Assembly (NCBI GenBank): GCA_039545335.1
Contig: BCIN01000001.1
Span: forward strand, 3,537,136 to 3,601,135
Length of the DNA: 64,000 nucleotides
Source: Kondoa subrosea
Taxonomy: Eukaryota
Direction: 5' to 3'
Shown here: one piece after another, positions 1 to 64,000 of the stretch
How the letters are laid out: the number at the start of each line of letters is the position of its first letter
How positions within the stretch are numbered: the stretch's first letter is position 1
Position numbers and translations under genes: made by a program
Notes under the pieces: model-generated
The model's input: the letters and a program-made list of their open reading frames with translations, nothing else
Databases searched by the model: none
What the model was told of the DNA's origin: nothing

Positions 1-1267
1 AAGCATAAATGAGGTTCAAATCCGAATGATTAAAAGCATAAGACGCTCACGTTCCACGGACAAAGACGATCTGATCGCTGCGAAGATGCTTTTGGGCCAG
101 TTTAAGTGCTTTGGCAGCAATAGCTTGATAAACGTTGAGGAACTGATCCGCTGTGGAATCGTATCCGTCACCCAATACTTTTGAGAACCAAGCACCAGTG
201 TTCAAGATGACCACGCGTTGTCCTCTGTATCTCATGTGAGCATTATTGCGTAGGGAGGAAAAGCAATGAGACTGACGGATCTTTACCGAGTTTTTGCAGA
301 ATCGTTTCCAGATCAGGCGTGAAAGCGGGATCCCAGAATTTCTCTTGCTGAGCGGTCAGATTCGACAGAGGCTTGATGTACAGCTCGTTACTTTCCGCGC
401 GACTGAGCAAGAAGCGAGAAAAGACATGTTGGACTAGAGGTCTATCGACTCCGCCTGGCAGAGTCTTCATATGTTCGTATAGAGGGTGAGAAGACGACAT
501 CTTTCTAATCATGTTGTTGGGGCTTAGATGACCGCTGGTTTGTGTTGTTGCTTGCCCTAAAAGACCAGCAAGAGAATCTGAGATCAAGGCCTTAGTGTAG
601 CACTTTGCTGCGAGAAGGCGGAAGCAACGTACATAGCTCGTGTGACGAAATGCTGTCGCCAATGAATGTCCATGATCCTTCTCTAACCAAAGATTCTATC
701 ACATCGTCTTTGTTCATTGGTGCCAGATGACACATCGAAGCAGGAGGTGCAAATTGCCATTGATGAGCTTGCTTGTCCTATCATGCTCGCTCAGCATAAA
801 CGCCCATCATTCGAAGAAGTCTAACAAACCCTGGCAAACAGTACTTTCTCCCTCTCTGGATCTGGTATGGATGCGCCTGGTTGCGGCAAACAGTTACCAT
901 ATCTCGGAGGTGCTGGATCCAATCTTCCTGGCCAGCTGGATAATTGTGGACTGGACAAATATAGCTCTTTCCATGTTGACGCCTTTGAGGCTCTGCCAGA
1001 ATAGAACCATTCTCCAGCATGTGCCCATTGATCCAGACTACAGAGTGCTAGACAAGTGCTGTTGTCATTTTGATGTAGCGCTATCGACGATTACCATGAG
1101 CGACGCGTTTTGAATGATGGGTTAATTCTAGATTTACCAGAAAATGGTGCATTCGAGATTCGCTGGTCTATCACTTGAGTCGCGTGACTTCGAGTCCAAG
1201 CCAGGTATACCAAGCTAGCAAGAGCTACCAAAGGTGGTATGCTCCTTCGCTTATTCCTAAAACCCAT
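1..1267 (-). CDS. PC-esterase / trichome-birefringence-like (SGNH) O-acyltransferase/esterase, 3' truncated by window
   Basis: N-terminal signal anchor (MGFRNKRRSIPPLVALASLVYLAW). Manual translation of 780-640 gives QWQFAPPASMCHLAPMNKDDVIESLVREGSWTFIGDSIS (W..P..C.L / GDS motif). A later exon has VVILNTGAW and IVFVRGT, typical of TBL/PC-esterases. Confidence 0.7.
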
Positions 1268-1996
1268 AAAATTACGCGTGCTGCAGGAATCAACAGGTTC
1301 TGAACTTGATTTTGACAGCAGCAAGGGAGATGGATCCTCTGTCAGACTGATTTCTGCAGGCATTCGGTGTGGAATCATCGGATTCTTGTTAAGGAGAGTT
1401 AGAAGTATAATGGGCGGGAAGAGGTCCATGAAGCTTTTTTATGATCGCGAATGTAGCGAAATTCGTTGGAACAGCAAAAGTAAACAAATTGACTCCATAT
1501 ACACCTGGACTGAGAGAAACGGGTACCCGAGTGCTATATTTTGCACCAGGCTCTGCAGTTGTCACTAAAAGCAGCCTGCTATTTCGAGGGCAAGATGAAA
1601 GCGCGTCGCTGAGGTTGTCTGCCAAACATATTCCAAGCACCTCAATTCGAATATGACGGAGGCCAAGATTAGGCAACGAGCAGCAGAAAGGTGAGCAAAT
1701 CATATGAGGCTGTTCATGGCCATCGCTTCTGATCGAGATACAGCTAATGGCCCAATTTTCCGCGTCACCCGAAGGTTGTTTGGAAAGTAGATGCGTAAGA
1801 CGAGCGAGGGTCGATGAAGGACGCCATCAAGTGCCATTCATTGCTCTTTGAATTACATTTCCGAGATTTTCGGGTTACTAAAAGCTATTGGTCAATTCCG
1901 CCCGGACATGCATTTCGCCAGTGAGCTCACATCGTATCTTGGACATTTAAATCCGATGCAAGGTATACTACTGCTGCAGCGTAGGCGAAAAGAACT

Positions 1997-2678
1997 TTAT
2001 TCCGCTGGTTTCTTTGCTTTGGCTCTTGCTTCTTCCGTCAATTTCATTTGCAAGATTTGGGTAAGTTGATATCTGTTGCCTTGCTTGCCCTCAATAGTAG
2101 CTTGAAGTTCATCCAAGTTCTTCCTCAAGCTCAAGATTTTGGTGTTGTAAAATTGCTTTGCTTCCTTTGTAGTCTTTTCCACGAAGTATCCGGTCCCTAC
2201 ATCGACCATGACGTTGCCTACATCTACCAATTTGCCTTCGACGTAAAGTGAGCTTGTCAGTGGAACCAGGATATCCTTGCCTGTCTCAAGAAGTGAGATC
2301 TGGCCGAGAAAGGGATCAAGTGACTGACCTTCGCTTGCAGGCGTAAGCGTGTTTAGGCAATTCATAGCTATAGAGAGTCTCAGCCTGACTTTATGCAATA
2401 TGCAATAAGCGACTTGTACTAACCTGCTTTAAATTTGGCTTCAGCTTGCTTCAGAGCAGCGTAACTGTTTGTAAGAAGTTCCAGCTCCTAGTATAAACAA
2501 GTATTGAGCGTCGCAGCTAGCTTGTGCAGATTGGCTGGCCTGACCTCATCCAATTGCTTGCGGACCTATTTCGCAAATGTTGAATGGAAACGATGACACA
2601 GCCTGCAATTCACCGTACCTGACTGAGCTGGTCTACGCTGAGCTGATCTATTGGCACCCCTTGCTCTTCGCCTGACAT
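1997..2678 (-). CDS. GIM5: Prefoldin subunit 5 (alpha type), multi-exon
   Basis: ILVPLTSSLYVEGKL..VMVDVGTGYFVEK signature. Start MSGEEQGVPIDQLSVDQLSQ at 2678. Confidence 0.93.
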
Positions 2679-3074
2679 TTGGCTTGGTCACAAGAAACCA
2701 AACTTCGCAAATTTAGGCGATGATGAGTATACCTCAAAGGTCTTGGAAGCAGCACTGCTCTGAATTCATCGCTGTGTGTCCAAATACTCTTGCTCTCTTC
2801 TTACTCTCCCAAGCGCTTGTTTCTGCATGAATTTTGCTGGTTGTCATGACGCTGGTCTCCTCTAGTAACACGCGCAGCCTTTTCGTTCCGTATCCGCTCC
2901 CCTATCTTTCCCTGACGTGGAAGAGAAGAGGCTGAAACTCACTTGCTGGCGGAAGATACATTCTGAAATTTCTGTCTTCTGTCCTTGCAAAGTCCACAAG
3001 GCGAAATGATTCTCACTTCCTCTTTTGCTCTTTGGACTGCTGCGACCACCGCTGCCGAAGCCGCGCCTGTCGTA

Positions 3075-3857
3075 ATGGGTTACTTTACAAAGAGTGAAGC
3101 TGAAAAGGAGCAGGAGAAACGAGTTGAGCTAGAGAAGTTCGTCTTATCTTTTCATCTTCCGAAATCCAATCTCGTATTGATGTTAGCGGAACGAAACAGA
3201 CAGAAACTCAAAGCTGATGAAGAAGCCCGAAGAGCTAAAGAGCATGATAAGCTACACAAGAAGAAAGGTCTTTTTGGAAGACGTTCCAGCACTTATAATC
3301 CTAAAGCTACTTCACCTGTCGTCAATACTCGCCGTCAATCTGTAGATAACCATCTCTCTGGTATGCCCAACGTATTTAGGCAGAGATGACATGCTTATCG
3401 CCTAGAGTACAGGTTCCGTTCTTTCTCCTGTGGGCAAAGCGACAAGCATGGACGAAGCTACTCGTCAGCTAGATAACGCTGTATGTCATGCACTTTGAAG
3501 ACGTATTCCGATCGTCTGAACAAACCTTCTTAAAGCGCCGTGCCGAAGAGGATCTCATCAAACAGCAGCGTGAAGTCGAAGAACAGCGCAGACGTCTCGC
3601 AATACAAAGCAAGGAACTGGAGGCTCGTTTGGCTGTTGCTCGTGTACGTGTGATCGATAACTCCTGTGTCACAATCTGACAAGATCTTCTTACAGAAACA
3701 CGCTAATGCTGCTCGAAAAGTTGTGGAAAAGTTCAGAGAAGAAGCCAAGATGCATCTCAAGCAAGCCGAGTGAGTGCTTGCGCGTCTTGATATTGTGACC
3801 GTGCTGACCTCTTGAATCAGTACTCTGACCCGTGCTGCAAACAATTTGACCCTCTAG
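3075..3857 (+). CDS. Hypothetical charged coiled-coil protein, multi-exon
   Basis: Spliceable exons MGYFTKSEAEKEQEKRVELEK...KLKADEEARRAKEH...EQTFLKRRAEEDLIKQQREVEEQRRRL...DTLTRAANNLTL*. No family recognised. Confidence 0.65.
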
Positions 3858-4043
3858 AGCATCTGGATGAGCGATATCGGGGTTGTATATAATGGCCAGA
3901 TTCCGGCATCACATGCGATTAATTATCTAATATTGCTTCAAAAAGAACGACTATCGCATCTATTCTATTACTTTCTAGAGTCTAACTATCTATGTGTCTA
4001 ATATGCACAGTGTCCTGCTCCTGACTCATATCGTCTGTCTTCT

Positions 4044-4639
4044 TTAAACAACTTGCGAACCGGAAGCTGAAGCTGAAGATCTAGCAGCGCTTGGGTAGAC
4101 TGAAGCTGGCCCATAAGAAGCTTTGAACGATGCTGAAGGAGCGCCAGACTTGGATTCGAAGCAGTTGGCGGATGCACCTGAGATAGCGCAAGAGAGGTAC
4201 TCTTGAGGAGCAGAGTAGACATAGGCAGATGGACCATTAACAAGGGTCGCAGTGTAGGTAGTGGATGCTGGTCAGATTAGTCAGCATCGGTTTTATACTG
4301 AATGAGGAAAAATCGACTGACCACCTCGGACAACATCCTTGTAGGTGACGGGACCTTCAACAGCAGACCCAATCTTGCTCAAGGATTGGGCAGACTTTAA
4401 GACAGATAAGTAAAGCGGAACGTGTACTGCATCGGAATGACTTACTGCTGAGACTGCGCTCGGAAGAGCTGAGGGCATAGCACCAGAAACGCTAGCAATA
4501 CCGTAGATGGTCTGTCTCTTCTCCATCTCGACAGGAGCAGCAGCAACGCATGCAATAAGAGCGGCAACTGGATTCAGAATGAGCTAATCAATTCAATTAC
4601 TAAAGTGATCGACGAACCGAAAGCAACGGAAGTTCTCAT
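4044..4639 (-). CDS. Small secreted Ser/Ala-rich protein with Kex2-type propeptide
   Basis: Spliced: MRTSVAFVAALIACVAAAPVEMEKR|QTIYGIASVSG...YLSCAISGASANCFESKSG...GSQVV*. Signal peptide, KR site, 2 Cys in the mature region. Confidence 0.75.
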
Positions 4640-4884
4640 TTTGTGTTGTGTGTTGTAGAAGGGAGTGAAGTGGTGGTATGAGGGCAAGGGAGAGCAGTAG
4701 AGGGAAGCAAATGATGGAACAGGAAAGAACTAAGAATAGAACGAGAAAAATTTGTAAGGCGCTGACGCAAGCGAGATAAGGGAAAGTAGCCGAAGCCAAG
4801 CCAAATGAGACAATGCAATACTGAACTACAGACTGAAGGTAGTACAATGATGTATAGACAGATACAGGGAGAAATACAGACCGA

Positions 4885-7800
4885 TTATGCAGATGAATGT
4901 TTGCTCTTGCTGCAACGAGCCGGAAGCTTGAAGTCTTCCGTGCGGAATCCGCCACTGTAGAGATCGCTGTCAGTATTGGAGAGCTCAGGAGAGTGAAGTT
5001 ACGGACCCCCCTGCAACGAGATATCAGCACGAGCACAAGGATTTGGGAAATATGGCTCACAAGGTAATGCACCACGGAGAACAGCAGATGGACCCATTCC
5101 GCGATCTGCGAAAGCCTCGAAGAGCGTGCAGTAGTTCTCTCCTCCGGTCAAAGCATGATCAGCCTGGAATCGCTAATCAGATCAAGTATGTTCTGAGTGC
5201 AACGAACTTACGGCAATGATAGCGTTCCTTGCATCAAGGAAAGATGGTCGGCATGGTTGAAGCTTCATGCCATCAAGGACGAGTTGCATAGCCAAAGTGT
5301 TTCCTCTGTCAGAAGAGATCAGTATATATTTCATCAGTCGAGCGAGTTGGCCGTACCTAGCTGGATGTTGTTTGCCAGTAGTAGATGAAGTATTGAAGAA
5401 GGAGTGGTGAGATTCATGACCAGGGCTAGGAGGGAAAAGCGAATGTTCGAAGCCGTGTTTCTTGACCAAAGCCTCGGCCATGACGAATAAGAACTCGCTC
5501 CAGACTTCCCCGATACTACCAACGATGCGATTAGTACTAGTGTGAGATGCAGACCAACAAGAATTACGCATGAACTTCCCACATCTCTAAAGAATTCATC
5601 TGCTCAATGAAATCCATCAAGCAAAGAAAAAGAAAAGACTTACTATCTACCGCCTTGTATGTGAAGGGGTTGACAGTGTGGTTCAATGAGTATGGGTATT
5701 TGCGAATACTGCAGAAAATCAATTCAATCTGTGTGTCGGCCCGAATGATCACGGAATGACTTACCCGCCGACTTGTCCGCTAGCCCACTGTTCGGGGAAG
5801 TACTCATTAGCGAACGGTCCTCTATTCCTGATTGACGGGGAACGCACTTCTCCCATTGACCAGTCTTTAGGCTTCTTCTTCGACATACGGATCATCGTCG
5901 CAACATAATCACCCCAGCCTGTTGCGACTCGTAAGACAACTTGCGGCGAGGCAGCTCTCAGAAGGTTTACCTTCGCCCATACCACCAGACTCTCCCCAAG
6001 GTCTAGAAAGAAGCGTTAAAGGCGAACTGCTGAAGAAATGTCTAAGCTCACAAGCCTGAGCACAACAGACTAGCTTAGCGAAACAGTAATATCCGTGACA
6101 TTTCGAACACTCACAACCACTGTTTGCGGGTCCGCCGGTCAATCGAGTTGAAACACCATGCATAAACTAAGCAGAATTAGAAGGAATTCCAGATTCAAGG
6201 CTTTAGTGACATACCTCGTGCACAACAATTCCCTCTTCTAGCGATCCGTCCCTGAATGGCTTCGCACCATTCCAGACGTACATCCTGTATATTTACTTCA
6301 GATCCATCATACGCCACTCCACTCCACTCTTGAACTCACCTCATGCGAGGTCTTTGACCATCTGGAGGAGTAGCGAACTGAAAAGAAGGTCAGCTAACAT
6401 TCTTCTCTGACGAAGCAAATACTTACGTTTGCATTGTTGAAGCCAGAGCCATCTTGAGCATTGGCAATCACGGCGTCATTCCCAATGCCTTTGTGACCTT
6501 TGTGGATGTTCCGTTCTTGGAAGTTACCAGCTGCTTCGTCAAAGCCATACTTGTATGTCAGATCGTGCCTGTAGGTGAAACGCGCACATAAGCTATCATC
6601 AACAGCTGTGCAGATGTAGTTCCCTACATCTTGTTGCAGGTGAAGACTATGAGGAGAGTAAGCGATGATAAGATGATCTTGATCGGTTAAAACATACATA
6701 ATTCAGTCGCAGACACATTGATATACGATTCAGGCTTGATATCTTTGCCCAGACATTCTTTGCCTTGACAACCCCAGTGAAGAGGGAAGGTGAAATTGAG
6801 ACCGGGTGCGTTAGGCTGTAAGTTGGAGCAAAAGGGAATGAGGTGGCAACCTCAAAGTCTGGCTACACAGCGTACTCTGTAATTCAGCTCGACTAAGGAA
6901 ATTGAAAGATCAGCATCAATCACAACAGGTCTCACAGAGCTGCTCACATTCGTTGCCTCCAGAAGGATTTGCTTGAGCAAAGACGTTGTTTCCTCTCGTG
7001 TCAGTAAAGTTCATGCCAACACCTCGCTTCAAAGTCTCAGACCATCCAGACTTGTGTTCCCAGCCATGGGGTAAATCTTTGACTGCTCTTCCACCATTCT
7101 TAGTCTCTCTCGGAATCTCATGCCAACCAAGAGGTGAAGCTTCTTCATCGGCAGGATTGACGACGACTGATCTTGGACCTTCGTAAGGATCATTGACGCT
7201 CCAAGCGAAAACTCTATAAATCGCATCTTTCCTTTCACTTTCTTCATCTCCTTTCTTCTGAGTGTCTTCTACTTCAACCACGGCTTCCTCATCCCAAAAT
7301 CGGTCTTTCTTGCCTAAACGAGGCTCTCGTAGAGAACCAGAGTAATCTTTCTGCCAATCGACAACCATTAAAGATTCTGGTTCTTCTGTTGCTTTCACAT
7401 GTGCTTCGTACCAATTATTAGAAGACTTGTATTCGAAAGACCAAACGAGATCAAGATTTCCAGATTCAGATTGCAAGTATGCTAGAGTAGCTGGAACAGG
7501 TTGGAGAGCTCCTGGAACATTATGTAAAGTTACAGAAGAAGAATGAGGTGCCATGGAAGACGATTGAGCGATTGTGATATCTTGAATATCGAGATCTTGT
7601 ACAGCTGCTTCTGGGTTACCGATAGAAATGAATGAGACTAGAGCTAATCTCGGATCAAGAATAGATTCGGGAATAGGTACTTCCAAGGTATTAATACATT
7701 CTTCTGCTGGTGCTGATTCGCCGAAAACAACTTGATTGCCGCTTGAGGGTCCGTTATCGATGAAGCAAGATTGACGACCTGACCAAGCTGAATTACCGTA

Positions 7801-8308
7801 AGAAAGAATCTGACCGGTGCTCATGTCGACATTGATATTGACCAAGGCATTGACAACGTCTTTGCCATTGATTTGCTGGATATAATGTGAATGGAAGCTA
7901 TGCCGAACAATATAAGCATGAGATCTGAAATGCTGTGCTCATGCACGTGGGGACTCACACGTTGGAGTTCTCCGATAAGAAGCTAGACTGCACTCGGAAG
8001 GTCTTGTTCGGGTGCAACTGGTGAATGAATCGTCCAGCAATAGCAGTGCCCAGCTCTTCAGGTTGGTCAAGAGCGTATGAGCCAGTGAGATCAGCCAAGC
8101 CAGCTGTATCCGCATTAAAGTTAAGGAGTAGTGGCGAGGCTGACTCCTCGATTGTAGCTACATGATAAGTAGATTGCTGCAAGACAGGACCAGTTGAGAT
8201 ACTGTGCCGTCCAGAAGGAGTGATGTGTTGAGCTTGAGGTAACAACAAAGCTTGGGCAACTCCTAAAGAGGCGATAAGCTTCAACAGGGCTAGTAAGCCT
8301 TTGGCCAT
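4885..8308 (-). CDS. Extracellular metalloprotease, fungalysin (peptidase M36)
   Basis: Signal peptide [69 protein letters not shown] (HExxH); [31 protein letters not shown]. Confidence 0.95.
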
Positions 8309-8448
8309 AATGATATGCGTGTAGATGTAGTGTGGTATATATATGTAACAGTCACAGCAAGCAATAGATTGCAAGCTGATAGATGGTACAAGAAAGAGAA
8401 GCGCAAGCCTTTGTTTCCCCACGGAGTTTCGGCCTTTGGTATCACCAG

Positions 8449-9929
8449 TCAGCTGCACACCTTTTGCTTCACATCACCCCAAGCTCCATCAGGATCCCAA
8501 ATCGCTTTGAGCCGGTCATATGCTTCGATGTCGTAAACATCCGACCACATCTTCTGCATGTAATTGTCTGCATAAAGCATAGGTCGCCCGCCTACTCTCG
8601 CAGCGGCCTCTTGTAAATTTTTCGTAACTTGTTTCACATCCACGCTTGCGGTGTACTGCCCCCAGTAGATGCCAAAATTGACCATATACTCGTCTTTTGC
8701 ATAGTGGGGTGAGAAGATCTGAGGTGTGGAAGTAGTCTTGATTGGACACAGCCACAGAGGCTTGACATATCCCGGAATGAGGGAAAGGAATTCATCAGCT
8801 TTGGACAAGGGTATATAGATGTCCTGGATCAGAAGAGTAGCTTGAACTATAGATCGAGGCGCTGCGTGTAGTCGAGCGTAAAGAGCTTTGGTAGACAAGA
8901 GAGGCGATACGAGTGCTCGAACAGGACCATAGTTATAAGTATTGGGAAAAGCATAGCGACCTTCGCGCAAATGTTCAGATGCGAGACTAGACTGTCTAAA
9001 AGTTCAAGCTAACCCATCCAGAATGCACATTTGTCGAACCGGAACAGGTAATCTCGCAGGGGTATGTATTCGACCTCTTGATCTCCTTTGTCCAGAAGGT
9101 GCAAATACCAAAATTGGCTGGAGCGATTTGATAATTGGTGAACTTTCTTTTCCGGACGGTGGATTTTGGTTGCAAGACAGATGATCGAAGTCTTCTCGTC
9201 ATATCGAACGGCATCAAAGAAATCCAATTCCATTTCTTCCTTCTTTCGCAAGAGAACTTGAAGCATTCCTATTGGGTCCTTTATTTTGAAGTATTGGACT
9301 TGCACATATCTCATGCCCTTCAGCTTCTTCAACTTCAGCGTACAGTCCAACAGCAACCCCAGAGTTCCCATCGCTCCCATTGCACCAAAAAACAAATCCG
9401 ACTCCTTCTCAGGCGAGCATTGCACTACCTTTCCATTCGCCAAGAGATATCTACAACTCAAAACAGAGTCGCCAAATTGACCGTATCGGAAGGAAGAGCT
9501 CTCTAACCCTGCACCAGCTATCAACCCGGCAACGGTAAGGTTCGTAAACTCTGGTAACACCGATGGTAGGAGATCCAAAGGTAGAAGAGCGTCAACGAGT
9601 TGTTCCATCGTTACTGAGGGTTCTAAAGTGACTGTAGCTGCTTCTTTGTCGATATGAAGTATTCTATTCTGACTGCCCACTTGAACTTCGTGCTGTGTTG
9701 AATTGCTAGGACGGTAAAAGACATGAGAAACGTTCTTCCGTCGGACTTTGATTCTGCTTCCGCTTGAGCGTGTAGCTAGTTGAGCTTGAATAGAAGTCAG
9801 AGGAACATGAGCGGTTTGATCTGATGCGAAATCTGGGAGACGAAGATAGAAGGGATAGAGAAGAAGATTGGTGATTCGTATCACAAGAGCCAGAGCTACA
9901 TTGAGCATAGCGCGGAAGGTTTCATGCAT
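8449..9929 (-). CDS. FAD-binding oxidoreductase, delta(24)-sterol reductase (DHCR24/DWF1)-like
   Basis: LEPSVTMEQL..PSVLPEFTNLTVAGLIAGAGLESSSFRYGQF; IPLRDYLFR; QDIYIP; PLWLCPI; GRPMLYADNY; YDRLKAIWDP. One intron near 8971-9010. Confidence 0.85.
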
Positions 9930-10293
9930 AGCACTTTATGTGATCTTCAAGGCAATCTTCAAAGATGTTCTGCTGACACCGCTCTTGCTCTTAGGCTCGG
10001 TGGTATCGGAATCGCTACACTCGCGACGCTGGTATCTCTAGGTCTGGTATAGCTCTTATGACCTGTGTCGGCCGTTTTGGACAAAGGCATGAGTAATATT
10101 TGCAGTGAAGTTTTCGTCTCAGGACAGCCAATTGTTCCACACTACTAGGATATCCTGCTTGTTATTCCCGAGCTCTTCATATCCTGCTGTGCTGTTTGCC
10201 ATTCGCTGAGCTTGCTCGGTTGCCGAGATCTATTCAGTGCTTGCATGACAACAGTCTGATAACCATCTATTACGACTGCACTGCACTGCTTCT

Positions 10294-13155
10294 ATGGGCG
10301 CATTCAATCTTCTTGCTCTGTCAGGTCAAACCGCCTTGATCTTCGGCAAGACCCTGATCCTGCACTTCCTCGAAAACAAACGGATCAGGGAAGAATCAGA
10401 GGCTCGGTCAAAAGATATCACCTTTGATGAAGCATTCAATATAGTCCGAAACTTCTTACGCAAATCCAGCGAAGGGACCGTCGAAGACTTACAAGCTTTT
10501 TGTGGTCATGTAAGCAAAGACATGTCGGCAGGCGCGCACTTTCACTTATGCAAATATACGCAGTTCGTACCATCTCCGGCTTGGGTTACTGTGGTCGTTG
10601 TTCTTATTCCGCCAGATGTCGCATCCAAAGCTGCCGAAATATTGATCGACCATATTGGGCATGAAACTATAGATGGGCTCATAGGCGGAAGGACTTGGTG
10701 GCAGAAAAGAGGTAGAGCGGACGGATGTATCGAAGCGGAGTGGATCTCGATGAAGCGTGATTGGGATGGAACCGATATGAAGCAGAAGATGAAGGAACAA
10801 AAGAAGCGAGGCCTGACTACAGATCATGCAACAGCCGCAACCTATGGACATGGTCAATATGAGAAGGCTTTGGATGGTCAGAGATGCCTATACTACATCC
10901 ACGGAGGTAAGCACATCTTCCTATTGCGCTTTCGGCGGCCCTGCTCACCGACCACAAGGCGGATATTATTTCGGCAGCTTGAACACTCATCGTTACTCTA
11001 TATGGCGTATGGCGCGTAAAGCTGGCTGTCGAGCATTCGCCGTTCGATATCGTCTCAGTCCTCAATTTCCCTTTCCATGCGCTCTACAAGATGTTCTAGC
11101 TGGATATTTGTATCTCATAAGACCGCCCGAAGGATCACCACATAAGCCTATAGATCCAGCTCAAATCATCTTTGCAGGCGATTCTGCGGGAGCCGGTATG
11201 GCACTTTCCCTCCTCTGTCTCTTGAGAGATATGGATCTTCCTCTGCCAGCCGGTGCAGCTCTTATATCTCCTTGGTGCGACTTGACGGAATCTTTTCCTT
11301 CAGTCATGACCAATATTCATTCCGATGTTATTCCGCCGTTCGGCTTCATTCATAAGCCTTCTACTCTGTGGCCGCCGCTTCCTCCTTCTTCTCGCCGAAG
11401 AGTCAATACCTTCATGAAAGAGTCACTGGCGGACAAAGCGTCTGAAGCTGTTCACCGTCGCGCCTCTCACGCAGCGAGAGAAGCCGAAAGACAGGCAACA
11501 CACGGCACGCTGTCTACTTCTTTACCGCCACATACTGCCAAATCGCACAAGGAGATCAGAGCTGGTCGAGAAGCGGGATCAGCAGATTTGGGAGACAAGG
11601 AGGAACCAGATTCGTCGGTCTGGCTGGAAATCGATGGAGAGCAAGTCGAGTTCAAAGATCAGGTTTGTGGTGAATGCTGTTCCCCTCTATACCTATGCTG
11701 ATTAATGTACAGCTGCATATGTATGCTACCAATGTTCAATTGAGCCATCCTTTGGTCAGCCCTGCATTACAACCCTCTTTGGGTGGACTGCCTCCCTTAT
11801 ACATTCAAGCTGGCGACAATGAGATTTTGCGAGATGAAATCGTCTATACAGCTCATAGGGCTGCTCATCCTGATCAATACCCTCTTCGTCAAGCCTTATT
11901 GAAACTGCATGGCAATACAAGGAGAGCTGAACTGGCCAAGTCTCACAGACCGACAGACGTACATCTGCAAATTTGTAGGCACCTGCATGTATATATATGC
12001 TTTGCTCATGAAATTTGCAGACGATGGAATGTGTCATGATCTGACGCTCTTCTCTTTCATTCCACCTTCAAGATACTGCTACAGAGCTATTGCATCTTTC
12101 TGTGTCGCAGCAACAGATCCAAATGTCAACCTTCTTTCACCCTCCACAGCGGATCCAGTACACAGACCTTCTTTTGCCTCTTCATCGAGCTTTCCGGACC
12201 AAGATCGTTCTCAAACCAATGGAAATCTGCTTCCTGAAACAGAGGCTCTCGCAGAAGAACCTGTATCAGCCATTGACCCTGCTTCTGACAATATAATTCC
12301 CGAAAAACCTCGACTAGCACTGCAAATACCGTCGAAACCTGAATCGCAATCCGCTAGTGGACCAACTACGCCTACTTCTGCTTATCCTGGCGCGACTAAG
12401 AAATGGAGCAAGAAGAAGATGGAAGAGCTCAAATCCACGATGTATACCGAAACTCGACCACATAATGTCAGTCGAGCGCTGCTGTTGCTGAAATTTACGC
12501 GGACTAATTCTCTTGAATAACAGAGACCTGATTATGTTGATCATATGATCCGAGAAAGAATCAATGTTCGCGGATTGAGAAGAGATTTAGAACCAGCCGA
12601 AGAAATTCATGCTCTCCAGCTTAACTCGGAAAATATCGGCTTGCTGCATGCTGGTCCTGTCAAGCGCTATCTTCAAGGTCGACAGAAATGGGATGAAAAG
12701 TATAGTCATACTGTCAAGAAAGTTCGGAAAGAAAGGAGGAAGCAAGTCGAAGCGGCCGCGAATCATCAACGAACTTTGAGAGATCGGATGAAGGGCAAAC
12801 ATCCCGACGACCAGACGGAAGAGATGCCATACAGTGTTTGGGATCTGCCTGGCGAAAATCCCCCACCTTCGTCGATTGCTGCGAGGAAAGATACAGTACG
12901 TACTGATTTGGAGGTGTAGCCTCTCATTCACTGCCTTTCGGTGAATAGAAGGAGGCGCTTAAGCTGGCGCAACTTGTTACCGATGAGTATTCAACTTCGA
13001 ACCATCCTCTAAAGCTGTGGATTGGTAAGTGATCTCTCTGTCCGGAGACAAAATCTGAAGAGGTGTTTGCAGAGATACAAAACTTTTCATGGCTCAAGCG
13101 AGCGTCAGCGCATAAGAACAACAAACCTGAAGATGAATCGGATGAAGATGAATAG
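10294..13155 (+). CDS. Hormone-sensitive-lipase family alpha/beta hydrolase (esterase/lipase)
   Basis: YYIHG|GGYY oxyanion motif, YRLSPQFPFPCALQD, GDSAGAG nucleophile, GLPPLYIQAGDNEILRDE, DGMCHD. Confidence 0.9.
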
Positions 13156-13562
13156 CCTGCAGCGACATCGTGACGTGCAAAGATCGTCCACAAGCTCTGC
13201 GGAAACAGGATGAGAATACTGCAGACCCATCTGTGGGATCAGAAGTCAGTACTTCTATCTCCTTCTTCGTCGAAAGACTGTGCTTGCTGAAGCTTGTCTT
13301 CAAATTCCGAAGGTTTTCCAAAATCATCGCGAAGTACTATGCTTGCAGGCAGGAGAGATCAGGTGTATAGCTACCGCGCGTATGTCCAGGCGAAGCTGTA
13401 TCAGTACCAATGCATCATAGGCCAATGGAAGTTGTTTTCGAGGCACGATCATATACCTGCTCATGAAACGAGAAGCGGATGATGTAGAATACCCTCGAAA
13501 GCGTGTGAAGGGCGAGTCTATACCAGCTTCAGCCTTCGCGAGCTATATTTCTGGTCTGCAGC

Positions 13563-16500
13563 ATGGAGCTTATTCAAGGTCGCTTCTGTCAAGAGTGCAC
13601 GCAATCTCGATCTGATCTGTAGTGTAGTACTGTGGCATGGTCCAAGCATGGTGTTCTAGCTCGCGTCAACCCGCTGCAGCCCAATGCCATTTTGCTTTCT
13701 TCAATCTCGTTACCGAATCATGGACAATTGACAGCTACTGTCCTTGCACCTCTTGAGCCAGCTGAATCTATCCAGTCGCTCTCATTCAATCCATCTGGAA
13801 CGAAAATACTGGCTGTTACTACTTATCAAGCTGGTAATAGATTGCTCTTATGGGAACTCGGTGACAGCCAATGCATGAATGATTGGAAGCCCAGTTGGCA
13901 GTGGAATGTAACAGGAAGTGAGAACTTAGGTGTCAGAACAGTGGAATGGTTATCGCAAAATCGAGAGGTGTGTTCGTTCAATATTCTACACCACACGAGT
14001 CTCAAGCTCCTGCACAGCTTCGGCTCCCTGATGAAAACAGGAAGGTTTCGCACGGTCGTGCCAATGGATTCACCAAGTCGATCAAATCTGGTGAAGATGC
14101 CTTTGCTGTGATTCTGTCTAGTGCAGAGGTGAGAAGATTTTCTTTCTGGATGATCCATCTCATTAGCATTCAGATGTTGGTCGCTCGACTTTCGGCCATT
14201 GAAATCCCGACGCTGCTGCGAATCGATTTACTTTCCAGTTCCGTCGCGACCACAACGATATCCAATATTATGCCTTTCATGAGTAGTCCTCTTGATCTGG
14301 TTATGCCTATTGCCTCTTCTATCTCTGCGCCGCTTGTGGATCCTCTTTCTGCCTTAGGTTTGGACTTGACTTTACCAGAATCAGCAACTTCATCGCTTCC
14401 GCTATTCTCTGCCTCCACGGTAAGAGACCAAGAATGCACGCATGCAAGTATAACAAGCTTGAGTGACGGTAAATAGACTCATCTAAGTACTAAGTAATCA
14501 TGATGCTGAAACTCCTTTAGAATCTTCACTGCTTGTCACTCTACGTCTTGGTCCCAAAGCATCCTTCAGTCAGTCTATCGCAAACAGCGATATTGCGCAA
14601 GATATCATACATATAGTCAAGGTGGTCATTGCTTTCGATCCGCTCACCGCAAATTTCAGTGAGTTCACTTTAAGCTGATTTGTGCTATTCTCATATCCTT
14701 TTTCAGCTTTACAGTGCGATCAATGTCGACCTATACAGCTATTTTCACCGGCAATGCCTAATGCGCAAGTAACATCAACGTGCTGGTCTGCGGCCGATGA
14801 CCAATCCCAACTGCTTCTTGTCGCTACATATGACGAAGGTTATCGCGGTTTTTACTACATTCTGCTCAGCCATATGCTAATCTGTTTTAATAGAGAGTAA
14901 GAATGCTTCCCTGCGCACATGGTCCTTCTCAAGGTCTGATGCGGAATTGTCATCTTCATTTGCAAGTCTGGAATGCAAGAAATCCGATGTTGAGTCTCAA
15001 ACGCAGGAATGGGTAAGGTCATGCTCGTGTATCGTAGATATAGCTGAATGGATACTTTGCAGATGGGAAGGGAACAAGCTTCTCGCATGTTTGAAAGTAC
15101 TGTAATTGCAGCCATCCGAGCCTTTTCAGCACAAGCAGAAGCTACGATATGTGTCTGCACTACTGATGCCAAGTCGTCGCAATTATGCACCATTGATCCC
15201 TCAGACCTGAAAGATGCAGATTATAGTGAGATGCAAGCGGTCAATTGCACCGGAGGTGAGCACCTATTATCAAGATATGCTTCGTCTGACCGGCTGTCAG
15301 TCACGAACGTTGGCTTCTCACCTTCTCAGAACCTATTATGGCTGTGCAACGTGCAGCATGAGCTCAAGGTCATACCCAGTACTAGCAACTTTTCAACGCT
15401 TGCACTATCTGGCGCCGCTGTCCGAGCTTGTCTGCAGAATCATAGTCTTTCTGACATTACACGTCAAGCGGACACGTTGAGTAAGACTGTTCCTTCCGAT
15501 TGACATTCCCTTTCTAATCATGATTTGCTAGGTCACGAACAACGCGCCCAATTGTTGACGGAAGTTGCAACGACTCTTACAGCCAATCTGCCGCCTCCAG
15601 CGCGGATGGAAAAATCAAATGTTCTGATACGCTTTCTGCGGTTGCAAGATGCTTCGCAGCGGCTAGACCCATTAAACAGTACACCAGGTCAATCATCACT
15701 CACTGCACATATCTGGCTTCAGATCTTTGCATACATGCAAGCGTTTGGTGAATCTCGGGTCCGGTCGAAGGCGAATACAGGTGTATCGGTCTTTCACCTG
15801 AGTAAGTCGTGCATGACGAGCGCGCTGAATGCGCTGACACTTCCGTAGACTCTATTTGGGCTCTTATAGCAATGTCACGGGCCTTCTTCAAGGTTTGCTC
15901 TGAGCTTCTCGAAGAAGCAGCCCAAAGTGGTGAGCTATTGCTAGGTCTGGATCCGACGAATTTTGCTGATGACTCCAATAGATACCTCGCCAAAGATAAC
16001 AATGCTCTTACATCCGCTAGCACGAGATTGCATACAACGAGCTTCGTTTCTGATCAATGCCTTCCGTGATTTCATCAATGCTTTTCACCCTGAAGAGGGA
16101 ACAATGGCGGTTCAATTGGCTCAAGGTGTCCTTCAAGATGTACATACTCAGGCGGGAGCAGGTGGAAAAATTGGGGAGTTGTTGAGCAAGACATCCACCG
16201 AATGTGGTGCTATTTCAGAAGGTGAATGCAAGTCAACATCGGTTTTGCGCACAAGCTGATTTAACATATTGCAGACGAACACTATCAGATACTACTTGCT
16301 GGTCAAACACCTTCTTCTCCTTCCACCAGTGTTGCTCAAGCCATCGAGAAGATACGTTTCGAAGCGAAAACATTGATTAGCCAATCAGATTCAACGAAAG
16401 CATCTGCGACAAAAGGACATATCGATATCATCACAGGCGCTAGTATAGCGGCTGGACAGCTCCATCGTGAGTGCACCAAGTGCGGAGCCTGGAGCGAAAT

Positions 16501-16597
16501 CTTTGCACAAGCCGAAGCTACCGAAGGATTTCCAACTTACCGCGATTCGTATCGTGCTTCATGTATCTGTGGAGGGATATGGATGAACATGATGTGA
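13563..16597 (+). CDS. MED16: Mediator subunit 16 (Sin4)-like
   Basis: N-terminal AWSKHG and WD-like repeats; C-terminal RECTKCG...YRASCICGGIW zinc-ribbon characteristic of Med16. Confidence 0.72.
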
Positions 16598-16752
16598 CTG
16601 CCTGCGGCGAGCTTGTCCCGTGTTCAGCATGCTCCTAGAAATCAAGACGTGTTCCCTTTCTTCAGTAATACTTATACGAAGCGTACTTCCAATTTCGCTG
16701 ATGTTCTCTATTTACCTCTCTGCTCGATCTCTTTCTACCGAGACCTTGCAAA

Positions 16753-18561
16753 ATGTTATCTTTCCTTTTCTTTCTCTGGTTCTCTGTGCTGGAAGGAGCG
16801 AACGCCTTCTTCAGACTAAGTAGGGCTCTTTACAGAATCTGATCGATGGTCAAAACTGATTGCGTGAATCAGGCTGCTCCACTCTCTCAATCGAAAGAGT
16901 TGATCCGCTTGTGAATCCAGGTGTCCTCTCTGGTCATGTCCATGGCATTGCGGGGAGCTCGGCTTTCTCTCCATCGGTGAAATACCAAGAGTTGATCGAC
17001 AGTGCTCCCGATACATGCACCAGCTGTAAAGTCATTCAGGATCGAAGTCTATATTGGTCTTCAGTCATCGCTTTCGAATGGAAGAATGGGTCATATGTAA
17101 CTCGTCGAAGCCATGTACAAGATATCAGCTAATTCATAGCGCAGAGCTTCTTGGCAAATGATGAAAAGGCGGTCTACTACCACTATAACCTTGATCCGAC
17201 AACGAATGCGCCGCTGAAAGCCTTTCCTCCTGGCTTCCAAGTATGCCATCAAATCTTAAGTCTTCGATCTGACTGTTTTCAGATGCTCGCAGGAGATCCT
17301 TCGTTACGTACCTACGATTCCACATCACTCGAACAGCAAGCCATAACGTTTAAATGCTTGAGAGCAGCCGGCGACTATGCTCCGGCGGATACAACTTCTG
17401 GCTTGCCTGCTGAGGTCTGTGCCGGTGGAATAAGGATGGAAGTGATGTTTCGCTCTTGTGGAAACGGCGAGACAGACAGCAGTAATCATGTAAGGAAGGA
17501 GTTGCTCTTGATTCCAGTACTTCGCTCAAACAGAATTCAGAAATCTCATGTTCAGTATCCGTCCGCCTCAGGCGAATGCCCTCCGAAGTTTCCAGATCGC
17601 TATCCCACATTGCAATTTGAAACCGTCTACCACTCTGAAGAATTTGCCAACTCTTGGTCTGAAGCTGCAGATCCTTCTCAGCCTTTCATCCTTTCGAATG
17701 GAGATACAACCGGTTACTCGGCTCATGCGGATTTTATGTTTGGTTGGGTGGACGGGGCATTGGTCTGTATGGCATCGACCTCCACGGACACGGACTAACG
17801 GCTATTGGACACAGGAATCCGCTTTAAAGCAGTGCACCAGAACTGGCCTAGATCCTTTGGCTTTCGACCCGAAGAATTGCCCTGCGTTCACCATCGATGA
17901 TAATCCTTGTATTAATTCACCCGGCGTCAATGAACTTATTGTCAATGGTCCAGGTCTTAGCGGTCCACCTCTTTCCTATCTGCCAGGCTTGATCGCCAAA
18001 GAAGGAGAGGTCGACTTTTGCTCAAGTGTCAAGACTTTGCAAGGAGGCGATATGTCTAATATATGGTCTACCTGCGCCGACGGAAAGTCTTCTGGTAAAG
18101 CTGTTCAAGCTTCGGGTGAAGCATCCCCACAAGGATCTCTGTCTATCACTTCAAACGCGAAACAGACTGTACCTGCTACTCCTGCAGGCAATACTCCTTC
18201 AGCTACCCCAATTGATCGCAGTAGCCACGATGATAGCAATGGTAACTTTGATCGGAATCAATATACTCGGGCAAACAATCGATACGGCGGAGTGCAGCAG
18301 CATCAGCAGCAAGAATCCGTGCCCGCATCCAGTTTGGTACCATTGTATAATACTAGATTAAGCGATCTGGAGCCGTCTATCTTGCACTCTTCTAGTAAGT
18401 CCTTCGTTATAGGCAATTCACAAGTGCTTAACTTGGTTTGTACAGTCTCAGCATTGTCGAGTTCTACAACATATTTACCAGAACTATCTGAAGCCCCGTC
18501 TCTACATCCAAGCTCTCTACTGCCAGTGATAGCGCTTCTCATGGCGACACTGTGTTGCTGA
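16753..18561 (+). CDS. Secreted DUF1996 domain protein with S/T-rich tail and hydrophobic C-terminus (possible GPI anchor)
   Basis: Signal MLSFLFFLWFSVLEGANAFFRL; ERVDPLVNPGVLSGHVHGIAG; CTSCKVIQDRSLYW; AFPPGFQMLAGDP; LSNGDTTGYSAHADFMFGW. Confidence 0.88.
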
Positions 18562-18682
18562 ACTGAACTGAGACCGGCATGTAAATCTAATTTGGGATCA
18601 TGCTAGAGTGATGTACAATACAGGTTGGACTACAGAGTAAACTTGTTACAAATGCTTTCGAACGATTACGCTTCTCTGCTCC

Positions 18683-20336
18683 TTACTCCTCATCAGAGCA
18701 TACGATAACTCTCACTTTCTTCTTCTTCCTCTCTTCTACTACCGGTTCTTCCACCATTTCTTCTTCTTCAGGGAAAGCTTTCTCCACCGTCCTCTTTGTC
18801 TCCACTTCCACCTTACTAAAGAATTTGGCTACGCTTTCCTGTTTCTTTCCCTTTTCTGCTTTTACCGCAGCAACAACCTTCTTCTTAGTAGTAGTGGTGG
18901 TGGTAGAAACTTTCTTCACTTTCTTCGTTGGTGGAGGATTGAGATAATTCTGCCAAAGAGTTTTGATTCCTGTTGAAATGTTCAACCCTTCTATCTCATC
19001 CCTATTATACCATTTCCCTTTTTTCGGTTTCGGTGGTTCTTCAGATTGAGGTAAAAGAACATGAGTAGGTAGGTAATCTCTAATTATATGGGAAAACCTA
19101 TGTCGAACTGGATCGCCTTCATTGGTATCCAATTCGTCTAGGTCTAGATCAGGTAAAGAAACTTCCAACAAATCTTTCAAGGCTTGCGATCGATCGGAAG
19201 AGGAAAGAGGTGATGGGAAATCAGTTGTTGGGAATTCGAGCATACCAGCTAATAAACCTGTTGAAAGTCTTTTGAGTAAGAGATATTTCGATTTTGCTGA
19301 AGAAGAGGAAGAAGAAGAAGAAGGAGGACGCCATTCTAGAATCAAAGTAACAGTCTCTTCTTCCCTTGCTTTTTTGCGAATCTTAGCCATGGGGTAACGA
19401 GTTACTGAAGTGGAAGTATCTGGTAATTCTTCGCAGAGCGTGCAAAGATCTTCGATTTCAGTTGAGGTGGAAGAGGAGGAGGCCGAGGGAAGAAGAGATT
19501 GAGCATAAGCTATACATTGTGCTGATAGTGGACAGGACGAGCAAGATGGATTCTTTGGTGTGCACACTGTTGCTCCGAGATCGAAAAGAGCTTGATTGTA
19601 ATCGCCTTTCTGAATGGTGAGCTTTCTAGAGGACCTCCATAGTAGTAACGCATACCTGGATTGGAAGCTGGTACGAGTTTGCCCGCCAGATTCTGCAGGA
19701 AATCAGTTGTCTTCTTGCTTGCGATATTGGCATGAATAGCGAAAACACGCGAATAGACGCGTTGAACATTCCCATCCACTGCTGGTACTCTCTTGCCATA
19801 CGCTATTGAGGTAATTGCGCCCGCTGTGTATACACCGATCCCATCAATCTCCTTTTCAAGTATTTTTGGGTCCGAAGGCAGTTTCCCGTTGTAATCTTTC
19901 ACTACTCTCTTTGCTCCACTCAATAAGCGCGTAGCTCGACTGTAATAACCTAATCCAGTCCATAGAGCTCTTACTTCCTCCTCATCTGCTTCTGCTAATG
20001 ATTTCAAAGTAGGGAACTTGCCCATCCATCGCTCATAATAGCCAATCACAGTCTTAATTTGAGTCTATAATCATTGAATAAGCACGAACATACGCGTTAA
20101 GAGCGAAGCAAAACACTCACTTGTTGTGACATTATCTCGCTAACCCAAACTTCATAAGCGTGCTGACTCTTTGATTTCTCAGGATCCAAGACTCTCCATG
20201 GAATAGATCTTGATGCTGAATTCTCTTTGTACCAGGGAAGTAAGCAATCTGATAATTCCACAGGTTCATGCAAAGCAGCTGGATGGCTCGTTTGTGTACA
20301 TTGAGCTATCAGAGGATGTCTGGCATGCTTGGTCAT
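18683..20336 (-). CDS. MYH1: A/G-specific adenine DNA glycosylase (MutY homologue)
   Basis: IPWR; YEVWVSEIMSQQTQ; WTGLGYYSRA; DGIGVYTAGAITSIAY; VDGNVQRV; 4Fe-4S CTPKNPSCSSCPLSAQC; GLLAGMLEFP; HRFSHI. Confidence 0.95.
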
Positions 20337-20431
20337 TCTACTCAGCCTCAGAGCGGGATATCTTGCTAATCTGGGTATAGTGTGCAGCAGTCCCTCGTTG
20401 TCGCGGACCAAACCCTTGACCAGTAACAATC

Positions 20432-22765
20432 ATGAAGTCTGGTGCTCTCCTGCTGGCTGGACTTGGGCTGGTATTGGCTTCTCCTACACAGCATCATTTC
20501 AGTCAGCCTTCTTTAGATAGTAGCGCTGGCTTGAAAGTGGAACAACAACCTGCTGATTCCAAATTTCAATTTCATATCACGCATGACAAGTTTCCTGGTC
20601 ATCAAGTGAGAATAAGGGAACCAAAGTGAGCTTTTTACCGAGTGGATGACTGCTTGAGAACTGATGAAGCAGCAGCTTGTGCGATACGGTCCAAGAATGG
20701 TCTGGCTATCTCGATACTGGCACAGGCAGACACTTCTATGTAAGCTTTCTTCTGTTTAGTGTCTCGACTGCTGGACTGATGTAGAAGGTAGTTCTGGTCT
20801 TATGAAAGTCGAAATTCTCCTTCAACAGATCCAGTCATGTTATGTAAGTGCTGCTCAATATTTGCTGCTGCAATTGAGAATGAGTTTGTGAACTTACAGG
20901 GTTGAATGGTGGTGTATGTGTCGTTACTTACTGTTCTGAGCCAACTTTCACATTGAATCTAGCCCGGATGCTCAAGTTTTACGGGAATGCTACAAGAATT
21001 AGGTCCTTGTCAAGTAACTAGGCAATCTCATGATTCACCAGTTGAACTTCGTCGGAACCCGCATGCTTGGACAAATAACGCAACAGTCATCTTCCTTGAT
21101 CAACCAATTGGAGTTGGTTACTCGTACGGAGATCAAAATGTGACTAGTATTGGATCGACGGATGAAGCTGCAGTAGACGTAAGTGAAGCCCTCAAGTTAT
21201 CTTGTGCAAAGCACTGATACGACATTTGTAACTTACAGGTGCATGCGTTTTTGAGTATCTGGTTCTCTACTTTCAACAAACGATTTGGAAAGAGCGATTT
21301 CCATATGGCTGGTGAAAGTTTTGCAGGTCGTTATGTTCCAGGTGCGCTTTAAAACAACTGATTCGGTTTCATGCTGATAGAAAGTTGTTGAAATGCACAG
21401 TATTTGCCGATGTGCGGATGAGATTAGCAATTCGGCCTGGTGCTGATATGACTAATTCTTCTTGTCGCAGTATATCGTTGAACAGAACAAGAAACAAGAC
21501 AATGAGGTCCACATCAACCTAAAGTCTATCATGGTTGGTAAGCTATCCAGCTGCCTTCGACTTGTGCTTCCTTTGAATCTATATGCTTCGAAGGAAACGG
21601 ATTCACTCATCCAACTCTACAATACGCTTCTTATTTCCCTACAGTCTGTTCAGCTGCAGGTGGGTACGGTCCATACTTGTAAGACTAGTTTCCACTCAAT
21701 CAAGCTTCGAGCTAAAAAGAGTATGGGTAGGAACGAATCAACATGCCACGAAATGATTTCTACTTTACCTGAATGTCAACGTCTCACGGAATTATGCGCG
21801 AGTGATATCAGCGTGACGAAGAATTGCGTTAAAGCTGCGGCCTACTGCGAGAGGACTCAAGCTGATCCATTCTATACTACGGTTCGTTCACTCGATGCAT
21901 AAAGTCATATATCCTGACTTTGGTAACTGATGATGGAACAGGGAAGGAGTGCATACGATATGGATAAATTTGGTCAGCCTACAGTCTTGAAGTATGAGAC
22001 TCTTCTCATTCCTAGTTTCCTGGCTGCTGACAGGCGCTTATGCGGAAGAAGAATGGGTCAGATCATACCTCAACAGACCTGAAATTCGTCATCAGCTTGG
22101 AGTAGATCATGAAGCGAATGGGGGCGTGAGGAAATTTATTGGCTGTTCTGATAAAGTTGGAGATGATTTCGCCGCTACTGGAGATGGGTAAATTGCGGTC
22201 ATATGAAACAATTGAAAAGGATGCTGATATGAGATTGGAACAGAGCTAAACCTAGTTATCGACATGTCAAGAACTTGCTTGATAACGGAATTCGAACACT
22301 GTTCTACGCAGGATCGCGGGACTTCATCTGGTATGTCATACACGAATCCTTTCGAGATGATATCAGCTGAAAATGTGATATAGTAATGCTCTGGGAGTCG
22401 AAGCTTGGACTTTGCAACTTGAATGGTCAGGTCAAAAAGACTTCCGGAAACAAAGATTAACACCATGGCATTTACCTGGAGATGGTCGAGCTGGAACATT
22501 CAGGACTGCTGGCAATCTAACCTTCGCTACAATTGATGCTTCGGGTCATTTTGGTCAGTCCGATGCTTTCTTTGGTAACGACTAGATGTTGATGCTTCGA
22601 CTCAGTACCTTATGATCAACCAAGAAGATCTGTAGCAATGTGAGTCGGCTTCGCACACTACTTTTAACTTGCTCTGAACAGCAGTCTAGGGCCACGAAGT
22701 GGATGCACAACGGGGCCGATGCTTTGACTCGGATGCAAGGTGCCCATGAAGGATCAGGCTTCTAA
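20432..22765 (+). CDS. Serine carboxypeptidase S10 (carboxypeptidase Y-like)
   Basis: Signal peptide; WSGYLD; WLNGG|PGCSS; LQELGPC; FLDQPIGVGYSY; GESFAGRYVP; YAGSRDFIC; ASGHF|VPYDQP. Confidence 0.93.
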
Positions 22766-23177
22766 CTTGATAATAGTGTGAAGTGCACTGCTACAGTAAG
22801 GCGTGTGCAAAGTGTGCTTACCCCGCACGGAAATGAAAATTGTTGAAAGATCAGATGGTCAGGCTTCCACGTTTCAACAGGAGGTTCAATGTTTTCTTCT
22901 TTACAGTCAATATTCGCTGTTTTCTTCATCCACCAGAGAGAGCCTGCACCCTTTCTGATCGAGCTGCTGACTTTCCCATCTTTCCGTGATTGGGCACAAA
23001 GTAGAAGTTGGCCCAAATCTTAAATTTCCGTGCTCGCTCTCTTGAGCTTCTGAGCAGACCACCATCTCACTATACCCTTTTATAGACTCGCTCTATAACA
23101 TACCACATAAGCCAGGCTTTCACTAGCTATTTGGCTTGACTTCTATATCTCTGGCATAAAATCCAAACTTGAAGAGG

Positions 23178-25509
23178 ATGGCCGTGCAGCCGCCTTTGCC
23201 CAACTGGCTTGACTATACGACATTCTTGGATGACCAAGGGCAGTCTACCACTGGTGTTGTTCAAGTGAGCTACACGTCTGATGCGCATTTGTTGATTTCT
23301 CATCACTTTATGCTATAGCTTCCCTTGACTTATACTGGAGCCTCTGTCCCTCTGGATTGGCCATGGGTCGCAGCTGATGCACCAGAAAGTGAACGACTGC
23401 GCGTCTCTTTGCTTGGTGGAACAGGCTACCAATTGCGACAAGATTCAAGTCCGACTCTCATGGCATTGGCTCAGACTCGTCAGGCTGCATCAACAACAGT
23501 AGAACAAGCTGCCAATCCTGCAGCTCTCACAGCTACCGCTTTCAATCCTGTTGTTACCCTACCGGATGGGTCTGTTGCACGAGTTCGGACGCCTGAAATC
23601 GCTTTTACGACCACTCAAGCGGACGGTGTAGTGGTAGTCGATACTCCTCGGGTCTCATATCCGACAGCTGGATCACCTACGCTCATGAATAATCCAGCTA
23701 CGATATCGACTCTACCTAATGGTCAACTCACGACTTTGCCTACAAGCGCTGCTCTAGTACTTTATACCACAGACTCGGAAGGTAGATCCACTAGAATAAC
23801 ACCAGTCGTGTCAACTTTACCGAATGGTCGAACAACCTTGGTTCCTCTGACTTCTACCTCTTCATCTGCCACGAGCTCGAGCACCACATTACCAAGCAAT
23901 CCTTCTTCATATTCGTCGTCGTCGTCATCCTTCTCTCCCGCTCCAGCTTTCGCGCAAGATTCAGCTCACTTCTCTCCAGGTCAAATAGCAGGAATTTCCC
24001 TCGGCTCTTTATTATGCTTCTTCCTCATCTCAGCAGCAATCGTCATTTGGTGTGTTGTCAGAAGAAAACAAAGAAACTTACATAGAGACGACGCTTCTTG
24101 GGTTGGTTTGAGCCGAACACCACCTATGGAACAAAGAAGTCAAGGTGGAATGATGATTCCTTATTATGATCATGATCAACAAGAAGAAGAACCTAGGACT
24201 GCTACTACTGGAACTAGTAGAAGTAGAACAACGGAAGAAGAAGATGAAGAAGATGAGGTGTTCCTTTACCCTGGCAATAAGAGGGATGATGATGATGGAA
24301 CACCTCCTTCAGGCGGTGCACCGAATGGGAATGGGAGCGGCAGCAACAGGAGTGGATTCAGTAGAAACACTGGATCGACTATAGAGTCAGTCATAAATCT
24401 CTTTCATTCGATACAGTAAAAGCTGATCATACATTCTAAGCGAGGATACTCTTTTTTACTCTTTACCTGGTTCTCGAATCCCTACTCGCGAACATGCATC
24501 TCGAGCACCCGATCTATCTCAAACGACAGAAGAAGAGTCCGAATCCCTCTTATCAAATCCTTTCAGGGACAATCAATCTCACAATGAAGTTCTTGAAGAC
24601 CTTATGGGTCTTTCTTCACCCTCAACCAGTGCTTCACCACCTCCTAGACCAAAAAGAGAAGATGAAGTTCATGCCTTTGAACAAGAACCAGCCGATAGAG
24701 GTATTCCAATCGTTTCTGCTGCCAGTCGAAGCATTGGTAATTATCTTGGTGGGATTGGCGGCATCGGTAACCTCATTCTGGGTCAAAGAATCGTTTCTGG
24801 TGAGAGTCAGGTCATTAATTCTCGGCAAACGATAGAAGAAGATGAAGAAGATGATAAAAAGTTAGTTTCAGCATCCTGTCGCGCATCTCACTACTGATGA
24901 CTGTCGGCAGACGAATTACTTCACGCTTATTGAGACCTGAAGCACACAAAAGGTTGACTGCTGGAGCTGTTGGATATGAAGATTCGCCTACTCTCGGTCA
25001 AGTAGAAAGCAGTGAGGAAGAAGAAGACTCAGCGGGAGAAGCAGAAGCAACTGCGTTTTTACCTTACGAGAAAGCAACGAAAGCTCGTTGGTCTAAGACT
25101 ACACTGGGAAGGTGCGTCTTCTTTCCCTTTGCTTGCAATCATTTTACTAAATGAGACTGTATACAGGAAAATACCATCTGAAGAATCCGGTCATGAAATA
25201 CATAGTCTAATGAGCAGTCTTCGTTCAGCTTCACACAGCGGATCCAAACATTCTCATCGCTCAGCTAACGCTTCTTCTTCATCAAACAATACTCGTCGAT
25301 CAGTTTCCGAAAATGGTTTGCTTTTAGGCAAATCCAATAGAAGACGCAATGGATCAAACAGTCGAAGCGGATCGTCTAATTATCACAGTGCAAGAGAAAG
25401 ATCTGGTGGATCTTCTTTGGGTCAGTTGTCGAGACATACGAACGGGTCGGATCCTTCAAGTGCAGAACAAGCGGAAATCTGGGCTTTACCAGCTTTACCT
25501 CAACGATAG
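23178..25509 (+). CDS. Single-pass membrane protein, S/T-rich ectodomain and disordered cytoplasmic tail (Mid2/Axl2/Skg6-like architecture)
   Basis: T/S-rich region, then GQIAGISLGSLLCFFLISAAIVIWCVV-RRKQR (TM plus basic stop-transfer), then an acidic/Ser-rich tail. Confidence 0.7.
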
Positions 25510-25673
25510 AAGGGCGATGGGAGTGAAGATTAACAGTCAACTTATTGGGTCGTTATGTGCTAGAGCTTCGATGCGATGTAGAATAGATGTGATATTAGGT
25601 TATGGACGAGCATTACGAAAATACGAATGTAATACATATGATATGAGTACAATTTGTGACAGACCAATTAGAA

Positions 25674-26558
25674 TTATACTTTCCGCCTTGAAACGTGAGC
25701 TGTCAATGTATTCTTGGCATGCTGTCGAATCGCTTCCTGTTGTTTAACATCAGCTTTACACATGACAGATGGAGCGTGGGAACGCACAAAAGGGTTCGCT
25801 ACAAAGTCAGAATGATTGAGCAATTGAGGCAGTCGAGCTTGAGCTTCCGCTCTGCAACAAATCATCAATGATTCGTGGTGTAACATTTCGATAAATGGAC
25901 TGACAATACTTTCTGCCTCTTCTTAGCAGTCAATTTCTCTTTCTTTTCTCTCTGAGCATCACTCGTCTCCGTCATCGCAACATTGCTATCAATCTTCTTC
26001 GTCTTCTTCTTGCTTTTCCCACCCATTGATTCTTCCGCTTCTACTTGTCCAATTGTCATTTCCCTACTGACGATCTCCTGAGGCGTGAGATCGACTGAAT
26101 CCAAGACATGTGATACATCTTTCAAATCAGCAGCTAGAACACCTTTGCGTTTGATTCGTTTAGCGTGAGATTTCGAGTAAGGTTGTTTCGCTAATTCCCT
26201 CTCTGTTCATGTCACCTCTACTCCTAAGCTACATAATATAGCATAAGAAGAAAGGGTAACGAACCATGTATTTTCTGAGCTAGACGTGATTCTCGTTTGG
26301 ATCTAGCTTGTAAACTGGTTTCGTATTCCAAGTGTTGTACATTGGCTGTAGAGTCTTGTATGAGAGCAGAAGTGGATGCTACAGGTGATTCATCTAGGTC
26401 TATATCATCTTGCGACGGAGGAAGGTCTTGAATTGAAATTTCTTTAGATGTGGAAGAGGGAGCTTTATTATGCACTCGAGCGGCTTTGAGAGATTTACTA
26501 CGTGGCTATACCACTGTGAGCTGGTAATCAAGACGCTGGTAGAGACGCAGCGAACCAT
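25674..26558 (-). CDS. SLX9: Ribosome biogenesis protein Slx9/FAM207-like
   Basis: Spliced PYSKSHAKRIKRKGVLAADLKDV...LTAKKRQKVL...AQARLPQLLNHSDFVANPF|EAIRQHAKNTL, matching the Slx9 C-terminal NPFxA(I/L)RxH motif. Confidence 0.75.
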
Positions 26559-26666
26559 TGGACAAAATGTTGAATGACGGTCGGAAGCAGAAAGTGAAGA
26601 GTGCGTATGGACTTTCATTTTGGATTTGGTATTACATATCACAGGTTACACACTTATGCTACATTT

Positions 26667-27363
26667 TCACGGTTTAGTTACTTTGCTGACGCTGCGAGCC
26701 CACATTTTTAGTCTTAGCATGTCGAGAGTGCCAAAACGCAAGCGGGACTCACGTTTCTTTTACAGTCTCTCGTACTGTAGTAGCAGCATCAATGACCTTG
26801 TCCACAATCCCTTCAGAGGCAGGTTGAGTTTCACTATTCATTGAGGCTTGAGAACATGAACACGAGAATAGTTGTAAAGGTAAACGCACTGAACATGCTT
26901 GACAGTCTCTTCTTGCAAAGTCTTGACATTTACTTTCCCATCTGTATGTCTATCACTCTTGACCGCGGCTTCCCTGTCCGTCGGTTTGCGCTCAGCATAT
27001 TTATGCACAGCCCAGAAGTCAAGACGAACGAATCGCTCGCTAGAGTTTCATTCCATTTTGGTACATCCTTGTGAGGCGATACGCTGTACGAATCCGATTA
27101 GCTGTGGAATCACAAAGTGATCAAGTCTGAAAAGCAAACGCACGATTCACCAGATTTGCTCTTATGGAGTTGTTTCTCAATCACAGCAGGATCATTGTCG
27201 TGCACTGTCCAAAGAAAATCGATCTCAGCAGGTAGTCTGCTTGAAGAACGAATGAAGACGGACTATTCGATCCAAACGGGTAAGCAGTCCTCGCTGAGTT
27301 CGACAGGCATCTACGCGCTACGGCGACAGTTGGTGAGCGAATCTGACGTGCTAGGAAGGACAT
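26667..27363 (-). CDS. Small conserved fungal protein with mitochondrial targeting peptide
   Basis: Presequence MSFLARQIRSPTVAVARRCLSNSART. Spliced core VPKWNETLASDS|EAAVKSDR...KTLQEETVKHV resembles a widespread uncharacterised fungal mitochondrial family. Confidence 0.65.
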
Positions 27364-28173
27364 CTTGAGTGTATACGAAGATGAAAGCACAAAGTTGTGG
27401 GGAGAAAGGAACCTGAGGTTGAAATAGTGATGACATGATCAAGGAGTCGGTAAATATCGGAGTCCCAGAAATGCTGCTGTTACTCTGTACAGCTTCAACG
27501 AGTGGTAGTGCATCAATTGCGTCTGATGCAATGCTTTACCGGGGCAATACTCGACTCAACCCATTGAGGTGCTTTAACTACTCACTGCTGGATCTTTTCA
27601 GTAATATCGCTTCACCGCCTGTTTTACTACCAACGCAGAGCAATAGCTTGCTCACTTCCTTGAAGCGGGGCCGACACAACACCTTCCTTTTGCCTTTTCA
27701 ATTTCACTTTGTCTCGGTTTCTGTGTCTAGGTTTCTGTGCATCAGGGCAGCTCCTGGATTGCGCTGATAGAGCACTAGTACTACAAGAGGAGCCGAGAGT
27801 CTTGGCGAGCAGTAATACAGATGCTCTCGTCACGCAGACGGGAGCTGCTGCTTCGAGCTGAAAAGGAGGGCTTTGCAGTGCATCAGCACGACGGAAGCGA
27901 AAGGAAGAGAGAAGCGGTAAGAGCAGGAAAGAAGAGATTGGCAGGAACCAGAAAATCTTTTACGAACAGTATAACAGTCGGTGCAGATCAAATGTAGAAT
28001 CCTGCGGATGAGGGATGAGGGGAAGAAGAAGTCGCCGCGAGACGATGTTCAAGCCAATCTATTGCTTCAGATCATACATACAGACGGCAAGATCAACAAG
28101 CCTGTCAATTCAACATGTAATGTGAGCAAAGTTCATTCCTCAACAGACATCTGACTGACCTTTTCCTTATTTT

Positions 28174-29300
28174 TCAAGGGAATGAATCCAACACTTCCTT
28201 CCTAGCATCTTCAACTTGATCGACAATCTTCTTGGCCATACCAGGCGCGATTTGGGTTTGACCTTTATCGAAAGCTTGCATAACTTCTGCAGTGAAATCT
28301 TTCAAAGACATGACATTATCTGGTTCTCCATTCTTATCGTATGAGAGATCTTTTTGCTGCAATGTAGATAGGTTAGGGTGTATCACATTGAGAAAGGGAA
28401 TCCAACAAACATTATGGCTATCATCTGTACATACAGAAACGGCGTGAGTTTGAGAAGGTATCGAGCGGTATTGAGTCTAACGCACGTAGTTCAGATTCAG
28501 TAGAAGGAGGTAAGATCTCTAACAATTTCAAGTTTGGGAATGGTTTAGTTAATTGCTTCCGTAAACCAAGAATGAACTGATGAGCGGCTGCTTTTGTCGC
28601 GCAATAATTGACACAGCGAGACATCGGGACAATACCAAGAACAGATCCTGCGTCCAATGAATGAATACGCAGCGGGAAATTGGAGATAGAATCGCTTACC
28701 AGTAAAACCTAAAACGACTTGCTGCTTCTTGCTCTTCTCTTGCAGGAAAGGTAGGAACGCGGTAGTCAGATGGACATATGAAAGATAATTGACTGTGATT
28801 TCATAGTCGAGTGTCTTCAGATCAACGCCTTCGGAACTATGAGCAGTCCCAATTCAGCTAGAAATATGTGGGAGTCGTCAAACAGACGGATTGGTGAAAT
28901 CAGCTCCACGTTGCAGGCCAGAGACAAGCATAACGAAGTCTACGTCGTCCATTAGTTGGAAGTATGTTATACGAGGATCAGCTCACCAAGATCAGGATGC
29001 TCATCAGTGACCTTCTTTGCAAAGGTCGGTATTTCGTCCAGCTTGCTGATATCTACGACACCATACCAAACAGATTAGCCCATACCGATGTCGATCCTCT
29101 TTCCACGCACCATTGACATATACCGAGCATTTATCCTCGCCCAGCTCCTTCTGCACTTCTTTGAGCTTCTCTTCTCGTCTGCCCGTCACTATGACTTTCT
29201 TGGCTCGATCGGACTTGACCAGTTCTGTAGCAAGAGAGCGACCAATACCTGAGCTTCCGCCAACGATCAGGGCCGTGTGCATTTTGATAGCTTCGGACAT
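28174..29300 (-). CDS. Short-chain dehydrogenase/reductase (DltE-like)
   Basis: TALIVGGSSGIG; VIVTGRREEKL; NYCATKAAAHQF (YxxxK); EILPPSTESEL. Confidence 0.92.
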
Positions 29301-29888
29301 GTTGAGACGGTCAAATAAGGATACAGTAGTGAAGTGGTAGAAGCTTAAGAAGAGAAACAACAGTGAGGGACTCGCAGGAGACTAAATAGATAAAAGCGGC
29401 AAAGGCACAATTGCATCAACAAGAAACGCATCGTCATCAAATTGCACTCGGTCGACCGTGAGGAGAGGAAACTGAGCGGATAGGACCAGAAGCTACTACA
29501 GCAAGCAATGCACAAATCGAATCATTGTAAACGCGCTGCACGCACAAATTTCAAGGCTTGACCTATCGCAGCGACAGTGGCATACCACGCTTAGGATACC
29601 TTGTTCTGGCCGCAGATAACCCCTGACACGAGCGTCGTGCGCTGACAGTTGTGGAGCGGAAGCATAGTTGAAGGATTCTATTTCTCGATCGGCTCAATTC
29701 TGGTGCTTTGTGTCAATTTGTACTGCGCTATAGTCTAGCTCAATTTATGCGACCAGACAGCCTATCACAACGCTACATGCTACGCATCTTCCTGCTTCCA
29801 TCAGTGCAAAATCTATTGAAAAGACTCTCGATCGATATTTGAGCTAAAGAAGGAGCAAGTTTGGCTTACTGGTTCAAGGACTGAGCGA

Positions 29889-30745
29889 CTAATCTACAGC
29901 CTTGATGCTAATCAGCCCGTCTCCAAGGACCTGTTCCCAGCTTGTTCTTCTTGTCACCAACAGATCCTCAAAGCCGGAGCCAAACAGATGAAAGGGGCAA
30001 GCAGCAGCATCTTTCTGGTCTGCTACCATCAGGTCTACGTCCAACGAGTCGAAACCTTTGATCTTCAATTGTCGTTCTTGATGTCCGCCGACCAAAGCAG
30101 CTGCTTTTGTGATGCCACGATCTCGCCGGGCCATGATCATGGCAATGTCCAGACCTTTCGCTTGAAAATAACGAAACATGATGAATGTAAAGAAGGGGCC
30201 AACGCTACGGAAATTGTGGACCATCTGAATGGGATGCTTCTTTTCTGCGACCAATTTTGAAACGTAATGGATTGTACGAATTCCTTCGTTCAGCTTCTCC
30301 GAGACCCAATCTTTTCCGCAATGCAATAATGGAGATGACGCCAAGTGGGCATGATTCTGCAGATCGAAGAATTGTATGGAACTCAGAGCAATAATGCCAT
30401 TTTGGTCATAAAGTAAAGCAATTTCATCCATACCTGTCCAACGATCAGCCACATACTCACTCCGGCGACGACGAGGCGTACACAAGAAATCATCACTATT
30501 TCTACCCAAAACATTTCCATCCGCAGCGTAGATGATATCGTACTGCTTCTTCCAAAAGACGTATGCGTTACTGAATAATTCGCTGCCGTTACTACCAGCA
30601 GATGGCTTGGGAAGGATGGCCAGTTTCAAATTGATCTGTCCCGAGAGGCGATGGTAATCTTGAAGCAGAACGGATAGGTTGCGAGACTGCTCGCAAAGTC
30701 AGTCTGAGTCGCGTTGCCCAGAGACTCTCGAACCAGATCCTCCAT
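29889..30745 (-). CDS. Uncharacterised protein, possibly GNAT/acyltransferase-like fold, bacterial-like
   Basis: Long ORF plus two predicted introns (30687-30733 and 30434-30481) giving MEDLSRNL...FSNAYVFWKKQY...NSDDFLCMDEIALLY...FFDLQNHAH...IMARRDRG. The fold call is inference; the start is uncertain. Confidence 0.6.
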
Positions 30746-31181
30746 TGTTGCGCACGGACGAGCCAGGCTTTCAAAAGCGTCTCTTCTGCAAATGAAGACC
30801 GGGAATGAGCATCTGCAGCGCGTTGCAGAGTAAGTCGAACAAACCTACTCCTTTTTATCCAACTGAAAGAAGAGATGCGACTCACCGTTCCTTGCTCAAC
30901 ACCAACACCTAGATCAGAGGCGGTGGCAGCAACTCATGCTTAAGGGTCAGCAAAATGGTCTTTCCTTGCCGGGTCCCATTGAGCTATCGCAGTCGGCTGT
31001 TTGCATCCGGAATGATCGTGATCTGCGATCACAGCTTTTGCACAAATCTCCGGCTCCCCGCTAGACGGGAAGCCAATACTTGAGCGGTTCCTTTCTAGGC
31101 TATCATCAATCTGCAACGCATCGGTACGTCCTATTGTTTGCTTTATACAGAAGAGTGCTCATTCATGCATGATATCAGGCT

Positions 31182-31772
31182 ATGCTCGCCTTCAAGCTTC
31201 AGCAGATTGCGCTTCTTCAAACTGGCATCACGTTCGGCATGTTCTTCGTGGGCAGCTTTCTTGTCTTCGACCTCTCGCATGTCCGACCCTCTCTACGCTC
31301 AACAATCTTTACTCTTTCGTGGCTAACATCTGTCACGTTTGCACTATATGGCCAGTACGCGTCGCCTCGATCGAGCATAATGTGTACATTGGCAACGCTT
31401 TTCGTGTCAGTTTCTTCAGGCACGACATTCTATGCTTCAGTCAAAGCCACACGTCAGAAGCCCCTGACTGCCATTCAGAGTTTCGACTCACCCCATCATC
31501 TGGTCGTTTCTGGACCTTATGCATATGTTCGCCATCCTTTCTACACCGCATACCTCCTCAATTTTTTGGCCACCGCACTGGCATCTACATCAAGCCTTCC
31601 AAAACTCGGTCTTCTTGGCGGATTCTGCATCTATTATTCTGCCGCTAGAAATGAGGAACGCAAGTTTGAACATGGTACATTGGAATTGGAATATGCAAAG
31701 TATGCTACAAACGTTGGAATGTTTTTTCCAAGGGTATTGCGTCGGCGCTGTACGCTCAACATCCCGCCATGA
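31182..31772 (+). CDS. Isoprenylcysteine carboxyl methyltransferase (ICMT/PEMT)-family membrane protein, intronless
   Basis: Several TM helices; DSPHHLVVSGPYAYVRHPFYTAY; AARNEERKF; EYAKYATNVGMFFP. Confidence 0.88.
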   Translation: MLAFKLQQIALLQTGITFGMFFVGSFLVFDLSHVRPSLRSTIFTLSWLTSVTFALYGQYASPRSSIMCTLATLFVSVSSGTTFYASVKATRQKPLTAIQSFDSPHHLVVSGPYAYVRHPFYTAYLLNFLATALASTSSLPKLGLLGGFCIYYSAARNEERKFEHGTLELEYAKYATNVGMFFPRVLRRRCTLNIPP

Positions 31773-32142
31773 CTTCAAGCGGCTGATGTGTGTCAAACTT
31801 TTTAGCGAATCAAGTCTAATCTTCCAGCATGGCATCGCAATTTGGCAATTTTATCTCTATAACTACTATCATCGTGCAAGTCATCCGAGGGGCAATGGCA
31901 CATCATAGGTCTTAGCAGAGAAATGACCGATCCCTCACTCTGTATCGAAGAAAATTGGGACAAGAAAGACAAGAGTTAGATGCTTTATTGGGATCAAGTA
32001 TTTGCGACTCAGAATGGACACTGTGATTGCATTTTGGTCAAGGCAAGCTGATCAAGATTAGTTGCGATGGTGAATCGATTACCGATGATGCGGACTGCAG
32101 CTGGAGATTGGCTTTAGGCATTGATCATGAAGGAAATCTGTT

Positions 32143-32180
32143 GAACGATAAAGAGATTTCGGAACGATAAAGAGATTTCG
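32143..32180 (+). repeat. 19-bp tandem duplication (GAACGATAAAGAGATTTCG x2)
   Basis: Directly visible in the sequence. Confidence 0.9.
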
Positions 32181-32495
32181 AAGCAAAAGGTGTTGCAAGA
32201 AGCGAATGCAATTGCAAAGGAAGGTGGTTTTGACAGCGAGAGTGATGTTATCAGCGGAAATGTAGGAGGACGAGGCAGACGCGCAGATTCACCGCGTTCT
32301 CTTTGTGTTGATCGGTTGGTGATTTCACGATTTTAGAATTGAAGTTTGATGGAAGACATCGACTCGTACCTTTCAAGCTTGCTTCCTCTTTCCTTTCGAC
32401 AGCTATCGCCTGATTATTTGCATCTCGCGCGGCTGTCCTTTGCCTAAGGCTTCAGAGATACCCAGCACTATTCTTATATACCAGAGTCTGAAAAG

Positions 32496-33877
32496 ATGCC
32501 CACAGCAGCAGAGCTTGAAGCTGGAATCATAAGCATGACTGGCACTCAAGTGCTTCACCCATTTTCTGCTGCGAAGTCACCTTTCTCATCCCTATACTAT
32601 TCAGTTCTTCGCTGCTGTTCGATATCACCGCGATCCATCTTTTGGCCCAACCTATTTGACTTCTCTTGATGAGCTTTTGGTTGCTTTTCATCCTCGAGCT
32701 GTACCAAGTGCTACTCTCAATGGCGACGTACGCAGTATTCCCTACCTATTCATGAGTTTACTTTAAAGCCATATCAAAGGTTGTCGAGATACAAGGTGCA
32801 GCATGTACGGGCAAGACTCAGCTGTGCAACTTCCTTACTATCACTTGTGCATTGGCGAACGAATGGACAGTTGAGCTGCTCAGTCCACATCGACCACCTC
32901 GATGCGATACAATCGAGCTAGGAGGGAAGGATAGAGCGGTCGTCATCTACGACACAGACGGCCGTTTTGATGTGGAAAGAATAGCGCATATGGTTGGCAG
33001 TCACCTTCGAAGAAGAGTCAAAGAGTATTGTCAAACTGTTCCCTATTTCTACGGTGGCAGTGTGAGCGAGGAAGAGGTGGAGAAGGAGATCCATGCTACT
33101 TTGAGCAAGATTCATGTCTTTCGACCCACGAGTCTGCTTTCGCTGGCCGCTTCTATCAAGGGCTTACATCAATACTGGATCACCAATATTCGCAAACATG
33201 AAGTTGCTTTGGTCATTATAGATAGCATTTCAGCCTTCTACTGGCAGAACAAGGTGGGTTCTCGAAAAACGCACGAATCCAAAAGCTAATCCTGGTGGAT
33301 CAGTATGAACTCGAGCAAGCTCAACTTCACACTCCGCCTTCAAATCCGGACGAAGCGACACAAACCGAACGTGCTCCCCTTCCCTCTCATCCGATCAAAT
33401 ACGTAATGCATGCTCTATCCGAATTTCGACACTCTCATAACGTAGTCATTGTTATGACTAATGCTGCTTTCACCTCTCTATCGTCTACTTCCCCCTTCTA
33501 TCGGCAACCAATGCCACCACCTTATCCGAATCCATTCAGGGAAGATGCCCCTCCTGTAGCACCTTTTGATGAATGGGATCCACTCAAACCTTCAGTCAAA
33601 GGTCATTTAGATCTAACGGTTCACATCACTTTGCATGCTGTCAAAATACCTCAATTCCCCATTGAAGCGAACTTCCAGCAAGTAACAGAAAGCGTGGATG
33701 CTAAAATGCGAGAGAAGATGGTCAAAAAATCAAAGGCTATCAAAGGGTATTTGAGATTGGTTGGTGCTGTGAGCTTTCACAAGGCAAATTCCCGTTTATG
33801 TTTGACTGATCAATGATTGTTAGACCGGCTTTAATACTTTCGATTTTGCCATTACACCAAATGGCGTAGAGTCCTGA
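32496..33877 (+). CDS. XRCC2: Rad51 paralogue, XRCC2-like
   Basis: Walker A EIQGAACTGKTQL; VIYDTDGRFD; Walker B LVIIDSISAFYW (XRCC2-type); C-terminal FDFAITPNGV. Confidence 0.8.
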
Positions 33878-34021
33878 TTATCTCATAGGAGAGAAACGAA
33901 GCACAGATTATCGACGAAAGAAGGTGCTGTTAGAAGAAGAACATCGTCAATGTGAATTGTGCATGCAAAAGGTCTCATATATTCTGTCAGCTTCTATGCT
34001 TAGCCTATATCGTCTTCTCTT

Positions 34022-34830
34022 CTAATTGTTCTCGTCTAATCTTTCGTCCTTCCTAGGTCTGAGCATGCCATCGATGCCATCGGGCATAATGTGTTCCCAG
34101 CCTTTGGCCGGGAATTGTTTTGCGACAAAATAGCCACGACTTTTGTACAACTGTTGCAATGCGTTCAGCTCGATGTAGTAAATGCCACCGATGCAAATCA
34201 CCTTCATGCCTTCGGGGGATGATTCGAGCCATGATATACCATTATCTCTATCCACATGCTTCAGACCTTCGTCAAGCAATCTGGAACCGATGCGCTGTCC
34301 CTGATGCTCCGGTGCAATTGCCAGAATTTGCAAATACCAATACCCCTCTTTATCTCCTCTTTCTCGCATGACAGCATTCTTGCCGTCTATACAAGCTTTT
34401 GCGAGGTTGTTTAGGTTCTCTACACTGTGGCCAACATAGGTTGATCTTTCTTCTTCGTCCATCTTTGAGAGATCGATAAGTTCGCTCTTATACGAAGGTG
34501 TTCCCCACAATGCAAAGCCAACCACTTCTCCTTCAGGTGTAACTGCTTTCCAGCCCATCAGGTTTGGTCCATCTTTACCCATAAGTTTCTTCTTCAATCT
34601 CAGACCGAAACGCTGTGCTCGTACTGGCATTGGATCGCGAGGTGGTGGCTATAGCGATTGAGAAGTTACAACTATGAGTCCGCGGGTGCATTTGCATGAG
34701 GTTCTTGACATACTTCCATCATATCTAAGAATTCGGTCGATGGATCACAAGACTCGCATTGTACAGTCATGATCTTGCTCAGATCTTCATCGACCGTGAT
34801 CCGTGAGATGGTGATGTTTGCTTCGGGCAT
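34022..34830 (-). CDS. GNAT family N-acetyltransferase
   Basis: VVGFALW; WYLQILAIAPEHQGQRIGSRLL (motif A); WLESSPEG..LYKSRGY. Confidence 0.9.
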
Positions 34831-35224
34831 AATCTGATGAAATTGCGGTTGAGATCTTATGTAATACACTCGGCGGTAATGAAGAGTCCACAGTAGCTGC
34901 CAATTGATAGTCGGAGTAATTAGGCAGTACAGTACTGCTACAAGAAAAGCTTAAGGCCGTCAGTTCTCTACAGGCTGATCCGTTCCGACAAAGGCGATAT
35001 CGCATGCCGGTGACCGCGATGATGGCATGACGCCTGTCCATTATAGAGTAGTAGCCTTCATGCTATTGTGACATCAGTGGTCTATAGTCATCCTCGCACC
35101 CCTTCAATCTGATTTTACATTGCTTTCACCTCGATACACAATTCTCTGTTTGACCTTTGAGCGCTTGACCTTTCGCCCCTTGATTCGATACATACTCCCT
35201 TCCGTGGCCCTGTGTAGACCCCCT

Positions 35225-38200
35225 TCATTGTTTCAACAAGCTTACATCAACCACAACAACCGAAGGATCTCCTCCTGTAACGGCTATTCGAGGCAGAGTT
35301 GGATGCCAAAATGTTTCATACACTCCTCCAGCGTGGACATACTCATAGACCAGTTCGCCAGTCTGTCCAAGAACAACCTGGCTCAGCCTTAATCTGGCTA
35401 GACGGGAAGTTCACTGACCGATATTCGATAGATACAAACTCGAGAATCATCTGATCCAGTGACTAGATATTCACCATCCAGCGGAGAGAAACAGACGGAG
35501 TAGACTACTGCGGTATTTCGAGCCAGAGTGTGCAGACATGTTCCTTTTTCGGCATCCCAAATTCGTGCAGAAGCGTCAAAAGAGGAGCTGTCAGTTACAT
35601 GGAAATCAGCTCTGAGGAGTAAAATTTGACAGCTGCACTAACGAGGCTAAGATCTTCCGCTTGGCATTCGGATGTTGTTGCCAGGTAATAGCATGTACTG
35701 AGTCTGTATGACCATTCAAGACGTAGACACCGCCTTGCTTATCGATTTCAGATTTCTCTTCACCCTCTTCAGGAGTTGTTAAGATGTTGGTCACGCTCCA
35801 GATTCGAATGGTAGTGTCATCGCCTGTTGATGCAAGAAGAGTTTTGCTTGGATCAAAGCGACATGCATTGACTTCGTCTGTGTGACCTTTGAAGCGATGG
35901 ATAGGAGCGAGACGATTCAAAGCCAGAACTATTTGCGAAAATCAGGCATAAGACAAACTTTCTCTGCTTAGTAGTTCACGAACCGTGAATCTGCTTGTCC
36001 ATACTACAGCTAGCGAACGTCGAATCATCGAACCAGTCGCAATCCAGAATAGAATCTGTCAGTACACAAAAGATCATTTCCTCAGTCTTACTAAAGACAG
36101 GGTCTCGGTACCGACTGACCCTGATGACTGGCCCACTGCTGCTTGACTTTGCCCGAATTGAGTTCCCAAAGACAGCAGGTGTTGTCCAGACTGCCAGTAA
36201 GGAGCATTGTGCCTTTAGCATTCCATCGAACACAGTAGATTCCGCGCTGTTCGTCAACAACTCGTTGTCAGCGACACATGCAGCCTGATGCCTTTCGTAC
36301 AAACCTGATGCATCGATAGGACAAGGTAAAGATCACCAGCCAACCTGAAAGCAGAATGCAAGCTAAGCTCATTGCAATAGCAAGAGACTTTGTGGGATGG
36401 CTTACGTCCATATCCTTGCAATACCGTCGTCGGAACCAGTAGCAAGCAAAGTCCCGTCCGGCTATTCAAAAACATCAGTGTCTACTTGAAAAGCTTCTCG
36501 CCGCAGCCTCTGCTCACATTCCAAGCAATGACAGACACATCTGATTTCTTACTGCCTGAAGCATGTTTGCAAATCACGCTTTCCGTCACTTCCGAACCAA
36601 CAGTCGGCGGTACATCCCATATTCGAGCTGTTGAATCCGTTGACCCGCTTGCTAACATATGCGAAACTTTCGGGTTCCAAGCAATAGGTTGAGTCTGTTC
36701 TCAAATCAACAAGCATCAAAATCACCAATCATACGAATAGAGAATAATATGTTACGAACAGCAGAAGAGTGTCCTTTGAGGAAAATCAATTTGTCTGGCT
36801 TCGCTTCACCCAAAATCGGATCTTTCCCTCTAGGTTTCTTAGGTTGTTTCTCATCTTCTTCTTCTCCTTCTTCTTTCACATGGTTGTTGTTTTGATTTCT
36901 CGTTTGTTGCAAGATAGGTTTCGCGGAAACAGTTCTCACTCTAGCTGTTGTCGAAGTAGATTTGTTCTTGTGCGATGATCGAGTGACTTCAGGTGAGGAA
37001 CCTCTTTTCCCACTATTACTTTGAGATGGATTTCGACTGTTGTGGTTATTACTGTTGATTCCTGATCGAGAAACTGCTGGAGAAGTAGAGCGACGATGCC
37101 CGTTCGATTGCGGTGGTGGAGGTGCTGGAGCTTGAGGTTTCGGTGTTGAGACAGTCCGTACAGTCACAAGTGAAGGTCTAGCTAACGCTGGCGAAGAAAG
37201 TGGTAAATTTGCAGAATGGGAAGAAGGAGGTTGGGATGTATTTGAGTTGAATACTGAAGAAGGTACAGGAGGAGCTGGCATGGAGATAGATTGAGGATGC
37301 TTGAAAGTAGGCATTCGAGCCGGAGTAGCAGAAACTGGCGGATCATCTACTTTTGGCCGTTTTTGTTCTCGCTCGTCTACATCCATTGCGTTCGAGTGCG
37401 ATCCAGAAGACCTTCTCGATGTAGATGGTTCCGCAGACAGGGACTTTCTACGCCTTTGCTTCGGTGAATTCGTAGCACTAGTCGAAGCGGTATCAACTTC
37501 CATATCTTGAGGTCCTGAAGCTGGTCTCTGCACTGACGCAGGCGGAGCCAAGGTAGACTCTTGCTTAGATGTAGAAGCCGTAGGCACTTCTGTTTCACGC
37601 TCTTTCCGTTTCGACGAAGATGTTTGCTGCTGCGGCGGTTGCTCCTGCGCGAACGGCAGAGGGGAAGGTAATCCAGTACTCCTGGACTGTTCAGGCGACA
37701 GAGAAGCCCTTCTAGACGTAGGTTCAGAACGACCATTTATTTGGACTTTAGATGTAGACGGTACAGGGGGGATTGATTCTTCTTCTGGTATCGGAGGTTG
37801 AGTAGCTGCGTTCATTGATTGAGCTAGAGATTTGTTAGTGGCAGAGTCTTTAGGTTTGGTAAAAGTTGAAGCTGGAGGATTTGACTGAGACCGTTGTTTC
37901 CTGGCTCCTACAGGTGCTTGCTGAGGTGGAAGAGTAGTTGAAACTTTAGGTGTAGGCGGAACAGGTGGGTCTTGCTTGAGGTTAGGCAATGGAATTCGGT
38001 CTTCAATTGTGTAGCCCAACAAGCGAGGAGGATTGGCCTTGGTGTCTTCCTATTCACAGCGAGTTGCATTAGAGAGAGAATCAATGTCTATCCTACGAAT
38101 GCTCACTCCTCTCCATCTGGCCTCAGCTTCGAGATACAGCAGACCCTTGTGTAGAATCCGAATCAAATGGTTTTGGGGCAACGGCACATCCAAAATCCTC

Positions 38201-38457
38201 GTATCTGGCTTGTCTGCTACTACTGCTGATGCTAGACGGGATTCATTGAGCAGAGTAAACGCAGAATGGCTAAGACCTAGGCGAGATATCACACGCAAGG
38301 TCAAATTCAATCAATTGGTCCACAAATCAAAGGATGACAGACCTGTCTCCTGCATGTACGCCCAGACCAGCATGTTCACCTCATTGCTTGTGACAGCTGC
38401 TAATACACTTGATGCAGGTGCTTCCTCGGCATTCTGTTCCTCGCCATTCTTGCTCAT
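35225..38457 (-). CDS. SIF2: LisH + WD40 protein, TBL1/Sif2/HOS15 type (HDAC corepressor subunit)
   Basis: VTSNEVNMLVWAYMQETG|LSHSAFTLLNES (LisH); LIRILHKGLLYLEAE; WD repeats GHSSA, ASGSTDSTARIW, GHTDEVNACRFDPS. Confidence 0.88.
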
Positions 38458-38608
38458 GTCAACTTCTGGTGTCTGTTTGCTGCTGTTGCGTCCATCCGAG
38501 TTCATACACAGCGGGATATACGAGTCGACGTCTCTCAAGTTTAAAGCGAGCTCTGGGACTCAGAGGAACTTATTAAGTTGAATTCAAGTTGGATTCAAAT
38601 AAGAACCT

Positions 38609-38640
38609 GAAAGAGAGGGAGAGAGAGAGAGGGAGGGAGA
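38609..38640 (+). repeat. Imperfect (GA)n purine microsatellite
   Basis: gaaagagagggagagagagagagggagggaga upstream of the TBL1-like gene; pyrimidine tract on the coding strand. Confidence 0.7.
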
Positions 38641-38913
38641 CAGTGAGCCTCTTAGAGGAAAAGAGAGATAAGTACAATATGTGCAAGAACTAACTTAAAG
38701 AAAGTAAAAATGTGAGATACTCCAATGGTCTCAAGTTTTGTTCTATATATGCAAAAGAATGTATTTGATTATCATAGTATACAGCCCAAGATGTTCTAAT
38801 ATCGCTGTCCCAGTCCTCCTTCTTCTTTTTCATATATACATAAGAGACACCGGAACCCAAAATTCGAACGCGAGACCATTGAAAGCGAACGAGTTCACAT
38901 TATCCAGATCGCC

Positions 38914-40505
38914 TTAGACCTCTCTTGAAGCTGCCTTTGGTGTACGGGGAAGAGCTATTGATCTCATGAGCACAATCGCATTTAAAAGATAGCCTTGGAA
39001 CGAACCGCTTCTTGGGAATGAGCCCACTTGAAGAGCATGCAGTCGATCCCGGTACTCTTTGTTGATTGAGAGGGCATTTGGCTACGCAAAGGTTGCCGAA
39101 GAGAACCTCATTGTTGCCAGTACATTCCTGTCAAATTGTCAAATGTCAATAAAAAGTGGTATTCTTCGGGAGAGCATCTTACACATGAGATAGAGCCTGG
39201 TACGCGCGTGAAGCCATTGCTGCATTTTGCTGTGCAGACGTCTCCGAAGAGCAGCTCATTGTCGCCAGTGCATTCCTAAAAAAAGGTCAATAAACGGTAA
39301 AACGTGGCCCTCAAGAGGTACTTACACATGCAGTAGAGCCCGGCACGCGCGAGAACCCAGATTTACACTTGGTTACACACTGATCACCGAACTAAATGAA
39401 GCAGGCGTCAAAATACTGTCTAACAATGATATTTCTGACTTACCAGAACTTCTTTACCGCTAGAGCAGACACATGAATTGCTTGAAGCGTCGTAGGTAAA
39501 GCCTTTAGTGCAGGTATCGGTGCAAGTCGTCTTTCCGGGNNNNNNNNNNNNNNNNNNNNNNNNNNNNNNNNNNNNNNNNNNNNNNNNNNNNNNNNNNNNN
39601 NNNNNNNNNNNNNNNNNNNNNNNNNNNNNNNNNNNNNNNNNNNNNNNNNNNNNNNNNNNNNNNNNNNNNNNNNNNNNNNNNNNNNNNNNNNNNNNNNNNN
39701 NNNNNNNNNNNNNNNNNNNNNNNNNNNNNNNNNNNNNNNNNNNNNNNNNNNNNNNNNNNNNNNNNNNNNNNNNNNNNNNNNNNNNNNNNNNNNNNNNNNN
39801 NNNNNNNNNNNNNNNNNNNNNNNNGAGCAGACACATGAATTGCTTGAAGCGTCGTAGGTAAAGCCTTTAGTGCAGGTATCGGTGCAAGTCGTCTTTCCGG
39901 GCACTCTTTCTTCACCCAAGGGGCATTTTTCAACGCATTGATCACCAAACTATCATGTGCAAGCATGAGAAGGAGTCTAATGAAGATGTTTCTGACTCAC
40001 GAGAACTTCCTTGTTGCCAGTGCAGACACAAGAATTGCTTTGAGGGTCGTAAGTAAAGCCTTTTGTGCATTTATCGGTACAGGTTTCTTTGCCAGGTACC
40101 TGTTAGGCAACCATTGTATAAATTTAGCTCTATCAATCTATCATACACTAAACGCACTCTCTCTTCCCCCTCAGGGCATTTTGCAACGCATTTGTCGCCG
40201 AAGAGCAGATCTTGATCCGCAGTACATTTGATAACACACATGCCACCCACACATGTCTTCGCCGGGTCACTGCATGGCCAATAACTGCTGCACTCAGCTG
40301 AAGAACGTGGTCGCAGAGCACCCGCTGCTCGAGTAGATTTTCTGACTTTGGGGTTATATTGAGCTCTTTTGATTCTTGCGTAATCGTAAGAAGTTTTTTG
40401 ATTAGGGGTAGACTTCTTGTTTAAGGTGTTACCGCCAACGAATCCTGCACCGGAAACTTGAGAACAAAGGCTGAGAGCCAGAATGAATGAGATCGCCGCC
40501 TTCAT
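38914..40505 (-). CDS. Secreted cysteine-rich tandem-repeat protein (spans assembly gap; 3' end uncertain)
   Basis: Signal MKAAISFILALSLCSQVSG; at least 5 repeats of C-x6-LFG-xx-C-xx-KC-x5-RVPG-xxx-C. Confidence 0.8.
39540..39824. other. Assembly gap (285 N) flanked by identical 77-bp sequences
   Basis: 39463-39539 is identical to 39825-39901. Confidence 0.95.
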
Positions 40506-42875
40506 TCTTGATGATAAGGAACGAATGTGAAGTTGGGTCGTAAAGGATAATGGAGCTTTCAATGACGGAATAGGAGAAGCTTGGATAATGTATGAAAAAG
40601 GATAGTAGCCTCATCTTAGAGACTTTGGCTTCAGCCCGGTGCTGTCTCAAGGCTTCTGTCTCAGAACCCCTCGCGCACGGTGCGGATCAGACCCATGATC
40701 AGCATGAAAGACATATGCTTATTTTTACGTAGAGTCAATTATCGCAGCACGAGCCAGTCGAAACAAGCTTGCAAGACTTGCAAGACGAGGTGAGACGCAT
40801 CGGCATTTGATGCAGCAGCACGCGAATTCAAGAGCAAGAGATGCAAATAAAGATAGACTTATCGTGCTGATAACACGCGTGGTGAGCCGGTCTTTGTCGG
40901 CCGTCTTTGTACCTGAGAGCAGAGTACAAAGCATAGCAGAGACAGGTTCACCGAAGAAGAAGAGACATCAAACAAGTCCAGCCCGCCAATGCTCACTAGC
41001 GGCGGCCCAGCAGCCTTTGCCTGGACTAAGAGTCGGTAGCAACGTGGGCGTCAATTTGCTAAGCAAACGGATTGTTTAATGCGATTGACTCTAAGAAACT
41101 TTCCTGTGCTATCGCATCAGCAGCAAGCTGAAAGCTCAGCAGTGATATCAGGGCAGATGATCGGATTCTCCTGCTGTGGATGAGACCAGATGGCTGTTCG
41201 TGAAGGGACACATGAATTTGTTTTTTCGTCAAAACTCCGGCCTCTTCGTTGTTTGCGTCCGTTTGCCTCTGGAAGCATCGAGCATGGTGTACGCGCGATG
41301 CACTACTCAGGAAGAGATGGGGAGCATATTGCACATCTAGCTCGAATGCTTTGCGAGGAATTTTTGAAATTTGAAATGGGCCAAAGAACAAGAATGGCTA
41401 CAAATGTCTGGCGCTTGGGCTGAACGTAGGGAGATGTCCAGAAAGAGGGGTCTCTCCAAGCTTCGACATGTGGCTACGCTAGCATAAGAGGCTGCATCAC
41501 AAGCTATCTTTCCCAAAATCCTGCATACTTTGGCAAAGACCGCCCACGACAAAGCAGTCCATGTGCTTTCGTGTTAAGCAATGCATGGACTTGGAAACAG
41601 TCTAGCCTTCCACGACCCCCGGGACTGAAATTGACTACAAAAGTGGAGCAATATGTATGCTCCTTCTGATTTCTCGAGTAAGCTGCAAGTCTCTCAGCGA
41701 TATTCTTCACCAAAGAGGTTGCTGATATCTTGTGCAGTGGAGAGAATTCGAACTATGATCGACTTGCACTTCGTGTCTCTGCTTTGCAACTTACAGAACA
41801 TGCCATTCGGCACTCATCATCCCTCTTGGAACGGCAGGTCGCGATGACACTCGCTTCTACTGTCGATAGGAACATCTACTCAGTCGAGACCTCAAATCAA
41901 TCTTCTTGGACTTCTGGATTCTCTATTAACCAGCTATCGCCTGCCAACCCCAATTGGTGCCTCGCCCTGCGCTTCTTCTTTTCGCGAAATCTTGACGATC
42001 TTTCTCGAGGAGCTTATTGACAGGACTAAGGTCCACGTTAAAATAGAAGACTTGAATCACTCAGCCAATCTAGCTACGGACAGTTCCAAGTCGCTCCTGC
42101 TATTCTGAAAGCCATCTGCTCTCTCAATGATACCAGAACCTCGCAAGCGTTTAGCGTCCGGAACCTGGTCATCAGAAGTGGTGAAACCGTTCTTAGATCT
42201 AGCAAAATTGGCAGCGCTTGTTTCCAAAACGATAATCAATATTGTCTATAAATCGGGCAAAGAACACCCAGATCAGAGATTCAGGCGAATCGTGAGAAGG
42301 CAACATGTGTCGTCCGTGCTCTATGTGGACAGAGAGAAGTGGATCATAATGCCGGCAAACTTCATCGACAATATAAAATCTCTGGATGCTGTGTGTTCCT
42401 TCCTGTACTTCTGTACCTTTGTTCCAAGAGCTATACTACTGTGAGTTGGAAGGCGCGCTGGTGAAGCTGCTCTCTACGTTTGGCCGAAGAGCAAAGCGTA
42501 CTTGCAAAGAGTTGGATCTAGATACAAACAAGATTCAAATTGCGATGAGGTAGCAAAACCTGAGCTGTAAATCCTAGCTCGTGTTCATTGGGAAGACGAT
42601 GGAGGCTTGCTGGAGAGCCGAAGAAGACCGAGGCGTATTCACCTATTGACTCCCCTTTAAGTTTAATTCGAGTCCAGTTATAATGCTCGCAATACTGCGC
42701 GAGCAGGATTCTGTATTAGTATTCAGACTCGTGCGATAATTATTGCTGCAGCAACCCTTTTAGCCTTCGCGAGACCACTTACGTCCCCATATACTTCTTC
42801 TTCTTGTTGATCTCGAACAACGTGTTGTAACAAAGCTCGTATAAACTCCAGCTCCATTGCATTGCCTGATCAAAG

Positions 42876-44717
42876 ATGGATGGTTAGTAGCGTACACCAA
42901 TATGGCCGCATACAGCTCCTGATTTGAAAGCGCACAGAAACCTATGATGTTATTGTGTCAGCTCGCGCTCTCAGCTGCACTCAGAGGCTCTTGTACTTAC
43001 ACGAAATGCAGACTGGGCACTGGCCTGACTGTCAGCGCTTCAAGCTCCTTTCTTGCGAACATGAATTCTGAGCTTCATCATTATAGGAATGTATTCTCTC
43101 TGGTCTGCTCTCTGTAGAAGGCAAGAAGGTTCTGCACATGGATAGGAACGATTACTACGGTCCGTCAATCAATACAAGATGCTTCCTTTGAACTCATTAC
43201 AATCGCTGCATGCACAGGCGCCGAAAGTGCTAGTTTAAACTTAACACAGGTAAGCTGGAACACTTCATATACTGTATGCGCAACTGACGCTATTCCTGCA
43301 GCTGTATCAACGCTTCCGACCTGGCCAAGCACCTCCCACCAATCTGGGACGAGATCGAGATTGTGCGTACATTCAGCTGCTTTGTCCTTCTCAGCCTGAT
43401 TAGTCAATAGTTGCAATTGATCTTATCCCCAAATTCATGATGGCCAACGGAGAATTGACCAAGATGCTTGTTCACACTGATGTGACACGCTACATGGAGT
43501 TCAAGCAAATCTCTGGCTCATATGTGTACAGAACCGGTCGGGTCTCGAAAGTCCCAGCTACAGAAATGGAAGCTTTGAGATCACCTTTACTTGGCTTGTT
43601 TGAAAAGCGAAGAGCAAAGAACTTTATGCAATTTATTGCTGCTTACAAAGAAGATGATCCAGCTACTCATAACGGAGTCAAATTGGACTCTACTCTGATG
43701 AAAGACGTATACTACAAATATGGCCTCGAGGCTGGTACTCAAGATTTCGTCGGTCATGCTATGGCTTTACATTTGGACGATTCCTATCTCGACCGACCAC
43801 TGAGAGAAACTTACGAACGTATCATGCTCTACACTACCTCCATGGCCAGATATGGCAAATCTCCCTACATCTATCCTTTGTACGGTTTAGGTGAATTACC
43901 CCAAGGTTTCGCTCGGCTCTCAGCTATCTATGGAGGAACGTATATGTTGGACAAACAAGTGGATGAGATTGTGTACGACGAGAGCGGAAAGTTTGCCGGT
44001 GTTCGAAGTGGGGAAGAAACGGTGAAGGCAAAACAAGTAATTGGCGATCCGAGCTACTTCCTCAAGAGCAAGACCAAAGAGGGCGAAGAGAAGGTCTTTG
44101 AAGAAGGCAAAGTTGTTAGAGCAATTTGCCTGCTGAAACATCCTATTCCTTCAACCGATGACAGCGACTCGGTGCAACTCATCATCCCTCAGAATCAAGT
44201 GGGACGCAAGCATGGTAGGTCCTATGCTTATCCGACTCGGATACAACTGAACAGGCTTGTCTCGACAGATATTTACGTTACGGAAGTTTCGCACAACCAC
44301 AATGTTACACCTCAGAATCTCTATGTCGCCATGGTCTCTACCATAGTCGAAACATCTACACCTGAACTAGAGCTAGAACCAGGGTACAAGCTCTTGGGTC
44401 CTATTTTCGAGAAGTGAGTCATTCATTTGCTTACGGTATGTGCAGGCGCCTAACCAGGTATGGCTAGATTCGTCTCCATCTCTTCTATCTATTCTCCATC
44501 TGACTCTGGATCAAGAGATAACGTCTTCGTCACTCGATCATACGATGCTACAAGTCATTTCGAGTGAGTTTCGGCTCGAAGCTGTTCTGATCGCTCTTAC
44601 TTACTCTTTTTCGTCAGGACCGTAACCGACGACGTGAAAGATGTCTGGAGAAGAGTTACCGGAGAAGAACTAGTGCTGAAGAAAAGAGAAGGAGCAGGCA
44701 TTGAAGCGCAAGAATGA
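42876..44717 (+). CDS. GDI1: Rab GDP-dissociation inhibitor
   Basis: Spliced [73 protein letters not shown]. Confidence 0.97.
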
Positions 44718-44752
44718 TTTTGACCTGAGGTTCTGGAGCTTTGATCCGTTTG

Positions 44753-45696
44753 TCACTCGCTTGTAATATTCTGCTTCTCTTTGCATTGCATTTGTTCCAG
44801 CCAAGCTCTTTCTTCTTCATTCAGCTGCTTTCGTTTTTGTTTTTGGAGCGAGTGACTCCAAGGCGACAGAATAATCTTGTTGCCTTCGATCACTGGTGCT
44901 CGGTCCAACAGAATACGAGCCCGTCTTATAATGGATCTCTGAGGTACGACACATCGCTCAGGTCTTGCGAATTCGCCTGAAGCCAAGTTTTCTAGACTCT
45001 TCAGATGCGAGTCAGGTAGTGGTGGAAGAACTCTTGCTACCATTTCACGATGCCACCAACGTTTCAGGAGGCGTTGTTTCATTCGCGCGGATAGTGGGCG
45101 CTGTAATACCAGATCTCGAGCAGGTAAAGATGGACCATTCGCAACGAGCTTCGGCGAAGGATGAGCAAGAGGGGACTTCAGAAGAAGATGCGGGACTGGA
45201 AAGATGGGTTCACACTTGACGAAAGGCTGTTCCGGCAGAGTCTTTCATAGCTATTGACTGGTAGACGTGATTAGACTCACTTTGAGCAACTCTTCTCGCC
45301 TGAAACCAGTGCGGCCATACATCAGATCCATAATGCAGGTGATGCTGTCCTTCTTGAGCTTGACAGCCTTGGCCAAAATGACTCTGAGCTGATTCAGAAC
45401 GTGTGACTAAGCAATCGCTTTGGACGAATCTGAGCAAGATCTGAGCCTCTCTTTACCTCTTCAGCCTCTTGCTTTGCGCTTTCTTGCTTGCCAACCTTTC
45501 CATCCTTCAACCTAGGACGGAATAGGTGCTTGATTCTTTCCCGCAGTACTGCACTGTTGATTGACCAAAATTCATGAAATTGCTTTTCCGCGTCTTCCCA
45601 TGCTTACTTTGCCTTGGGATCGGGAAGCACGCGTCGTTCCAGTCGAATACTCAGTCTGATAAGTTGTCTATACTGAGATCTTGCGTTCGCCAACAT
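44753..45696 (-). CDS. LYR-motif mitochondrial protein (Cup1-like)
   Basis: Spliced MLANARSQYRQLIRLS...LRERIKHLFR...LMYGRTGFRREELLK...LKRWWH...VLPPLP. Confidence 0.65.
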
Positions 45697-46185
45697 GATT
45701 TGACCACCGCCTTTAATTTACATTATTCGTTCTCACGCTCAACAATTAGTGTTTGTATGTTTGTATGTACTGTATATACCAAGCTCCACGCTATACTACA
45801 ATACTCACGCTCGCACGGTTATCCGCTTTCTATCGTGTCGACCGGGGCCTGAAGCTTTGGAGAAAGTCTCAGCTGCTATTCCTTGGCACCAAGGCTTTTT
45901 AGCTCATTTGAGCTGGCTGTTCTGGCTCAAAAGGCATAGCGCTCTGTCTGCAATGAGTAGCAAAGTATGCTGGGAAATTTCAGAGTAATTGCCCAATCAT
46001 TTTCATCATCTCCTTCAAATGTCCCGCTTTGCAAAGACGGGGTTTATCGTTCAAAGTCTTGGCCATCATGTGATGTCTCCTTCTCTTTGCTCTCTTTTTA
46101 CCTTATCTCTTCTTTCAGCAAACCACCTACTTTGCTAGTTTCCTCGAATCTAAGATACCTCAATTGCTCAAAGCGGTATCGCAAA

Positions 46186-48996
46186 ATGGCTGATTACGAT
46201 ATCGAGAAGAAGGGACATCTCAACTCACCGCCTGAGGTGAGCCAGTATTGTTATAAGCGCTTACCACAACTTACTCACCGTCTCTCACAGGGTGTCAATG
46301 TGTACACAGAGGGTATGCCGTAATCTGTTAGGCTTTGGCGATCTCCTGATGTTCAGCGGGGACTAGATGCCGCAATTTACGATCCATCTCTCGAAAGTCG
46401 ATGGACCAGGTGTGTGATGCGATGCGTTCTACAAGTCCAAACCTTACCGAATTCTGTTTTCAGATGGGGAATCAGCCCTGAAAGCTTCAAGACTGCTCCT
46501 GGCTATACTCAGACCTAGTACGTCAGCAGACTTAAAGAGCCTGGAGTAAAATCTGATACAGAATCTCAGTGTCAATGGCGAGAAGCTTGGAGCCGTTAAA
46601 GGCAGCACTATGCTTCAGCATAAATTCAAAAACAGACATTTACAGTGGGCCGCTCTTTTTTATCTGATCTGAATCCTTTGCTCAATGACATATCGCATCA
46701 GAATGATCGCTGTGGGTGGATCGATCGGAACTGGGCTTTTCATCGGTTCTGGCGGGGCTCTGCGACGTGGAGGGTAAGCATCGATATTAGCTGTTCGAAA
46801 TCAAGCTGATCGAGTCCTGCAGACCTGGCGGTATTCTGATTGTCAGTTTCGCTCTATCTGATGCGGGAGAAGAACTCACAGTCTGCGTAGTGTTGGATTA
46901 TCATGGGTCTCATGTTGATCTCCACTGTTCAGTGAGTTCTGAATATACCTTGAAATCGAAGGCTTGCTTACCTTGCGACAGAAACATCGGAGAAATGGCT
47001 ATCAGTGAGTGACATGCACAGTCTCTACTATTGTGCTGAAGCCTCTCCAGTGTACCCTGTCACTGGTGGTTTCTATACTCTTGTCTCTCGCTTCATTGAT
47101 CCTTCATGGGTTGGTCAATTTTCTGCTGCGCTTTTAGCAGTAGCTGACTTGCTATTCAGGGATTCGCTATGGGCTGGAATTATGTTGCACAATGGGCTGT
47201 CGTCTTGCCATTAGAACTCACCGCTGCTGCTTTCACACTCCAATATTGGGACAAAGAAGGAAGCGTCAGCATTGCCGTCTGGATTACTGTCTTCTTCATT
47301 GTGAGTTCAGACCGCAAAGACAAGTGTAGCCTAGCTAAATCCACGCAGATAATTTTGCTGCTCAATTTGTCGCCGGCTGGTTTCGCTGAAGAAGAGTTCT
47401 GGACTAGTTGCTTGAAGCTGCTCGTTGTTACCATCTTTCTACTTGCGTCTTTCGTCTTCACTCTCGGTGGAGGTCCAGCGAGCGGTCAATTCGGCGATTA
47501 TTGGGGTGCTCGCAAGTGAGTCACACTCAGGCTGTTCAAAATGGCCAAGATTGACCCTATTTAATAGCTTCCACGATCCTGGCTCTTTCGCTAATGGCTT
47601 CAAGGGTGTCTGCAGTGTTTTCGTCACCGCCGCTTTCTCATATGCTGGAACCGAATTGGTCGGTCTCGCTGCAACCGAACATCCAAATCCAAGGAAAGCT
47701 CTGCCTTCGGCCTGCAAAATGACCTTCTGGCGAGTGTCTTTCATCTACATCATGTCCCTCCTCTTCATCGGTCTCCTGGTTCGCTACGATGATCCTAACC
47801 TTATCGGTGGATCTTACGATGCCAACACTTCGCCTTTCGTCCGAGTTTTTGCCCTTGCCAATGTTCCCGGTCTCGACCACTTGTTGAATGCCACCATCAC
47901 GATTTCGGTGTTATCAATTGGCATGTCCTGTGTCTATGCTGGATCTAGAACTTTGATGGCCCTTGCTGAACAAGGATATGCACCTCGATTCTTCGCAAAG
48001 GTGGACAAAGCTGGTCGACCTCTGTGGTCTGGTACGTCTTTGAATGGCAATGGCATGATCTTTATTTCGCTAATTGTATGTGGCTCAAGTCGTTTTCATT
48101 CTGGCTTTCTACCCTATCGCATACGCCAACGTAGCTGATGTTGGTACATCTATTTTCGATTGGCTCCTTGCTCTATCTGGACTTTCAACTATTGTAACCT
48201 GGCTTTCAATCAATGTTGCGCACTTGCGTTTCAGAGCTGCTTGGAAAGCACAAGGTCACTCTTTAGATGGTAGGCATTCCCTTCTACGTGAGCAACATCA
48301 CTCTGACGCTTGTATACAGAATTGCCATTCCGCGTAAGTTTTTATCGAAGGCATTGCTCCACAATACAGTTTGCTCACTCATACGCAGGCTTTTGGCGGC
48401 ATTTACGGAACATGGCTCGCAATCATCATTCTAGTGCTCGTGCTCATCGCTCAGTTCTACATTGCTATCTTCCCCATTGGCGGATCGTTATCGTAAGTTA
48501 TAAACTTCTGCAAACCTTCCTTTTACCTGGCTTACCTTTTACTTATAGCGGCGCTGATGCGGCCAACAACTTTTTCCTGGCATAGTGAGTTCTTGCAAAG
48601 CTGTGGGATTTGTCAGTACTGATCTTTTCGCCAGTCTTGCTATTCCTGTCATGCTTGTACGCAAAGTGTTCGCTTATATTGCTCGTATTTAAGTGCTCTT
48701 TAGCTCTTCTACATCATCGGCGTTGTGTGGAAGCGAACACGACCTTTCAAGGCCCATGAAATCGAGTAAGTTACGAGACGCTGGTATAATGCTTCGGATT
48801 ACTTATATTCTGTTGTCATTCAGCCTGGTCACCGGCCGCAAGTGCTTCGCGACCGCCGAAGGTCAGTTACCTTGCTTCATGCTCGATTTCGCCCACTGAG
48901 ACCGTTACTTTCGCAGAGCTTAACGCAGAAAGAGCAGCTGTCAAGGCTCTCCCACCGATCAAGCGTGTGCTACATGCGCTCTTTGGCTACCAATAG
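46186..48996 (+). CDS. Amino acid permease (APC/YAT family, Gap1-like), copy 1
   Basis: [70 protein letters not shown]. Very intron-rich. Confidence 0.95.
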
Positions 48997-49456
48997 AAGG
49001 GAGGGCTGGTTGTTTCAGAGTATATTGTACTAATCAGGCCTGAGGAACGCAAAATGTCAAACTCGTGGATGTCATCTCCATGTACTGCACCTGGCGCAGC
49101 TACAATCTTTCAGTCGCTCTACATGCTCCACTTCTTTTTGCCTGTCTTCTTTCCCTTGTCGATATCGTTGCGATATTTTCTTCGTTCTTATAGTATCCTG
49201 TCTCGCTTCGGCCCTTTCCTCATGTTCCGCCGAGGGCGCTATGTGCTATCGGCTTGGCACAGCAGAATGACCATACATTAGTTGCGTTCATGCAGTGCAA
49301 GGAATCACAAGTTTCGTCGGGTCATTCCTTTATCTACCCCGCAATCCGGCAAGTAAGCAGGCAAAGTTTCTGGTCTATTCCTGTTCTTATTACGCACAAC
49401 GACTTTTGCCCCTTATCAGCCTGTGCCACATAGCCCGCAAGAGCTGAGAAGTTAGA

Positions 49457-52400
49457 ATGGTGGACTATGATATCGAGAAGAAAGGGCATTTGAATTCGCC
49501 GCCCGAAGTATGAAATTTTTATATTCCTTATTGCACAAAGGGGCTGAAAGTGAGGTACAACAGGGCGTAAACGTATACACAGAAGGTTTGCATTCTCTCT
49601 GTTTAGAGGAATGCCGGTGTTTATTCAACGATTTGGTGAACAGATGCGGAAATTTATGATCCCTCGCTTGAGAGCAAATGGACTCGATGGGGCCTTACGC
49701 CAGAGTCCTTCAAGACTGCTCCTGGATTCACGCAAAGCTAGTAAGTCGCTCGTCGGTGAAAATGACGATTCGGCCTAAAGAAAGCTAATTCCTTGCAAAG
49801 TGCTAACGGGGATGAGAAAACGGGCGCGATCCACGGCAATACCATGCTTCAGCACAAATTCAAGAACAGACATTTACAGTATGGTTGATCGGTTTATGTG
49901 CGGTTTTTGGCGACTGACTACTTTTCTTTGCGGTTTGACAGAATGATTGCTGTGGGCGGAAGCATTGGGACAGGTGCGATCATTGAATTAAAACTTTCTT
50001 CGCGTTTTGATAGAATAATTAATGCAGGTTTTTTCATTGGTTTGTCTCTACGGGTTCAGTAGCAATCGTTCGCTCATGACTATGCCTCTTGACTGCGATA
50101 GGTTCTGGAAGTGCTTTAAGATCGTTAGTGACTTCATCTTCTTGCGGTGAAATGAATCACTTATGTTGCCTATAGAGGAGGGTCAGTGTTGCGGTTCACG
50201 GAAAGCTCAATACTTACATGCTCATAGTCCCGGTGGTATCTTGATTGCATGGATCATCATGGTACGTCTTGCTGCGTCAATTCTTGCTATCTAGGTTCTT
50301 ATATCCGTATTCTTAGGGTATAATGTTGATTTCGACTGTGCAAGTGAGTTAAGGTCTTTACATCCCGTGTTTCGTTGACCCGAATACTTGCGTCAGAATA
50401 TTGGTGTAAGTTGGCATGTTGCCACACAGAGATAAACTCACCGCGGTTTGCTCTTCAGGAAATGGCTATCAGTGAGCCGATGTCCTCGGGTTTTTGAGCT
50501 TGAACTGAACCCATACGTACAGTGTATCCTGTTACTGGAGGTTTCTACACGCTTGTCTCACGATTTATCGATCCTGCTTGGGTAATTTCCTTGTTCCTTC
50601 ATGATTGCCATTGCCAGCGCTGAATAATGCTGTGCTTCTCAGGGTTTTGCTATGGGATGGAACTATGCTGCTCAATGGGCTGTTGTCTTGCCTTTGGAAC
50701 TAACTGCTGCCGGATTCACAATACAATTTTGGGACAAGGACAAGAGTGTCAGCATCGCTGTCTGGATCACCATCTTTTTCATCGTAAGTCATAGTTAGCA
50801 TTCAATCTGGCCGTTGCTGATGCAATTGGTCCGCCAGGTTATTCTCCTTCTCAATCTCAACCCCACAGGTTACGCCGAAGAAGAATTCTGGACAAGTTGC
50901 TTGAAACTGCTCATTATCAGCATTTTCTTATCGGCTGCCTTCATTTTCACTCTTGGTGGAGGTCCTTCTGACGGTGAATACGGCTCGTATTGGGGTGCTC
51001 GCACGTAAGCTTTTCGATTGCAACTCATCCAACGTGGCTGACACGAGAAGAAAGCTTTTATAATCCAGGAGCCTTCCGTGAGTTAGAAACGCCCGGATCT
51101 CTCTTATCACTGATGCCTACTTCTCTAAAGCCAATGGATTCAAGGGCTTATGTAGTGTCTTCGTGACCGCCGCTTTCTCGTATGCTGGAACTGAGCTGGT
51201 CGGTCTTGCCGCCACCGAACACCCAAATCCAAGGAAAGCTCTGCCTTCGGCCTGCAAAATGACGTTTTGGAGAGTCTCCTTCATCTACATTATGTCTCTT
51301 CTCTTCATCGGTATTTTGGTCCGATCAGACGATCCAAATTTGATTGGCGGATCTTATGATGCAAACACTTCGCCTTTCGTCCGTGTCTTCGTGTTGGCTG
51401 GCGTAAAAGGTCTTGATCACGTGCTAAACGCCACAATCACTATTTCGGTTCTGAGCATAGGAATGTCTTGTGTCTACGCTGGATCTAGAACTTTGATGGC
51501 CCTTGCTGAACAAGGATATGCACCTCGATTCTTCGCAAAGGTAGACAAGGCTGGTCGACCACTTTGGTCTGGTATGCCTTGCTCTCATACAACGTGTCGC
51601 TGTCTTAATATTTCTGTGCAGTCGTCGCAATTCTCGCTTTCTACCCTATCGCCTATGTCAATCTGGCGGACGTTGGAACTGTGAGGAAGATGAAACTCTC
51701 GTTGATTGATCAGCTAATGCATTGACCGTGGACAGACTCTCTTCAATTGGCTGCTTGCTTTGTCTGGACTTTCAACCATCGTCACTTGGCTCTCGATCAA
51801 TGTCGCCTACCTTCGATTCCGAGCAGCATGGAAAGCACAAGGGCATCACGTCGATGGTAAGCGCGCCTTACGTTATGTGTACTGGTTGTTGATGCGTTCC
51901 TTGCAGAATTACCTTTCCGCGTATGTTGCAGCATCATCGCGTTACCGACGGTACCTCATATGGGTTACAGGCACTCGGTGGTATCTGGGGTGCTTGGCTT
52001 GCTATAATCATTCTCGTTCTTGTGCTCATCGCCCAATTCTACATTGCCGTATGTTTAGCCTACAGTCTGTCTAGTGTTCTTCTGACCACCTCTATGCTTG
52101 TAGATCTTCCCCATTGGCGGAACTCTGTCCGGAGCTGATGCTGCAGAGAGCTTCTTCTTGGCATAGTATGTCGTTTCAGGACTCTATGATGTTTCAGCCG
52201 GCTGACTCAAGCCTTCCAGTCTTGCTATTCCGGTCATGCTCGTGCGTGTCTATGCTATACATCATTCCTTTTACAGAATGCTAATGCTATGCCCTATAGC
52301 TGTTCTATATTGTTGGCGTTTTATGGAAACGAACACGTCCTCTGAAAGCTTCTGAGATCGAGTAAATATCCTTGTTTTCAATCTTAGCGCGTTAGCTCAT

Positions 52401-52575
52401 CAATATTCGCAGTCTCGTCACCGGCAGAAAGTGCTTCGCATCTGTAGAGGAGCTCAATGCTGTGGGTTCAGCATGTCCTTCTTGTCATTGCTTCTCTGAT
52501 TGGTTCATGCAGGAACGTGCGGCTATCAAAGCCTTGCCTCTGCCCAAGAAGATCTACCACATCCTATTTGGTTGA
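49457..52575 (+). CDS. Amino acid permease (APC/YAT family), copy 2, tandem paralogue
   Basis: Same motifs as copy 1; [17 protein letters not shown] versus [17 protein letters not shown]. Confidence 0.95.
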
Positions 52576-53030
52576 TCTATATGCAGGTCTTAGAGCCGAA
52601 AGTGGAAAGCTATTGTGCATAGAATAATGTTTCGTTTCGTACAGTATTGTATGTTCTTCAGTTCATAGAAGCGCCTCTAGAATCACCTTCGTCAATCGTG
52701 TCTTCTCTTACATGCATTTGCGTCTGTGCTCTGAACAGACTGAGCTGGACTTCTGCAGCCGAAACGCTTACTAATAATCTTGTTTCCAGTCGGCCAGCAT
52801 TGACTTATCGCTCATCGCTCTGCGCTTCAATTGCAAGATACTGTATCAGCATCGCTCGCGATATCGAGTCAATTTGACTGCTGAATTCGGCCGTGCTTTA
52901 TAAAGTCAAAAACTTGCAAGGAAAGGAACTCTACTGGAAGGGCGTGCGGAGGGGCCCGAGTCAAGTAGGTTGACACCTGTCAAGAGCGACTATTTCGCAT
53001 AAGTATTAGCAAGTGCTGCCTCGAAAGAAG

Positions 53031-56000
53031 ATGTCATCCAGCACCCAAGCTTCTCAAAGCGAAGCTCCAAAACAAAGCACAAGGCGGCTACAAAGGGCAT
53101 GTGACGCTTGCAGACGAAAGAAGATCCGCTGCTCTGCTTCTGAGGATTCTAAAGTGCCATGCAACAATTGCAGGCATACGAAAGCCAGCTGTGTGCGTGT
53201 ATCAGAATCCAACTCGTGAATACCTGCCCTTCAGACTTATTCCATCTTCTGCAGACCTTCGTCGAACAAGCTAAGAAACGAGGACCGCCTAAAGGCTACG
53301 TCGAACAGCTCGAACTTCGGTGAGACATCTTACCTGTGTTCTCGAATTCGTGCCGACACTTTATCAGGATCGAGACGATGGAACGACTACTTAAATCTAT
53401 TGCACCAGAAGTAGATCTGGACGCTCAAGATGCCCTGACGAGAGAAACCGCATCGACTCCCATTTCTCGTCGTGCGTCGCCAGACAGCTACGGAGCTCGG
53501 TCTCCTTATTCAGATCACCAAGATGGAGATCTCAACGATGCTACCGGGCGACTTAACGGACTCAGTCTGAAAGATGGTTCTTTCGTTGGCAAATCGGCAG
53601 ATTTCACCTTTGTGCGAACGACTCTGTCGACCTACAAGTCTATGTGCATCAACGTCGATAGTGCGACGGCAGAAGATCGCAGTGGTCACTTCTATCGCGC
53701 AAACATAGTAGCTCATGAGCACTATCGCTCTCTATGCCCTTTACCTCCGGAAGATCTGATGCACCATTTAATCGATCTTTACTTTTCCAAATTCAATAGT
53801 CATACCCCTCTACTACATCGCAAATCTTTTGAACACGATTTGAATAATCTTTCGTCAACCCCACCTTGTAAGTCGAGTGTGCCTCCAATGACCCGTTCTC
53901 AGCTCATTCTTGGTCAAGCTTTTCTTGCTCTACTCTTCTCTGTGTTGGCAATTGGGTCTCGCTTCTCCGACGATCCGAGGATATATGATCACTATGGCTA
54001 TCTTGGTTTCCCAGTAGATGGCAATGGATTTGAAAAAGATGAGATCCTAAAGAACGTGTAAGAAGATTCTCACCGACCAGAAGTGATAGGATTCTGATAC
54101 ATATGCGCAGACCCCCTGAGAGTGCAGGATATGCATTCGCCATGGCTCAATATGTGAGTGCTTCCAACCCAATCGATAACGTCTGACTGATCCCCTTTAC
54201 TCAGAGAGTCGCCACACCTTTCATATCGAATTGTACGATTTACGATCTACAAGCTTCCGTCTTGGTCATCATCTATATGCTGGAAGCCAGCAGTCCTTTG
54301 CGAACATGTATGCTTCCTTTCTGTCTTTGGTTAGCGAAACTGATTTGGCTGCACAGGGAGTGTTCTTGGTTACTACACCAGAAGAGCACTCGACGTTGGT
54401 CTACATCGACAGAAATTAAAGCAATGGAATCAGAGTCTGCTGCAAGACCAAATGCGCAAGCGGACCTTCTGGATGTTGTACAATCTGGATCGCTTTCTGT
54501 CCGCTCATTTGGGTCGGTATGCTGCGTGCTCTTTATTGCGGGAGAAGTGCTAATCTAGGCTAGACCTCTCAATATCAATGACGAGGATGTCGACCTTGAG
54601 CTGCCTGCAGAACTATCGGATGACGATCTGGATCGGTTTGGCGCAAATGAAGTTTCTCATCCAATCACACAGACCTCCTCTACTCTGCCATTGCCCATAA
54701 CTTCATTTATCTGTTTTACACAATTGCAGCAAATAGTTTCTAGAACTCTGATTTCTCTCTACGGACATTCTTCGAAAGGTCAGTCATGTGTCCGTCGGCA
54801 AGGAGAGCCTACTCAAGTTGTCTCAGACGTCACCTTTGAGGAGACAGTGGCCAAAGACAAAGCCGCTGTCGCTAGTCTAGACTTGGCCCTCAATACGTGG
54901 CTCAGCAAACTGCCTCACCATCTACGCTGGAAACCTGATCAAGATGATCCTGAACTCATTCTCCAGAGCGCTAGTGTGTTATGCGCCTATTATGCAGCTC
55001 AGGTGAGTGCAATGCAAGTACATTGCAAATTTAGCTGAAAGCGTGCACAGATACTGGTGCATCGGAGCTTCTTGTCACCAGAACGGCAGGGAACTGTCGG
55101 CTTTCCGTCGCTGGGTGCGTGATGTCCCGAAGACGTCTATTAGTGTTTATTTTGGCTTCTAGCAATTTGCATGAACGCTGCACGATCTTTGGCGCATGTG
55201 ATCGAAGTCACTGTCAATACGAACCTCATCAACAGAATGTTGGCGTTCGCACCCTCATGGTGTACCACTGCTGGTATGGTTTTGCTCATCAAGTAAGAGT
55301 TTCATCGATCCCGAATGATCAGATAATCAAACGTTGTTTACGTCGTACAGTGTTTTCGCGGCGCACAAAGTTCCGGATCTATCAGCAACAGCCGTTGCTG
55401 ATGTGGACAAGTGTATCAATGCATTGCATGTGCTTTCGCAACGGAACTGTGAGATTGGTCTCTACAGATCCTTGCCGTGTTCTGATGAATGTCCGACAGT
55501 CCTTGCAAAACTCTGCCTGGCAGGCTTCCTGGATAATAGAGAAGCAACAGCCCACCGACAGAGCAAACGAGAAAGGGAAGACGAGCCTGAAGAGCTTACA
55601 GCTCGCAGATCCTTATCAGGCTCACAACCACATCAGCCCTTCTCCCTTTACCAGAATAATTCAATACCGCCGATTGCAGGCTCATCTCTTCCCAATTACC
55701 CTCTCTTCACTCAAAACGACTTCAATTTACCCGTAAATACAGCGGATACGGGCGGGTTTTCCTCCATAGGTGACGCAACGTTCTCGCCTCAAGCCTTCAA
55801 CTCTGCACCAAACAACTTTCTGCCCAACTTTCAACCGCCGTTTCCCTCGAATGCTTATGGCTACTTAAATTCAAACATCCCAAATACTTTCTTGAGCGAT
55901 CCGCACGCGATGTGGCCGACTCAAATGGAAAATCAGGTCCCTTATGGGTACCCGCAGCCTGAACAGACACCTCTGTCACCAAGCGTATTTGGGTAGGTGC

Positions 56001-56105
56001 GACTCTTGGCCCGACTGAGTACAATTCTGATACTTTCACAGCGCACTTGCTTATGACTTCACAAGGGATCTACATAGAGCAGAGCAGGACAGAAGGGAGT
56101 GGTGA
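53031..56105 (+). CDS. Zn(II)2Cys6 transcription factor with fungal-specific TF domain
   Basis: RACDACRRKKIRC...PCNNCRHTKASC; KKRGPPKGYVEQLE; LPPEDLMHHLIDLYF; KRTFWMLYNLDR; LDLALNTW. Confidence 0.93.
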
Positions 56106-56274
56106 GATTGCAGCAGCATTGTGCATCCCCAATTTAGATGGACTTTCGTTTAGATTGTACTATAGCTTTTTTATCGTGAAAGCGCATGTATGATCGTCTG
56201 CTACTGCTACAGTATCTCTACTTGTAGCCTCTGGCGGTGATACCTCTCCACTTCAATATTATGGCTCCAGAAGA

Positions 56275-56298
56275 TTTGGAAAACGCTTTGGAAAACGC
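56275..56298 (+). repeat. 12-bp tandem direct repeat (TTTGGAAAACGC x2) upstream of the ZIP gene
   Basis: Directly visible; function unknown. Confidence 0.8.
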
Positions 56299-56618
56299 AG
56301 GAACATAGTCAAATCGAGGAGAGTCGCGTCGTAAGCTGTAACTACGACGACCTGCATGAACTGGTGGTTTTAGCAGCGCGTGTGACTATAATTATCATCA
56401 TAACCATCGCAAAAGGGAGAAGAGGACTGCTCAGGTTGTGTCCGCATTTTTCGCTTTTTCTCTTTCTCTCCGTCAAATCCTGTCTTGATCTCCATTCTCT
56501 TCACATCTGGCGTATCTATAATTGCTGCTACAGCTCTCTACACTACCCTTTGCGCATCACATCCAGTAAATCTCTCGCAGACACAATCCGGCGCTAGTCA
56601 ATTCATCGGTCAAATATC

Positions 56619-58412
56619 ATGTCTGACTCTCAAGATGTTTGTGGCTCCGTTACAAGAGACCCAGATCGTACAGGCCTTCGTGTGGGAGCACTTTTCATAA
56701 TCCTAGGTAGGGTCATTTCCGCGGAATGAACTTTGCACACCTAATCATCACTGCTTTGTCACAGTCACTTCCTTGTGTGTCTGCTTTCAATCGAAATCAT
56801 GCAGGACTTCTTCTGATGATCAGCCGAATCTCGTAATTTCGCAGAATCGGGACTCTCTTCCCTATCATGTCTCGGAGAGTGAGGAAGCTGAGAGTACCTG
56901 GCATGATTTTTGATTTCGCAAAGTACTTTGGTTCTGGAGGTATGTCGCAATGGTCCAATATTGCTTAAGTGAGCTGAAAAGGTGATTATAGTCATCATTG
57001 CGACGGCTTTTGTACGCACACTCGTTGCGACTGAGAGACTTCGCTGACGATGCTCGTAGATTCATCTTCTGACCCCTGGATTTGAGCAACTCGGAAGTCC
57101 TTGCTTGACTGGAACATGTGAGTCGTGCCAATTTGACTGCTGAAGATCTTGCTCATTCCATATACAGGGACGGTGTATCCATGGGCTGCGGCATTCTCAA
57201 TGGTTCGTCGATGTTCCCTCGATGCTTTCTCCAACGGTCTGACAATGCGAGTACACAGATGGCCGTTTTCGGTATCTTCTTGGTTGAGCTGTTCGCCTTT
57301 CGCTTCGGTCATGCCTATATGACGAAGATTGGCGTCTCAGTGGACCCCCATGTTCGTGCAGTCTCGCTGCTCTATTGTTATGCTCAACGAAGCACTTCAG
57401 AACACCGGCGCTGAGGGAGCTCACACACCACACGAACATCAAGCGCATAACATCAGGGACGAAGAAAGAGTGCTTTCGCCGAACAAAGAGACATACGAAG
57501 ATTTGGACGAGAAAGACGAGCTGGACGTCATTGCTGAACAAACTACGAAACCAGAAGCTGCTGCTCAAATTCTGGGAGTTGCTATTCTAGAGTTCGGTGT
57601 GATCTTCCACAGTGTTATGTAGGCTCCTCTTCATTGATGCTGTGGCGCAAAGCTCATATGCTGAACCTCAGCATCGGATTGACTTTGGCTGTGACGGATG
57701 AATTCGATACGCTTTTCGTTGTCGTAAGTCGAACACCTCGTCCAAGTATGTCCATGAACTGATTGACCTTAAAAGATTATCTTCCATCAAATGTTTGAAG
57801 GTCTCGGTGCGCAATTCAGCTGGCGTACTGAAGCCAGCGAATCTAACATCTGAGTTCAGGTCTGGGATCTCGACTTGCTTTCTTACCTCTGCCACGAGCA
57901 ATGAACTGGGTTGCTGTCGTCGCTGGCTGCACATATGCGTTGATGACACCGATTGGCATGGCAATCGGATTGGTACGTTTCATTGTTTCACTATATCAGA
58001 CTTGTCTAACCATATATTTTGCAGGGTGTTCGCACTTCATACAACCCCGAAGGAACGACAGCGTCGATAGTGCAAGGAACACTCGATTCAATTTCTTCAG
58101 GTATTCTGTTATACACTGGGCTGGTCGAATTACTTGGTGCGGATGATGTATTCGCCTGAGTGATTACATGTGCTGACGACTGTTCTAGCACACGAGTTCA
58201 TCTTCCACAAAGTAAGCTTGCTTTTTACAATTGACTCTGATGCAGCTAATCTTTTTTACCAGAAAATGCACACTGCACCTATCGGCAAAGTGCTGTTCGC
58301 CGTAGGCAGTGTTATGCTCGGTGCTGGCATCATGGCTCTCCTGTACGTTCACAGCTTTGTGGTGATAGGTGTTCGCTAACATAATTTACCTTCTAGCGGT
58401 CGATGGGCTTGA
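56619..58412 (+). CDS. ZIP-family zinc/iron transporter (Zrt1-like)
   Basis: GLRVGALFIIL; FAKYFGSG; His-containing loop; ILEFGVIFHSV; FHQMFEGLG; TPIGMAIG; SGILLYTGLVELL; ends GRWA*. Confidence 0.93.
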
Positions 58413-58624
58413 TTGTATCCTATAATGTTCTAGAACTGTATATAGCTGGCATTGATACAGAGATATTGAATGATGCGTTCCGATCTACGCATCGGGTGAC
58501 AGTAATGTTGAGATTCATGCCTCTCTTCTCGCAACGGTTGCATTGTTCTTTCTGCAGTTCATGATGAAGTAAATCGGCCAAAGCCTGAACAGCGCTTCAA
58601 CTCGGACCATATAGATACCCCTCC

Positions 58625-59260
58625 ATGTCGCATCTTCTCGCGCTGCCTAACGAACTCCTGGTTCCCAAGATCTTGGCTCTTCTGGACTGGCCAGACCTAT
58701 ACAATGCCTCCCGTACTTGCTCTACTCTGCAATACGCTTGTACTTCAGCATACTTGGCTCGCACATTGCGTCAATTTGCACGGCATAGTCTGGCCGCTAC
58801 TCTGATCTCCAGGCCCACTCCGATAGAACTGGCTCTTCGAATCCCTAGTCCTCTTCAAGGCTTGCACGTAGCAGAACGGCTCGGACGAGGTCAATACATA
58901 TCTACCGTGTCATCGAACAGAGCTTTCTTCCGGGCAACTGCACTATCTCGAGCACTTCTCTCTTCATCTCTTTCTCGTCACTTGCATCGTCGAGCACCTC
59001 TTTGTACATTGCAAGATCGGAATATTCTCGATAAAGAAGAAGTCAAAGCTTCATCTCGATTAGCAGCTTCCATGCGGGCTTTGAAAGCTGCTTTCAAGCA
59101 AAGAGATTTCAAGCGCAAGTTTAAAAGTATGGATGAAGTGGAAGTTCTGCTCAAAATGAGCTCGCAATCGAGGGAGTCGAGCAGGACGAGGGAATGGTTG
59201 TGTGCTGGACGGGTGCGAACGGCGATCAGGATGTTTGAAAGGCTCGCTGTTGCACCGTAA
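58625..59260 (+). CDS. F-box protein with RPEL-like repeats, intronless
   Basis: LLALPNELLVPKILALLDWPDLYNASRTC (F-box); LISRPTPIEL and LSRHLHRRAPLCTLQDRNIL (RPEL-like). Confidence 0.75.
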   Translation: MSHLLALPNELLVPKILALLDWPDLYNASRTCSTLQYACTSAYLARTLRQFARHSLAATLISRPTPIELALRIPSPLQGLHVAERLGRGQYISTVSSNRAFFRATALSRALLSSSLSRHLHRRAPLCTLQDRNILDKEEVKASSRLAASMRALKAAFKQRDFKRKFKSMDEVEVLLKMSSQSRESSRTREWLCAGRVRTAIRMFERLAVAP

Positions 59261-59485
59261 CGGTCTAGTATGTAGTCTGTCCAATCTTCCGGTAGCTGAG
59301 CTGATTGTCGCTGTATAGTGCGTTGTTTTTCAAGATGGCTCGAATAAGCCAATGAACGGCTTTGTGCAAGTCATTTGGACCCTCGGACAGTCGGTTATGT
59401 GTCACTGTACGGCTACATCAATAGTCTGTTGTATTTTTTCTCGTTATGCTGTACTTCATATGCGATGTAACAGAATACTGTAATC

Positions 59486-61536
59486 TTATCTCCTTGCATA
59501 TCCGTAGCCTGGTCTAGATGGTGTATTCCGTGCTGAAGAGCTTCGGAAACCTTGCCAAGTGCCATTGCTCACGTTTTTCTGCCATCGCGATAACAGCTCA
59601 ATATGGTTAGTTTTTCACTTGAACTTGAATGACTTACCACTCTCCCTTCCATATCATCCACTTGTTTCCTCAGGCTTTCACTCGAGTTCTCAATCCAAGT
59701 CAGACCAGTCAAATGCGCGTTAAGAATAGCGGCAATCTGAACGAGCGGATCACTTTCTCCATCTTCTGCATTGCCCATCGTAACGCCCGCTGAATGCGAT
59801 AAACCATTCACATCTTGAATTAAACTCGTCAGGGACCGAGACATGTCGTCTAATTGAGTATTGAGTGAATCGGCTAGTCGATAAGCTCGTTCTCTTTCCG
59901 TGTCTGGTCCGCCGTAGAGGTTTGACGGTTGATCGCCAGGTCCAAGCAGTTCGTTGACTTGTTTTTCATACGAATCGAGAATGAGAGCTAGTTCTTTTTG
60001 CTGCCCTTCGACGTAATCCAAAGAAGAAGTAATCTTTTGTTGCACGGGTTCGGTAGCTTGTAGAGAAGTATAGAGTTCTGCAATCTGTTCGTTTCAACAA
60101 TGTCAGGATCGCTCATCCACGATCACAACAGAAATCCGAGAACGAACTTTATCACCATTCTCAACCAGAACTGCATCCCAAGCTTTCACCTCTCCAGCAA
60201 GTGTAGCAAACTCTTTAGTCCTCTCATCCAAATCCGCGCTCCAAGAATTAACTATATCTTCCAACTTCTTTCCTGCCAAGACATTAGGGAGGGGAACTGG
60301 TTGACTACTGCTAGTGGAAGTTGATGCTGCCGTCCCTCCTAGAGTTGCGGGTGTAGCTTGGGGTGCTCCTAATGTGGAAGTAGTCAATGGAGTGTTTGCA
60401 CCCAGAGGTGACGGCTTTTTAGCTGGATTGGTCAATCCTGCAAAGGAGAAAGCAGGTTTGGGTGCTTCAGCACTTGAGCTGGTAGTCGGTGTTGAGCTGG
60501 AAGCTGGAGTGTTGAGCGAAAAAGAAGGTGTAGAAGTAGTAGTAGCGGCGGGTTGCGAGGTTGGCGCTGCAGCATTGAGTGAAAAAGATGGTGTAGAAGC
60601 TGGAGGATTTGAAGCTGGTGGTGTACCGAAACTGAAACCGCCGAGTTTGGGAGCTTCTGCCGGCTTAGGAGCTTCGCTTGTTGTGCTGGTAGTCGTGGCA
60701 GGTGCACCAAAACTGAAAGGCGACGGTTTCGCCGGAGTACTTTGCGGAGTAGTGGAACCTAACCCGGCAAAACTGAAGGCTGGTTTAGGAGTTTCTGCTT
60801 GTGTACTGGCTGAAGGTGCTGTACTGGCGCTAGGTACTGTTGTCGATGGGAAAGAGAAGCTAGGAGTGCTAGATTGAGTTGAGCTCGTAGTGGCAGCAGG
60901 TTGAGCGGGTTTGCCAAATGAGAAGCTGGAAGGCGCAGGAGTTCCAGCAGGAGTGGTTGATGCATTCCCAAAGCCACCAAACAAGCCAGAAGCAGGTTTT
61001 GGAGTTGCAGGGGTATTTATTGTTGCACCAAACGAAAATGGGGAAGTAGATGCCGGAGGTGTGGCAGCTGCGGATTGCTGACCGAATAAAGGCGGAGCTG
61101 GACTAGCAGTCGATGCCACGGGCTGACCGAATAGCGGTGCTGCAGCAGGCTTGTTTGCACCAAAGGCTCCGAAACTAAATCCGCCAGATGCCGGGGCAGG
61201 AGCTGCCGCAGCTATACAGGAACGATCAATCTTGGTTCTACAACGGTAGGGGCCAAGATGAGACAAGAAAACGAAGCGAGCTCATTCACGCGAATGGATG
61301 GAAAACAAGGAGACAGCAAGCGAGAGCCAAAGAAGAATTGATCACTTACGTGTTGCACCAAAAGAGAATGCAGGAGCCGAAGTAGTCGCAGGCTGAGCAG
61401 CTGAAGCTACAATTTCACATCAACCGAAGTCTTGCATGTTTCGAGATCTCTAGCTCACGCTGACCAAAGCTAAATGCTGTTGTACATAGTAGCATCAGTA
61501 ATGTGCTCGTCTGTTCAGATGCTCTAACTCACCCAT
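59486..61536 (-). CDS. NSP1: FG nucleoporin Nsp1/Nup62
   Basis: Many FSFG/FxFG repeats; KKLEDIVNSWSADL..FATLAGEVKAWDAVLVENGDK; ERERAYRLADSLNTQLDDM; ILNAHLTGLTWIE. Confidence 0.95.
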
Positions 61537-61915
61537 AGTGCCTATGAGCTCGCTGCTTTGGATTAAAGTCAGAGCAACCTTACTCTCGAACCAATGCCAT
61601 GCCTGTTCAACTATATTCGTAAAGTATGCATGCTCCTGGATGTCCACTTGTGCTCCATGGGCTCCGTGAATGTGTTGCTCGCGAGATATAGTATTCTCTG
61701 CAAACTGCAGTGCTTATTTCCAGTCATATCACACAAAAGCCCTTCTTGCTCGTGGGTCTATACATTCGCTAGCTCTCATTTGTTTTTCTGGCATGGAGCG
61801 AAACTCCTTGCGTTGCTCTTCTCCCCTTTGTCTTTCGTCGCCCAGGAGAGAACGCTCATTCTACTACATCTCTACCTGTCTGTCTGCATCCATTACCACC
61901 TCTACTAAGACCAGC

Positions 61916-62768
61916 ATGGATCTTAAATCCGTGCAGGCTGCTTTGACAGCTTTAGTGGAAGAAGATGCTATGGCGCATATCCCTAAAGCAGAGCAAGGCA
62001 AGCCCTTGTATCTATGTCCGCCTTGTATCTCCTCCAGCTTAGTGCAAGGCAAATTCAAAGTCATATGCAACACTCCTGCTTATGTCGACGAGAACGAATG
62101 GATCGCTCATTGCTTGATCGATCTATACACTCAGCTCAACAGCTTCTTTTCTTTTCTCAGCGCCGCCTGTACAGAGAAGACTTGTCCTGAGATGGCTATT
62201 GGGCCCGAGTACGTATTCTTCGCTGAAGGCATGCGACAGTAAAAAGCTCACTGAAATCCAAAGCTTCAACGTGTATTGGCGAGACGCAAGAGAAAGACCA
62301 GCTTATACTTACATCGACTCCACGCTAGCTTGGATTCAGTCTCTGTTGATCAATAAAACTGTTTTCCCAACAGAAACAGGAAGAGAGTTTCCAGCAGAAG
62401 TACGTTTCTTCCGAAATTCCGTTAGAAAGCTTCAGCTGACCAATAAAGCTGTGTGTAGTTCCTCGCAGTCGCCAAAAGGATCTACTTGCAAATGTTAAAT
62501 CTCTTCTCTCATATTTACTATGCCCATTTCGAAGCTCTCCTGCACCTAAAGTGCGAATCCCATTTCAACTCCCTAACAGCACATTTTTTGACTTTTGGTT
62601 TGCTCAATGGCTTGGTGGAAAGGGATTGCAGGGAATTGAACAGGAGATCGAGAAAGGGTGAGCGCAATCGACCGTCATTCATGACCCAGCTCATTCTGTT
62701 GTATTGAAGGAGTGGTAATGGGCAAACTTCTGGACGCATGGGAAGAGCTTGGCATAGTAAAAGTATGA
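61916..62768 (+). CDS. MOB kinase activator (Mob2-like)
   Basis: SSLVQGKFKVICNTPAYVDENEWIA; CTEKTCPEMAIGP; VFPTETGREFP; FSHIYYAHF. Confidence 0.88.
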
Positions 62769-62845
62769 AGTTCACAGCAAACAGAGATCGTAATGTTGCG
62801 TCAATTATACATTATTTCAGATACATTAGAGGAGAGAGAGTCCGT

Positions 62846-64000
62846 TCAAGCTGCACTCAGAGGCTGTCCTATCCTCGCTAAGAGTTCTTTGGTTACTGCT
62901 TCATTTGTCGACCTGATTGTCAAACGACATAGCTATAGAACCGGTGTGAGCTACCTGAAATGTGGCCTGACGTGCGTTGAAACTCACTTTCGCTTCCGCA
63001 TTCGGTTCCAACCGCAACAGACATCCTACTTTCCCAGCAGAAGACATATGCAGTACAGCTGCGCCAACATGATTCGTTGGTTTTGGATCGATCCCTTCCA
63101 GTAATCCCATTTTCATGCCTGAAAGAATCTTAGAGTGTTTGCCCACGTTGATTTGACCTTCTTGGTCCAGTTTGATGGAATAGATCTGTTGACCTTCTCT
63201 AGGTGGTCCGCCTATCTGTTTCCACCGTTCGAAGAAATCGGCTTGATTGAGTTTGACTGGTTCTATAAACTTGCTTAGATAGATAGGTAAGCGGAATGTA
63301 AGGGTTTGTAGCGAGCCAGCAAGATAAGAGACGCGAAGAATAGGTGCTTCAGTAAAAATGTCTTTGCAGTCAACTTGAATTATTTGCTGGACCTGAGTCA
63401 TACCTGCTAAAGTGGAAGAAGGAATTTTGGGAAGAGTAACAGAAAGTGCTTCAGGTTGATTCACTTCGACTGTCACGGTGAAAGATTGGAAAGAGGCTGA
63501 AATTTTGTTGCCAAAGTAGAGTGCCAATCGACCAAGATGACCATGATATTCCGATTTCAACCCGATCTGAATCTGTGTGTCTTCGTATAACACGCCTTCA
63601 GCCATGTAGGAGAGTCGCAGTAAAGCTTTCTCCGCTCCGTGAGTGAAGATAGGTTCGGCTGGAACAGGTAGAGATTGTGCTTTTGGCGTTGTTGAGCGAA
63701 GAGGCGCTGCAGGTGTTGTAGATCCGTTCGTTTGCGGTAGGTTTGCGGAAGAACCATTGGTTAAAGGGGAAGTTTGAGGTGAAGGGGCAGAAAGATCTAG
63801 CTGCGCCAGATCAGACATCATGTCGGCTTGCGGTGCCGAAGCAGGAGTATCAACCAGCAGGGAAGTAGTATTAGTAGCAGGGGTATTCGATGTCGCTGTA
63901 TCCGAAGTCATCTTCTTTCGACCAAAGCCTCGATACCGATCTGCATCTTTGTCCTTGTTCACATCCTTTCCTCCAGCGTGCCAAGTATGTTTGTCACCAG
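62846..64000 (-). CDS. APL3: AP-2 adaptor alpha subunit, C-terminal hinge and ear (5' part outside window)
   Basis: EGVLYEDTQIQIGLKSEY; LNQADFFERWKQIGGPPRE; KVGCLLRLEPN; last exon LCRLTIRSTN. Confidence 0.93.

Follow-up and report, generated by a model that had tools for sequence, protein, structure and literature searches.

ICMT enzymes methylate the carboxylate of prenylated cysteine. Membrane methyltransferases of the ICMT/PEMT superfamily carry a C-terminal cofactor-site motif made up of RHPxY and a downstream EE. Solved structures include the prokaryotic Ma-ICMT (4a2n), with approximately 190 aa and five helices, and eukaryotic ICMT/Ste14 (5v7p and 5vg9). A family member acting on a lipid is RhlM of Paraburkholderia kirstenboschensis. 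The paper on RhlM presents it as an integral membrane enzyme of the ICMT family which methyl-esterifies the rhamnolipid carboxylate with SAM, reports that knock-out of rhlM abolishes rhamnolipid methyl esters, and assigns the SAM contacts to His and Glu residues that are conserved (PMC11069360). The closest acyltransferase systems are FeeM and the LuxI-type synthases LasI (1ro5), EsaI (1kzf), TofI (3p2h), RpaI (6wn0) and BjaI (5w8a). No description of a FeeM-fold protein paired with an ICMT-type methyltransferase was found in open-access full text or on bioRxiv, even for bacteria, and a literature search on FeeM in fungi gave nothing relevant.

The window analyzed was a stretch of 64,000 nucleotides from Kondoa subrosea contig BCIN01000001.1. 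It contains two intact genes lying head to head, 436 bp apart from ATG to ATG with nothing between them. The partner gene, predicted to encode a FeeM/LuxI-like GNAT-fold protein of 253 aa once spliced, is located at 29889..30745 on the minus strand. The gene encoding an ICMT/PEMT-superfamily membrane methyltransferase of 196 aa is located at 31182..31772 on the plus strand. The 436 bp upstream region shared by both divergent genes (30746..31181) is, from its geometry, a putative bidirectional promoter. The flanks are made up of split, intron-rich eukaryotic genes encoding SDR, Rad51-like, GNAT, WD40 and HhH-GPD proteins, with the SDR gene spanning three frames at 28421-29381 and the second GNAT gene at 34022-34648, 2.25 kb from the pair. 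The first-pass annotation had described two head-to-head genes about 440 bp apart among unrelated housekeeping genes, and this layout stands. The GC content of the pair was 0.46-0.48 compared to 0.45-0.50 in the neighboring genes, a host-like value with no anomaly. GC3 was 0.49-0.55 compared to 0.33-0.49 and was also judged host-like. The open frames of the pair go beyond chance since both have real homologues and the methyltransferase frame also scores above Pfam cut-offs.

The methyltransferase is encoded by a single open frame of 196 codons, from the ATG at 31182 to the stop codon at 31770-31772, and is intronless as first annotated. The frame contains the motif string LTAIQSFDSP..LVVSGPYAYVRHPFYT...EE.KF...EY..Y. 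It scored 31.1 bits against Pfam PEMT (PF04191, cut-off 25) and 26.9 bits against Pfam ICMT (PF04140, cut-off 24). Among solved chains its profile matched AtTam46 (2.7e-11), Ma-ICMT 4a2n (1.1e-9) and Tribolium ICMT 5v7p (3.9e-5). The structural model had a pLDDT of 72 and five long helices at residues 2-28, 40-60, 66-92, 119-134 and 138-163. Foldseek returned nothing for this model at E <= 0.001, with 5v7p at E 0.11, while the best VIA-align match was 4a2n_B (Z 11.1, 168 of 192 residues aligned). The family was settled by VIA-align and the sequence profile instead. Based on Pfam, the matches to solved structures and the fold, the protein is a member of the ICMT/PEMT superfamily, and it has its superfamily, fold and prokaryotic size in common with Ma-ICMT.

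An RHPFY motif was read from the sequence at 31530..31544 on the plus strand, starting at residue 117, and we take it to be the cofactor-site histidine region of ICMT/PEMT enzymes. The enclosing block GPYAYVRHPFY was invariant in 9 of 9 aligned methyltransferase sequences. An EE pair read downstream at 31653..31658 (plus strand, starting at residue 158) is presumably the cofactor-site glutamate region and aligns with the EE or E of bacterial relatives. Assignment to the Ste14/isoprenylcysteine equivalog was rejected, as the protein, at 37.5 bits, fell far below the cut-off of 160 (NCBIfam NF040696, isopcys_mtase). It is also much shorter than eukaryotic ICMT (196 aa compared to 288 aa for solved 5v7p), and together these indicate that it is not a CaaX-processing enzyme. 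RhlM is likewise an ICMT-family membrane enzyme, likened here by its description only. RhlM is encoded beside the lipid-substrate genes rhlA/rhlB, whereas the window methyltransferase lies beside a GNAT-fold gene.

Relatives of the methyltransferase were overwhelmingly bacterial, at 33-49% identity. Its profile gave 2318 matches at E <= 1e-8. Among the 120 matches listed, all 12 names bearing an organism were bacterial. Just two further sequences among the relatives looked eukaryotic. Relatives were located at 54 prokaryotic loci, the best-matching 30 of which had identities of 33-45%. These results agree with the first-pass view of the gene as prokaryotic in type rather than Ste14. In the phylogenetic tree only P0001 and P0002 grouped with the window methyltransferase (support 98/93). 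This fungal clade was sister to one Myxococcota sequence from locus L020 (support 86/92), where the adjoining genes are not GNATs. A 276-aa frame beside the L020 methyltransferase, rich in Arg and Gly, was discarded as an artefact of reading high-GC DNA in the wrong frame, and two opposite-strand frames there look like secreted proteins, not GNATs. Bacterial methyltransferases linked to FeeM formed one clade (support 96/91) with the fungal sequence outside it. The fungal clade joined the FeeM-linked clade at a support of 47/29 only and lay outside both bacterial context clades, FeeM-linked and alpha/beta-hydrolase-linked. Placement with the FeeM-linked clade (p 0.244) and placement with the alpha/beta-hydrolase-linked clade (p 0.122) both survived AU tests, and no supported nesting of the fungal methyltransferase within one donor clade was present in the tree. 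A metagenome scan with the relative P0001 found nothing. The methyltransferase gene is probably bacterial in origin and probably entered the fungal lineage long ago.

The partner lies in a stop-free frame of 269 codons (30698-29889, minus strand) containing AYVFW, FFDL...AH and RRDRG. An in-frame ATG is missing from the 5' part of this frame. The closest one, at 30745-30743, can be connected to it in phase via a 47-nt intron and is the sole ATG able to do so. On splice sites predicted from the sequence, exon 1 (30734..30745, minus strand) would consist of the ATG and three codons (MEDL). It is followed on the same strand by putative intron 1 (30687..30733, 47 nt, GT..AG, GTTCGA...CAG, branch CTGAC) and by exon 2 (30482..30686), which encodes the N-terminal helix and first strand and aligns with P0014 and P0012. 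Putative intron 2 (30434..30481, minus strand) is 48 nt, in frame and free of stop codons (GTACGC...CAG, branch CTGAT). Exon 3 (29889..30433, minus strand) encodes the GNAT core with its conserved residues and the stop codon. The spliced CDS comprises 253 codons and one stop. Removal of intron 2 turns SDDFLC...GMDEI into SDDFLCMDEI. The homologue fragment P0014 ends and P0009 begins at the position of this intron, and the pLDDT of the partner model drops below 50 in and beside the stretch it encodes (residues 58-64 and 70-81), both of which support the intron. The N-terminus is tentative because P0014 starts, in the alignment, only where exon 2 does. The two short introns of the first annotation were thus recovered at 47 and 48 nt, with inferred splice sites, and its motifs AY.FW, FFDL...AH and R.DRG were present in the frame, with SDDFL..DEI appearing after removal of intron 2.

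Homologues of the partner were few, with eight among 1.84 billion representative proteins (best 55% identity, E 3e-61). The 55% identity to P0009 extends over the core and includes the conserved motifs. No family match was found in Pfam or NCBIfam, and a word-indexed search gave 886 candidates of which none was significant. None of the nine members of the partner family matched the Pfam FeeM model PF21926 at E <= 10, and the family had no match to the LuxI model PF00765 (Autoind_synth). Comparison of the partner profile with ten bacterial FeeM neighbors by hhalign gave a probability of 0.6% (E 0.1, 16 aligned columns). An hmmsearch of 5521 ORFs from the 54 methyltransferase loci found no match, the best E being 1.2. 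Searches of ten bacterial genomes having the methyltransferase type, of 401 Myxococcota genomes and of PDB sequences, each run without a positive control (a control genome in the first two), gave no match to the profile. A related-locus search with the profile found no conserved stretch, and a metagenome scan with the partner alignment found nothing.

The AF2 model of the partner had a pLDDT of 76.4 and a pTM of 0.76, with a helix at residues 2-17, a strand at 21-26 and a helix at 35-54 in the N-terminal part. Its top Foldseek match was FeeM (2g0b, E 3.9e-5, TMt 0.72), which ranked above the acyl-homoserine lactone (AHL) synthases and other GNATs. There were 49 Foldseek matches at E <= 0.001, and nearly all of those listed were GNAT-fold enzymes. 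VIA-align likewise ranked FeeM 2g0b first (Z 12.8, rmsd 3.6, 185 of 188 residues), with the runner-up at Z 11.9. In VIA-align 133 chains reached Z >= 8 and GNATs filled the top 50; other GNATs reached Z 10-12, so that the lead of FeeM is only about 1-2 units. The LuxI-type synthases share the GNAT sub-architecture with the partner and scored below FeeM (VIA Z 9.9-10.9, Foldseek E 4e-4 to 9e-4). Nothing points to lactone formation by the partner. ESM features, used as a lead only, pointed to FeeM, Acetyltransf_5 and Autoind_synth clusters. For exon 3 the nearest clusters in this lead were FeeM-bearing (0.90/0.89) and FeeM dominated the named neighbors. On its predicted model the partner is a GNAT-fold protein, closest to FeeM/LuxI-type synthases. 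The GNAT/LuxI-like fold first suggested for it is therefore borne out at model level, with FeeM leading in both aligners and the ESM leads in agreement. The label bacterial-like applies to the fold only, as no bacterial sequence homologue was detected.

FeeM is similar in size to the partner, and its fold matches that predicted for the partner. The bacterial FeeM neighbors have an invariant E..R (E135, R138) which has no evident counterpart in the partner. The partner differs from FeeM in its R-x-x-G-x-T loop, in being eukaryotic and in having introns. In GNAT enzymes Q/R-x-x-G-x-G/A after strand 4 forms the pyrophosphate (CoA)-binding loop. The partner has R188-D-R-G191-I-T193 between a strand at 181-187 and a helix at 192-198. 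In its family R187 was kept in 8 of 8 members and G191 in 7 of 8, and the final loop position was T, A or D, with several members departing from G/A. This CoA-loop-like R-x-x-G-x-[T/A/D] (188-193) was missing from the bacterial FeeM neighbors. The conserved columns of the partner, in unspliced numbering, were D94, N111, H114, S118, G124, W127, G135, R137, F174, G178, L179, R187, G191, G200, G201, E204, G236 and F239.

A FeeM gene (PF21926) was located directly upstream of the methyltransferase relative, on the same strand, at 14 of the 54 prokaryotic loci (L002, L011, L015-L018, L021-L027 and L030). Three further loci (L005, L007 and L001) had a FeeM gene within 4 kb, giving 17 of 54 within the flanks. 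At L001 the FeeM and methyltransferase genes are already on opposite strands. The remaining 37 loci had no FeeM neighbor, and several had a divergent alpha/beta hydrolase instead. No GNAT or FeeM was present among 45 scanned neighbors of the distant loci L031-L054. FeeM was rare otherwise: of the 151 alphaproteobacterial genomes sampled, 3 contained it, centre genome included. The 14 loci with direct adjacency represent an operon of FeeM, ICMT-type methyltransferase and PAS-GGDEF-EAL genes in Acetobacteraceae and Phyllobacteriaceae, whose methyltransferases are 33-45% identical to that of the window, and no published description of it was found. The immediate adjacency of a FeeM gene and a relative of this methyltransferase in bacteria is new here. 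A linkage of FeeM/LuxI-like and ICMT-family genes had been proposed in the first-pass annotation and proved real, while the heme-oxygenase-like di-iron gene proposed alongside was absent from 151 scanned neighbor proteins. In the bacterial operon, as in the fungal pair, the gene for an ICMT-type methyltransferase directly adjoins that for a FeeM-fold enzyme. In bacteria both genes point the same way and a gene for a c-di-GMP enzyme follows them, whereas the fungal pair is arranged head to head with no third gene, and the acyltransferases of the two arrangements are not alignable.

Our tentative reading, to which we give slightly less than an even chance, is that both divergent genes belong to a single small biosynthetic module. 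The partner, as a soluble FeeM/LuxI-type acyltransferase, would use acyl-CoA or acyl-ACP as the donor of a fatty acyl group for the amino group of an amino acid or a related amine, and the product would be an amphipathic N-acyl compound with its carboxylate free. The membrane methyltransferase would then convert this compound to a neutral methyl ester, with S-adenosylmethionine as methyl donor for the carboxylate. We infer the substrates and the order of these steps, as well as the transfer and a joint expression of both genes from the 436 bp between them. Against a module, the partner lacks a sequence link to bacterial FeeM genes, and the head-to-head layout differs from the co-directional one of the 14 bacterial loci. 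The unequal divergence of the two genes, the tree, the host-like composition, the CoA-loop-like motif of the partner, the close VIA-align scores of other GNATs and the lack of co-located homologues in other assemblies also count against it. The two genes may instead be chance neighbors, a stand-alone bacterial-type methyltransferase beside a fast-evolving, lineage-restricted fungal GNAT such as an acetyltransferase, which we consider rather unlikely. The partner's missing homology to bacterial FeeM neighbors would fit this, as would the CoA-loop-like motif of ordinary GNATs that it retains, the 37 FeeM-free bacterial loci and the hydrolases at several of them. GNAT genes are common in fungi, and here another lies close by. 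Conserved pairing elsewhere was also not seen: no co-located partner and methyltransferase homologues were found in other assemblies, a weak test in which fragments below 107 aa and members inside clusters would be missed. However, two independent aligners placed FeeM, and not a generic acetyltransferase, first in structural similarity, and FeeM dominates the named ESM neighbors. Both fungal genes are rare yet lie head to head at 436 bp. FeeM genes are rare in bacteria yet tightly linked to this methyltransferase type, and a FeeM-like fold beside an ICMT-type methyltransferase in a fungus is therefore unlikely to be chance.

The module could have arrived whole, a bacterial FeeM-like synthase and an ICMT-type methyltransferase having reached the fungal lineage together on a single DNA segment. 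In this reading, which appears improbable, the acyltransferase would afterwards have diverged past recognition and gained two introns, and the genes would have come to lie divergently. A two-gene unit does exist in bacteria, with the opposite strands of L001 as a precedent, and the FeeM fold of the partner and the extreme rarity of both genes outside bacteria also favor it. The best tree also puts the fungal clade nearer the FeeM-linked than the hydrolase-linked clade, weakly (47/29). However, divergence is unequal, with 33-49% identity for the methyltransferase and none detectable for the partner, which is not what a simple shared history predicts. Neither the tree nor the AU tests settle the donor clade, L020, closest among the bacterial sequences, has no GNAT beside it, base composition is host-like, and no relative of the partner occurred in the 401 sampled Myxococcota genomes. 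More doubtful is a version in which a bacterial lipid-signal cassette crossed into the fungus, which kept the two synthesis genes only and could use the compound to talk to sensing bacteria or to jam them. As only the synthesis genes would have been kept, a bacterial-type N-acyl amino acid methyl ester would be made. For N-acyl alanine methyl esters, one paper reports that no candidate synthase was found (PMC11580390). It is very unlikely that either gene, or both, is a silent relic or an open frame wrongly modelled as a gene. The partner can be started only through a first exon of 12 nt whose donor (GTTCGA) is weak, and neither window protein was found in the searched protein database, but both frames are long and intact, the partner's identity to P0009 holds over the core, the methyltransferase retains the invariant GPYAYVRHPFY and EE pair, and both models fold with fair confidence (pLDDT 76 and 72).

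If the genes are chance neighbors only, the result is a modest one, namely a fungus with a methyltransferase of bacterial type and a GNAT family of great rarity. If they cooperate in one module, the pair would be the first case in eukaryotes of a FeeM-fold acyltransferase working with a small-molecule methyltransferase of the ICMT type. The substrates of the ICMT family would then extend past prenylated proteins and rhamnolipids. Were the reading as a retained lipid-signal cassette true, the product would belong to a class whose biosynthetic genes are unknown even in bacteria. A working module would also be a compact test case for the transfer of a signaling-lipid pathway from bacteria to fungi.

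Two genes stand head to head in the window, with start codons 436 bp apart. The methyltransferase gene has 196 uninterrupted codons on the plus strand, from the ATG at 31182 to the stop at 31770-31772. Its partner (29889-30745, minus strand) has a stop-free frame of 269 codons from 30698 to 29889, and an in-frame ATG is absent at the 5' end of this frame. A start ATG at 30745-30743 is in phase with the long frame via a predicted 47-nt intron (30733-30687, GT..AG, CTGAC branch site). A second intron, of 48 nt, was predicted at 30434-30481 on the same strand with a CTGAT branch site; it is in frame and stop-free. Its excision yields SDDFLCMDEI, an exact match to the SDDFL..DEI motif of the first-pass annotation, and its position is the end of partner homologue fragment P0014 and the beginning of fragment P0009. 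The spliced partner is predicted to have 253 aa. Disorder in its structural model falls at residues 58-64 and 70-81, within or beside the stretch coded by intron 2. Retention of intron 2 would place 16 additional, mostly basic residues in a surface loop and would not break the protein.

The two open frames are intact and divergent, as first observed, and lie among ordinary split eukaryotic genes (HhH-GPD, SDR, Rad51-like, canonical GNAT and WD40). The pair has a GC content of 0.46-0.48 and a GC3 of 0.49-0.55, which is host-like and does not depart from the neighbours. Some 0.5 kb downstream of the partner, and likewise on the minus strand, is the short-chain dehydrogenase gene (28421-29381), which introns split over three frames. 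At 34022-34648 on the minus strand there is a second GNAT, of canonical type (Acetyltransf_7/1), 2.25 kb from the methyltransferase and beyond the Rad51-like gene. An assembly gap (N run) at about 39500-39860 has near-identical cysteine-rich coding sequence (PGKTTCTDTCTKGFTYDASSNSCVC) on either side, suggesting a collapsed or unresolved tandem duplication.

The methyltransferase scored above both Pfam cut-offs (PEMT 31.1 bits, ICMT 26.9 bits). A profile of this protein and its 8 first homologues matched the solved structures of AtTam46 (2.7e-11), Ma-ICMT 4a2n (1.1e-9) and Tribolium ICMT (3.9e-5). Five long helices are seen in the AF2 model (pLDDT 71.8), whose best VIA-align match was Ma-ICMT (Z 11.1, 168/192 residues); Foldseek by itself gave weak matches. 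The protein carries RHPFY (residue 117) and EE (158), and the GPYAYVRHPFY block is invariant in 9/9 aligned sequences. Identity as a CaaX enzyme was rejected, the NCBIfam equivalog score being 37.5 bits, far below the cut-off of 160. A single-sequence search returned only 8 matches (top identity 42%) and a profile search 2318 at E <= 1e-8. Among 120 listed profile matches, all 12 organism-bearing names were bacterial. A scan for YAYVRHPF in one genome per prokaryotic species found 54 loci, mostly in Alphaproteobacteria, and the best-matching 30 of these showed 33-45% identity to the window protein. The relatives are overwhelmingly bacterial. Only the homologues P0001 and P0002 cluster with the fungal protein (98/93); P0002 has an AT-rich extension upstream and looks eukaryotic.

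The partner had zero Pfam or NCBIfam matches, and none of 9 partner-family members matched Pfam at E <= 10. Searching 1.84 billion representative proteins with phmmer gave 8 matches, all from raw-read assemblies or ENA and each in a cluster of at most two members. They are fragmentary, as intron-split genes are. The AF2 model, from a shallow alignment, has a GNAT fold (pLDDT 76.4, pTM 0.76). The top Foldseek match was FeeM 2g0b (E 3.9e-5, TMt 0.72). Next came the NcdE acyltransferase domain, further GNATs and the AHL synthases LasI, EsaI, TofI, RpaI and BjaI. An independent VIA-align run over 48,161 chains also placed FeeM first (Z 12.8, rmsd 3.6, 185/188 residues) with other GNATs next (Z 10-12). 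Both searches support the GNAT/LuxI-like fold initially suggested for the partner. ESM Atlas features, taken as leads only, were nearest to unnamed bacterial clusters (0.95) and FeeM/Acetyltransf_5 clusters (0.93) for the whole protein, and to FeeM-bearing clusters (0.90, 0.89) and also Autoind_synth for exon 3. Membership of the FeeM family is unsupported because the HMM and profile-profile tests fail. The partner is the founder of a very small GNAT family.

The first-pass annotation had suggested a linkage of such genes in bacteria, and this is borne out. A PF21926 FeeM gene was found directly upstream of the methyltransferase on the same strand, often overlapping it, in 14/54 loci (L002, L011, L015, L016, L017, L018, L021-L027 and L030; E 1e-30 to 1e-37). 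A PAS-GGDEF-EAL gene came next after the methyltransferase in 11 of the scanned FeeM-adjacent loci and their relatives. The order of this conserved, co-directional and often overlapping unit is FeeM-family synthase, ICMT/PEMT-type methyltransferase, PAS-GGDEF-EAL, with an OmpW gene following in some loci. It lies at about 4700-8700 in most loci and at 2000-6000 in L011 and L016, and its hosts are Acetobacteraceae, Roseomonas-like and Phyllobacteriaceae genomes. At L026:5698-8727, in a Rhodopila MAG, the methyltransferase and GGDEF-EAL protein share one stop-free frame, which may be a natural fusion or merely a missing stop. The di-iron neighbour also suggested was not borne out, with none among the 151 bacterial neighbour proteins scanned. 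Elsewhere FeeM is rare: it occurred in 3/151 evenly sampled alphaproteobacterial genomes, the centre genome counted, and the other two FeeM genes did not adjoin a methyltransferase of this type. No paper on the three-gene unit was found in open-access full text or bioRxiv.

FeeM-linked methyltransferases form one clade (96/91), and a separate clade (97/98, 13 rows) unites the methyltransferases that have a divergent alpha/beta hydrolase gene as a neighbour. Nine loci (L001, L004, L006, L008, L009, L010, L012, L014 and L019) belong to the latter, with the hydrolase divergently upstream in most and one gene further in L014. L029 also has the hydrolase, with its methyltransferase outside the 97/98 clade. 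Among hydrolase-bearing loci a FeeM gene stands behind the hydrolase only in L001, two genes off and divergent. In L005 and L007 FeeM is about 3 kb off on the opposite strand.

The evidence does not settle whether the fungal pair descends from the bacterial FeeM/methyltransferase unit, and descent by co-transfer is a minority possibility. The same two enzyme types, both rare, are immediate neighbours in the fungus and in bacteria, and the best tree sets the fungal methyltransferase clade beside the FeeM-linked rather than the hydrolase-linked clade. However, support for that join is only 47/29, and in AU tests neither the FeeM-linked (p 0.244) nor the hydrolase-linked placement (p 0.122) was rejected. 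The supported sister of the fungal clade (86/92) is a single Myxococcota sequence, L020. Beside it are encoded secreted-looking proteins and a fusion protein, with no GNAT. At L020:1472-6306 of this MAG the methyltransferase follows this fusion, which has 1421 aa and joins AMP-binding, class-III aminotransferase and shikimate-DH-like reductase domains, a different lipid or amine context.

The two genes are also unequally conserved. The methyltransferase shows 33-49% identity to bacteria, whereas the partner is unrelated in sequence to the FeeM proteins of the bacterial loci (hhalign probability 0.6%). The partner has an R-x-x-G-x-T loop similar to the motif with which ordinary GNATs bind CoA; the bacterial FeeM neighbours are without it. 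Its profile had no match in 5521 ORFs of the 54 loci, in 10 genomes or in 401 Myxococcota genomes. The host-like base composition likewise argues against co-transfer. Metagenome scans with P0001 and with the partner alignment were both empty, and no contig common to partner and methyltransferase homologues was seen by an indirect proxy.

ICMT methylates the carboxyl of lipidated cysteine. As the likeliest mechanism, though still tentatively, we propose that the partner transfers a fatty acyl group onto the nitrogen of an amino acid or similar amine. The product would be amphipathic, and the membrane methyltransferase would then use SAM to methyl-esterify its free carboxylate. Gene integrity, the family or fold of each protein and the linkage in bacteria are shown by the data; the substrates, this coupling, co-expression of the two genes and their origin are inferred, and the functional link rests on analogy. 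ICMT itself is one precedent for this chemistry. A second is RhlM, an ICMT-family protein encoded in the rhamnolipid cluster and required for rhamnolipid methyl esters (PMC11069360).

This gene pair is genuine and out of the ordinary. Both genes add new members to known superfamilies, and their pairing in a eukaryote represents a novel form of a bacterial module that is itself undescribed. A FeeM-fold and ICMT-type pair in a fungus would surprise a specialist and is directly testable.
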